Shown one piece after another: positions 1 to 64,000 of a stretch of DNA of 64,000 nt (positions within the stretch are counted from its first letter, which is position 1; the number at the start of each line of letters is the position of its first letter). The translations under genes and the position numbers were made by a program. The stretch is taken from contig OX597820.1 in the NCBI GenBank assembly GCA_951406725.2, positions 46,500,001 through 46,564,000 of the forward strand. The letters run 5' to 3'. The stretch is from Octopus vulgaris. Its lineage: Eukaryota. Below the pieces are notes generated by a model. That model worked only from the letters and a program-made list of their open reading frames with translations, had not been told where the DNA came from and made no database searches.

Positions 1-346
1 GCGCGCACAGAAATATGAAGCTTTCCGCTTTACTTCTTTTGACAATCATCATACATAGAGAGAAATTTCGACAGTTAGTACTTAAAATGACAAGCTCCCG
101 TCTTGTGTACAAGCATTATTTAAGGCACGCATTATCCTGCGAAACATATTACTTGTCTATGTAAAATTTTTTGCTTCTCTTTCTGGATTATTACAACAAG
201 CCATTTTAGAGAGTAGATATTACTTAGTAAAATATCAGGTAAGGTTGTTAATTATATCTTTGATTACCGCCTTGTACTTTATATATATATACCTATATAT
301 ATACATGTGTGTGTGTGTCTGTAAGTATATATATATATATATATAT

Positions 347-403
<57 letters not shown>

Positions 404-405
<2 letters not shown>

Positions 406-707
406 AGGCGCAATGGCCTAGTGGTTAGGGCAGCGGACTCGCGGTCGCAGGATCGCGGTTTCGATTCCCAGACCGTACACAATGCCTGTACACAAGACGG
501 GAGCTTGTGTGTGTTTATTGAGCGAAAACACCTAAAAAGGGGGTGGTGATCCCCGCTGTACTCTTTCACCACTCTTTCTCCCACTCTTTCTTCTGTTGGC
601 CTGCTCGCTTAGCCAGCGGGGTGGCGTGTTTCGAAGGCTAAAACAATGCGAATGCATTGTGACCAGCGATGTGTAACAACATCTGATGGTCTGGTCGGTC
701 ACGTGAT

Positions 708-714
<7 letters not shown>
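404..714 (+). mobile_element. tRNA-derived SINE, family A (also 57667-57935 +, partial 16105-16260 -)
   Basis: A box TGGCCTAGTGG, B box GGTTTCGATTCC; 3' end GTCACGTGATCACGTGA, in microsatellites. Confidence 0.75.
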
Positions 715-746
<32 letters not shown>

Positions 747-764
747 TATATGTGTGTGTGTGTG

Positions 765-800
<36 letters not shown>

Positions 801-894
801 ATATATATGTGCGTGTGTGTGTGTGTGCGTGCAATGATTATGACTATAGAGAATATAGAGACTGGTATATCCTCAAAATTTACAGCATATTTTT

Positions 895-1454
895 GGCGAA
901 GGTAAATGAGGTGTACACCTCCCATTTGTATGTTTTCGATATTAGAAGAATACGATTTTGCCCCCAAATCACGTTTCCTAAATTTTTATTTCCCCCACCC
1001 CGCCCCAATTTATTAACTTAATTTTTTTCGAATTCTTTTTTTTTTATTAATCCACGGACAAAAATACAGAGATTACGAATCTGGGAATTTTTTCTTCATT
1101 TTTTTTTCTTCCCACTTTACCCACCCATCACCTCCCTGCTTTCAAAAAATTAAAAAACTCAGAATGTTTCACTTTCGTCTTTTTCACGCATGCGTAGAAT
1201 TCTATTGAAATAGCAGACGTTAAAAAATATCAGACCACCACCAGAAAACCCGATATGCTAGAAACAACAGCTAAATTCGATAAAAAAAAATTAATAAGTT
1301 GGAGCGCGGTTGGAGATAAAAAAAATTTTGAAAACGTGATTTTTAGGCAAAATCGTATTCTCCTATATCGAAAACATAGAAATCCGAGAAAAAAAAATTA
1401 AAAAAAAAAGAAAACCATCGGAAATGTATGGTGTACACGTCCTTTACCTTCGCC
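895..1454. mobile_element. MITE with imperfect TIRs
   Basis: GGCGAAGGTAAA.GA.GTGTACACC at both ends, plus subterminal inverted blocks. Confidence 0.6.
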
Positions 1455-1747
1455 ATGGTTGAAAGATCCTGAACGAAACGGGGCAAGATTTCCGCCCGTC
1501 CCCACCCTTAAACCACACTTTTTCAAATTTTTCTTTTGACACAACTTCGGCTACGGAGAATACTAATCTGCAAAAAAAAATTGGCAAAAATCGAAATTTC
1601 TAAATTACTACCCCACCCACCCCCATTTCCTTCATTTTTAACTTTTTTCACAATTTTTTTTTTCAAAATATGCGGAAAAATACGGAGATTATGATTCTGA
1701 AAAACAAATTCCCAAAATCTTTGTAAATTTTTTTTTTAAGAATGGAC

Positions 1748-1908
1748 AGGCTGTGTGGTAAGTAGCTTGCTTACAAACCACATGGTTCCAGGTTCAGTTC
1801 CACCGCATGGCATCTTGGACAAGTGTCTTCTACTATAGCTTCGGGCCGACCAAAGCCTCGTGAGTGGATTTGGTAGGCGGAAACTGAAAGAAGCGCGTCG
1901 TAAACATG

Positions 1909-1955
<47 letters not shown>

Positions 1956-2147
1956 CCCTCCAACAACGCTTGACAACCGATGCTGGTGTGTTTACGTCTC
2001 CGTAACTTAGCGGTTCGGCGAAAGAGACCGATAGAATAAGTTCTCGGCTTACAAAGAATAAGTCCTGGGTCGATTTGCTTGACTAAAGGCGGTACTCTTG
2101 CATGGCCACAGTCAAATGACTGAAACAAGTAAAAGAGTAAAGAGTAC
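1748..2147 (+). mobile_element. SINE family B with internal microsatellite; many copies (e.g. 13930-14330, 14455-14905, 42050-42840, 43505-43875, 50610-51035 on -; 63357-63990 on +)
   Basis: tRNA-like head ggctgtgtggtaagtagcttgc...ggttcagt; shared body; (AAAGAGTA)n-like tail. Confidence 0.75.
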
Positions 2148-2153
2148 ATCAAA

Positions 2154-3257
2154 GAGGGACAAAAAACGAGGAGGGTAGCCAAAGGTTATTAGAAACAATT
2201 ACCAAATCTCCTTTAAATCACACACCTTTTCGTCTGAAAATATTTACATTTTTTAAATTTTTACCGAAAAGGCTTCTCCCATGTTTTTTAAGTGCGTAGT
2301 GCAAAAAAAGATTTAGCCAGAACTGTTCTGGAAGTGGGAGGCCAGGAAAGGGAGGGGTGAGAAGGGGAGGGCAGGAGGCGAGAAGGGGAAGGAACAGGGA
2401 GTGAGAAGGGTGACGAGAAGGAAGCGAGAAGGGCGTGAGAAGGGCGGTGAGAAGCGAGAAGGGATGTGTGAAAAAAAATCATAAATTTTCAAAAAGATTT
2501 TTCATCAAAAGATGCCCCTCTCACACATCATTTCGAAGGCTGTAGTGAAAAGTAAATTCGAAAAGTCACCGACAAAACGGAGAAAATCGACGTCCTAATC
2601 CGAAACGTCGCCTCCTAGAAGACTTTCGAAATAGCAAACCCACACAAGATGGATTTTCTCCGTTTTGACGAGAATTTTTCAAATTTCTTTTTTTCACCGC
2701 ATTTTTACAAATGATGGGCGGAGCGAGTTTCCGGACCACTTTCATCCATTTTTTCTTCGCACAACGCACTTAAAAACAATGGAAAACGCCTTTTCAGTCT
2801 AAATAAAAATTGAAAAATTCATTAATTTTTTCAACATCCCATTCCCACTCAGTATCGATTTTGTTATCAATGTTTTATAACACTACACACTTAAAAAGCC
2901 TAGGGAGAAACCTTGAAGGTTAAAAAAAAATGTTTGGAAATCGGCGTTCACCATTATAATTCCCACTTCCTTTATTTTCAAATAGAAAATGTAACTAAAT
3001 TTAAAAACAGTAATAAATTTTAAAAGAATTTTTATTAACTCCCCCGCCCCAACCCTACAAATCCTAAAATTTCAAATGTTTTCGAATTTTTTAAAATCAG
3101 AATTTTAAAATACGGTCAGTCTAAAACTACAATTTGTTTCTGTTTATAATTTCAAAATAATTTTCAGATGAAAAGGTGTGTTATTTAAGGGAGATTTAGA
3201 TGTCGTTTCTAGCACATCCCACAGCCACCTGATGACTTCCTCGTTTCTTTGTCGCTC
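2154..3257. mobile_element. Non-autonomous DNA transposon with long imperfect TIRs
   Basis: GAG.GACAAA.AAACGAGGA and aaatctcc.ttaaat.acacaccttttc.tctgaaaat mirrored at both ends. Confidence 0.6.
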
Positions 3258-3639
3258 TCGTATTGATGATTTTCAAAATTTTTCTCCCCATAAGCATTTA
3301 TTATGGAATGATAATGCGATCGTCTATTGCAGGAATTTGAGCAACAACAAAATTATTAGAATATGTAACCTCCACTCCACATCAGGTAACTCCATACCCT
3401 TATCGTACCTCTTTTAAATCACTCTGTTGCCCTTATGACATTCATTACACACATGCATGCGCATACACACACACACATAGCGAGTGCTATATTCTTTTAT
3501 AGAGAGCGAGAAAGTTCGGCATGAGAAAATGAAAGAGACAGATAAACGAGAGAAGGGGAAAGAGAGAGAGTGAATGCCGCCATTTTATTGTATTCTACAT
3601 TCTAAAACACTTGTAATTCGCATTTAAAGAAAAAAATTT

Positions 3640-4440
3640 GGATCTTTACCTTTTGACCGGCAGATTTAGAAAATAATCTTTTGTAACTAAACACTTTCAA
3701 ACTTCGTATACTGGTAGAATGTGTCATATAAAACATCTTTTACTCTTAACGTTTTTGAGAAAAGTTTATGTTTACGAAGTTATTTCATGTTAAAGTTCTC
3801 GTATTTCGGTAATTTCAACCAATCAATGACGTGTATTCAGCTGAAGAAAATTACTGCCGTTGTTTGTCAACAACTATCGGCAGTGTATATTTCGTTTGTC
3901 AGTGTTATTTATAACATCGTTCATGCGTTTGTACTGGTTTTAGCTTTAAGGTTTTAGGGTTAGGGTTGGGGTTTTAGGGTTAGAGTTACAGAAAAATGAA
4001 GAAATTGGAGGGGTAGGGGGCAAAAAAGTCTTTCTGAAAATAGTAGCTGAAAAACAGGTAAAAAACCCCTAAAAGCAGTAGAAATGCACGAACGATTATG
4101 GTGGTGCCATGAAGTACATGCTTCAGATACACTCGTTTATTCATACAAACCTAACTGAGATGAAATATGTCATAAATAACAGTGACAAACGAAATATACA
4201 CAGCTGGAAGTTGTTGTTGACAAACAACAACAGTAATTTTTATGCAGCTGAATACACGTCATTGATTGGTTGAAATTACCGAAATACGAGAACTTTAACA
4301 CGAAATAACTTCGTAAACATGAACTTTTCTCAAAAACATTAAGAGTAAAAGACGTTTTATATGACACATTCTACCAGTATACGAAGTTTGAAACTGTTTA
4401 GTTACAAAAAATCATTTTCTAAATCTACCGGTAAAGATCC
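3640..4440. mobile_element. Foldback MITE with about 270-bp terminal inverted repeats
   Basis: 3640 to about 3915 is the reverse complement of about 4170-4440. The spacer has TTAGGG-like repeats. No clean TSD. Confidence 0.75.
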
Positions 4441-5689
4441 AAAATTCTTATCCCTTTTAATTTTAGGATGGACGTTCTTTTCGTTATTTTTTGTCTGCTT
4501 TAGCCACGAACTCTTACTGTGCAGTCTTCAAAATTACTTGTTACATTATTTGAAATATGTTTTCTATTAATTGTTCCTTAATATGTTAACCTATTTTTTC
4601 TTGCTATTCGTTTGTGCAATTTGTTTTTGTGTCGTCTTTTCACTTCATTTAGTATTGCAATATCTCGTACCGTGTTTGTGTCTGGTACCATTTTCAATGA
4701 GCAAATATGGCTAGCACATGTTAGTAAAATTTATAAAAACAAATCTTTTTCTTTCTACTTGATGGTATTGGAGGTAGGCCTTCCTCTGATAACTATATCC
4801 TTCAAGAAAAAGTTAATTTACATATTGTACAACCGATGTTTCTCGCCACTTTGGGTTACCAAAGTGGATATATCTGCACAAAATTTTATTATTGTGAACT
4901 GTGGAAAGCAGTATTACTCCACAGATTCAAAAGCACAAAAAACTCTCCTTACGCCGCGCGAGAAGTGGAGACACTTATTGCAAAAGATGGCTTTTCATAT
5001 TTTTTTAAATTTTTATTCAAATATCTCTTGAATATCTCTTTACAGAGCCACTTTTGGAGATGGATCCGAAAACTGTACCTGCAGAAGATTCTGAAAAGTA
5101 TTGCAGAAGCAGAAAATACCACTTCTTTTTTTCTTTTGTTTCTTTTTTTATCCCTGGTCGGACGATTTCATATTTATCAGGATAAAATTTATTGCTAAAC
5201 ATATCGGATCCTTATTCACCATTTGTGCTTAATTACAAAAAATCTAAAAGCATGATGACCAGATATTTTTAACGGTGTAACGGAATATATTATTATTTCA
5301 AATTACATTTCGTCCTGAATTCAACTTTAATTTTCAAGGAATTTATTAGAGACTGTTGACACGTTTGGAAGATAAAAACGGAAAGTGTATTAATTTAGTA
5401 TAGAATGTTCAAAAACCAATTTAACCAGTTAGAGATATTTTGCAAAGTTCGCGAGCAACATTGGAGTACTGTTCATGTATTTGGTATGCTGTTACTGCTA
5501 TAACATAAAAGGGTTATTGATCTTCGACTCGACTGATTACCAGACAACCATTCACTACACCTTCGAGCTCTGATTAACTGACAAAAATCAAATCACAAAA
5601 AACTTTTCAACCACTGGTTCAAAGACATCTGATTGATTGACTAATATTCTATCATCAACACATTTCAATTACAAGCTTATAGACGAGTT

Positions 5690-6180
5690 ATTTTTCTCGT
5701 TCTGTATGCCTGATCTCCAAACTTCTCTCTAAACATTAGCTTCAAGGTTCATCCAAGACTTGGACCACGGGCTATACGTCCCCTGCCCAATTCAAGATCA
5801 CAACATACATGTACACTGCGACATAATTTCTTTTCCTCAACAGGCCCTGCCCTATTTAACATTGTCCCGAGGAGATCAAAGAGGAAAAGAATCCCATCAA
5901 CTTTAAACAGAGTCTGGATAGATTCCTTCAAAGAATACCAGATAAGCCACCCATAATTGGATACAACTCACCCAACAAGAACTCACTACTTGAACAAAAC
6001 TGGATACAACTCACCCAACAAGAACTCACTACTTGAACAAAACTTGACTTAAACAAAACTTAACTTAAACAAAACTTGACTTAAACAGGATTCGAATAAT
6101 CCTATCAGGTGGTGCTATTAAGTTAGACATGGCCTGGACCAATCTTTGGTCGAAACATATCTAAGTTTATCTAAGTCTAA
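5690..6180 (+). mobile_element. Decayed copy of the same CR1-type LINE 3' end
   Basis: Shares the caggtggtgctattaagttagacatggcctgg 3' UTR and the KVHPRLGPRAIRP region. Internal 43-bp tandem duplication at 5958-6043. Confidence 0.7.
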
Positions 6181-6957
6181 ACACATCGCTGCCATTTCAT
6201 TCCCAGAACAACAACACATCTTTCAGAATCTTCTCATTGGTTACATATTACTCTGAAAAGGCCATAAACAACTTCTTTTCACAGATTTAATAATAATAAT
6301 AAGAAGAAGAATGACAACAACAATCTGAGCCAAAAGGGAGCCTATAGTCGTTCTACCAATGAGAAATAACCGAACCATCTTTAGAAAATGACACCGTTCC
6401 AAAATTACTAAATGCGAAAAAATAACAAACAGAAAAAATTAAAACAGACAGATGATCACGTATTGAACGATCTTTATTTGTTGGATTTAGACTGACCTTC
6501 GGCTTAAACATCAATAATTTGGTCTCAGTTCTGTTGAGTTCTATGGTGTTCGCCACATTTATGTAGACAGAGGTGAAATATCTATTGCAAGTGATGCACA
6601 CAGGAGTTCTGCTTTTAATGGAATCAAGAATTTCGGTGTCCAGTAATGCAAAAATCTCAATTCTTCTATCACCGCATCAATCTGAAAACATCGCAACTTT
6701 CAATAAGCTATAGATTTACGTCAGTATTTTTATTCTAATTATCTGAATTTAATATTGTAGCCCTTTTAAGAAGCATATTATAGCACCATCAACTTCAGAA
6801 TTGATAGGAATGCATCTAGACACACAACATTAAAATTTCTAAAGCCATTCTAAATATAGACAAAATTTTCCAAGTGAAGAACAAGACCAAATCGAAAGAA
6901 CATAAATATCAATACACGATACAATATTTATATAGATAACAACAACAGCAACAAATA

Positions 6958-7111
6958 ATGGCTTCTATTGATGAACGTATCAAGTCATATGTAATTTCCA
7001 TATTAACTATATTCATGATGTGCCAATTTCTGTTGGCAATTCTAGCATCCCAAAGAACTCCCGTTGGCACTCTCTCTTTCAGTTACAGGAACACACAGGC
7101 GATATTTCAGG
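6958..7111 (+). CDS. GCNT-family (core-2/I-branching beta-1,6-N-acetylglucosaminyltransferase) coding exon 1: short cytosolic tail plus type II transmembrane anchor
   Basis: ATG at 6958 gives MASIDERIKSYVISILTIFMMCQFLLAILASQ..., a hydrophobic anchor. Donor G|GTGAGT at 7111/7112 is phase 1, matching the next exon (G+AT = Asp). Confidence 0.75.
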
Positions 7112-7379
7112 GTGAGTACATAGTCTCATATTTTATGGGAATTTGACATGTAAGCCCAATGTAGAATGCGCGCACCCCTCCACACACACACGCACTCACT
7201 CTCACACACACATACTCTCATACACACAAAAACACACGCACAACACACATAAAACACATGCATACGTACATACACACACATACACAAAACATACGCACAT
7301 GCACACAACACACACACATACACACACACATACACACACAACACACAAAACACACACAAAACATTCACACACGCCACAC

Positions 7380-7870
7380 AGACAAGGTCTTCCATATTTA
7401 AGGAGCTAGACGTCAGGTTTATTTAGCTAGGGCTGTAGCAGATAGGAAAATATCTGCCTATGTCGTACAGGGTGAAGATCAGACTTGAGGTGTCCCGGAT
7501 TGCTAGACAGTATGTCAGAGAGAATCGAGATGTTGTGGCAGAGGTGTGTGCACGGATGGATAATGGTATGCTTGTACTTAGTGATTCTGACAAGAAAGAG
7601 GCATGGAAGAGTTGCTATACAAGGCTATTAAATGTGGAGAATGAATATCATAAAGGGAATCTCCCACGTGTGAACCTAACAAAGGAACTATCTATCTTAG
7701 TATGGTAGATAAGACAAAGATATGAAAACAGGGAAAGCATCTGGACCATCTGGAGTCACTGGTGAGACCCTCAAAATATCTGGTAGAGTAGGAATACGGA
7801 TTTTTCAAATCCACATGCACCAAATACACACAAGACATCCCCAAAATATCTGGTAGGGTAGGATACGGGT
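7380..7870 (+). mobile_element. RTE-clade LINE fragment
   Basis: RIARQYVRENRDVV...KKEAWKSCYTRLLNVENE, then a MKTGKASGPSG-like segment. Confidence 0.6.
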
Positions 7871-7955
7871 TAGCCAAACTCAAATGCACCAAATACACAT
7901 AAGTCACACACTAACAGAAAGCACCAGTTTCTGCCCATAAGGTAACCCATGATAT

Positions 7956-7993
<38 letters not shown>

Positions 7994-8472
7994 CTTATGT
8001 CCACACAAACATTTGAACTCTATAAACAAATCATCTGTGGTTGTACGAGAAGAAACTGTCGAACCCTCATACGTCGTCTAACGATGGGAGAGTCCATCAT
8101 ATGTATATGTAAACATTTATATATATATATATAAATATACATACATATATATACATACATATTTTATATATTGTTATTTCGCACGTTCGGATAGCGTGCT
8201 TTCGACAATAACGTACCTCTACTCAACAACCGAACTCTCACTTCCGACGATTCGACTCAACAGAACTCGACGTCTAGTCTACACACCGTTTCTTTATTTT
8301 GGCCCTACGGCCATAACATAGAGGGGATAGCACAAGACAAAGCAATACATTGGACTAAATGAAAGTACATTTCGGATGAATTATGAATATAATTTAAATG
8401 GGTAGTTCCATTTTACTGTTTTTTAAATTACAGTTTTAATTTACCGTCTTGTGTCTTTTCCTTAACACAAAA

Positions 8473-9330
8473 TTACAACAAATGCTGTATTAATTCGTCA
8501 AAAAATACAACGTGCGGCAGCTCATCGTATCTATACTGAAATTGTGTTATTTCAACACTTTTTTTTCTAAATAGTTCTACTATCCACTCCCCTCTTTCTC
8601 TCTCCAACAGCATACCCTTCTTACCTTCAAGGTTTCCCATTTTCACTCTGATTATATTTTTCATTTTTGTTACTCTCTTTTCAATTTCGACCCTTTTTTT
8701 TTCATATAGTACGAGGATTCTTAAGTGTTTCCCTGTAGGTTTCGTTTTCTGATATCCTTTACCACTCTCTTCGTCCGTCATAAATGTCTCTGTCTCTTTC
8801 GTTTCCTTTCTTCTTTCGCACTCCTTCTTCCTTGCTCGTTGAAGGCGACGGTTCGTGCGTTCGCATTTCACTTGGTTTTTCATTTGGTTTTTCATTTTGT
8901 CTCTTTTCTTTCTTATCCTTCTCTTCGTTTGTCTTTCTTTTTTTTCTCCTTGGGGCTTTTTGGTGGTGGTTCTAATTTCATTTCACCACCGTAAATGGTT
9001 CCTCCATTTTTTCTTCCTCTACGGCTCTACTCTCTTCTTGAATTTCTTTTTCTGTTATTTCCTCATCGTGTTTCTGGGAACACTTGGCTTTCATGTGTCC
9101 CCTTACTCCACACAAAAAACATATTGGAAGTGTACCCTCCACAACAATCCTCAATCTAGTCTCATCCGGCAAAACCAGCTCTTCCACAATCTTATGGAGG
9201 TCTGGCAGACTTATATGGACTGTCACTTCTAGCCCATATCCCCATCACTTCACCTCCGGAATTTTTGACATTTTCAAAATTTCTGCATCTTCCTCTGTAT
9301 GGTAGAGTATGGCTGCCACCAGCCAGGTCT
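8473..9330 (-). mobile_element. Decayed gag/ORF1-like retroelement sequence with CCHC knuckle
   Basis: CFLCGVRGHMKAKC followed by a K/E/R-rich tract; interrupted by stops. Confidence 0.5.
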
Positions 9331-9368
9331 CGTCAATTTCAGGAGGAACTCTACCTATCCTTACCAGC

Positions 9369-9513
<145 letters not shown>

Positions 9514-9699
9514 GAGAGAGAGAGAGAGAGTATTGGCCTGTCAGTATGTAATTTGGAGATAACTTGTTCGTTATCAACGACTACGTATGAAGTGTAGGTA
9601 ATAATATATGTATTTTTTGTTATACTGTTATTTGTTTTATACTCTTGGAGTTAGAGAAAGGGAGAGAGAGAAATAGAAGTGAAGTCAAGATAAAGGAAA

Positions 9700-10000
9700 A
9701 AGAGGCGGTCTTGAAGAGAGTAGAGATTGAGTTTTTAGTCGACCCAACTAATCAATACCTCTCATGCTGCCTATCTTTCTTGTGATTGACCTACTTTCAT
9801 AGAGTTGCTTCGTATCGGGGGACCACAGTATTCAAGGTGGGGTAGGGCAAAACTAGAGTAGAGAAGGATGATGTTGTAGGCATCTCCAGCTCGGAAAGTT
9901 CTCAGAATTCAGAAGCACATCTTACGGGCCAAGTCAACCTTGCTGTTTACATGAAAACTCCAGCTTAGATTGTTATGAACAATTACTTCAAGGTCTCTGG
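9700..10000 (-). mobile_element. Decayed CR1-type LINE RT fragment
   Basis: Similar to 11150-11330 (ggaccacagtattcaaggtgggg...gggcaaaa). Confidence 0.55.
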
Positions 10001-10107
10001 TGAGTCATGGTCCAGAGAGTTAATGGTAGTATCACGTACGAATGTTTTTTTTTCTCTGATAAACGAATATATTCATCTTCTGTTATCTTTTCGTTGCCAT
10101 ATATGTG

Positions 10108-10154
<47 letters not shown>

Positions 10155-10532
10155 ATGTGTATATATATATATATATATATAATGGACTCTTGGACTCTCT
10201 CGTCGTGTTCAACGCACGGAGGCCAAGGAATTTTACATTTTTCTCTTTTTCTTTTCTTTTATCAAGTTGATCTTGATAAAAAGTGAAGTGAACAAATCCT
10301 TTGAGCAACCCACACAGGTATTTGTTTAAAGTGACAATGGTTTTTATGGGAACATTTATTCGTTTTGGTATTACTGATAATAACACGTGTACCAAAAGAC
10401 TGATGAACAATAGAACACGGATGGCCGTTTCATCGTCCTTTGACATGTCCTGTTTTTCCTTCCGCTAGCTGTCTAATAATCACTCTTCTCACCCAGTAAG
10501 TTTGATGGGGGTTGCTGGTTACATTCATACAT

Positions 10533-10580
<48 letters not shown>

Positions 10581-10582
<2 letters not shown>

Positions 10583-11410
10583 TTTGATACTTTGATACTT
10601 TGATAGGTTTCGGCCATTATTGGCCCAGGCCATGTCTAACTTAATAGCACCACCTGGTGAAGTCTTTCAAGTCAGAATTTGGGCACTATGGCCCACTCAA
10701 GTAGAGAATTATTGCTTACAGAGACATATCCGGGTGTAGGGGGTTTATCCGGGATTTCTTGAAGGAATCTGTCCAAAGACTTCTTGAACCCTATAGGGTC
10801 AGTTTCTGTTTTAATGTGTTTTGGTGTAATGTTAAAGAGAGCGGGGCCAATTGAGGTGAAATAATTGTGCCGTACTGTTGTTATGAGATGAGAGTGCGAT
10901 TTTTGTTTTGGGCGGATGGCACGGGGCCCAAGCCTTGGATGTACCTTAAAGGTGATGCCAACATCATTTGGGCAATGCTGATGGAATATTTTCCACATCA
11001 TGCAGATGATGTAGCGCTCACGACGACGTTGGAGAGAATAAAGTTTTAGCTTTTCTAGTCGATCCCAATAGTCGAGGCCTGTCATGCCATCTGTCTTTTT
11101 TGTGATTGCCCTTTGAGGTGCTTCAACTTTTATGATACTTTGTATTGTGTGGGGAGACCACAGTGGACAACAGTATTCAAGGTGGGGTCGGGCAAAAGTG
11201 GAGAAGAGAAGGATAATGGTGTGGATATCTCTCGACTGGAAAGTTCTGAGAATCCAGGATTACATTCTGCGGGCCATGTCAACTTTGGTGTTTATATGAG
11301 TGGCCCAGCTTATGTTGTTGTCCACAATTACTCCCAAGTCTCTGATGTTGTTGGACGCCACGAGAGTTTCACCTGAAGGAAGGGAGTATGGGAGTTTCAG
11401 GGCATCCTCT
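10581..11410 (-). mobile_element. CR1/L2-type LINE 3' fragment
   Basis: IRDLGVIVD...; LDYWDRLEKLKLYSLQRRRER...FKKSLDRFL; octamer tail (TATCAAAG)3. Confidence 0.8.
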
Positions 11411-11517
11411 TTAATAATAACAAAATAATAAATAAAACATATGCATATATACATACATATATGTACGTACCTACATCTGTATGTATATATACATTCATAT
11501 ATGGGTACAGGACACCT

Positions 11518-11558
<41 letters not shown>

Positions 11559-11596
11559 GCATATATATCATATGTAATACACATATACAAATACAC

Positions 11597-11652
<56 letters not shown>

Positions 11653-11754
11653 ACAGTCGGCCAGACAGACAGATAGATTGATATATTTATATGTATGTAT
11701 ATGTATATATACACTCATATCTAATGCTTCATTTCCCTTTCTGTTTCTTTGTAG

Positions 11755-12645
11755 ATGATTTCACTTACAAAACGAATGACATTGACTGTAAGAAAGTATT
11801 TTCGGGTGATGAAAAGGAAATAAAACGATGCTTAAAATTTGACAAAAAATACGAGGCGATTACATTAAAGACTTACATGAATTGGACTCTTAACTGTGAA
11901 AAATTCCGACAGGAACGTCATTACGACAAATACATCGTGAGCGTGGCTGAGGAAGGATTTCCCATCGCCTACTCAATTGTGTTTCACAAAGACTTGGAAC
12001 AATTGGAAAGGTTACTCCGTAGTATCTATCGCCGACACAATATCTATTGCTTGCATGTGGACAAGAAAGCCAATAAGGAATTCATGTTAGCAGTTAAGGC
12101 TCTTGCAAACTGTTTCGATAATGTATTTATAGCATCTAAACTAGAGACTGTTGTTTATGCTTCAATGAGTCGACTTCAGGCTGACTTTAACTGCATGCAG
12201 GATTTGTTGAAAACCAAAACGCAGTGGAAATATCTTATCAATCTTTGTGGTCAAAGTTTCCCGTTAAAAACTAATTCCGAAATAGTCAAAATCCTGAAGA
12301 TATATAATGGTTCTAATGATATAGAAGGATTGACAAATGGAAAAGCATTACTGGGTCGTTCCAAATTCAAATACAAGATAATCAAAAAGAACAAAACACG
12401 GGATGAACTTATATTGGTCAAAACGAAAATACGTCAGCCAGATCCACCTCATAAAATCCGTCTAGTTAAAGGTAGCGCATATGGAGTGTTTTCCAGGGAT
12501 TTCGTGCACTATGTGAGCACGAGCAATATATCCAAGAATTTTCAGAAATGGGTCGCCGATGTGTACAGTCCTGATGAGTTCTTCTGGTCAACATTACATC
12601 ATGCTGCTTTCAACCCGCATCTTAATATTCCTGGATCCTACAGTG
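11755..12645 (+). CDS. GCNT-family glycosyltransferase (GT14/Branch domain) coding exon 2
   Basis: Acceptor ttctttgtag| at 11754. Motifs FPIAYSIVFHK, NIYCLHVDKK, SRLQADFNCM, WKYLINLCGQSFPLKTN, KGSAY, YSPDEFFWSTL. Donor G|GTAAG at 12645/12646. Confidence 0.93.
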
Positions 12646-13806
12646 GTAAGACATGCTGTTTACTTTCCCATGTGAGAATTTTTTGATGAAAATTATTGCG
12701 AATCCTTACCGTTTTATCATTATTTAGATTTATGTATGTAGTAGCATCCTATGTCTGTTTACAGTTGATATACCTATATTTGAAGGCTAGAAGTACCCAA
12801 CTGGAAGCAGTTTCATAAATATTAGATATTGTGTAAATGTGTGTGACTTAATGAGATAATGTGGGATAGTACACCCTGGGCTTTATTTTGCCTCACAGAT
12901 AAGTAGCATCGATTATAACTGATGATAAATTCAAACATCTGTAGGTAGGTGTATGTATGAATGAGAAGGAACGTAATTTTAGTGGGTTGCAGTTTAGAAG
13001 AATGAATGGAGGATGTGTTTACCGCGAATTATAAAAGGTTAGAATAGTAAGTCTGATGAGAAGAGAAACTGATATGTGTATCGATGTGGTTTTTTATTTA
13101 GGCTTTTTGAAAGGCTCAGTGACTGCTCAAGGCTTAACAATAGATCCTAGTCTTTGAGAAGACACAAACTGGGCCAAGAAAAGTATTGAAAACATTAGAA
13201 TATATTCAATACTAGCAAAACCTTTACAAAAATTGATATGTGCATTCTATTTTAAGAGATCACAACCTAGTGCAAAAAACAGGAAAGAAAAAACAAACAG
13301 AAAGGGCTGCTAAGCCTAAACGAGGTTGTGTTGGCGAACACGAAGAAACAAGCTTGGACAGGGGACAGACAAGAATACGTCTTCCTTGTCCAGCTGCAAC
13401 AGGAAGAAAGTATGAAACAGAAGTTAAAAGAAAAAGAAAAATGTCCGATGGTCACGTAGGAGCAACGTGAGCAAAGGAGGAAGAGTGATGAAGAGATAGT
13501 GACAGACAGAGAACTGTAAAGGGGAGAGGTAAAAATTTGGAGATAAAATAAGAGAGAAAAAAGAGAGGGAGAAGGGAAGGTAAACGAATAAGAGGTAAAA
13601 AGAGAGAAACGAAAGAGTAAAGGGATAGAATAGTGGGAGAAAAGGAGGTAAAAGAATAAGAGAAACAAACGGAGAAAACGAATGAGTAAGAGGATTGAAT
13701 AGTGGGAGAAGAAGAGGCAAAAGAAGAGAAAGGAAGAGAGAAAAACGAAAGAGTAATAGGAAGAATAGAGAGTCGCATCAGAATTATCACGATAAAACTT
13801 ACTACA

Positions 13807-13861
<55 letters not shown>

Positions 13862-13897
13862 ATTCACACACACATGCATATGTGTATGCATGTATGT

Positions 13898-13928
<31 letters not shown>

Positions 13929-14667
13929 ATACTCTTTACTCTTTTACTCGTTTACTTGTTTCAGTCATTTGACCGTGGCCATGCTGGAGCACCGCCTTTA
14001 GTCGAACAAATCGACCCCTGGACTTATTCTTTGTAAGCCTAGTACTTATTCTGTCTATCTCTTTTGCCGAACCGCTACGTTACAGGGACGTAAACACACC
14101 AGCATCGGTTTGTCGGGAGACAAACACAGACACACAAACATATACACACATATGCATATATATATATATACGACGGGCTTCTTTCAGTTTCCGTCTACCA
14201 AATCCATTCACAAGACTTTGGTTGGCCCGAGGCTATAGTAGAAGACACTTGCCCAAGGTGCCACGCAGACTGAACCCAGAACTATGTGGTTCGTAAGCAA
14301 GCTACTTACCAAACAACCACTACTACCCCTATATATATATGGCCAGATAACTGAAGAGATGGTGTTGTTGATTTCCACTTCGGCATCCGAGACTCAGAGT
14401 TTTATCTTGGCTATTGAATAATTGTCACATATTAATTTACAGATATGTATATATACTCTTTTACTCTTTTACTTGTTTCAGTCATTTGACTGCGGCCATG
14501 CTGGAGCACCGCCTTTAGTCGAGCAAATCGACCCTGGGACTTATTCTTTGTAAGCCCAGTACTTATTCCATCGGTCTCTTTTGACGAATCGCTAAGTGAC
14601 GGAGACGTAAACACACCAGCATCAGTTGTCAAGCAATGCTAGGGGGACAAACACAGACACACAAACG

Positions 14668-14739
<72 letters not shown>

Positions 14740-14987
14740 TACGACAGGCTTCTTTCAGTTTCCGTCTACCAAATCCACTCACAAGGCATTGGTCGGCCCG
14801 GGGCTAGAGCAGAAGACACTTGCCCAAGATGCCATGCAGTGGGACTGAACCCGGAACCATGTGGCTGGTTAGCAAGCTACTTACCACACAGCCACTCCTG
14901 CGCCTATAAATATATATCACGTGATCGACCAGACCATCAGATGTTTACCCCAGTGTCACTTTGATGGCATGAACTGCTCTCTCACTC

Positions 14988-15050
<63 letters not shown>

Positions 15051-15249
15051 GAGTATAGAGACTTGTTTATCCGCAAAATTTATTTTACAGTTTTATACAA
15101 CATATAATGACCTGTACGTGTTCCCACTAGTCAGGCTACTTGCGATTGCAGATACAACCTGGCACTATTATTGGTGCAGCTTATTCAGGATCCTTCCGTC
15201 TGGTCAGTCTCGAAGTATGTATGTATGTATGTATGTTTGTATGTATGTA

Positions 15250-15301
<52 letters not shown>

Positions 15302-15302
15302 G

Positions 15303-15385
<83 letters not shown>

Positions 15386-15548
15386 GTTATCGCCATACTA
15401 ATATGGCATTCTTATAAAAATAAGAATAAAGCTGTCCGCTTATTAGCTCCATGAGGCCATCGCCTTAAGTTAGCTATTTGATACACAAACTGTATCCATA
15501 TAACCTTCGAACAAGGGAGGTCAGTCGCTCCACACTACTTGACCGGCA

Positions 15549-15590
15549 GCTACAGACGCGTTTCGGGGTATTGCCCCTTTTCAATGTAGC
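15549..15590 (-). ncRNA. Identical hammerhead motif in the inverted arm
   Basis: Exact reverse complement of 15819-15860. Confidence 0.75.
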
Positions 15591-15818
15591 GTAGCCAGAC
15601 CAGTAGGTGTCGCTACTGACAATCTCTGTTCGAAGGTTTTATTTACCTAGCTTCGATAACTATTATTTTCCGGGAACGCTGCCGTTGTTCTCTTTTAGAG
15701 AGACTTAGTAATTTTAATATTTCTATTATTGAAAACAAGTGGATGTATTCCACCGAAGCTAGGTAAATAAAACCTTCGAACAGAGATTGTCATTAGCGAT
15801 ACCTACTGGTCTGGCTAC

Positions 15819-15860
15819 GCTACATTGAAAAGGGGCAATACCCCGAAACGCGTCTGTAGC
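15819..15860 (+). ncRNA. Minimal type I hammerhead ribozyme, U3:A8 core variant
   Basis: GCTACA-TTGAAAA-GGGG caata CCCC-GAAA-CGCG-TC^-TGTAGC. Stem I GCTACA/TGTAGC, stem II GGGG/CCCC, palindromic stem III ACGCGT, predicted cleavage after C15854. Confidence 0.78.
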
Positions 15861-16529
15861 TGCCGGTCAAGTAGTGTGGAGCGACTGACCTCCCTTGTTC
15901 GAAGGTTATATGGATACAGTTTGTGTATCAAATAGCTAACTTAAGGCGATGGCCTCATGGAGCTAATAAGCGGACAGCTTTATTCTTATTTTTATAAGAA
16001 TGCCATATTAGTATGGCGATAACTATTATTTTCCGGGAACGCTGCCGTTGTTCTCTTTTAGAGAGACTTAGTAATTTTAATATTTCTATTATATATATAT
16101 ATATATCACGTGATCACGTGACCGACCAGGCCATCAGATGTTGCTACACATCGCTGGTCACAATGCGTTCACATTGTTTTAGCCTTCGAATGACGCCACC
16201 CCGCTGGCTAAGCGAGCAGGCCAACAGAAGAAAGAGTGGGAGGAAGAGTGGTGAAAGAGTATGCAGAGTAGATGAAACTATGGCGACTGAAGAAGGGGAA
16301 TTTTCCTTGTGTTATTTGTCCTGTACTCTTTTTTTTTTGTTTAAGAAAAATGTCCAGTTCCTTGGTTTTGTGTTTATGTTTTTGTTTCTCATTGTGTTCG
16401 ACGTTTTTTTGGTGTCCTGTACCCATATATGCGTGTATATATACATGTAGAGGTAGGTACGTACATATATGTATATATATATATGCATGTTTTATTTATT
16501 AATATATATATATATATATATATATACAA

Positions 16530-16859
16530 ATTCCAGTTGGGACACAATTTTGTCTTAAAAATAACTTCATCTGCGCATCAAAGAATTTACTTTATCCCAT
16601 AAGGTGTGAAGGGTTCCACAAAGATTACATAGGGCAAACGAGCATTACCCTCAGAGAAAGGATAACAGTCCACCGCCAACAATTGAGGGATCCCACCACA
16701 AGACAGATACCACTTGGTGGGCACTTAGATCTCTGTGCACAAAACACGTCCCCCAAATTCCTAGTTTTCCCACTATATCAATGCTCGGACAACATCACTG
16801 ACCAAACACAAATAAATAATCTTATTCAAAAATACAGACCACTACTCAACATACTCTAA
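16530..16859 (+). mobile_element. Penelope-like element 3' fragment, GIY-YIG endonuclease
   Basis: Hand translation: NFICASKNLLYPIRCEGFHKDYIGQTSITLRERITVHRQQLR...GHLDLC...YRPLLNIL*. Followed by about 1 kb of degenerate CA-rich sequence. Confidence 0.8.
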
Positions 16860-17870
16860 CATACCCCCCAGGTACACACCCAAAACAAACACATACAGAT
16901 GTACAAAATCACACACACACAAATATAAGGCAAACCTCCGACGCATACACACGTATATACATATACACACACGCACAAACACAATATGCCCACACTAGAG
17001 CACAAGCCCACACACATCCCAAGATAAAGCACGTACATATATACACTTGTAATACGATTCACACACACACATACACATATACGTAAATACATACATGCAC
17101 ACATCTACACTCACCACCCCGAAAATTACAACTCACATTCACACAAACACACCCACACATACAGATACACACACAAACACGCGAATACAACACAACCCAC
17201 ACAAACACACACGCATACATGCACACATATGTACACACACACAGTCTCAAAAGAAAACACACACACATATACACACAATACAATCCCAACAATCACAACA
17301 AACACTCACAAACACACATACACACAAGCATGCACACACAATGGCACACCTCCATGACAAATACAAGACACAGAGACACACTCACACAAAACACACTCAC
17401 AGATATACACACACACTGCACTAACAATACAAACAAATCACTCACAAATACGGAACACACACGTGCACGCACACACACATACACAAACGCATACTCAGTA
17501 CCAACATACACAAAACGCACATGCACACACATTCATACCACCAGGATAAACCCAAGACACACGGACACACACAGAACCCCTGATAAATACAACACACTCA
17601 CACACACATACACATCCACACATGCCCACACACACATTTACACCCTCATGCACACGTACGGTTGCTCACACACATACACACTACAAGGACAATTAAAACA
17701 ACACAAACATACTCAGACAGAGGCACACACGCACTCACGTACACACACATAACATTCCCGCCAACACAAAACACACAAACATACACACGCACGCACACAG
17801 ACGCACACATACATATGCACCCTCACACATACATACGGCTATTCACACACACTCCTACGCCTATGTTACT
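16860..17870. repeat. Degenerate CA-rich low-complexity tract
   Basis: Seen directly; source of the spurious HT/CV-rich ORFs. Confidence 0.9.
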
Positions 17871-18135
17871 TATATGTTAATTACCATTTCTATACAGTAT
17901 TCTTTAATTCATATCCACATGATTTACCGATCTATTAGATTGTCTTTTTCTGGGTTTGTGTACTTGTCTGTTAGCGAAATTATATGTATAAAGTACACAT
18001 GCGTGTAAGAGAGACTCTAAGAGAAAAAGGGTATGTGAGAGAGAGAAAGAGAGTGAGAGAGAGCAGTAAATGGCTGTAGATGGCTATTTTAATTAAATCG
18101 TATCTCAGTAGAGTGCACTGGATTTTTAATGAGCC

Positions 18136-18719
18136 TGTAGTGGATGCAGGGGTGTATTAATAAATACATAAGTGCTTTGTAATAAATTAAAGATTTATTA
18201 ACACTACATCAATTTGTAAGCAATGTTACACATCGCTTGTACAAAATGCATATTAAATAGTGGTTGCAAATAATACATATTAAAGGAATGCATAATACAG
18301 GATACACATTAAAGCAGAATATGTTTGATGGTGTGTGTGTGTGCGTGTGTGTAAATAATGCATGACAGAGTCACCTTTCTGAATATTCTTTCGTCGTTCT
18401 CATAAATGCGTGACGTTCTCTTCAACGTTGATTCGGGTTCTCTCTAGATACCTATTTCTCCGTTCTATTTATAACATCTCAAATAGCCAGAAAAATAGAT
18501 ATACCGCAAGAGAGTTATCATTAAAGTAGGTCGCTGGTCGTCCTGTTAAACTTCGCCTGACCTGCTCGGGTCAGAGGTCGAAGGGAGACGATCCATCATT
18601 TTTTGTCAGAACAAAGAGATTCTGATTTCGCGCCTTTTTGTGCATTGGTATTTTACGACCAATGATTCTTGGGTCTGATTTCGAATCCAAGCTTTGAGAA
18701 GGAAGTGCTAATTCTTACA
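18136..18719 (-). repeat. 3' LTR (584 bp)
   Basis: Direct repeat of 23416-23998, preceded on - by the polypurine tract at 18720-18730. Confidence 0.95.
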
Positions 18720-19279
18720 CTACCCCCCTTCTAGTGAGAAAGCCATAGAGATCGAACGATATTGGAAATGTATTATTATTATTATTTTTTTTTTGTTGAT
18801 TGTGTGCATGTAGAAAAAAAATTTTTTTACACATTGAACGATAAAAATATGCATGAAAGGTTTACAATTTGTGTGTGCTATATGGTGGGCAATATGTATA
18901 TGTGCCCAGGCAGAATTATGTTGGCGCGTTGAAAGAGATGTGCGTCTATTGATTACTCGACCTACTAGGTCTAATAGAGGCAAGGCGTCTTTCAGTGGCG
19001 AAAAAATATCGAGTGATAGCACGCATGTGAACAAGATTTGTGAATGTGTGTGGATATACAGTTAGCAAAAAAAATATATTTATGAGAAAGCAAACATTTT
19101 GAAGAGAAAACCAAAAAATATGTACATGCAAAAATGAAAGAAATGTTCATCGGCAAAGTTCGATTTTGAAATGTTCCGTAAAAGTTCATACAGACAGTTT
19201 TTGTTTTCATTTTTTTTTTTTCTTTACGTACACAAATGTTCTTTGATTTCTCTGGGTGGGTGATGCAGTTATGTGTTCA

Positions 19280-22200
19280 TTAGGAAGATGGATACGTTAG
19301 GAGTTCAGAACTTACCCGAAAAACTTGCACAAACCTTGCTGGCCATCGAACTGTTCTTCCTGATTTGGTGTGTCGGGGTTGTGCAGAATCTGTGGTGTTC
19401 GCTGGAGTTGCCGAGTCTGTTTGAGGAAAAGAGGGGACTGAATGTAAGTCCTCCTCGATGAAAGCTTTTTTTAAACGATCAATCGAGACCGTATTTCGTT
19501 TACCTCCAATATCGAGGACGAAATACTTGGGTTCTCTTTTGATGACCTTGTAGGGCCCGGAATATGGTGGTCGAAGTTGAGAGGGTATCCCATCATTCCT
19601 CACGAAGACATGAGTCCATGTGTTGATATCTTTTGGGACACGTGAAACGACGTTCTGTTGTCTGGGGCCTGAGGGTGATACTTGCGACATGGATGTTCGT
19701 AATCGGTGCACATATTGTTGTGGGTCAGGGAAGTTTTGTGAAACAGGTTCGATCATCTGCCCAGGTAAGGTGAGTGTTGTGCCATAAACGAGTTCGGCCG
19801 GAGTATATCCCAGTTCTTCCTTAATCGTGGATCGAATTCCAAGGAGGATGAGAGGGAGATGTTCCAACCAGTGAGAACTGTCTGGAGCTGCTTTTATAGA
19901 TGCCTTGAGTTGGCGGTGAAAGCGCTCCACCATGCCATTTGCTGCAGGGTGGTAAGCTGTAGTGCGGGTGTGTTTACACCCGAGGAGACGAGTCAGCTCG
20001 GTGAAAAGGTGGGAATCGAACTGACGTCCTCTGTCGGTGGTAATTGTTGCGGGTGTGCCAAAACGCGAAACCCATTGTGATATCAGTGTTTTAGCGACCG
20101 TTTCTGCTGATATATCAGATAGGGCCAGGCTTCGGGCCATCGCGAGAACCTATCTACGCAAGTTAGCAAATATGAATAGTTCTGCGAAGGTGGCAGGGGT
20201 CCAACGATATCAATGTGAACGTGCTGAAATCGTGCATCGGGCTGCGAAAATGAACCGATTGGTGATTTTATGTGCCGGTGGATTTTCGCTTTTTGGCACG
20301 CAACACAGCACTTGGTCCATTCTCTGATATCCTTGTTGATACTGGTCCACACAAAACGGGTCGATATTAGCTTTTGAGTGGAGCGAATACCAGGATGTGA
20401 CAGAGAATGTAGAGCGGAGAAAACTTCTCGACGATATTTCTGTGGTACATAAGGGCGTTGGTAACCAATGGAAATATCACACCAAATATGGGCTGTGGAT
20501 GATGGTAGTGGAACATGCTGAAATTTCAGAGATGACGAATTCCGGAGCTTTAGAAGTTCTTCGTCATTCTCCTGGTCAGCTGCTATACGTGCCAGATCAA
20601 TTGTAGACGTGGTGTGGATAGCATTGATCTGCGCACGTGAAAGTGCATCGGCTGCCACGTTGGTCGTCCCTTTGATGTGGCGTATATCCGTCGTGTACTG
20701 CGATATGAAGTCGAGGTGGCGTATTTCTCTTGGCGAATGGCGATCCGGTTTGGTGTTAAATGCGTATACTAATGGCTTGTGGTCGGTATATATGGCAAAA
20801 TTGGTACCTTCTAGCATATGACGGAAATGCTTAACGGCCAGGTATGCCGCCAATAATTCCCGACTGAATGTGCTGTATTTGGTTTCCGCGGGTTTTAACC
20901 GCTTAGAAAAGAAAGACAACGGTTGCCATATACCGTCAACAAGCTGTTGTAGCACACCTCCGATTCCGGAATCGGATGCATCAACGAGTAAACATCGTGG
21001 GGCGTCTGGTTTTGGATAAACCAACATGGTAGCGCTAGATAACGCTTTTTTCAGGGCAGCGAAAGAAACGAGTTGATCTTCGGTCAGAGCTATATCTGCA
21101 TTTTTGCCGGTTCGCTGACGTAGCAAATCCGTGAGCGGTTGCGCTATTTCAGCGAGGTGGGGCACGAACCGTCGATAGAAATTCGCTAGACCGAGATATT
21201 CCCTTAATTTGCGGAGAGATGTGGGTGGTGGAAAATCCACGATGGCCTTGACTTTCTCGGGAAGGGGACGAATTCCATTTTTATCGACTATATGGCCGAG
21301 AAAATGAAGGGAAGCAACTCCGAACAAACATTTAGTAGGGTTGATAACAATTCCGAATTTACGTAAACGTTCGAATAGCAGGTGAAGGTGTTGATTATGC
21401 TCTTCGTCCGAGTTACTGGCCACGAGTATGTCGTCTATGTAGGCATAGACGAAAGGCAAACCTCTAGTCACCATGTCGATAAACCTTTGGAATGTCTGTG
21501 CCGCGTTTCGTAAACCGAAAGGCATACGCAGGAATTCAAACATTCCGAAAGGTGTAGTCACTGCTGTCTTTGAGATGTCTGCAGGTTCGACTGGGATTTG
21601 GTTGTATGCTCGCACCAGGTCGATTTTTGAAAAGATGCGAGCTCCATGCAGCGAGCTTGAAAAGTCCTGAAGAAAAGGCACCGGATAGGCATCACTGATA
21701 GTGCTTTTATTCAGTGATCGATAATCGCCGCAAACCCGCCAATCGGTCGATGATTTTTTGGGGACGCAGTGTATCGGCGAGGACCAGTTGCTGCTGGAAA
21801 CGCGGATGATTCCGAGGTCGAGCATGTGCTGGAATTCCCGCTTGACGGCCTGGAGACGATCAGGTGGTAACCTTCTGGGCCTTGCAGCAACAGGTGGACC
21901 GCTGGTTTTGATGTGGTGGGTAACGTCGTGCTTTATCGGCTGGTTATGAAAAACTGGCCGGGCGACATCTGGATAATCATTCAGGATGGAACTGTGACGA
22001 GTCGTTGTCGTAAGCATTACAGTTGGGCTGACTGTGTCCATTCGAGCGGCTATACCGCGCACAGTAAGCTTGGTGGTGGTGTCGACAAGTCGTCTGTTCT
22101 TTATGTCTACCAGGAGACCGAAATGATGCAGGAAATCGGCTCCTAAGATAGGGGTCGGCAGTTTAGCGACGACGAATACCCACTGAAATGTGCGGCGTAG

Positions 22201-22446
22201 TCCTATGTTTAATGTTAGGGACTGTTCACCGTAGGTTGGAATGGGTGAATGGTTGACTGCCTGAAGACAAACTGATGTCTCTTTTCTTTTTCCAGAAGTG
22301 TTGGAGACTGGTATGATGCTGACTTCCGCACCTGTGTCAACCAGGAAACGCGTGCCTGTTACACGATCGCAAACGAAAAACAGGCGACTGTGTGGGTGCG
22401 AACCAGGAACTTCCGTCGCGTTCAATTCCTGGCTGTGCCGTTTCCC
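19280..22446 (-). CDS. pol: Retrotransposon Pol (protease, RT, RNase H, integrase); entered by -1 frameshift; one extra 1-nt frameshift in integrase near 20122
   Basis: [26 protein letters not shown] zinc finger, [27 protein letters not shown] motif. Split over ORFs 20083-22521 and 19280-20140. Confidence 0.92.
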
Positions 22447-23297
22447 GAACTGGGTGAGGAAAACGAGCACGGCACCGTACATTTTTGTGCCCGTGTTCCG
22501 AATGTTCGGTGGTACCAACACGTGTCATGTGAGTTTCGGGTAGCACTGGGGCTTCGAGACCGTCTGCCATCTCGTCGAGATCGGCTGGTGCTTCGACGCT
22601 GGGGACTAAACTTTAGGGCTTGTATTTGGGCTGTGAGAATTTGTATTTGCGCAGCTTGCTGCGTCATTAATGCACGCAAATCCGAAATCTCTGAAGAACT
22701 GGTTTGTGCACGGAAAGGATTGGTACTGGGAGCGGCTGGCGTCACCGTCGATACCGTTGGATATCTGTGCGGTACTTCGGCTATTTTGTCAGCTAGCTCC
22801 GCCAGTTCTTCAAGGGATGTGTTTTCTCTGGTGGACGCGAGAACAACCTGGGTATTGGAGGGCAGACGCTGGAGAAAAAGTTGCTTGAAGATTTTTTCTG
22901 GGAGCGTCTCATCTCCGAGAAGCTGTTTCATTCTCCGAAGAAGCTGGGACGGCGTTTTGTCACCCAATTCTTCCGATATCAGAAGCTGGTGAAGTCTTTT
23001 TTGTTGGGATTCTGAGGTTCTGTTTATTAACGTAGTTTTAAAAACTTCATATGAAACAGAACCGGGTGGTGCCATGATAAGGTCGCGTATCACGTTCGTT
23101 ATTTCTGGTGACAGAGAACTGATAACGTGAGAAAGTCGAGCCGCATCGCTCGATATTCTGTGAGAGGCAAACTGTGCCTCTATATGGTGAAACCACAATG
23201 TCGGGTCGTGGGTCCAGAATGGTGGAATTTTTAACGAGATCGCCGCTTGGAATGCCATGTCGATGTTGGCCGCTGGGTTTTGTTCCGGGAGATTCAT
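22422..23297 (-). CDS. gag: Retrotransposon Gag, 291 aa, with CHCC-type zinc knuckle
   Basis: [23 protein letters not shown]-terminal motif. [18 protein letters not shown] (C-X2-H-X9-C-X3-C) is typical of the CsRn1 clade. Confidence 0.9.
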
Positions 23298-23402
23298 TGT
23301 TTTCGTCGGAATTTTCTGTTGCTTCGTTGCTGGTGATGTGCAAACTGTAATTCTTCGACGCGGTTGATGAAACTGGTTCCGGGGAAGGCGCGATTCGTTT
23401 TA

Positions 23403-23413
23403 CGGGGTCACCA
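23403..23413 (-). promoter_or_regulatory. Primer binding site complementary to the 3' end of tRNA-Trp
   Basis: TGGTGACCCCG, 2 nt inside the 5' LTR, complementary to ...CGGGGUCACCA of eukaryotic tRNA-Trp. Confidence 0.85.
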
Positions 23414-23415
23414 AA

Positions 23416-23998
23416 TGTAGTGGATGCGTGGTGTATTAATAAATACATAAGTGCTTTGTAATAAATTAAAGATTTATTAACACTACATCAATTTGTAAGC
23501 AATGTTACACATCGCTTGTACAAAATGCATATTAAATAGTGGTTGCAAATAATACATATTAAAGGAATGCATAATACAGGATACACATTAAAGCAGAATA
23601 TGTTTGATGGTGTGTGTGTGTGCGTGTGTGTAAATAATGCATGACAGAGTCACCTTTCTGAATATTCTTTCGTCGTTCTCATAAATGCGTGACGTTCTCT
23701 TCAACGTTGATTCGGGTTCTCTCTAGATACCTATTTCTCCGTTCTATTTATAACATCTCAAATAGCCAGAAAAATAGATATACCGCAAGAGAGTTATCAT
23801 TAAAGTAGGTCGCTGGTCGTCCTGTTAAACTTCGCCTGACCTGCTCGGGTCAGAGGTCGAAGGGAGACGATCCATCATTTTTTGTCAGAACAAAGAGATT
23901 CTGATTTCGCGCCTTTTTGTGCATTGGTATTTTACGACCAATGATTCTTGGGTCTGATTTCGAATCCAAGCTTTGAGAAGGAAGTGCTAATTCTTACA
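23416..23998 (-). repeat. 5' LTR (583 bp)
   Basis: Direct repeat of 18136-18719, adjacent to the PBS. Confidence 0.95.
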
Positions 23999-24379
23999 AG
24001 CCGGACGGTTATTCGCAACATCGGTGAATATTTTATTCACTTTTCCCTATTTCAGAGACGAAGAACTCATGTTCGAACATGTGGCTAGCTGCGATTGCGC
24101 ACCAATGAAAAGATCCCAAAAGGCTGAAATGAATTTGGCGGTCTCGCCGGCTGTTGCTAGGACGAATTTTGGTCTCTCACTGGTATTTATTGTGTTTTTG
24201 ATACAGCAAGACCATATGAGATTTTATCTCAGGACAAATACTGAAATAACTGGTATATCGACAGTCAGTATTAAGTATAATACATATATGGCTCTCTCTC
24301 TCTCTCTCTCTCTCGTGTACGCGCACGTGTATTTATGTATGCAGGTGTGTATCAACATGAATTTATATCTCTCTTTCAG

Positions 24380-24651
24380 GACATCCTGAATCCAAATTAT
24401 GGCTTGCTTCTTACTCGGCTTGGAAAGGTGTTGATCGTTGCTATGGTAAATGGGTACGTGGTGTGTGCGTATTTTCATCAAAAGATCTCCCGAATATTTT
24501 CAAGAAGAACCACCTCTTTGCTAATAAATTTTACCTCCATTTTAACCCAACAGCTATTGAATGTTTGGAAGAAATACTGCATAATCGAACAGTAACGCAA
24601 GCCGCATTCAATGATACTTTTTACAGACACTTGAAGTTTATTAACTCTTAA
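24380..24651 (+). CDS. GCNT-family glycosyltransferase coding exon 3 (C-terminus and stop)
   Basis: Acceptor ctctttcag|, phase 1. Encodes HPESKLWLASYSAWKGVDRCYGKWVRGVCVFSSKDLP...HLFANKF...AIECLEE...FINS*. The three exons total 1317 nt, 438 aa. Confidence 0.9.
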
Positions 24652-25439
24652 AATTACACCTCGGAAAATTTCGACATGGCTTTAGTTTACGAACCGAAGA
24701 AAAGTCGGTAAAGTGAACGGTTCTAAAATCTGGTAACGGCCGCTGTGCCTTGTTTATTAATTACCCTTATATTTTATTCGGTTTTGTCCAGTTTTGATGT
24801 AAATATTGAAATAATGTTATAAGGGATCTTTTCTGCTTGGCTGTGAAGGTCAATTTCTGGTAAAATTGATTTCCTATTCAGTGTGATGATACACATTTAT
24901 AGGCTAATCAATGCCATGAAAATCATTTTCGCCATACATCAATAAATAAAAAGTTATTAGCTATTAAAGTTTGAAAAATTTGGGTAGTTTTTTGCCAATC
25001 GTAAGCCAGACACATTCATACTCGTTTCCATAATAACAAGCCGAACCTGAGAACTCTTTTGTCTGCGAAAAAGCACATGTTGACAAATATATTGAAACCG
25101 CTTGTTGACGGTGGGTTCTGTTGTTTCACCCACCTGGAAATTTAACCGATCTGCTTGATTTGGGTGTTATACCCAAAAGAAAGAAGCATTTTATGAGTAC
25201 AAGAAAACGTGGTTGGAATATGTATTGACGATGTTAGCGCCAAGGATGCATGGAGTCTGTGTCAGTGAGGAAAGACACATGGCTTTGAAAGTAGCACCCT
25301 TCCTCTTAGGACTGTAGTGCTTTTCCTTTACTCATGTCTGGTTTTGTGTTGAAGAACTGAGGGTGAACCATTGCTCAGCTGCTGATTATAACAGCTATGT
25401 TCAGGAAGTACGTGCAGAGGACCTGGGTAGATTGTTGAG

Positions 25440-25900
25440 ATCGGTGAAACAGTCTTCTCATGACGTAAGTACAATTGAGGAAGAGTGCTATCCGAGCAGT
25501 GGTTTTTAGGAGGAGGGTGTTGCGAGACCAGACAGGTTTTTCTTTATATGGTGCCATGTCGGAATCGTGACACACTGGAAGAATGCATACGTCATTCGAT
25601 TCTTTCAGGAACCACAATTTCCAGTGATTTGTGGAGGGCGTACTCTCACATTCCTGAAATTGATGGTTAAAATTTTAAGCATAGAACGGTGAACTACAGC
25701 GTTAGGTTTGTTAACTCGAAAGATGATACTCACACACAAGTGGCGAGTACATGGGCCTCTGTAAAACGAGGTAATAAACGACGCTGAGGCACTCCCATTT
25801 CTATGGTTGATTCATAGTTCTGTGAATGTATGTAGCGCAGGAGATATGAAAATTGTAATTTGTTCGAGAAATTGCTTGAATGCATTTCTAACTTTTGTCT
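25440..25900 (+). mobile_element. Merlin/IS1595 (ISXO2-like) DDE transposase pseudogene fragment
   Basis: QWFLGG...VPCRNRDTLEECIRHSILSGTTISSDLWRAY...HRTVNYS.RFV...THTQ, with stops and frameshifts. Confidence 0.7.
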
Positions 25901-26142
25901 TCAATGAACTAGTCAACATAATGCTTGTTTTTTTTTACTATTTAATTTATAATGTACTGTTTATCGCATTAAATGCATATTGAATGCTTAAAACTACAAA
26001 AGACGTGTTGTTTACTCATTTTCCACGTGCAGAATACAAATATTGACATTCATTAATTCATTTGGTTCTCATTGTGCTTTGTGGTACTTGAGGTGACAGT
26101 AAGATTATTCCACCTTCCAACACCGAGAGCATCTACTGTAAG

Positions 26143-26747
26143 CTTTGAACAAGGGAGGTCATCTGCTTCCCCTTGCTGGTCTGGCATCTACAGACTAGTT
26201 TCGGGGTATTTGCCCCTTATCAATGTAGAGCAGCTGAACCAAGCAGGTGTTGCTACTGACCTTCTGTTTGAAGGATTATTTATCTAAAATCAGTGGAATA
26301 CATCCACTGGTTTTCAAAAATAGAAATATTAACATTTCTAAGTCTCTCCCAAGGAGACTACGGCAGCAGTACTGGATATCAATAGTTATTAATACTGGAT
26401 ATTAATAGTTACCGCCAAGCAAACATGGCTAATATTTCCATTTTCGAAAACCAGTGGATGTATTCCACTGAATTTAGGTAAATAATCCTTCAAACAGAAG
26501 GTCAGTAGTGATGCCTGCTTGGTTCGGCTGCTCTACATTGGTAAAGGGCAATTACCCTGAGACTAGTCTGTAGATGCCAGACCAGCAAGGAGAAGCGGAT
26601 GACCTCCCCTGTTCAAAGGTTATAATGGACACAGGTTCATGTGTCACATAGCTAGCTAGATGCAATAGCCTCTTGGAGCTAATCAACAGCAGCATTTGTC
26701 CTATTTTTCTGGACTGCCATGTTAGCTTGGCGATAACTATTAATATC
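26143..26747. mobile_element. Second, diverged member of the same hammerhead-bearing family, again as an inverted pair
   Basis: Arms at about 26143-26331 and 26430-26618. Shares motifs with 15381-16091 (gtggatgtattccac, ggagctaat, gcgataactatt). Confidence 0.72.
26187..26229 (-). ncRNA. Minimal type I hammerhead ribozyme, U3:A8 core
   Basis: TCTACA-TTGATAA-GGGG caaata CCCC-GAAA-CTAG-TC^-TGTAGA, with compensatory changes relative to the 15819 copy. Confidence 0.75.
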
Positions 26748-27613
26748 ATTAAACATTATTTATAATATCCATAGACCCTATGGTAGCCCATTAATTCAAC
26801 ATGCATACATCTACAGACACTTTTTGCATTAGTTTACAAAACATACGTAGCAATGCATAAATAAAAATATAGAATTCCCATCCATGAAGTATTTCTCATT
26901 ATTAATATATTTATCCTGCACTACATGGAGCACCACATACATAACAATCCCTTACAGTTAACTTGGCATGTTGGGAATAATATACAGTAGCTAGCAACAA
27001 GTAGCATAAGAGTTTTTATAATCGCACTGATAAACATCTGCCATATACAAAGATATATATATATATATATAGTTCACAGACGAGATCCAGGTATTCTCCA
27101 TACTACGTAGTGCTCAAAAGATTCAGACTCTGATGTTTTTACACATTTCATCATTTCAGTTTTGAACTTTTCTAGTTTTCCACATTTAATCATTCAATCT
27201 TTGAAATTCTCTACATTAATTAAGATCTGAAATGTAAAACCTTCTCTATCCTGACGATGGGGGCTCGTCTTATTCTATGTTAAATGCATCTATATAGCTA
27301 CATGAACTAAATCTACCAACATTATTATGGATCAAAAAGCCCCCAGAAACAGCTGTTGGACTTTTAATACCTTTTTTCCATCTCTTTAATTTTCTCTACT
27401 ATTTCTGCTCTGTGTAAGTTGGGTTAGTTAATATAAATATCTATATATTTATACATACAAATTCATCATCTGAAAGTTTCCACCTTTTGCTTTCTCTTGT
27501 TTTGCATGTATACATATATACATATTTTATATTTGATGTATTTAATATATTTGATGTGTCTAATTTATTTATCAGCATAATTGCTCATGTATATATATAT
27601 ATATATATATATC

Positions 27614-29164
27614 TCTTATTATAAAAGGCAGATTTTATCTGCCTCCCTTTGGGAGTTATACAAATCTACAATATAGGATTTCTTTAATTACAATTTACCT
27701 TGCATTTTTAAGAGTACAATGCATTGCGTCATGCCAGGTCCAGTTTTTAAAATTTAAACTCCAATTAAGCAAAATTTACAGAAAACTCACATTCTTGTGT
27801 GTGTGTCAAATGCTTTTCTTAGTCTGGTTTACACCACACGCAAACGCACACACACAGTGGGCAACGAATAAAATGAAAGTAAATAGCGACAGAGTGATTT
27901 GAGGAAGCCTAAACTGAAAGTAATTAAACCACTACTCAAAAAATAAAAAAACACAGCAAACAGAAACAAATAAATACATAACCATTTAGTCCTCACACAA
28001 TTTCTTCAATTAGAATTTACCTAAGATTTTTCAAAGTACTCCATTCGCTCATGCCATAATATATTTCTTTCAATTTCACCCCCAATTAAGACAAAATTCG
28101 AGAAAACTCAATATTTTAACATATCACTCCGAAAGCATTGATGTACATGTGTGCTTGCGAGAGTGTGTGTGTGTCATTCCTCACACACACGCATACACAT
28201 ACATATACAACTACATACAACTACATACACATACAACTACATACAAACACGTGTGTGTTTGTTATTAGTAAAAAAGGCGCAAAAACACAACTCACTTATC
28301 ATTCCAACACATTTGCAAAGACACACGGAGGACAGAAAAGGTAAATTGGTTTTTATTTTACTCTGTATATATTTTATTATATAATATTATATATAGATAT
28401 ATGTATACATAATTGCAGTATGAAACAGTGTTTATGTATAAACAGACGACACTTATATATAGTTACCAAGCCGCCCGAATTTACCTATTCATATTTAAAT
28501 GAGAATATCAGAGCAAATCTCTTTAGTACATTCGTGAAAACACGTATTATACTTCGTAAACACTTCAACTACAGTTTTGTACAAAAATCGAAGTGTAATT
28601 TTAATTCCGTGAATTATGGGAGATTTTTTTCCGAAATTTGTTCCTATTGTGTTTTCAAAATTTGTAATTCTGACAAAAAATGGATACGAATTTCATTATA
28701 TCAAGCAGCGAGTCAGAATTCGAAGGATTTTCTACTGAAGACCTTCATAAATCTTACTCTATGACTGAAAAAAAAAAAGCATCTTTATATAAGAGTGAAG
28801 TTGTGTGTCTGTCTCCTACGATTTCGATTCCTAACTACTCCCACATTTTGCGGTGCAGTTTAACCAAAAGCGGGTATCTTATAGTCGTGATTCATATCGA
28901 GCCCTTCTGGGTATTAGCGTGCGTCTACGATGAGTCTACGATTTAAAAAAAATTTACCATCATATTTTTCCATTTTAATGCATTTTTTTCGCTTTTATAT
29001 AAGGGAAGTAACTCTCTAAAAATATCTACGATGTGTCAACGATTTAAAAAATATTTACCTTAATTTTTTTTCAATTTTTAATGCATTTTTTGGCTATAAC
29101 TCTCTAAAAATGCTTATATAGTTATTTCCCTTACAACCCGAGCAACGCCGGGCGATACTGCTAG
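27614..29164 (+). mobile_element. Non-autonomous Helitron, long composite unit (copy 1)
   Basis: 5' TC; 3' hairpin CCCGAGCAACGCCGGG, then 8 nt, then CTAG. Near-identical to 30936-32496. Confidence 0.8.
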
Positions 29165-29470
29165 TTTTTATTATAAAAGGCAGATTTTATCTGCCTCCCT
29201 TTGGGAGTTATACAAATCTACAATATAGGATTTCTTCAATTACAATTTACCTAGCAGTTTTAAGAGTACAATGCATCGCGTCATGCCAGGTCCAGTTTTT
29301 AAAATTTAAACTCCAATTAAGCAAAATTTACAGAAAACTCACATTCTGGTGTGTGTGTCAAATGCTTTTCTTAGTCTGGTTTACACCACACGCAAACGCA
29401 CACACACAGTGGGCAACGAATAAAATGAAAGTAAATAGACAGTGATTTGAGGAAGACTAAAGTGAAAGTA
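29165..29470 (+). mobile_element. Truncated 5' part of the same Helitron unit, fused head to tail to copy 1
   Basis: Repeats ttattataaaaggcagattttatctgcc... directly after the CTAG. Confidence 0.7.
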
Positions 29471-29626
29471 TTCTGTCTATGACGATGATAGATACATGAG
29501 TAAAATGTATGGGAAGCTAAGAGCTAAGAGTGAGTGAAAATGTTCTTGGAAGAGAGTAATTAGTAATAAAGTAAACATACACTCATACATACATACATAC
29601 ATACATACATACATACATACATACAT

Positions 29627-29657
<31 letters not shown>

Positions 29658-29869
29658 TACATACACACACACATACATACACACATACATACATATACAT
29701 ACATACATACATATACATACATACATACACACACACACATACACACACACAGTATTGAAGCTTGAGAACAATCAGATACATTTGCAACACATCTGTTGAA
29801 AATATTATTGTTCACACACATACATATACATATATACATACAGACAGACAGACAGATAGACACACACAC

Positions 29870-30290
29870 ACATGATCCAGCATGGCCACAACCTCAAGGC
29901 TGAAACATATAAAAGAATAACAGAATATAAATGTGTGCAAAGTACAAGAAATATTTATGCAGTATATGGGGATTGGACAATAAGCGTAAGGCAGTGTCAA
30001 TGGTGGTTCCAGAAATCCCGAGCCATAAACTACAGCCTAGAAGACGAGCCTCATCCTGAAAGATCTGTAGAACTCGACAAGGACATCCTGAAAACCCTGG
30101 TGGAACAAAATATCATCGTAACTGTTGAGGAACTAGCAGAGAAGCTTGGATTTGGTCATTCAACCATTCATTGACACCTGTGTGCTATCGGAAAAGTCAG
30201 CAAATTGGGTCAATGGGTTCCTCACGAACTTTCCGAGTCTAATTGCATGCAGAGAGTGAATGTATGCTTTTCTTTGCTGTCATATCTCAC
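29870..30290 (+). mobile_element. Mariner transposase N-terminal relic
   Basis: RNIYAVYG...ISVRQCQWWFQK...SLEDEPH...TVEELAEKLG...KLGQWVPHEL. Confidence 0.75.
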
Positions 30291-30309
30291 CACTACTGCG
30301 CTATGTATA

Positions 30310-30935
30310 TCTATATATATAAAACTGTAGTTGTGTGAGTGTCTGTCCCCTTCGATTTAGATTCCTAACTACTCCCACATTTTGCGGTACAGTTTAACCA
30401 AATTCGGGTAGCTTATAGTCGTGATTCATATCGAGCCCGTCTGAATATTAGCGCGCGTCTACGATGAGTCGACGATTTTAAAAATAATTTACCATCATTT
30501 TTTATTCCATTTTAATGCATAATTTTTCGTGTGTCGATGGCGGCGGAGTTGGCGTCCACGCTCACACCTGCACCAGTGGGGAAGGGAGTGTAAGGAAATC
30601 AACGTCGTAATGCGTTGTCAAGGAGACCAGTGTTCTTTTAGAACAACGACTTCATGGCTTGAAGACACCAAAACAGAAATGGCTAAGAAAGCGTCTACAT
30701 GAGTCTACGATTTAAAAAAAAATTTACCATCGTTTTTTTTCCATTTTAATGCATTTTTTCGCTATTATATAAGGGAAGTAACTCTCTAAAAATGTCTACG
30801 ATGAGTCAACGATTTAAAAAAAATTTACCATCATATTTTTTCCATTTTTAATGCATTTTTTGGCTATAACTCTCTAAAAATGCTTATATAGTTATTTCCC
30901 TTACAAACCCGAGCAACGCCGGGCGATACTGCTAG
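30310..30935 (+). mobile_element. Non-autonomous Helitron, short family
   Basis: A|TCTATATATATAAAA 5' end; same 3' hairpin and CTAG. Confidence 0.8.
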
Positions 30936-32496
30936 TCTTATTATAAAAGGCAGATTTTATCTGCCTCCCTTTGGGAGTTATACAAATCTACAATATAGGA
31001 TTTCTTTAATTACAATTTACCTTGCATTTTTAAGAGTACAATGCATTGCGTCATGCCAGGTCCAGTTTTTAAAATTTAAACTCCAATTAAGCAAAATTTA
31101 CAGAAAACTCACATTCTTGTGTGTGTGTCAAATGCTTTTCTTAGTCTGGTTTACACCACACGCAAACGCACACACACAGTGGGCAACGAATAAAATGAAA
31201 GTAAATAGCGACAGAGTGATTTGAGGAAGCCTAAACTGAAAGTAATTAAACCACTACTCAAAAAATAAAAAAACACAGCAAACAGAAACAAATAAATACA
31301 TAACCATTTAGTCCTCACACAATTTCTTCAATTAGAATTTACCTAAGATTTTTCAAAGTACTCCATTCGCTCATGCCATAATATATTTCTTTCAATTTCA
31401 CCCCCAATTAAGACAAAATTCGAGAAAACTCAATATTTTAACATATCACTCCGAAAGCATTGATGTACATGTGTGCTTGCGAGAGTGTGTGTGTGTCATT
31501 CCTCACACACACGCATACACATACATATACAACTACATACAACTACATACACATACAACTACATACAAACACGTGTGTGTTTGTTATTAGTAAAAAAGGC
31601 GCAAAAACACAACTCACTTATCATTCCAACACATTTGCAAAGACACACGGAGGACAGAAAAGGTAAATTGGTTTTTATTTTACTCTGTATATATTTTATT
31701 ATATAATATTATATATAGATATATGTATACATAATTGCAGTATGAAACAGTGTTTATGTATAAACAGACGACACTTATATATAGTTACCAAGCCGCCCGA
31801 ATTTACCTATTCATATTTAAATGAGAATATCAGAGCAAATCTCTTTAGTACATTCGTGAAAACACGTATTATACTTCGTAAACACTTCAACTACAGTTTT
31901 GTACAAAAATCGAAGTGTAATTTTAATTCCGTGAATTATGGGAGATTTTTTTCCGAAATTTGTTTCTATTGTGTTTTCAAAATTTGTAATTCTGACAAAA
32001 AATGGATACGAATTTCATTATATCAAGCAGCGAGTCAGAATTCGAAGGATTTTCTACTGAAGACCTTCATAAATCTAACTCTATGACTGAAAAAAAAAAG
32101 CATCTTTATATAAGAGTGAAGTTGTGTGTCTGTCTCCTACGATTTCGATTCCTAACTACTCCCACATTTTGCGGTGCAGTTTAACCAAAAGCGGGTATCT
32201 TATAGTCGTGATTCATATCGAGCCCTTCTGGGTATTAGCGTGCGTCTACGATGAGTCTACGATTTAAAAAAATTTACCATCATATTTTTCCATTTTAATG
32301 CATTTTTTTCGCTTTTATATAAGGGAAGTAACTCTCTAAAAATATCTACGATGTGTCAACGATTTAAAAAAAATTTACCTTAATTTTTTTTCAATTTTTA
32401 ATGCATTTTTTTCGCAATTTTTTGGCTATAACTCTCTAAAAATGCTTATATAGTTATTTCCCTTACAACCCGAGCAACGCCGGGCGATACTGCTAG
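30936..32496 (+). mobile_element. Non-autonomous Helitron, long composite unit (copy 2)
   Basis: TC start directly after the previous CTAG; ends with hairpin and CTAG|T. Confidence 0.8.
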
Positions 32497-34928
32497 TATA
32501 TATATATGTTTATGTGTGTGTGTTTGTGTGTTTGTGTGTCTGTGTTTGTCCCCCTAGCATTGCTTGACAACCGATGCTGGTGTGTTTACGTCCCCGTCAC
32601 TTAGCGGTTCGGCAAAAGAGACCAATAGAATAAGTACTGGGCTTACAAAGAATAAGTCCCGGGGTCAAGTTGCTTGATTAAAGGTGGTGCTCCAGCATGG
32701 CCGCAGTCAAAATGACTGAAACAAGTAAAGAAACTAAAAAAAAGAGAACATTAAATGATTTCAAAAATCCAGTGTGTTCGGTCTTCTTCTTCATCAGCCT
32801 CATTTATTAACTAACCAGTGTAGTGCTTAAAGTGTTGCAATAACACTTTGGACTTTCGGTTGCAAGAATGGGGTACCATTTGATGGCATAAACATCAAAC
32901 TGACATTTAAATAGCTATGTAAAATCTACACATGACAAGGTGCATTAATTATGACCAGCAGCTCATAGAATGGAATATTTTACACTGAACAGTATTTTTA
33001 TAACTTCAGGCATATGGTGCAACTAAAAGAAATCGACAGTAAAATGCTAACACTAGCTCTAGCCCTAGACCTAACCCTAACCCTATGTTTATCCCTATTC
33101 CTATCCTAATCCCAGCTATTTTTAATTACTTTCTATATGACTGTAAGCGCAGTAGCTTTCACGTGGCATTGCGGAGTGCTTGGGTTTTCAGCACAATGTA
33201 GAACATAGTCACCAGTTATTGTTAACATTAAGTGTTTCGGCATAGTTGCCTTCTTTCTTATCATTAAACAACATCATCTTACATAAGAGACATGTTTAAT
33301 TGTTGTGCTTGCTAAGTTATCCATGTTAAAATACTTTCCATGTGAAAAAACAAGGCTGACCACCTATTCACTACATACCCTAGTAGACTACAGAGGATTC
33401 TTCCTTTAAATTCAGTCTTTAGCTATCAAAAGCACAAGTGCAGTTGATTGAGCCAAAAATAAAAAAATTAAGTTAAATGTTTAATAGATTATTTCCACTT
33501 GAAGTTGTTCATTAATGATACCTTTGCCTTCCATTCTCTCGGGGTCGATAAAATATGTACCAGTTGAGAACTGGAGTCAGTGTAATCAACTTACCTCCAC
33601 CCTGACATTGCTGGATTTGTGCCAGCATTTGAAATTATTATTAGTATTTTGGATTTCTTCCGGTTTGATCTAATTCCTGGTAGAAATTATGTTGATAGTG
33701 GGTTACTACCTGTAACCTTAGGTATCCACAAGTTTTCAGCTGTCTTTCAAGTGCTTAGAACCCTCCTGATAATCTTTGCTGTCCCTAAGAGACAAACTTT
33801 CAGTAGGAGCTCTACTGGCATCCTGTTCCAACCCCTTTCAGCCATTTCCCTATATCTTGACTTACTGTTCCCATTGCACCAATTATTCTTTTCTACTCTA
33901 GGAACAAGGCCTGAAATTTTTTGGGAAGGGGGCCAGTCATTTAGATTGACCCTAGTATGCAACTGGTACTTATTTTATCAAACCCGAAAGGATGAAAGGC
34001 AAAGTCAACCTTGGTGGAATTTGAACTCAGAATATAAAGTCAGAAAAACTCCGCTAAGCATTTCGTCTGGTGAGCTAATGTTTCTGCCAGCTCGCTGCCT
34101 TCCCAAAGCACTAATTATCATAGGCACGACCTTTACTATTCGCATGCTCCAAATTCTTCCTATTTCAAATTTTATTATGGCTATTAGTATTATCATTAAT
34201 ATTACTATCATTATTAAGGCAGTGAGCTGGCAGAATCCTTAGTACACTGGGCAAATTGTTCAGCGGCATCTCGTCCATTTTGAGTTTAAATCCCACCAAG
34301 GTTGACTTTGCTTTTCATCCTTTCAGGGTCGATAAAATAAGTACCAGTCAAACTGTGGAGGTCTATGTAACCCCACCCCCAAACTTGATGGCCTTGTACC
34401 AAAATTTGAAACCGTTATTATCATTATTAAAGTGGCAAGCTGGTAGAATTGTTAGCACACCTGTCCAAATGCTTAGCAGCATTTCATCTGTATTTATGTT
34501 CTGAGTTCAAATTCCACTAGGACTGACATTGCCTTTCATCCTTTCAGGGTTGCTGAATTAAATACCAGTGAAACACTGGGGGTTGATATAAATGATTAGT
34601 CCCCTCTCCAAATATTTCAGGCCTTGTGCCTTTAGTAGAAAGGATTATTATCATCATTATTTCTATTTATTATTATCATTAAAACAAGTTTTTCATACAT
34701 ATATTTCGTTGTTATATTTATTGTTACTGAGAATATATATATATATGAGAACATGTGTCTGTATATGTAAGCATATAACTCCTTCATATTATACTATGTA
34801 TACACAAATATATACTTGTGAGATGTGATATATGTCCAATATAAGTGTATACATGTGAAATATGATAGCTCATGTACATACATGTTTGCATGTGTGTTTG
34901 ATAAATATATATATATAAAATGTAACAG

Positions 34929-34997
<69 letters not shown>

Positions 34998-35125
34998 TAA
35001 ATACATACATATACACACATATATATATATTTATATGAGAGTATATCTGAGGTGTGTGTGTGTGTATGTGCGTGTGTGCACATGTGAGATGTGAAACAAT
35101 ACACCATTTTGTACAGTCAGTTCCA

Positions 35126-35332
35126 TCAGTCATCAAGCTGACATACAATTGCTACCCCGCAGTTAATCCAGTGTTTTTCTGGTTTATCAGAGGGAAGCTG
35201 CAGAAACATTACGAAATTGGTGGAGTGCCCAGTAGTGGACAAAACTCCACGCCGGGCAGTTGTCTTGTACACTGGACACGAGTAACTTGGCACTGGTGTG
35301 AACTTCTCTATATCATTGGGCTTTAGCCAGAT
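35126..35332 (-). CDS. DNAH3: DNAH3-like terminal coding exon
   Basis: IWLKP...[25 protein letters not shown]...[15 protein letters not shown], the typical dynein heavy chain C-terminus. Confidence 0.9.
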
Positions 35333-35441
35333 CTTTGGTACTGTGTTAAGGAATATGATACACCATTACACATATATACATACATATATATATATACACA
35401 TACATATATTTACATACACACACACACGTGTGTGTGTGTGT

Positions 35442-35500
<59 letters not shown>

Positions 35501-36416
35501 TACATATACATATAGAATATATGAGAGAAAGAAAATGGAATTCACGAGATTATTATTCAATCCAATTGTTTTAACCTGTCGTGCACCATTGCCTTACAGC
35601 TCAGATGCAATACAAACAGTTGTTGTGCATCAAAGATACAGATGTGTTTCATCAAGTGTCTTATCAAAAGGTACCTCGTGTTTTAATCTCTGTTTTGCCT
35701 ATTTCTATTAGAATTCATTTTGATAGTTGTAGTGTGTTACTCATCTACATGAAGAACTAGCTAATGATGTAGAATTCATCTCATACATGTATACATGTCA
35801 TCATCATCATCTTTGTTTAATGTCCAGCTCTAATACATGAGAGAAAGAAAATGGAATTCACAAGATCATTATTCAATGCGATTGTTTTGACCTGTCATGC
35901 TCTAATGTCTGCTTTGGCATGGTTTCTACTGCAAAGCATTTCATTTCATGTTGCTCTGCAATCATTTCGGCATCTGACATTGTAATGTCAGTCTGATGGA
36001 GGGATTGAGCTTACGCCTACACAAATATTTGATCACTATAGACAAATCATCTGTGTGGAAGTTCATTGAAGGAACCATTGTTGTTCCCATGTGGGAGACT
36101 CAAGCCACTGATCACCATTTCCAAAACAAATGAGGTCATGAACCCTATTTTTAATCCTTTGATTAAGGTACTCTGTGTAATTTATTTCTGTTACAACAGA
36201 ATGCTACTGAATACCCAGAGTTGATGTCTTAAAAACAAAGTAAAATCAAGAGTTTTATAAATCCAGGAGAGAATATAGACAATGCTAAGGATGATTTTTT
36301 CAGACTAGAACAAAAATGATAAATTTCATAAATGAGAAATGTCAGCAGAGGAGTGTGAGAGAGGTAATGTGTTTGACTTGTTTTGACAATATTAGTGCAA
36401 ACATCATAAAGGATAC
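35333..36416 (-). other. U12-type (minor spliceosome) GT-AG intron
   Basis: 5' splice site GTATCCTTT. Branch site TTCCTTAAC at 35353-35345, 12 nt before the AAG| junction. The spliced junction reads PLPV|IWLKP in frame. Confidence 0.88.
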
Positions 36417-36506
36417 AACTGGTAGCGGATCAAACAAAATCTTGGGTAAAGATTCTGCAATGAGTGAAGAGTTCCGGTTCCAACGTGCTCCTTCTAAAAA
36501 CAAACC
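36417..36506 (-). CDS. DNAH3: DNAH3-like penultimate exon
   Basis: GLFLEGARWNRNSSLIAESLPKILFDPLPV, followed by the U12-type donor GTATCCTTT. Confidence 0.88.
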
Positions 36507-36749
36507 CTAGGAAGAAAATTATATAGATAGAATTATATGCAACATTTTACACACACACACACATATTATATAAATATATTCAGGAGTGGCTGTGTGGTAA
36601 GTAGCTTGCTTACCAACCACATGGTTCTGGGTTCATTCCCATTGGGTGGCACCTTGGGCAAGTGTCTTCTACTATAGCCTCGGGCCCACCAAAGCCTTGT
36701 GAGTGGATTTGGGAGACGGAAACTGAAAGCAGCCCGTCATATATATGTA

Positions 36750-36786
<37 letters not shown>

Positions 36787-36882
36787 GTTTAAATATTTGT
36801 TGTGCAAGATTTTTATGTGAAGTCGTGTGTTGAAACAGATATTGTTATATTGAATGGTCATATTGCCAGTTTATATATTCAA

Positions 36883-36930
<48 letters not shown>

Positions 36931-37661
36931 TGTTACCATATGGATGGGAAAGGCTACGTTTTTTTTGTTGAAGGCTTATATGCTCCATTATTAGACTATT
37001 TCCCATAGTGATTGTTATAAGCGTTTGAATGCACTCAGTACATGAGAACCAATCCTTCAAGTTTCAGCCTTAATATTAAGCGTATTAATCTCCTATTGTC
37101 ACTTGTATATATAGGTTAGCCATATCCTGTAATGTAGTACAAAGAGTACGGCAATGATAAGAGAAAAAAGCATGGGAATTAATTTGGTGTCAAGTCAAGG
37201 CCCATGTTTTTTTCTCCCATATATATACTCTTTTACTCTTTTATTTGTTTCAGTCATTTGACTGCGGCCATGCTGGAGCACCGCCTTTAGTCAAGCAACT
37301 CGACCCCCGGACTTATTCTTTGTAAGCCTAGTACTTATTTTATCGGTCTCTTTTTGCCGAACCGCTAAGTTACGGGGACGTAAACACACCATCCTTTTTA
37401 TTATTTTCTACATATGTTTCAAGGGGACTTTGCAGCCTTTGAAACATATGTAGAAAATAATAAAAAGGAATTTTGTTAAATCTTCGTTCAGCTCCATTTC
37501 TTCCTACACTATATATATAAACTTCAAATTTCCGCATTAAGGCACGGATTTGAGACCCCATGGTCGTAACCTCAACCGTGATTTTTCTGTTGTGAGTTTT
37601 GCTACCCAGGTATCGGTTATCTTTTGAATAATCCGTAACAAGATAATTCATTTATCCATTT

Positions 37662-37703
<42 letters not shown>

Positions 37704-37853
37704 TGTGTGTTTGTCCCCCCAACATCGCTTGACAACCGATGGTGGTGTGTTTATGTCCCCGTAACTTAGCGGATCCCCCAACATCGCTTGACAACCGATG
37801 GTGGTGTGTTTACGTCCCCGTAACTTAGCTTCATGAAGTCCAAATATACTTAC

Positions 37854-37975
37854 ATTAATGTAAGCACCATTTTCTGGATTTTCTGTCATTTGTTTTTCTA
37901 CGGAGGTTACTTCAAACTCAAAACTGATTTGGTCAATAGGGATGGTGTATTTTCTGGCAAAATTCTGAGACACTC
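37854..37975 (-). CDS. DNAH3: DNAH3-like exon
   Basis: VSQNFARKYTIPIDQISFEFEV...GAYIN; phase 1/0. Confidence 0.9.
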
Positions 37976-38060
37976 CTGCCAAAAGCAATTAGTGAAAAAT
38001 GGTTTTAAACTCATTTACATAGAAATTTTTATTTAAACACTTTGAAATTTTTATAGCTAA

Positions 38061-38965
38061 CTAGCAGTATCGCCCGGCGTTGCTCGGGTTTGTAAGGGCA
38101 ATAACTATATAAGCATTTTTAGTGAGTTATAGCAAAAAAATAGCAAAAAAATGCATTAAAAATGGAATAAAAAATTATGGTAATTTTTTTTTAAATCGTT
38201 GACTCATCGTAGACATTTTTAGAGAGTTACTTCCCTTATATAATAGCGAAAAATGCATTAAAATGGAAAAAATGATGGTAATTTTTTTAAATCGTAGACT
38301 CATCGTAGACGCGCGCTAATACCCAGAAGGGCTCGATATGAATCACGACTATAAGATACCCGGTTTTTGTTAAACTGCACCGCAAAATGTGGGAGTAGTT
38401 AGGAATCTAAATCGTAGGAGACAGACACACAACCTCACTTTTATATATAAAGATTTGTGCAACAACTAAAACATTCGGTTGTGCAAATTGTTTGCACAGG
38501 AAACCTGCCCTGTGTGGCAGTTTTTGCCGTTTTTGTGGATCTGTTTCAGCTTTATTAGTGATTTCTGTTTTGGCGACTTCAAGCCATGAAGTCGTTGTTC
38601 TAAAAGAACACTGGTCTCCTTGACAACGCTTTACGACGTTGATTTCCCTACCCTGCCTTCCCCACAGCTTCATGAGGGAGGGAAGAAGGGGGAGAAGCAA
38701 CACAGGTGCAGGTGTGAGCATGGACGCCAACTCCGCCGCCATCGACACACGAAAAAATTGGAAGAAATGGAAAAAAATGATGTTAAATTATTTTTTAAAT
38801 CGTAGACTCATCGTAGACGCGCGCTAATACCCAGACGGGCTCGATATGAATCACGACTATAAGATACCCGAATTTGGTTAAACTGCACTGCAAAATGTGG
38901 GAGTAGTTAGGAATCTAAATTGTAGGAGACAGACACTCACACAACTTCACTTTTATATATATAGA
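38061..38965 (-). mobile_element. Non-autonomous Helitron, short family, in a DNAH3 intron
   Basis: A|TC...hairpin-CTAG|T on -, no TSD. Internal duplicated 5'-end module near 38450. Confidence 0.82.
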
Positions 38966-38981
38966 TTTATCTCTCTTTTTG

Positions 38982-39032
<51 letters not shown>

Positions 39033-39069
39033 TGGTGATGATGATGATGAAATAATAATAATAATAATG

Positions 39070-39107
<38 letters not shown>

Positions 39108-39109
39108 CA

Positions 39110-40560
39110 GCATCATCCTCATCATCATCATTGTCGCTTAACGTCCGCTTTCCATACTAGCATGGGTTGGACAGTTTGACTGAGAACTGGCAAGCCAGAA
39201 GGCTGCACCAGGCTCCAATCTGATCTGGCAATATTTCTACAGCTGGATGCCCTTCCTAATGCCAACCACTCTGAGAGTGTAGTGGGTGCAATTTATATGC
39301 CACCGGCACGAGGGCCAGTCAAGTGGTACTGGCATCAACCATGCTTGAATGGTGCTTTTTACATGCCACCAGCATGAGAGCCAGTCAGGCAGCACTGAGA
39401 ATGACCACATTCGAATATTGCTTTTTATGTGCCACCAGCACAGGACCAGTCAGCCAGCACTGGCATTGACCCACTCGAATGGTGCTTTTTACATGCCACC
39501 AACACAGGTGCCAATCAGGCAGTACTGGCATCAGCCACGACAATAACTTCACTTGACTCAACAGGCCTTTGCAAGTACATTTAATTGCGCAATGATTAAA
39601 GGGTACTCTTAAATGGGCCGGTTATGCTGCACTGGCATAGGACATAGTTATGGTCTCACTTGGCTTGCTGGATCTTCTCAAGCACAGCATATCTCCAAAG
39701 GTCTTGGTCACATGTCATCGCTTCTGTGAGACCCAACGCTCAAAGGTCGTGCTTCACTACCTCATCCTAGGTCTTCCTGGGTCTACCTCTTCCACAGGTT
39801 CCCTCTACTGCTAGGGTGTGACACTTTTTCACACAGCTGTCCTCATCCATATGCAACACATGACCATACCAGCATAGTCATATCTCTTGCACACCACATC
39901 TGATGCTTCTTATGTCCAACTTTTCTCTCAGGGCACTTACACTCTGTCGTGTATACACATTGACATTACACATCCAGTGGAGCATACTGGCTTCATTCCT
40001 TGCAAGCTTACGCATGACCTCAGCAGTCACAGCTCATATTTCACTGCCATGTAGCATGGCTGTTCACACACATGCATCATACAGTCTACCTTTTACTCTG
40101 AGCGAGAGGCCCTTTGTCACCAGCAAAGGTAGGAGCTCTCTGAACTTTGCCCAGGCTATTCTTATTCTAGCAGTTACACGCTCAGAACATCCACCCCACT
40201 ACTGACTTAGTCACTTAGGTACTGGAAGCCATCAAATACTTGTAGTTTTTCCCTCTGGAAGCTGTTTTCTGCACATTTTCAGAGGAGAAGTTTTCAGGTG
40301 TGGAAGCAAGGTCTAGAATTGAAGGGCCTTAGAGTCAATCTAGGAAAAACCAAAGTTTTAATAAGTAGGAAGGCAGACAAATCACAAATCAGTTCAGGTA
40401 GATGGTCCTGCTTGATCTGTAGAAAAGGCATAGGTAGAAACTCCATAAGATGTACCTGGTGTAAGCTATGGATACATGAGGTACAGCAATATCAAAGGAA
40501 GGCTAACTGGGAAGATAGTTTTTGTGTGTGGCAAATACTCAGGGGCAATAAACACTGAAA
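39110..40560 (-). mobile_element. RTE-clade LINE 3' portion with an inverted 5' segment (40282-40560 on +)
   Basis: WYGHVLHMDEDSCVKKC...GRGRPRKT on -, with a (GAT)n tail. WKQGLELKGLRVNLGKTKVL on +. Confidence 0.75.
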
Positions 40561-40579
40561 TAATTTTTTTCAATTTTCT

Positions 40580-40760
40580 TTACACCCTGTTGACTTGTTT
40601 TTTTAGGTAAGATAAAATTGCCATATTTTTCATATTCTGAAGGACCTACTTTCCATAACAGTAGTCTCACATTTTCCTCATCTGTCCAACACTTGCATTC
40701 TTCCTTGAAAATTTTTGCACATCTTCTGAAGTACGCAAAAAAATTTATACCCTCTTCTAG
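40580..40760 (-). mobile_element. Gypsy gag-like relic
   Basis: WTDEENVRLLLWKVGPSEYEKYGNFILPKK resembles the KVRLLLRKL...KY.N.ILP motif of invertebrate Gypsy Gag N-termini. Confidence 0.45.
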
Positions 40761-42256
40761 CAAGATTTGAATGCAGAATGTGAAGAGTTGGAAAAAATGG
40801 TGACGACATCTGTAATGGTGACGACATCTGTCTTCACCTCGTCATTGTCATCATCATCATAATTATTATTTTCATTGATTGTGACAAAAAACAATACTGA
40901 TGACAATGACAATAATAATGAGATCCTAGATATATCCAAGACCACACCTTTACAGTTGTGGTGGGGGCTACAATCAAATATCACCAACCTCAAAATAATG
41001 AAAAGTAAAGTAAGCCTTAGCAGGATTTGAACTCAAACCAAGGAGACATACTGTATTTGATGATATATAAGACACTGATTTTACCAAAGAATGTCTCAAA
41101 AAATTACCCCAGGTTCCATATGAAAAGTTACTTTAAATATTATATGCTTTGATGTGCTAAAAAACTTTTTCCTGAATATGCACTGCTGAAATTGAGATGC
41201 ATCAGATATTCCTGTGCATCATTTATGCTATCGGTTACAGTACTTGCAAAGTATTTTATCTGGTACTCTACAAAGTTTGCTTCTGTGGTACTTTTGTAAG
41301 GAGAATGATTATTTCTCATATGAGCAAAAGGGCAGAAATTTTAGGCAGGATTTAGTCAATTATATCAGTACTATTACTTCACTGATACTTTATTTAATCA
41401 TGAAGGAAAGGTAACAAATGCACTTGGTGGGATTTAAACTCAGAATATAAAGAAACAAAACAAACATCACAAGGCATTTTGTGCAAAGCTCTAATAATTC
41501 TGCCAATTGATCTGGCAAAACAGTTGTGAAGCAAGAATGTGTGCCACTCAGGGCAACCTTTGAATTTGCCAGCTCCCTCTCCCCTTAACTGATCCTTTTA
41601 CAGGCTTATGCAGCAGACACAAAAGAATCCCTCCCACCACCACCACCACCTTAAATCCTAACTTTGAATGGACCCGCACTTCCACCCACTGCTCCTCTCC
41701 CTAGCTCCACTACTGTCTACTGCAATAGTGAGTTACAGAAGTTAATTAACAAGACCATTAATATTATCCTCCTACTACAAATTAACTTTCTCTTTCCACT
41801 TCTCAGTAACTTAGTTTTTTAAAACATATTAACCCCACTCTCTTCGAAAGTTTACCTCTCTCCTCATGACTAGCACAGCTAGAGTATGTGCTGTTTGAGG
41901 CGGCCCTTTCATTTGCCGTCCTCGAACCCCACAAAAAACATATATTGTCTACAGCAGACCCAAAAGTTGTGCCCCTTTAAAAGTGCCACCCTGGGTAGAC
42001 AGCCCCTATGGTCCCCCACTCCAAGCTATTTCTTTTTTATTTCTTTTTTACTTGTTTCAGTCATTTCATTGCAGTCATGCTGGGGCACCTTCTCAAAGGG
42101 TTTTAGTCGAACAGATCAACCCCAAGACTCTCTTTTTAAAGCCTAGTACTTTTTATATCAATCTGTTATGCCAAACTGTTAAGTTACAGGGACATAAATA
42201 CACCAACACCAGTTGTCAAGCAGTAGTAGGAGACAAACACAGACACACAAACACAC

Positions 42257-42297
<41 letters not shown>

Positions 42298-42690
42298 CAT
42301 ACATACATACATACATACATACATACATACATACATACATACATACATACATACATACATACATACATACATACATACATACATACATACATACATACAT
42401 ACATACATACATACATACATACATACATACATACATACATACATACATACATACATACATACATACATACATACATACATACATACATAGATAGATAGAT
42501 AGATAGATAGATACATACATACATACATACATACATACATACATACATACATACATACATACATACATACATACATACATACATACATACATACATACAT
42601 ACATACATACATACATACATACATACATACATACATACATACATACATACATACATACATACATACATACATACATACATACATACATAC
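42257..42690. repeat. Long compound (AGAT)n/(ACAT)n microsatellite inside a SINE
   Basis: Seen directly. Confidence 0.95.
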
Positions 42691-44130
42691 TTCTTTCAGT
42701 TTCCATCTATCAAATCCTCTTACAAAGCTCTGGTCAGCATGAGGCTATAGTAAAAGACACTTGCCCAAAGTGCCACACAGTGGAACTGAACCTGGAACTA
42801 TGTGGTTGAGAAGCAAGTTTCTTACCACACAGCTATGCCTGTGTGATTTTTACATATTAAAAAAAAATATCTGATGAATTACAAATCAGCTGTCTGCATC
42901 ATTATTATTCTTTCTAATCTGGGCACAAAGCCAGTAATTTTGAAGGGAAGGGGAAAATCAATTACGTTGACCCCAGTATTTGACTAGTACTTTATTTTCA
43001 TCAGCCCCAAAAGGATTAAAGCTAATTTGACCTTGGCAAGATTTGAACTCAGAATATGAGTCAGAAGTAATACTGCTCAGCATTTTATCTGGCATGATAA
43101 TGACTCCGCCAGCTTGGCACCTCCTGCTCCATTATAATAAAGCAGAAAAGGATTCACAGTTCCTTACCGCTATTCAAACAGAACACCAATCCCACAAACC
43201 TGAAAAGACCTACAAAGATTATATGTATTGCAGCTCCTCTCACTAATTTTATAAAATATTATTTTATTATTCTTAATAGCCATTGGATCATTAAGCACTT
43301 GAGCAAATTCAACATGGGCATGGGTGCACAGTTAAGAAGCTCGCTTGGCAACACTATGGTTTTAGGTTCAGTCTTCTTGCATGGCACCTTGGGCAATTTA
43401 TTTGTTGTTTTCTACTATAGCTCTAGGCTGACCAATGCTTTGTAGACAGAAATTGTAAGGAAGCCTATCATGTGTATGTGAGTGTGTGTGTGTTTGTATG
43501 TATACTCTCTTTTATTCTTTTATTTGTTTCAGTCATTTGACTGTGGTCATGCTGGAGCACCGCCTTTAGTCAAGCAAATCGACCCCAGGACTTATTCTTT
43601 GTAAGCCCAGTACATATTCTATCGGTCTCTTTTGCCCAACTGCTAAGTTACAGGGACGTAAACACACCAGCATCAGTTGTCAAGTGATGTTGGGGGGACA
43701 GACACAGAGACACAAACATATACACACACATACACATATATATATATACATATATACGACAGGCTTCTTTCAGTTTCCGTCTACCAAATCCACTCACAAG
43801 GCTTTGGTCAGCCCAAGGCTATATTAGAAAACACTTGCCCAAGGTGCCATGCAATGGAACTGAACCCAGAACCATGTATGTACGTATGTGTATATGTGTG
43901 TGTCTTTGTGTTGTGTTTGTCCCCCACCACTGCTTGACAACCAGTGCTGGTTTGTTTACATCCCCCATAACTTAGTAGTTTGGCCAAAGGAGCTTTGGGA
44001 ATAAGCTCCAGACTCAAAAAATAAGTATTAGGGTCAATTTGTTCAACTATACTCTTCAAAGCTGTGCTCCAGCATGACCACAATCCAATGGCTGATACAA
44101 GTAGGAGACAAAAGTTAAAAAACCTCTTAC

Positions 44131-44219
44131 CTGTGAGGAAGGACTGGGTGAAGTAGAAACCAGAAATCCAGAATGTTGTTGGTGGGCCCTTCTCAATCCA
44201 ATCCTGGAAGAATTTCAAC
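44131..44219 (-). CDS. DNAH3: DNAH3-like exon
   Basis: [30 protein letters not shown]; phase 2/1. Confidence 0.92.
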
Positions 44220-46488
44220 CTAGAGAAGAATGAACGTGTAGTTTGAATGTCCTTCGGAAATGTCCATAACTTTTCATGTCTGATATAATCCTAGACTTTA
44301 GTATGAATCTAGTCCATCTTCAGTGTAAAGTATTAGTATTAGCAAAGTTTTAGTATTGCACCAAACTCTTAGAAAACAAAACACTCTTAGATCAATGCAG
44401 AGGAGAGCAAAATCAATAAATACAGAAGCCTGGGCAGCTGTTATCAGTTTGTGCCAGTCACCGGTGTTATAGGACCCCATACTACTGATTTCCTCCACAA
44501 AATATGGAATGGTAGCCCATTGGAGAAATACGAGGGGGTGCTGAAAAGTCCCTGGTTTTCAGTAAAAGAAAATACAGGAGAATCAGTTAATTATGGTTTT
44601 ATTTAATGTATCCCTCTCTCAGATTCACACACTTTTTGCAGTGGTCCTTTAGTTTTTCTAAGCCCTGTAAAAGAACTCAGAAGTTTGGGCCTCCAACCAG
44701 GCTTTTCACAATACCCTTAAAGCCAGGACCTTTGCAGAACCACCTTGCTTGTATGCAAGGTAAAAGAAAATACAGAAGAATCAGTTAATTATGATTTTAG
44801 TCAACATATTCCATTCTGAGATTCATGCACTTATTGAACTCAGAAAGTGAGTCTCCAAACAGGCCTTTCATGAAACCCTTAAAGCCAGGAACTTTTCAGC
44901 ACTTCTTCATAAGGTGGAGTGAGTGGCTGCTGCAGCAATTATTGTTGGCCATTCTCCATGGTAACACCGTTGCAGTTACAACCACAGGGCGCAGCTAAAC
45001 ACCCTATTTGTTCTGACACATGCGGCCCATCACCCCTTTCCCTTCCATCTTCCACTGCTTTACACCTACCACTTTTTCTTTTCCTTTTCTTTCTTTTCCT
45101 TTTTTATCTTTCTTCTCTCCGGTTCCTTTGTATTTAAATGTTCTTATAAAGTAAAGATGTCAATACCAGAATATGACTGGTGCTAATTTACTGGTCTCCT
45201 AAAAATTGGTTCTCTCTAGTTCTCTCTGGTCCTCACTGCTATCAGCAGACATCCATATTTTCCAGCATACAAGTCAGCATAGTGTAAACATGTAGTGTAA
45301 ATATTCAAACATCTTCACTATCTTTCCAACTCCTGCTACATTTCACATGGAATTTTTTACTCTCCATAGTTGTCTTGGTATATAAGTTGACCTACCGCTT
45401 TTGGCTGAAAACTTTGGTCGGAAAAATATCCCTTATATGCCAGAAAATACAGTATAGTGTATCTTAAAGTTTGGCTTTAAAATTGGAAATACTGTAGAAA
45501 TAATTATTTCAAATTTTGGTACAAGGCCAACAATTTGTGTGGAGGAGGTAAATTGATTATATCAATCCAAGTATTTAACTGGTACTTACTTATCAACCCC
45601 CAAAAGTGATGAGAGGTAAATTGGCCTTGATGGAACTTGAACTTAGAACATGAACTTGAACTTAGAACATGAAGATTAACAAAATACTGCTAAGCATTTC
45701 ATTCAGCATGCCAACAATTCTGCCAGCTTGCTGTCTTAAGTACTGTAGAAATATTGGAATTCTACCAATGAAAGTGTCAACTGTACACTGGCTGACACTA
45801 CAAATCTCTACCATTAATTGTATCAATGTACACTGATTGTAGAGATGTCCACCACTACCAATGGTATCATCTGTTCACTGTCTGTACACACGTCTACCAC
45901 AAACAGTGATAGATATGTGTACATTAACATTGTTATCTGTACATAGGCTGTCCAGATGTTTGCCACTAGCACTGTCGTCTTTACATTGACTGTACAAATG
46001 GGTACCACCACCAGTGTCATATGTATACTGACTGTACACTGATGTTGACCACAAGGTGTGTCATCTGTTAAACAAAGAGAAAGAAAATAAAGAACAGTAG
46101 GAGAGAAAGAGGCAGACAGGAAGAGACAGCATAGTAGACAAACAGAGAAACACAGAATGAGACATGGGTACATAGAATAAAAAATAAAGTGAGAGAGAGA
46201 AAGTGAAAAAGAAAATAAGATGACAAGAAACAAAAAGCTAGAGGCATGGAGAGAGAGAGATCAGATGACAGGAAAGGTTGAGAGAGAGAGAGACTGAGAG
46301 AAAAAAAGAGAGAAAGAGAGTGGGTGGGGTGAATGATAGTAAGATTGAGGGAATAAGAGACAGAATAAGAAATCAGTTTTTAGCAACAGTATAAGAGAAA
46401 GGCAAAGGGAAAGAAAGAAAAAAGGAAGGAATACAAGGATGAGAAAAATAATATAATGCATAAATCTAAAAGGTAGGTGACACATTAC

Positions 46489-46754
46489 CTTGCTAAATAA
46501 TCATTAATATAGCTGCCTAATGGCTTGAGAGAGGGGTAGGACTTTGCTGCCCATGCGGAAGGAACACGACCAACCAACATACTGGAGAAAACTTCTTCTA
46601 AGCTGGCAGACATCACTACAAGACCTTTGATGGCTTTGCACAAACTCTTAAGAGTCTCTCGCACTACTGAAGTTAGTCTGTTGAAGCGGATCAATTCTTG
46701 CCGAAGAACTGTGTTCATTGATTCTGTATACAACACTGGATATTTTTGTATCAC
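46489..46754 (-). CDS. DNAH3: DNAH3-like exon
   Basis: [23 protein letters not shown]...[15 protein letters not shown]...; phase 0/2. Confidence 0.92.
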
Positions 46755-47182
46755 CTGAGTTTGTGGTGGCAGAGAGAAAAAGAAAAGATTAGAATAACTT
46801 CATTTGGTATTTCCATGTTAAGAAGGATCGGATTCTTACAGAAAATATATTACATTGTCAAGGAAAAACCACAAAATCAATTAAAAACTACTCAAAATAT
46901 ATTTGTTTTCAATATTTCAAGGATTGAAGAGAGTGTAGATACAAACATACACGCATACACACATGCAATAAATGTTTCCAATATAGAAACAAGCACAAGA
47001 CCAGTAATTTTAAGAGGAAGTGTTGATCAAGTGTTGACCCCAGTACCTGACTAGTATTTTATTTTATTGGCCCTAGAAGAATGAAGGACAAAGTTAAGTT
47101 CAGTGGGATTTGAACTCAAGACATAAAGAGCAGGAAAAAATACTGCAAGGCATTTTACTGAGCACTTTAACCATTCAACCAA

Positions 47183-47258
<76 letters not shown>

Positions 47259-48965
47259 TAAAACAGGGAGTTTGTCTTGCTACTCAAGTTTCATGCCACT
47301 GCAATCTTAAGGTGAGAATTGTTACAATTCAGTACTAATGGTGTATTTATATCCTTTGGTATGTGTTTGTAGTCAGGTGCTTATCAAAGATGTTTATACC
47401 AGTTAGAAAATATATAGTGAGAAGGAATCCTCTTGGAGTATTCCTCTTCTAATAAGAATGGGTTTCTTTTTATCATTCCTGTTTGTACCTGCAGAATTGT
47501 TTGTCATTTATGCATGACGTTTGCTAAACATGCTTGTTTTTAGTATTATCTTATTGATGGCTAGTGTTTCAAGAATGAGGGTATGGAACACTCGGAAGTA
47601 TTATGGTAATCAATCCGTGCTTTGCTTACATCCTTGCTTATCCTTTGTAAGTCTTTGGTTAGAATTTTCTTTATCAGTAATTTGATCTTTACAACCAAGT
47701 CTTAGCAGAAACTTATCCTTTGCAGTTCCCCATCTGGCCAGACAAGATAATCTATTCTTCTGTGAAAGGGATGCATTTCACTTGTCAGGAATCCCATCTG
47801 TTGCTAGCATCCTTTAGAAGATGTGCTTTGTAAGCTATAGTTGTTGGTGTGCAGGTGTGCTGAGGCTGTACCACCATCAGGTTTTCCAGTAAGGTGAACA
47901 GGTATAGTCATTATTTTTAAGATACACTTTCAGCAGTTTGTCTCTTTGACAGAGTTGCAGTCCTAGGTCAAGAAATGACAAAGATTGGGTGTCTCCATCT
48001 GAAATGTTGTCAGTTAATGAAGTTCCCCTTTAGAAGTTTAGTAGAGGAGGTAAGAGTGATGATGTTTTTGAGGAAGCTCTAGGCATTGACAAAGATGAAC
48101 TGACTGGTCTGTTTCAGAGGACTTTTGAGCAGGGGTCTACTACAGATAGCTTTCAGAAATCTTTGGCCTCGAAGTGCTACCGAGGAACACTACTAGTTCG
48201 ATATGAACTCTGCAAATATAGAATTGCTACCAGGCAGGACTTCCCAAAAGGCACACAGAGTGACAAAACTGTAGTACAAGCTCTTATGCAGTATGTAGTA
48301 TCTGAGCATTACTGATTTGTAGAGTCAAACAGAAGTTGTCACATGTAGGATTGATCCTGCTGTCAGCTGAGTTCAATGTGAAAATCATCATCCTTCTTTA
48401 ACATGGCTGAGCAGGCAGTGTTCCACTCTCTAACAGCAAAAGAGGTTGTGTGGTGGATTGATGAGGTAAACACCTTTTACCTCATCAACTTTTCAGGTTC
48501 CACTTGGAACAAAAAGTGAGGATGGAGAGGGAACTGCTGTACTCCAGTGGTTTTGTCAAAAGGTGGGTGACTGTGATAACAACGGTTAAGTTGAATGGAA
48601 TTATTCTATGTGCCTGCTTATAGATACGAAAAATAACATTTCGATGAGAGCTCAGAGTGATCTTGGATCCATAAAGTTCCTTGGCATGCCTTAGTCAGAG
48701 GCACTCTTTTATTAGGAGGACTGCATCATCCATATATTCACATATTTTGCATATTATGTATACTTTTATCACATTTTCCCCTCCTTCCTCTCTGTTTACA
48801 CCCTCACCATTTTTATATAAAGCCTCACACAAACTATAGCCTGTTCTTATAGTGTTTCCTTCACTGAGTGCCCCTGTGGAAAATGAAAGAAATTGTTGTT
48901 GTTATTATTGTTATCATTATCATCGTGAAAAGAAGAATGCTCTGCATTTTAAATGTGACTATTAC

Positions 48966-49094
48966 CATTTCCATGTCATAATTTTCTGGAAGTTTCTGAA
49001 GAATATCTGTTGCCAACTCTTGAATTACCTCTCCTGACGATTTGCCTGCAGCAGATGTAACACGAGGAAGGGTCAAAAGAATTCCATTGAAAAG
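48966..49094 (-). CDS. DNAH3: DNAH3-like exon
   Basis: LFNGILLTLPRVTSAAGKSSGEVIQELATDILQKLPENYDMEM; phase 0/0. Confidence 0.9.
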
Positions 49095-50103
49095 CTGCAA
49101 CAGACAAAAAGGAAAAGGAATTGGAAGCTAACAATGGAATTCTGGGAATAAGTACAACAGACGGAACTGAAATACACATACACTATTCATAAATAACACA
49201 CTATAGTGTTATATATTCAAGGGCTTCTGTCAATCAAAGTTTACCATACATCAACACATGTATACACAGGCCTGGGTATGATTGTTTTCTTTTTAGACAG
49301 ACTAGCAATTGCCCATGCATGCAATTCTTCTCTCTACATGCCATTGATGTATAACAGAAGTGCTATCAATACAGCCATAACTGTCGGAAGGCAAAGATCC
49401 AGAACAAGTAACCCAAGGCTCCTTATTTGACATTCTAACAATTCTAGCAATCCACTGCCTTGGATTGGTATTTCTTTCGTTTATCAACCCTGAAAGGATA
49501 AAAGGCAAAGCAGGCTTCAGCAGGATTTGAAAGGGAACCACAGTCTTGAAACAAATACCTATTTCTTTACTACCTACAAGGGGCTAAACACAGAGGAGAC
49601 AAACAAGGACAGACAGACGGATTAAGTCGATTATATCAACCCAGTGCGTAACTGGTACTTTATTTATCGAGCCTGAAAGTCGACCTCGGCGGAATTTGAA
49701 CTGGGAACGTAAAAGACAGACGAAATACCGCTAAGCATGTCACCCGGTGCTCTAACGTTTCTGCCAGCTCACCGCCTTACAAATACCACAATGCGTTTTA
49801 TCCAATGCACCATCCAGTTCAGTCTTTGTTGTGGTATGATGGCTTGTGCACTCAATGACTCTGAGAACTATGCCAGTAGAGTGCAAGCTCCTTTTAAGGC
49901 CTCCCTTACTGGACAAGTCAAAGGATAGAGACCACCTCACTATGATGATCATCATCCAGGTCATTATCTCCACCAATACAACAGTTGCACTCATCATCAA
50001 AGTTATTGGTTATTATCACCACCAACTCAACTACTACCACCAAAACCACCACCACCACTACTATTACCACAGTCCTCGCTACAATCCGAAATGTCTATCT
50101 TAC

Positions 50104-50257
50104 CTCCTGTGTTTCACTGTTGTCCTTGGTGATGTCTGCATTCTCATGAAGTCCAAACACTTCAGGTGATGTAATGATGGGAAAACCTTTGATGTACTTC
50201 ACATAATCATCATAGTCACTTTCAGGTGGTGTGTAGTAGATACCTGACTGAGAAAAT
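50104..50257 (-). CDS. DNAH3: DNAH3-like exon (absent from the ORF track)
   Basis: Translated by hand: FSQSGIYYTPPESDYDDYVKYIKGFPIITSPEVFGLHENADITKDNSETQE; phase 2/0. Confidence 0.9.
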
Positions 50258-51402
50258 CTAACACACAAACATATATATATATATATATTATAGAATAACC
50301 TGGCTGTTTGATTAATTATGTTGCATATGTGTGTGAATGCATGTATGTATATATTCTTGCATACATGTATGTTTCCTTATATGTATTTGTATGTATGTGT
50401 ATATAGTTGTGCTAATGTTCATGTGTATAATTGTGTATATGTAGATGTGCCTGCACATATATTTGTCTATACTTATGTGTTTTTATATCTATCTATCAGT
50501 TTATGTATATATATACGCATACACATGCTACATACATACATACATACACACATACACACATGCACACACATACATACACACACATACACATACATACATA
50601 CATACATATACTCTTTACTCTTTAACTCTTTTACTTGTTTCAGTCATTTGACTGTGGCCATGCTGGAGCACCACCTTTTAATCAAGCAAATCGACTCCAG
50701 GACTTATTCTTCGTAAGCCTAGTACTTATTCTATCAGTCTCTTTTGCTGAACCACTAAGTTACGGGCACGTAAACACACCAGCATTAGTTGTCAAGTGAT
50801 GTTGTGGGGACAAACACAAACACACAAACATATACACACACACATACATATATATACATATATATATATATATATACGATGGGCTTCTTTCAGTTTCCAT
50901 CTCCCAAATCCACTCACAAGGCTTTGGTCGACCCGAGGCTATAGTAGAAGACACTTGCCCAAGGTGCTACGCAGTGGGACTGAATCTGGAACCATGTGGT
51001 TCGTAAGTAAGCTACTTACCACACAGCCACTCCTACACCTACATATAAATGTGTAAATAATTGCACATTGTTCTTTTACATGCAGAAAGCAGATACCAAT
51101 CTATACATCCATCACGGGAACTTTACCTCTCCAAATTTGTTTTAAAATTTTAGGGCTGTCACCATTGGTGTTTGAAAAGTAGGTTAGCATAGATTGTAAG
51201 AGAGCTGGAATGGAGGCAAGTAGAAGTCTACTGCATTCAAGAAGCAAGATGAAGGGGAGACTCCTCACAAGCAAGAAACAAGTGTAATACCTTGGCCAAG
51301 GGTCTTCTTCTATAACCCCAAGCTGATCAAAGCCTTGTGAGTAGATTTGGTAGACAAAACCTGAAAGAAACTTGGCATAAACACACACACACACACGCGC
51401 GC

Positions 51403-51454
<52 letters not shown>

Positions 51455-51856
51455 GGGCATCCAGTTGCTGAAACTATGCCAAAACAGAAAAGCAGAAGTT
51501 GGTTTAGTCTTCTGACTTGTCTGTTCCTGTTAAACCACCCAATGCAATAGAAAATGGACATTAAATGATGACGATGATGATGATGATGAAGGTGATGACG
51601 ATGATGACAGTATATGTGTATGTAATTACGTGTATGTTTCAGTGTACCCTTGTCTTGACATCAAGTGATGGCTGTAAACAAGCATCACCATTATACATGC
51701 AGTGTTGTTTACTGCCAGTCTTTTATGGAAAACTCATTTACACACACATACATACATATATATATATATATATTACATAAATACACACTGTACACAGACA
51801 AACATGCTATCTATACAGGTATAAACTCATAAAGAAGATAAATAGAGTGCACATAC

Positions 51857-52020
51857 TGATAGTTTGACTCAGTGGCAATTTCATAGTTCAGGAAGTTGGA
51901 CAACATTGACATCAAAAGACGACGGTCCTTGTCATCTGTGACACGACCACCATAATTACAGTGGCCAGTCAAATAGGTCAGTGCTGCAATGGGCAGGTGC
52001 TCATAATCATTTAGGAACAT
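51857..52020 (-). CDS. DNAH3: DNAH3-like exon
   Basis: MFLNDYEHLPIAALTYLTGHCNYGGRVTDDKDRRLL...; phase 0/2. Confidence 0.9.
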
Positions 52021-52224
52021 CTGGTGAACACAACAATAATTATATAGTTAGAATAGCATAGTGGGAAAGCTAACATATGCAAAACATATGAATATCTAAC
52101 ACATGTCTCAAAAGTAATGCATAAACAAGAATAATTTAGGTGATTCTACCAATATGTATTGGTAGAGTAATTCTTCATTTATAGAAGCCTTTCTTTCTTT
52201 TCTTCTTCACTGCAGCAAATACTG

Positions 52225-52720
52225 GGTTTCAGGCAGAAGCAGTGAACCATCATTGAGTTGTTGATGAAGGAGTGGTGCAAGCTGTCTGACATCTACAGAA
52301 GGCAACAAAGTTATTTACAGAGACAGTGTCATTGACAAGAGTAATGTGCACAGATGGATGAAGAATTATCCAAAAGAAGAAACTAGCATTGAAGACAAAC
52401 CACACAGTGGGAGACCCCAATTACAAAAGCTGGCACAAATTGTCAGCAAATTGCCATGTTTGCAGGCACAATTGCCAGCTAACATGGATAGATGAGTCAT
52501 CATCCACAAGCTTGCTGCATCAGTGGACTATGGTTAGTCCATTGCAGAAGATGGTGAAAGACTCTGTTATCAGAAAGTGTGCCCAAAGTGAGTACCTCAG
52601 TAGATGATTTGAAGAAGAAAAGGCTGAAAGACTACTCTGGTCTACTGAAAGTGTTAAGTCAATAAAGACACGTTTTATTTCTGATCTGGTGACAGGGGAT
52701 GAAACATGAGCATATCCTGG
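52225..52720 (+). mobile_element. Highly decayed mariner transposase relic
   Basis: IEDKPHSGRP-like and LVTGDET segments in broken frames. Confidence 0.55.
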
Positions 52721-53389
52721 AAATGAAGTCTCTGGTACTATAATACAAACTTGCTGTTTTAAAATGACCTAAATCAAAGCTTCCATCAAGATTTCAGGTT
52801 AATATATTTCAAATACCAGCTTAATTCTTAAATTAAAAAAAAAATTAATTTAAATGAAGGCAGTGTATTTCAATAGAAATGTGGTAACAAAAAGGTTAAG
52901 AGCCATGATTGACACAGAAAGTCATGGTGACAGCACAAAGTCATAACACACAGCCTTACATATATATCATATACAATATACAACTACACACATACATGTG
53001 GCAGTGTATGACGTAACTACATTTATACACTGCATACACAAAACACCTACATACATGCAGTAGCTGCATATGAAATACAATTGCATATGTTCACAGTCGA
53101 CTACACATGCATACAGCAGTATTTAACACATACAAGTGTAGATGACATATAACAAAGTACATAGTCATGTACACAGATACAGCAGTACATAACACAGAAG
53201 TACACACATAATACAGAGTATAATAGAGTTACCCATACGCATATACAGCTGTGTATATTCTACATACATACGGCCATGTAGAACACACATCTCTGCATAC
53301 ATACAGCTTATATAATACAGCAATAACACCATGCACAACAAAGGAATGCATGATATATAACATGTAGAAGTGTGTGAAGTTCTACCTAC

Positions 53390-53533
53390 CAACATCTGTC
53401 TCATGCTGATCCGCAGGTCGGATTCATTAAATCCATATGGAATGTTCCATCCGAGATGTCCAAAGCTGCGTCGTTCTTGTACAAGGGCATGGAAAAAGCA
53501 GAGACCAAACAACAGTTTGTGCCATACTTCTGG
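53390..53533 (-). CDS. DNAH3: DNAH3-like exon
   Basis: [48 protein letters not shown]; phase 0/0. Confidence 0.9.
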
Positions 53534-54196
53534 CTGTTGGTAGCATGAAGAGAAAGAAAGAGATAGTGTGAGAGAGAGAGGTAATCATTATCATCATCAT
53601 CATCATTTAACGTTGGTTTTCCATGCTGGCATGGGTTGGACAGTTTGACAGGAATTGGCCAGCTGGAGAGCTGCGCCAGGCTCCAGTTGTCTGTTTTGGC
53701 ATGGCTTCTGCAGCAGGATACCCTTCCTAACACCATTCACTTCACAGAGTGTACTGGGTGCTGTTTATGTGACACTGGCACAGGTGCCTTCGATGGGCAC
53801 CAGCATGGTTGCTTTTTACATGGTATTAGCATAGATTTTGTTTGACATGGCACTGGTCTATGTGCCTTTTACATGTATGCGGAACTAGCATGGGTGCTTC
53901 CTACATGGCACCAGCACAAGTTCTTTTTACACGGCACCAAAATGGATGTTTTATGTGGTATGTACAGTTATTGATGGTGATGTAAGAGATGTGTGTTGAA
54001 GAGTGGTTAGATGGGTAAATAAAGGAGGAATATAAGAGAGACGAAGAAAATGCTATGTATAGTGGGAGATGACAAAGAAATGAAATAGAGAGATAGATAG
54101 ATAGAGAGAGAGAGAGTAAGAGTGTGTGTGAGAGAGAGAATAAGAGTGTGTGAGAGAGAGTGTGAGAGAGAGTAAGAATGTGTGTGAGAGAGTGTA

Positions 54197-54230
<34 letters not shown>

Positions 54231-55248
54231 AGTGTAAGAGGGTGTGTGTGAGAGAGAGAGAGAGTAGGAGTGTGGGTGAGAGAGAGAAAGAGTGTGTGAG
54301 AGAGAAAGAGAATAAGAGTGTGTGTGAGAGATGTGTGAGAGAGAGTGAGTGAGAGTGTGTATGTGTGAGAAAGAAAGAGAGAAAGAGGGAAAGAAAGAAA
54401 ATAAGAAAGGAAGGAAGGAAGGAAGAAAGAAAGAAAGAGAGAGGGAAGTGATGGAAGAGACAGGATACATTGAAGTAGGAAGGAAGATCTGAAGGAAGTG
54501 AAGGGAGATAAGTATAACATGCAATAATTTAAACCCACCATAGGTGGTGAGCTGGCAGAATTGTTACTGCACCAGGCAAAATGCTTAGCAGAATTTCGTT
54601 TGTCCTTACATTCTAAGTTCAAATAATTTTACCTTTCGTCTTTTTGGGGGTTGATAAAATAAGTACCAGTTGAGCACTGGGGTCAATGTAAACAACTTAC
54701 GCCTTTCCCTAAAGTCGTTGGCCTCCTACCAAAATTTGAAATCAATATTATAAACACACTAATACTTTAATGCATAAGCTTTACAGCAACCAATACTTTA
54801 AAGCAACGCTAGAATATTACACTAACATCAACAGTTCACCCACATTGCACCATCACATCAACAAGCACCACAAGCTTCAGCACAATAATACAATGCCAGA
54901 ACAGTATAGCAACATTATAGCAACACTGTGTGAACAAACTTCAACACTACAGCACAATATCAGATCAATAAAGTAACAAACACTGGTACAAAACAGTATT
55001 AGAACACCAGCATTACACCAGAACTATAATTGCATCTTCAACACTATATGAGGAGGTGCTGAAAAGTTCCTAGCTTTAAGGGTATTGTGAAAGACCTGGC
55101 TGGAGGTCCAACCTTCCAAGATCTTTTACAGGGCTTAGAAAAACTGAAAAACTGCTGCAATAACTCTATAAATCTGAGAGGGAAATATGTTGAATAAAAT
55201 CGTAATTTCTTTTACCCAAAGACGGGAATTTTTCAGCACCCCCTTGTA

Positions 55249-55459
55249 CAGGGTGCAGCAGAAATACCTCCCACATTTAAAAGGTTGACAAAAGGAAAAA
55301 AAAACAACATTTATGAACAATTAATTTTACTGCTGTTTAAACAAAGGGTTACAGTTTTTGTTCATTAGCTAAATGAAAATATTGTTGGCACTTGCATAAG
55401 TTCATTAGCAACACATAGCTGAAAGTTTAAAATGTGGGAGGTATTTCTGCCACACCCTG
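55249..55459. mobile_element. Tc1/mariner-type MITE
   Basis: TIRs CAGGGTG..GCAGAAATACCTCCCACATTT at both ends; TA target duplication. Confidence 0.75.
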
Positions 55460-55552
55460 TATATGCACTTTAACAACCGACACTGATTAGAAAATAGACA
55501 TTTTAATCTTAAAAGAAACTGAAAGGTCAAGTTTGTGTTTAGTTGAGTTTAC

Positions 55553-55659
55553 CTTGTTGCACCCATTAAAGAAGGTGAAGTCTGAAATGGGGTCATTCAA
55601 GAATGATCTAAGCATATTAGCCCTTAAACCTTTTGGTGGTTCATTGGTCATCTTCACAC
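55553..55659 (-). CDS. DNAH3: DNAH3-like exon
   Basis: [35 protein letters not shown]; phase 1/0. Confidence 0.9.
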
Positions 55660-56008
55660 CTGTAACGAAAACAAAACAGAGATTTGTTGAAGACATAGCA
55701 ACCAATCTATAATGGAGACTAAAGCAAGAACAGGAAAAGAGACATACTCAGTGATATGCTCAGTGAAGGAGACAAAAACAACAACAATCATAGCAGAAAA
55801 GGTGCAAGAAGGGGACAATATAATGCTGTGGCTGGATAAAGGATCTGTGAGGGTCCTCAATGAGAGCTCTCAGTGTGGATGCCAAATGAATTTCCAAAAT
55901 GAAGATCATCTGTGTGTGACAGTTCTCAGTGAATTTCCTGAGTAAGCGGCATCAGTGACAGTTTTCACTAAGAATCCTTAGTTAAAATCTTCAATCATAC
56001 TGGCAGCA

Positions 56009-56064
<56 letters not shown>

Positions 56065-56106
56065 TCTTTCTTCTCCTGTCTCTGTATCTCTCTAGAAGAA
56101 ATTGGC

Positions 56107-56144
<38 letters not shown>

Positions 56145-56173
56145 ATGAAACAGATAGATAGTGAGTGACATAC

Positions 56174-56264
56174 CATTTTGTAATATTGAAACTGGAAATT
56201 TGTCTGAAGGGTAACTAGTCAACCAAAGCCGAAATTCTTCATGAGTGTTTTCTGGTATGATTAC
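56174..56264 (-). CDS. DNAH3: DNAH3-like exon
   Basis: [31 protein letters not shown]; AG/GT, phase 0/1. Confidence 0.9.
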
Positions 56265-56942
56265 CTGTGCTCACAAAATACAAGAATAGATAGATGAGGC
56301 AATATTTAAAACATCACAAAAACAGAAACATATTTGAGTCACAAGGTAATCAGTTCAATTCCCATTAACAGATGGAGCTGTAACAAACTCTTGCTTCAGT
56401 TCTTCGGTCCTTGTCCAATTTTCTTTTTCCTTTATTTTTCATTGTTGATGTTATTGTAAGTGTTCCCCTTTAGCTCCAGGTCAACATCTGATTCATCGAG
56501 CCTTATATAAAAGAGAATTCCATCCATGACCACCATGTTTTAAGTGCCTCTAGAACTGTATTATCTAATGTGTCTTACTCTTTTTACTCTTTTTACTTGT
56601 TTCAGTCATCTGACTACAGCCATGCTGGAGCACCGCATTTAGTCGAGCAAATCGACCCCAGGACTTATTCTTTGTAAGCCTTGTACTTATTCATTCGGTC
56701 TCTTTTTGCCGAACCGTTAAGTTACGAGGACATAAACACACCAGCATCAGTTGTCAAGCAATGGTGGCAGGGGGAGTGGTAAACAAACACAGACACACAA
56801 ACACATACACACACATACATGTATATATATATCACCTTGATCACCTTGACTGACCAGTCTATCAGGCGTCCATTTGACACTGATGGCCACAGCACGCTGT
56901 CCACTCCTCTCTGGATCGCGACGGTGGAGATACGATTTCAGT

Positions 56943-57004
<62 letters not shown>

Positions 57005-57056
57005 GTATATATATATACATATATATATATGTATATATATATACATATATATATAT

Positions 57057-57349
57057 AAAAGGAAATGAAGAAAATGCTGACAAAATAATTTAAGTAATTT
57101 AATTAGGTGAAAGTTCTTTTTACCGGTTGTGCATTTGTTATGCTTATCAAAAGATATTTTTTAAGAGAGATAGAGTTCTTTCTGATAGATTTTTTCTTCC
57201 AGATAAGAGAAAAAAATCTATCAGAAAGGAACTCTATCTCTCTTAAAAATATCTTTTGATAAGCATAACAAATGCGCAACCGGTAAAAAGAACTTTCACC
57301 TAATTAAATTACTTAAATTATTTTGTCAGCATTTTCTTCATTTCCTTTT
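57057..57349. repeat. Near-perfect palindrome (about 140-bp arms, 10-nt spacer) in (TA)n, with a degenerate hammerhead-like motif in each arm
   Basis: 57057-57197 is the reverse complement of 57208-57349. Motif TTGATAA-GCAT aacaa ATGC-GCAA-CCGG-TA at 57256-57285. Confidence 0.85.
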
Positions 57350-57396
57350 TTATACATCACAACTTGTGTTCCACATCTCCTTTTTTAAATATATAT

Positions 57397-57451
<55 letters not shown>

Positions 57452-57459
57452 CATATATA

Positions 57460-57490
<31 letters not shown>

Positions 57491-57538
57491 GTATATATAT
57501 ATATATATATACATACATATATATATATACATATATAT

Positions 57539-57569
<31 letters not shown>

Positions 57570-57609
57570 CATATATATGTATATATATACATATATATAT
57601 ACATACATA

Positions 57610-57649
<40 letters not shown>

Positions 57650-57933
57650 CATATATATATATATGTGGAGGTGCAATGGCCCAATGGTTAGGGCAGCGGA
57701 CTCGCGGTCGTAGGATCGCGGTTTCGATTCCCAGACCGGGCGTTGTGAGTGTTTATTGAGCGAAAACACCTATAGCTCCACAAGGCTCCGGCAGGGGTGG
57801 GCGGCGATCCCTGCTGTACTCTTTCGCCACAACTTTCTCTTACTCTTTCTTCTGAAGGCTAAAAAAACAATGCGAAGCGCATTGTGACCAGCGATGTGTA
57901 GCAACATCTGATAGCCTGGTCGGTCACAGTGAT

Positions 57934-57968
<35 letters not shown>

Positions 57969-59481
57969 ACATATATACAATGAGCTTCTTTCAGTTTCCG
58001 TCTACCAAATCCACTCACAAGGCTTTGGTCAGCCCGAGGCTATAATAGAAAACACTTGCCCAATGGGACTGAACCTGAAACCATGTGGTTGGTAAGCAAG
58101 CTACTTACCACACAACCACTCCTGAGCCTATATTACATAAGCATTTTATAATGTTTCTTTCTTTTCTAGAAACTTGCCGTGTACCGGCAGCTGATAGCTC
58201 GTGGACCAGCACCAGTCCACAGACCACCACTTTGAGTAGCACTGCTATACAGCACATTGATCTATCCACACTCAATATCTCAGATTTATTTGGACAGTTC
58301 TTTTGTTTCAAGCTAGATGAGCTGCTGCTAAACCCTCCCAATAACTCCCTTCTGTTTCTTGGAGACTAAGTGCTATGAGTGGTCCCTCATGGTCCCTCAT
58401 AGTTTATTATGAAAGCATCACAGACGGAGACAGAGGCAGAGACAGAAGCAAAGAGAACCAACCCAGATTGATATTTTACTGATCCCCCAGTAGATTGAAA
58501 GCAAAGTTGTCCTCGATGGGATTTGAACACAGGTGGCAAACTGGCTGAATAATTTGAGCATTAAAAAGAATGCCTCACCATATTTGTTCAAATTCTCTCC
58601 ACTCTGAGTTCAAATCCTCTGGGCTCAACTTTGCCATTTCATCCTTTCAGCAACATTTGTTGGTACCAGTGCAAGGATACACCTGCTTCAGAACTCATTA
58701 ATCACAAGTAGTGAGGTAGATGAAAAAGCAAAATTTGCTATTTTTAGTTACTTATACATACCCACCCTTACTTATAGTCATGAAATTTGGAATAGTGACA
58801 TAATGAATATGACTGTAAATACAATGCAGCTGAAATGGGATTCCTCCAAAAGGTCTTTGGAATAATGTAACTCAACAAGATGCAAAGCTTGACAATCAGG
58901 AAATTGTTCTAGACTGACCCATTACTGCTCTGCACTGAGAGGCCACAGCCAAGGTATTAGGGACATGTAGTTAGAATATCTGAGGAAAGAACTTCATGAC
59001 AGATTTACCAGAAAAGGCCAACAAGAAGGAAGCCTAAGGGTAGAAAATGAAGTGAGAGTGTTGGACAATATCCATAGCCTCAGTTGGTTTTGCCTGGGGA
59101 TTCAGTTGGAATATTTGTTAATGGATGCTTCCAACAAGATCCTCTGAAAACTCTGCTCTCATCATGTCCCTCACAAGAATAGTTGGCTATAAAGGTGGAA
59201 GGATGGAAGAATGAAAGGGTGGATGGATGAATGGATGACGGATCAATTAAAAGAGTTGCAGTTGCTATTGTTTTTGTTGCTTCTTAACTCAATGCTAACT
59301 TTGATCAAAGACATTGACCATTTCTTTTTTGTTCAGGTATAATGTACAGACTAGAGTATTCAATGTGTCTTTCTTTGAGTCACTTTTTCTAGCAAATCAA
59401 GTGACCACAAAGAGGTTGCTCATTAGTTTGCATCAAAACAGTTTGTTAATGAATGCATAGTAGAAATGATATAGTACATAC

Positions 59482-59598
59482 CTCCTCACAGATCTTTTCC
59501 AGTTTTGGCATCCAGCTTGTAGCTAAATGGCAATTCTGTAATACAACCCATGATCCAACAGTTATACCTTTTAGGATCATTTTCTCAGCTATTGGACC
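59482..59598 (-). CDS. DNAH3: DNAH3-like exon
   Basis: [39 protein letters not shown]; canonical AG/GT, phase 0/0. Confidence 0.9.
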
Positions 59599-62400
59599 CT
59601 AAGAAAAAGAAAGTGTAACAGAGTTGGTAGCCATAGTTTTAGTGAGGTAAGTGGTAGAATGATAGAAATAGTAGCAGGGTTTACAACACAAGTCATAAAA
59701 CAACATTACCAGTTATCACAAACTGACAACACCAGCACACACACACACACTGGTAGCCACATTATAACAATGCCAGTCACACAACACTGCTAATCCTACA
59801 TCAATACCAGATTCACAACACCACCAATCACATAACAACACAACACTTCACACAGCAACAATGATTATGCTTCAGCAAAAACAAAACATTTAAAAAGTAA
59901 AGTCCAGATGGACGGATGCATTAGATTATTGATATTACAGTCAAGAACAGTACAGACTTGTTTATAGTATCAGAAACATAATATACTATAGAGAGTAGCC
60001 ATCAAAAGAACCTCTATGCAGTTGACCGGTCTGTTAGAAATAGCTACCAAATCTTCTTCAAATCATACTCTACTGTTTTAGAAAAATGAGTTAATTCATA
60101 TGATAATGCAAATATGGATATGCAATGTCTGAATTAAAGACAGGATATTTACAACTGCATCATTTTTCATCATGTCTGCAGTATCTGGCAACAAGATATA
60201 CTATGTACAATTTGCTCTCAATACTAGATTTTTTTTTTTAAATGATAAGAAGTCAGGTTCTACCAATTCATCAACACTGAAACCAAATCACTACCTCCCA
60301 ATTAAAGGAAGATGATAGGAAGGAATGCCTAGCTAATCTGTAAGCCATACATTACCTTCAAGAACCAGAAAAATAACTTTTTATCCAGCACATATTCTTA
60401 TGAATCAAAGAGATGCAACTTATACAAGATATACAACATTTTGATATAAGCCTTCAATAAGTTTAACAATGTAAGCCTTTCGATATGTTTTAGGGTGGCA
60501 AGATGGCAGAAATGTTAACATGCTGGGTGAAAGACTTAGCAGTATTTCTTCTGCCATTATGTTCTGAGTTCAAATTCTGCCAAGGTCGACTTTGCCTTTC
60601 ATCCTTTCAGGGTCAATTAAATAAGTACCAGTTACGCACTGGGGTCAATGTAATCGACTTAATCCCTTTGTCTGTCCTTGTTTGTTCCCTCTATGTCTAG
60701 CACCCTCATAGGCAATAAAGAAATAAATATGTTTAACAAAGAGGCTGAAATTCAGTCAATGTGTAGGTATAGGAATAAATACCTATATAAAACCATTCCA
60801 ATTACAAGCCAAGTAAGTACACCACCTGCAGAAAACATTGGCAACATAACAGTAATTTTTCTTTGCATAACACTTAGCACTATATTGCATAATGACCAAT
60901 TTTCACATAGAATTAAGTACTGTTGCCATGCACAAGTGACATAAGTCACATGACTCTGCAAACCTCAGAAGCTTACTTTATTTTTGTGTATATCCTACAG
61001 AGTATACTGGGCACATTTTATCATACCACTTGTGCAAGAGATGCTGTCTGCAGCTGAGGTATAAAGAGACCTTTCTACTTTACATCAGTTCTTAATCACA
61101 GATATAACCCTTCTGGACAGACAACCTGCACTGCAGCTTACAGAGTTTACATTTCACCTATGTATTCAACATTCCAATCTAGATTTGAGAAGGCAAGCTG
61201 GCAGAATTGTTAGCACATTGACCCCTGTGTTCAACTGGTACTATTTTATAGATCCCAAAAGGACAAAAGTACAGTTGACCTAGGTGGAATTTGAACTGAA
61301 AATGTAAAGACCATTTATATATATATATATATATATATGCTGAGACCCCCTTTGGTCATGAATGACCATGGGATTGCACCTAGAAAGTTACCCTCCCAGG
61401 CACAAGTCTGGGCAAGGTTATTTATGGAAAACCAGCAGTCGCCCATGCATACCGGCCTCCCCTCTCCATGCCACCAGTGTTATCCATGGGAAAGGCAAAG
61501 GCCCATACAGCTTGGCACCTGTGACGTCACGACTCATTTCTACAGCTGAGTGAACTGGAGCAGCGTGAAATAAAGTGCCTTGCTCAAGAACACAACATGC
61601 AGCCCGGTCCGGTATCGTAAGCATTAGTATATTATTTTAGCATTAATATATCATTGTATTAGGCAAAATCTGTCATTTAACACTTTGCCCTGCTTCCCTC
61701 GAAATTGCCGGCCTTGTGCCAATATTGGTAACCAATATTTCAGTCTAGATTCAACAAATGGATGCCTTTACTATCACTTTACAGCATGCACTAGGTGCAT
61801 TCTATCATTCTTTGAAATATAGCCTGAATATGACCAAAGACCCGCTCTATATCTACCAGTTATTATTCTGAGTCACTGCCCCACTCAATAGGCAACCTGC
61901 TATGTAACTTGAGGGGTCCTCATTTCTTCCTACTACTAACCAGAACATGAACTAGGTGCAATTCTTTTACTCTGAGGAGTATAAAATAATCTTTCTAGCA
62001 CATTTTTATTTGGATTACATACATTTTATTTAGATTATAAACAATTGTATATAATAATTCTAATTGCATCAAAATAGAATGAAAACAAAGAGAGGGAAAA
62101 TATCTATCAGAATATTCTCTATTGGAGTTTACAATTATCGTCATTTGCATCTGCTTTTCATACTTGCATGGGTTGCATTGTTCACGATAGTCCAGATCAG
62201 CTCTTATTTGGAATTACAGCACTCCTAGACAAGTCAAAGGACTATACTTTGCTCATACATTACATTTATGAATGAGAGATTAAAATTTCTTGATAAGTTT
62301 ACAGAGAGGCCAAATACACAATTATACATTTCAGTAAACAATCACTGTAACAATGTTTACAGACAGATACTGATGATCGTAAGGAGGTATTAACACTTAC

Positions 62401-62759
62401 CTGACCTTGTCCAAGGGATATAGTCTGTATCTTTTGTGTGAAACCTTTGTCTTCACCAAACTTGAGCAGTGCAGCCATAGGGTCAGCACCAGGGGATAGG
62501 ACAAATATGAGAGGGGCACAGCAGTTTGAATCACCAAAAGAACCTTCAAGATCAAAAGTTGGGGGATCAATGTAAGCAGGGCCGAGGTTGTTGATAATGA
62601 ATTCTTGCACTTTTGGTATCATTTTGTCAGGGCGCAAACATCGCAGGATGATCATGCATTCCATCTCAGTACACGCGTTAAATTGAGCAGGCACTGGCAA
62701 AGTATGTGGAGATGAATGATCATATATTTCCTTCCACAGATTTGGGTCATTTTGGACAC
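62401..62759 (-). CDS. DNAH3: Axonemal inner-arm dynein heavy chain (DNAH3-like) exon, start of AAA6 region; the gene continues beyond the window
   Basis: RCLRPDK...PPTFDL...PLIFVLSPGADPM...ISLGQGQ, flanked by ag| and |gtaagt. Orthologue call is from recalled C-terminal similarity (DNAH3 over DNAH7/12) and needs phylogeny. Confidence 0.85.
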
Positions 62760-63648
62760 CTAAACAAATATATACATATAAATACTCATGTTTAGAGTTA
62801 CTAATGACAAAAAAGGTACTCAATATACATAATAAGGAATGAAAACAAGAGGCGGAATGTATTTACTTGTATAAAGTTGATGATCCACTCCCTAGCTATA
62901 CATGATATACTCATTCAATCTTTAAAAGGATGACTACTGAAAAGTAAGATGGTAGAAATGTTACTGATTCATGGATCTCTTTGGTTTGTATAAGTCATGT
63001 GTTGAGCTTCAGTGTCTGATGGTTATTGGTGGAAGTCAAGGGAGGCAGGTTAATATTATTCAATTAGTCCAACAGCCATAGTGGAGATTACTTTTGTGTA
63101 ATAGTGTTTGTGATTGAAAAACATTTTGCAACTGAATTTTTTTTTTTTTTCTTTTTAACCAAATCAATTCCTTCCAAAATCTCAATGATCACCTGACCTG
63201 AATCATCTCAAACAATCATCTTATATCCATATATCAGCAGACAAGTCAGAAACATAATTTATATAATCTACACATCAAATGACACAACAAACTTCTCTGT
63301 AAGACAACATCACTAAAACACACAAGAAAATAAACCTTAATATCTTTATTAAGGCACAGGCATGGCCGTGTGGGTAAGAAGCTCATTGTGCAACTGCATG
63401 GTTTTGGGTTCAATCTCATTGTGAAACACCTTGGGCAAATGTATTCTACTATAGCCCCAGGTCAATCAATTCCTTGTGAGTAAATTTAGTACATGGAAAC
63501 TGTGTTGAAATCCACTTGTGTGTGTGTTTTGTGTGTGTGTGTGTGTGTTTATAACCCACCACTGCTTGACAACTGGCATTGGTTTGTTTACATTCCCCAT
63601 AATTTAGCCAAATGGTAAAAGAGACTGATAGAATAAGTACCAGACACG

Positions 63649-63885
63649 GTACCAGGCAGCGAGCTGGCAGAAATGTTAGCACACTGGGCAAAATGCTTAG
63701 CGGTATTTCGTCTGCTGCTATGTTCTGAGTTCAAATTCTGCCGAGGTCAACTTTGTCTTTCATCCTTTCAGGGTCGATTAAATAAGTACCAGTTATGCAC
63801 TGGGATCGATATAATCAACTTAATCCGTTTGTTTGTTCTTGTTTGACCCCTCTGTGTGTAGCCCCTTGTGGATAGTAAAGAAATA
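63649..63885 (+). mobile_element. SINE family C nested in a family B SINE (other copies 49555-49780 -, 60495-60725 +, several at 33880-34640)
   Basis: gagctggcagaa...gagttcaaattc head; 19-bp TSD AGAATAAGTACCAGACACG at 63630-63648 and 63886-63904. Confidence 0.8.
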
Positions 63886-64000
63886 AGAATAAGTACCAGA
63901 CACGAAAATAAGTACTAGGGTAGATTTGTTTGACTAAACCCTTCAAGGTGGTGCCGCAGCATGGCTGAACCAAGTAAAAGACAAAAGATTGAATATGGAG

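What the first reader, a model, noticed from the sequence alone, without database searches (positions are those of the whole stretch)
26143..26747. Diverged second locus shows compensatory covariation in the hammerhead and circular permutation of the monomer
Seen, comparing 26229-26187 (-) with 15819-15860: stem I changes from GCTACA/TGTAGC to TCTACA/TGTAGA, both sides together. The stem III palindrome changes from ACGCGT to ACTAGT and stays palindromic. Variable position 7 changes A to U, while U3, U4, G5, A6, A8, A9, GAAA and GUC are kept. The partner arm (26532-26574) has stem II AGGG/CCCT but a decayed core (TTGGTAA, GAGA). The end of the + arm (gccatgttagcttggcgataactatt) matches the start of the - arm. 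Inference: RNA structure was under selection in the active family, and the template was circular or multimeric. The inverted-pair layout recurs at both loci, so it may reflect the integration mechanism.
Basis: partly seen in the sequence, partly recalled or inferred. Interest (0 to 1): 0.75.

Follow-up and report, generated by a model that had tools for sequence, protein, structure and literature searches.

The report
Penelope-pasted retrozyme with compensated hammerhead
This is an old, broken copy of a 361-base non-coding jumping repeat whose family kept a predicted self-cutting RNA fold through many paired base changes, and whose back-to-back insertions start at two fixed points, one per arm, which likely records a Penelope-type enzyme copying one looped RNA from both ends of a DNA cut.

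Summary
26139-26747 is a decayed, head-to-head two-arm insertion of a ~362-nt non-coding repeat with a type I hammerhead (U3-A8 core); 15380-16092 is a young copy of a sister subfamily. The genome holds thousands of copies in four subfamilies (83-90% alike). Compensatory changes run through the whole unit (5-8 per distant comparison against 0.5-1.5 expected), the helix III palindrome has three states, and a distant family keeps the C3-G8 core. Breakpoints are not scattered and it is no MITE: 3' ends sit at two fixed sites, mostly in (TA)n; 5' ends vary; all 44 readable inverted pairs have one long and one short end. An intact Penelope-like element in the genome leaves the same footprint. Arrays reach 5.5 seamless units of one haplotype, so one unit was re-read; a covalent circle is likely but unproven. 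Verdict: a non-LTR retrozyme moved by Penelope machinery. The scan reported this footprint before on other repeats of this genome.

The parts
26139..26429 (-). Locus 2, minus arm (subfamily B). Starts at unit position m341, carries a ~20-nt tandem duplication near 26390-26410, runs m3-m255 and stops abruptly at 26139. Its outer ~180 nt with the expected long 3' end are missing (inferred later deletion).
   Evidence: (92.4% to B consensus over 251 nt)
26187..26229 (-). Type I hammerhead motif with complete core (U3-A8, N7=U), 6-bp stem I, 4-bp stem II, palindromic helix III ACUAGU; predicted cut after GUC
   Evidence: fold
26430..26747 (+). Locus 2, plus arm: m62 through m363 to m16-17, the family's fixed short 3' end; joined head-to-head to the minus arm at 26429/26430
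   Evidence: (93.4% to B consensus over 318 nt)
26532..26574 (+). Decayed hammerhead (A6 to G, A13 to G); these are private changes of this arm
26717..26742 (+). Segment m341-m12 present at the end of the plus arm and the start of the minus arm (26429-26404): terminal redundancy of about 40 nt
15380..15655 (-). Locus 1, minus arm (young subfamily A): m101 to the short 3' end, into (TA)n; hammerhead at 15549-15590
15654..16092 (+). Locus 1, plus arm: one full 363-nt unit (15654-16016) plus m1-76, the long 3' end, into (TA)n; hammerhead at 15819-15860

Best explanation
Both loci are insertions of a ~362-nt non-coding hammerhead repeat (a non-LTR retrozyme) that was likely pasted in by the reverse transcriptase-endonuclease of a Penelope-like element, which would copy one folded unit-length RNA, probably a circle, from both ends of a cut in AT-rich DNA. 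Shown: the unit, its copy number, compensatory evolution of its fold, two fixed 3' ends 63 nt apart, variable 5' ends, head-to-head arms with one long and one short end, one haplotype per insertion, seamless arrays of up to 5.5 units, and an intact Penelope-like ORF with the same footprint. Inferred: (1) multimeric transcripts self-cleave as double hammerheads through the palindromic helix III; (2) unit-length RNA is ligated to a circle; (3) the enzyme cuts both DNA strands and primes at two internal RNA sites, one per DNA end; (4) each polymerase runs on until it falls off, often inside the long rod helix; (5) the two cDNA 5' ends are joined. Locus 2 is an old (about 7% diverged) dead product that later lost the outer end of one arm.
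For: Copy number: 3060 exact matches of an 18-mer against 0 control; 2526 hammerhead 3' halves against 4. Covariation with the structure predicted from one subfamily alone: A vs B 6 compensatory double changes (null 1.18, P 0.0005), A vs C 5 (0.92, P 0.001); D vs B1 8 (1.48, 0 of 5000 shuffles), D vs C 5 (0.49); 11 distinct pairs in all. Core 14 of 14 positions invariant in four subfamilies against 94 of 146 other unpaired positions (P 0.002), N7 = A, C, U, U. Helix III palindromic in 98 of the first 100 listed matches, in three states. Distant family E (E 6.6e-16) has C3-G8 in 19 of 24 on-target motifs. Ends: 74 of 85 arms at two sites, 61 of those 74 followed by (TA)3 within 10 nt; 24 of 24 readable pairs long+short (23 independent), 21 of 21 more. 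Haplotype: polymorphic sites differ 11/569 within arms, 5/252 between arms, 16217/46722 between loci in A. No indel scar in 181 passes through the cut site. Autonomous element: 781-aa RT + GIY-YIG ORF, two 3' ends about 40 nt apart, (TA)n target, long+short ends in 2 of 2 inverted loci. Two internal RT start sites and cutting of both strands are shown in vitro for an anole element (PMC11167929, parts 1-2 of 4 read).
Against: No cleavage, expression or circle was shown. The unit has no detectable homology with the Penelope-like elements in 50 fetched loci, so the partner is inferred from the footprint only. In subfamily C the haplotype test is uninformative (0.17 within arms, 0.15 between arms, 0.22 between loci; mostly CpG-type sites). 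One of 11 readable pairs in family E is short/short (L296). 11 of 85 arms end elsewhere. In vitro, hammerhead cleavage was not needed for insertion and start sites did not differ between strands (PMC11167929). Subfamily comparisons share branches and are not independent; R-scape was not run.
Confidence: 0.8

Rival explanations
1. Same element and enzyme, but the template is a linear multimer read through from tandem donor arrays, or linear units joined by polymerase jumps; no covalent circle.
For: Fixed 3' ends and truncated 5' ends fit linear templates. Uncut RNA was the main substrate in vitro (PMC11167929). Tandem arrays exist as donors. Two loci show variants shared by some units only (L027, L030).
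Against: 38 variants sit in all units of a locus and only 4 in some (16 loci), so arrays are reset to one unit again and again. Unit-specific variants recur at the same rank in the other arm in 1 of 13 cases (weak in so young a family). No scar at the cut site in 181 passes, about 3 expected by background. Only 1 of 85 5' ends lies near the cut.
Confidence: 0.3
2. The unit is the terminal repeat (pseudo-LTR) of a coding Penelope-like element not yet found, and these loci are its 5'-truncated insertions.
For: The layout is that of truncated Penelope insertions, and opposite-strand hammerhead pairs 100-700 bp apart and a U3-A8 core are described for them (PMC4209133, parts 1-2 read). Only 150 of 6136 GIY-YIG candidates were scored.
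Against: Long arms continue upstream into further units, up to 2010 nt, not into an ORF. The hammerhead has the canonical 6-bp/4-bp shape, unlike the long-stem-II motif of the local Penelope element. No homology in 50 Penelope loci.
Confidence: 0.1
3. A MITE or foldback DNA element whose paired changes come from DNA hairpin repair.
For: Each locus looks like a long inverted repeat; antisense strands also fold well (z -5.3 to -8.9).
Against: Arm lengths run from 26 to 2010 nt with variable inner ends; 21 of 51 loci have one arm; the two outer ends differ. Unpaired catalytic positions are conserved and positions 3 and 8 covary. No target duplication is seen at locus 2, though one end is lost there.
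Confidence: 0.02

Closest known systems
Metazoan non-LTR retrozymes (PMC7229834, passages and Discussion read; bioRxiv 10.64898/2026.07.22.740005, part 1 of 5 and passages read)
   Same: Non-coding ~360-nt unit (mussel and axolotl monomers are 330-400 nt), tandem copies, one canonical-shape type I hammerhead per unit with weak palindromic helix III, highly self-paired fold, co-occurring Penelope-like elements proposed as mobilisers.
   Different: U3-A8 core (the term does not occur in the main text of PMC7229834); mostly short dispersed insertions with head-to-head arms and two fixed ends ('inverted' 0 times in PMC7229834); circular RNA not shown here; no homology found to a local pseudo-LTR.
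EN+ Penelope-like elements, Neptune type (PMC8557442 and PMC3846280, passages read)
   Same: Partial tandems, inverted 5'-truncated copy, head-to-head arrangement, a tail at only one end, (TA)n preference, hammerhead near the 3' end. The local 781-aa ORF has the C-x4-C-x2-C linker described for Neptune.
   Different: No ORF in the unit (longest 21-73 aa); tail of 63 nt against 30-40 nt; arrays of up to 5.5 units. Clade assignment of the local ORF rests on the linker motif, not on a tree.
Anolis Poseidon element PAc (PMC11167929, parts 1-2 of 4 read)
   Same: Two internal reverse-transcription start sites that define the tail; AT-rich cleavage of both strands; predicted protein dimer.
   Different: PAc is autonomous; in vitro both strands used the same start sites, whereas here each insertion pairs one long with one short end.
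Penelope minimal hammerheads of Schistosoma (PMC4209133, parts 1-2 of 4 read)
   Same: U3-A8 replacing C3-G8; opposite-strand pairs close together; compensatory changes within families; circular template proposed for tandems.
   Different: Those have long helix II and short helix I; this motif has 6-bp helix I, 4-bp helix II and sits at the tip of a 140-nt rod.

Membership tests
Non-LTR retrozyme | Small (150-400 nt) non-coding unit | tested here: met
   361-363 nt; longest ATG ORF 21-73 aa; no tRNA gene in 5 loci
Non-LTR retrozyme | Type I hammerhead in each unit | tested here: met
   Motif complete in units of all subfamilies; no Rfam model hit
Non-LTR retrozyme | Tandem head-to-tail copies with at least two hammerheads | tested here: met
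   12 of 85 arms cross the cut site twice or more; longest 2010 nt. Locus 2 itself has no tandem pair.
Non-LTR retrozyme | Self-cleavage of multimeric RNA | not testable with these tools
   Inferred from core conservation
Non-LTR retrozyme | Accumulates as circular RNA | tested here: inconclusive
   Only assembled contigs of runs guessed to be RNA were available; genomic signs are indirect
Penelope-like element (autonomous) | ORF with RT and GIY-YIG endonuclease | tested here: not met
   No ORF in the unit or its arrays
Penelope-type insertion | Partial tandem, inverted 5'-truncated copy, optional tail, microsatellite target | tested here: met
   same footprint in the local autonomous element
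Derivative of a Penelope pseudo-LTR | Sequence homology to the terminal repeat of an autonomous element | tested here: inconclusive
   None in 50 loci by blastn and nhmmer; most GIY-YIG candidates unsampled
MITE | Fixed length, fixed terminal inverted repeats, target site duplication | tested here: not met
   Variable length, unequal outer ends, 21 of 51 single-arm loci

The most novel reading that the evidence does not exclude
A Penelope enzyme dimer loads on one closed 362-nt RNA circle at two fixed sites 63 nt apart, primes one site from each cut DNA strand, and the two polymerases chase each other round the circle; this one step would explain tail, partial tandem and inverted arm of Penelope insertions in general. 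The lineage also swapped its catalytic C3-G8 pair for U3-A8 while staying mobile, so cleavage stayed under selection.
Probability: 0.4. Interest if true: 0.72.

Novelty: new member of a known kind. Interest (0 to 1): 0.5.

Why it matters
How Penelope-like elements make tandem and inverted insertions, and whether retrozymes ride on them through circles, is proposed in print but not settled (PMC8557442, PMC7229834, PMC11167929). This family gives a strict rule to test (one long and one short end per insertion, one haplotype per insertion), a short template with known start sites, and an intact candidate enzyme in the same genome. Four subfamilies and a distant relative also form a natural mutagenesis series of a dimeric hammerhead.

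Tried and rejected
Rfam scans gave only microsatellite noise. RNA: no RNA holder listed on record; contigs of four runs guessed to be RNA cover the unit but cannot show strand, ends or circles. Partner search: no homology between the unit and Penelope sequence in 50 loci. The pattern had one N too many and gave background (123 against 93 control); rerun. The script's long-end label for family E was misplaced, so those pairs were read by eye. The haplotype test in subfamily C was uninformative. No tRNA gene. A look-up of earlier findings by this unit's sequence found nothing. Literature: searches listed no paper on an octopus or cephalopod retrozyme, none among the 15 listed with the term U3-A8, and none among the 9 listed joining retrozymes with twin priming; subscription journals, Repbase, Dfam and supplements were not seen. 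MITE, satellite expansion at DNA level (4 partial against 38 whole-array variants) and a once-copied cut linear monomer (1 of 85 5' ends near the cut) were rejected.

Full report
Observation. Numbering below is by the 363-nt unit at 15654-16016 (m1-m363); the predicted hammerhead cut lies after m201. Locus 2 spans 26139-26747. Its minus arm starts at m341, has a ~20-nt duplication, and runs to m255. Its plus arm runs from m62 over the unit junction to m16-17. The arms are joined head to head at 26429/26430. They are 92.4% and 93.4% identical to their subfamily consensus, share 5 non-consensus bases and differ at 19 of 208 overlapping positions. So they came from one template and then decayed apart. 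The rod around the intact core folds poorly now (z -1.8, against -6.6 at locus 1). Locus 2 is a dead copy; the selection it records acted on the active lineage.

The family. An 18-mer of the unit has 3060 exact matches against 0 for the control. Consensus building gave subfamilies A (98-99% between copies), D, C (95-98%) and B (86-91% to locus 2), 83-90% alike. A distant family E aligns over model positions 46-328 (E 6.6e-16). The unit has no ORF above 73 aa. It folds into a 140-nt rod with the hammerhead at its tip plus several hairpins (z -6.3 to -10.1).

Covariation. I predicted pairs from one subfamily alone and counted how substitutions in another fall on them, against shuffles that keep number and kind of changes. 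A vs B: 6 compensatory double changes in 107 pairs (null 1.18, P 0.0005) and 13 broken pairs (null 22.8). A vs C: 5 (0.92, P 0.001). B vs C: 3 (0.74, P 0.03); C vs B: 4 (0.61, P 0.002). D vs B1: 8 (1.48), D vs C: 5 (0.49), A vs D: 2 (0.10). Eleven distinct pairs are involved. The comparisons share branches, so they are not independent. All 14 core positions are invariant in A, D, C and B1, against 94 of 146 other unpaired positions, while N7 reads A, C, U, U. The helix III loop is GC, AT or TA in 58, 35 and 5 of the first 100 of 2526 matches and non-palindromic in 2; each state self-pairs fully, as does family E's. Family E has C3-G8 in 19 of 24 on-target motifs (4 off-target rows of 28 dropped) and none with U3-A8, so the catalytic 3-8 pair was swapped within the lineage.

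Ends. I took the loci behind the first 100 listed matches (51 loci; one cluster, L130/L131, left out as a probable duplicate of its neighbour). Of 85 arms, 39 end at m69-77, 35 at m10-16 and 11 elsewhere; 61 of the 74 run into (TA)3 within 10 nt. There are 31 head-to-head and 0 tail-to-tail pairs. All 24 pairs with both ends readable have one long and one short end (23 independent); 7 have a damaged end. A second sample of 48 loci added 18 of 18 (13 pairs unreadable, 1 tail-to-tail) and the 30 best B hits 3 of 3 (10 unreadable, 1 tail-to-tail): 44 of 44. Family E gives 10 of 11 by eye, with one short/short. Locus 1 obeys the rule; locus 2 keeps the short end and has lost the other. 5' ends are spread over the unit, with 1 of 85 near the cut site and 13 of 82 at m238-246 against 2.1 expected. 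That cluster is inside the 3' strand of the rod, where a polymerase would stall on folded RNA (inference).

Template. 26 of 82 arms are at least one unit long, up to 2010 nt. No indel lies within 3 nt of the cut site in 181 passes (about 3 expected). In A, family-polymorphic sites differ 11/569 within arms, 5/252 between the two arms and 16217/46722 between loci; in C the test is uninformative. In 16 multi-unit loci, 38 variants are in all units, 43 in one and 4 in some. Each insertion was therefore written from one unit type read repeatedly. A circle explains this most simply; homogeneous linear multimers or exact polymerase jumps are not excluded.

Mobiliser. A GIY-YIG search gave 148 matches among 150 scored of 6136 candidates, many in 781-aa frames. 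The ORF has RT (E 1.2e-6, just under the Pfam cut-off) and GIY-YIG domains and a C-x4-C-x2-C linker. In 20 fetched loci it shows upstream partial copies, two 3' ends about 40 nt apart running into (TA)n, a U3-A8 hammerhead with ACAUGU, and long+short ends in both inverted loci. It shares no detectable sequence with the unit, so the pairing is inferred.

What is known. Tandem non-coding units with type I hammerheads, circles and Penelope mobilisation are described or proposed (PMC7229834, passages and Discussion; bioRxiv 10.64898/2026.07.22.740005, part 1 and passages). Inverted copies, partial tandems, a tail at one end and (TA)n targets are Penelope hallmarks (PMC8557442 and PMC3846280, passages). 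U3-A8 cores, opposite-strand pairs and a circular template are in PMC4209133 (parts 1-2 of 4). Two internal start sites are in PMC11167929 (parts 1-2 of 4). I did not find the strict one-long, one-short pairing or a retrozyme with this footprint in the passages read or in searches; supplements were not seen. Earlier notes of this scan describe the same footprint on other repeats of this genome; I had mapped the ends before reading them, and they are not independent support.

Verdict. Real; a new member of the non-LTR retrozymes with a U3-A8 core, likely moved by a Neptune-type Penelope element (0.8). Circle with two primers: 0.4. Interest 0.5.

Noticed in passing
window 16539-16856 (+): Remnant of a Penelope-type GIY-YIG domain, 50% identical to aa 669-777 of the intact ORF (E 8e-27), starting just after a (TA)n run about 450 bp from locus 1.
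   Followed up: partly
L091-L110 (e.g. L102 1939-4281 +): Young, intact Penelope-like family with a 781-aa frame, 95-100% protein identity between copies, a second reading frame upstream and its own U3-A8 hammerhead.
   Followed up: partly
L107 2280-4900 (oriented to the ORF): A subfamily A arm with the long end lies head to head, across about 200 nt, with a truncated Penelope copy with the short end; possibly one hybrid insertion, possibly two events.
   Followed up: no
L079 1-1000: A subfamily C copy and a Penelope copy end tail to tail in the same (TA)n tract.
   Followed up: no
L278-L307: Family E: older ~356-nt relative with canonical CUGAUGA core, the same overall fold and the same two-ended insertions; 2106 candidates.
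   Followed up: partly
G000, rows: The word GAAACGTCGTCTGTAG recurs often among 100 listed matches, some in close pairs; possibly another hammerhead repeat family.
   Followed up: no
L204 2253-4252: A 5.5-unit array with an A-like sequence that carries the A-U version of pair m161/m210 seen in C and D in all units: a recombinant or intermediate lineage.
   Followed up: no
window 3653-4435: Unrelated 198-nt inverted repeat at 94% with 387 nt between the arms.
   Followed up: no
listing: Runs labelled as six different organisms hold 59-89% of the unit's sampled words, so subfamily A may be shared with related species.
   Followed up: no
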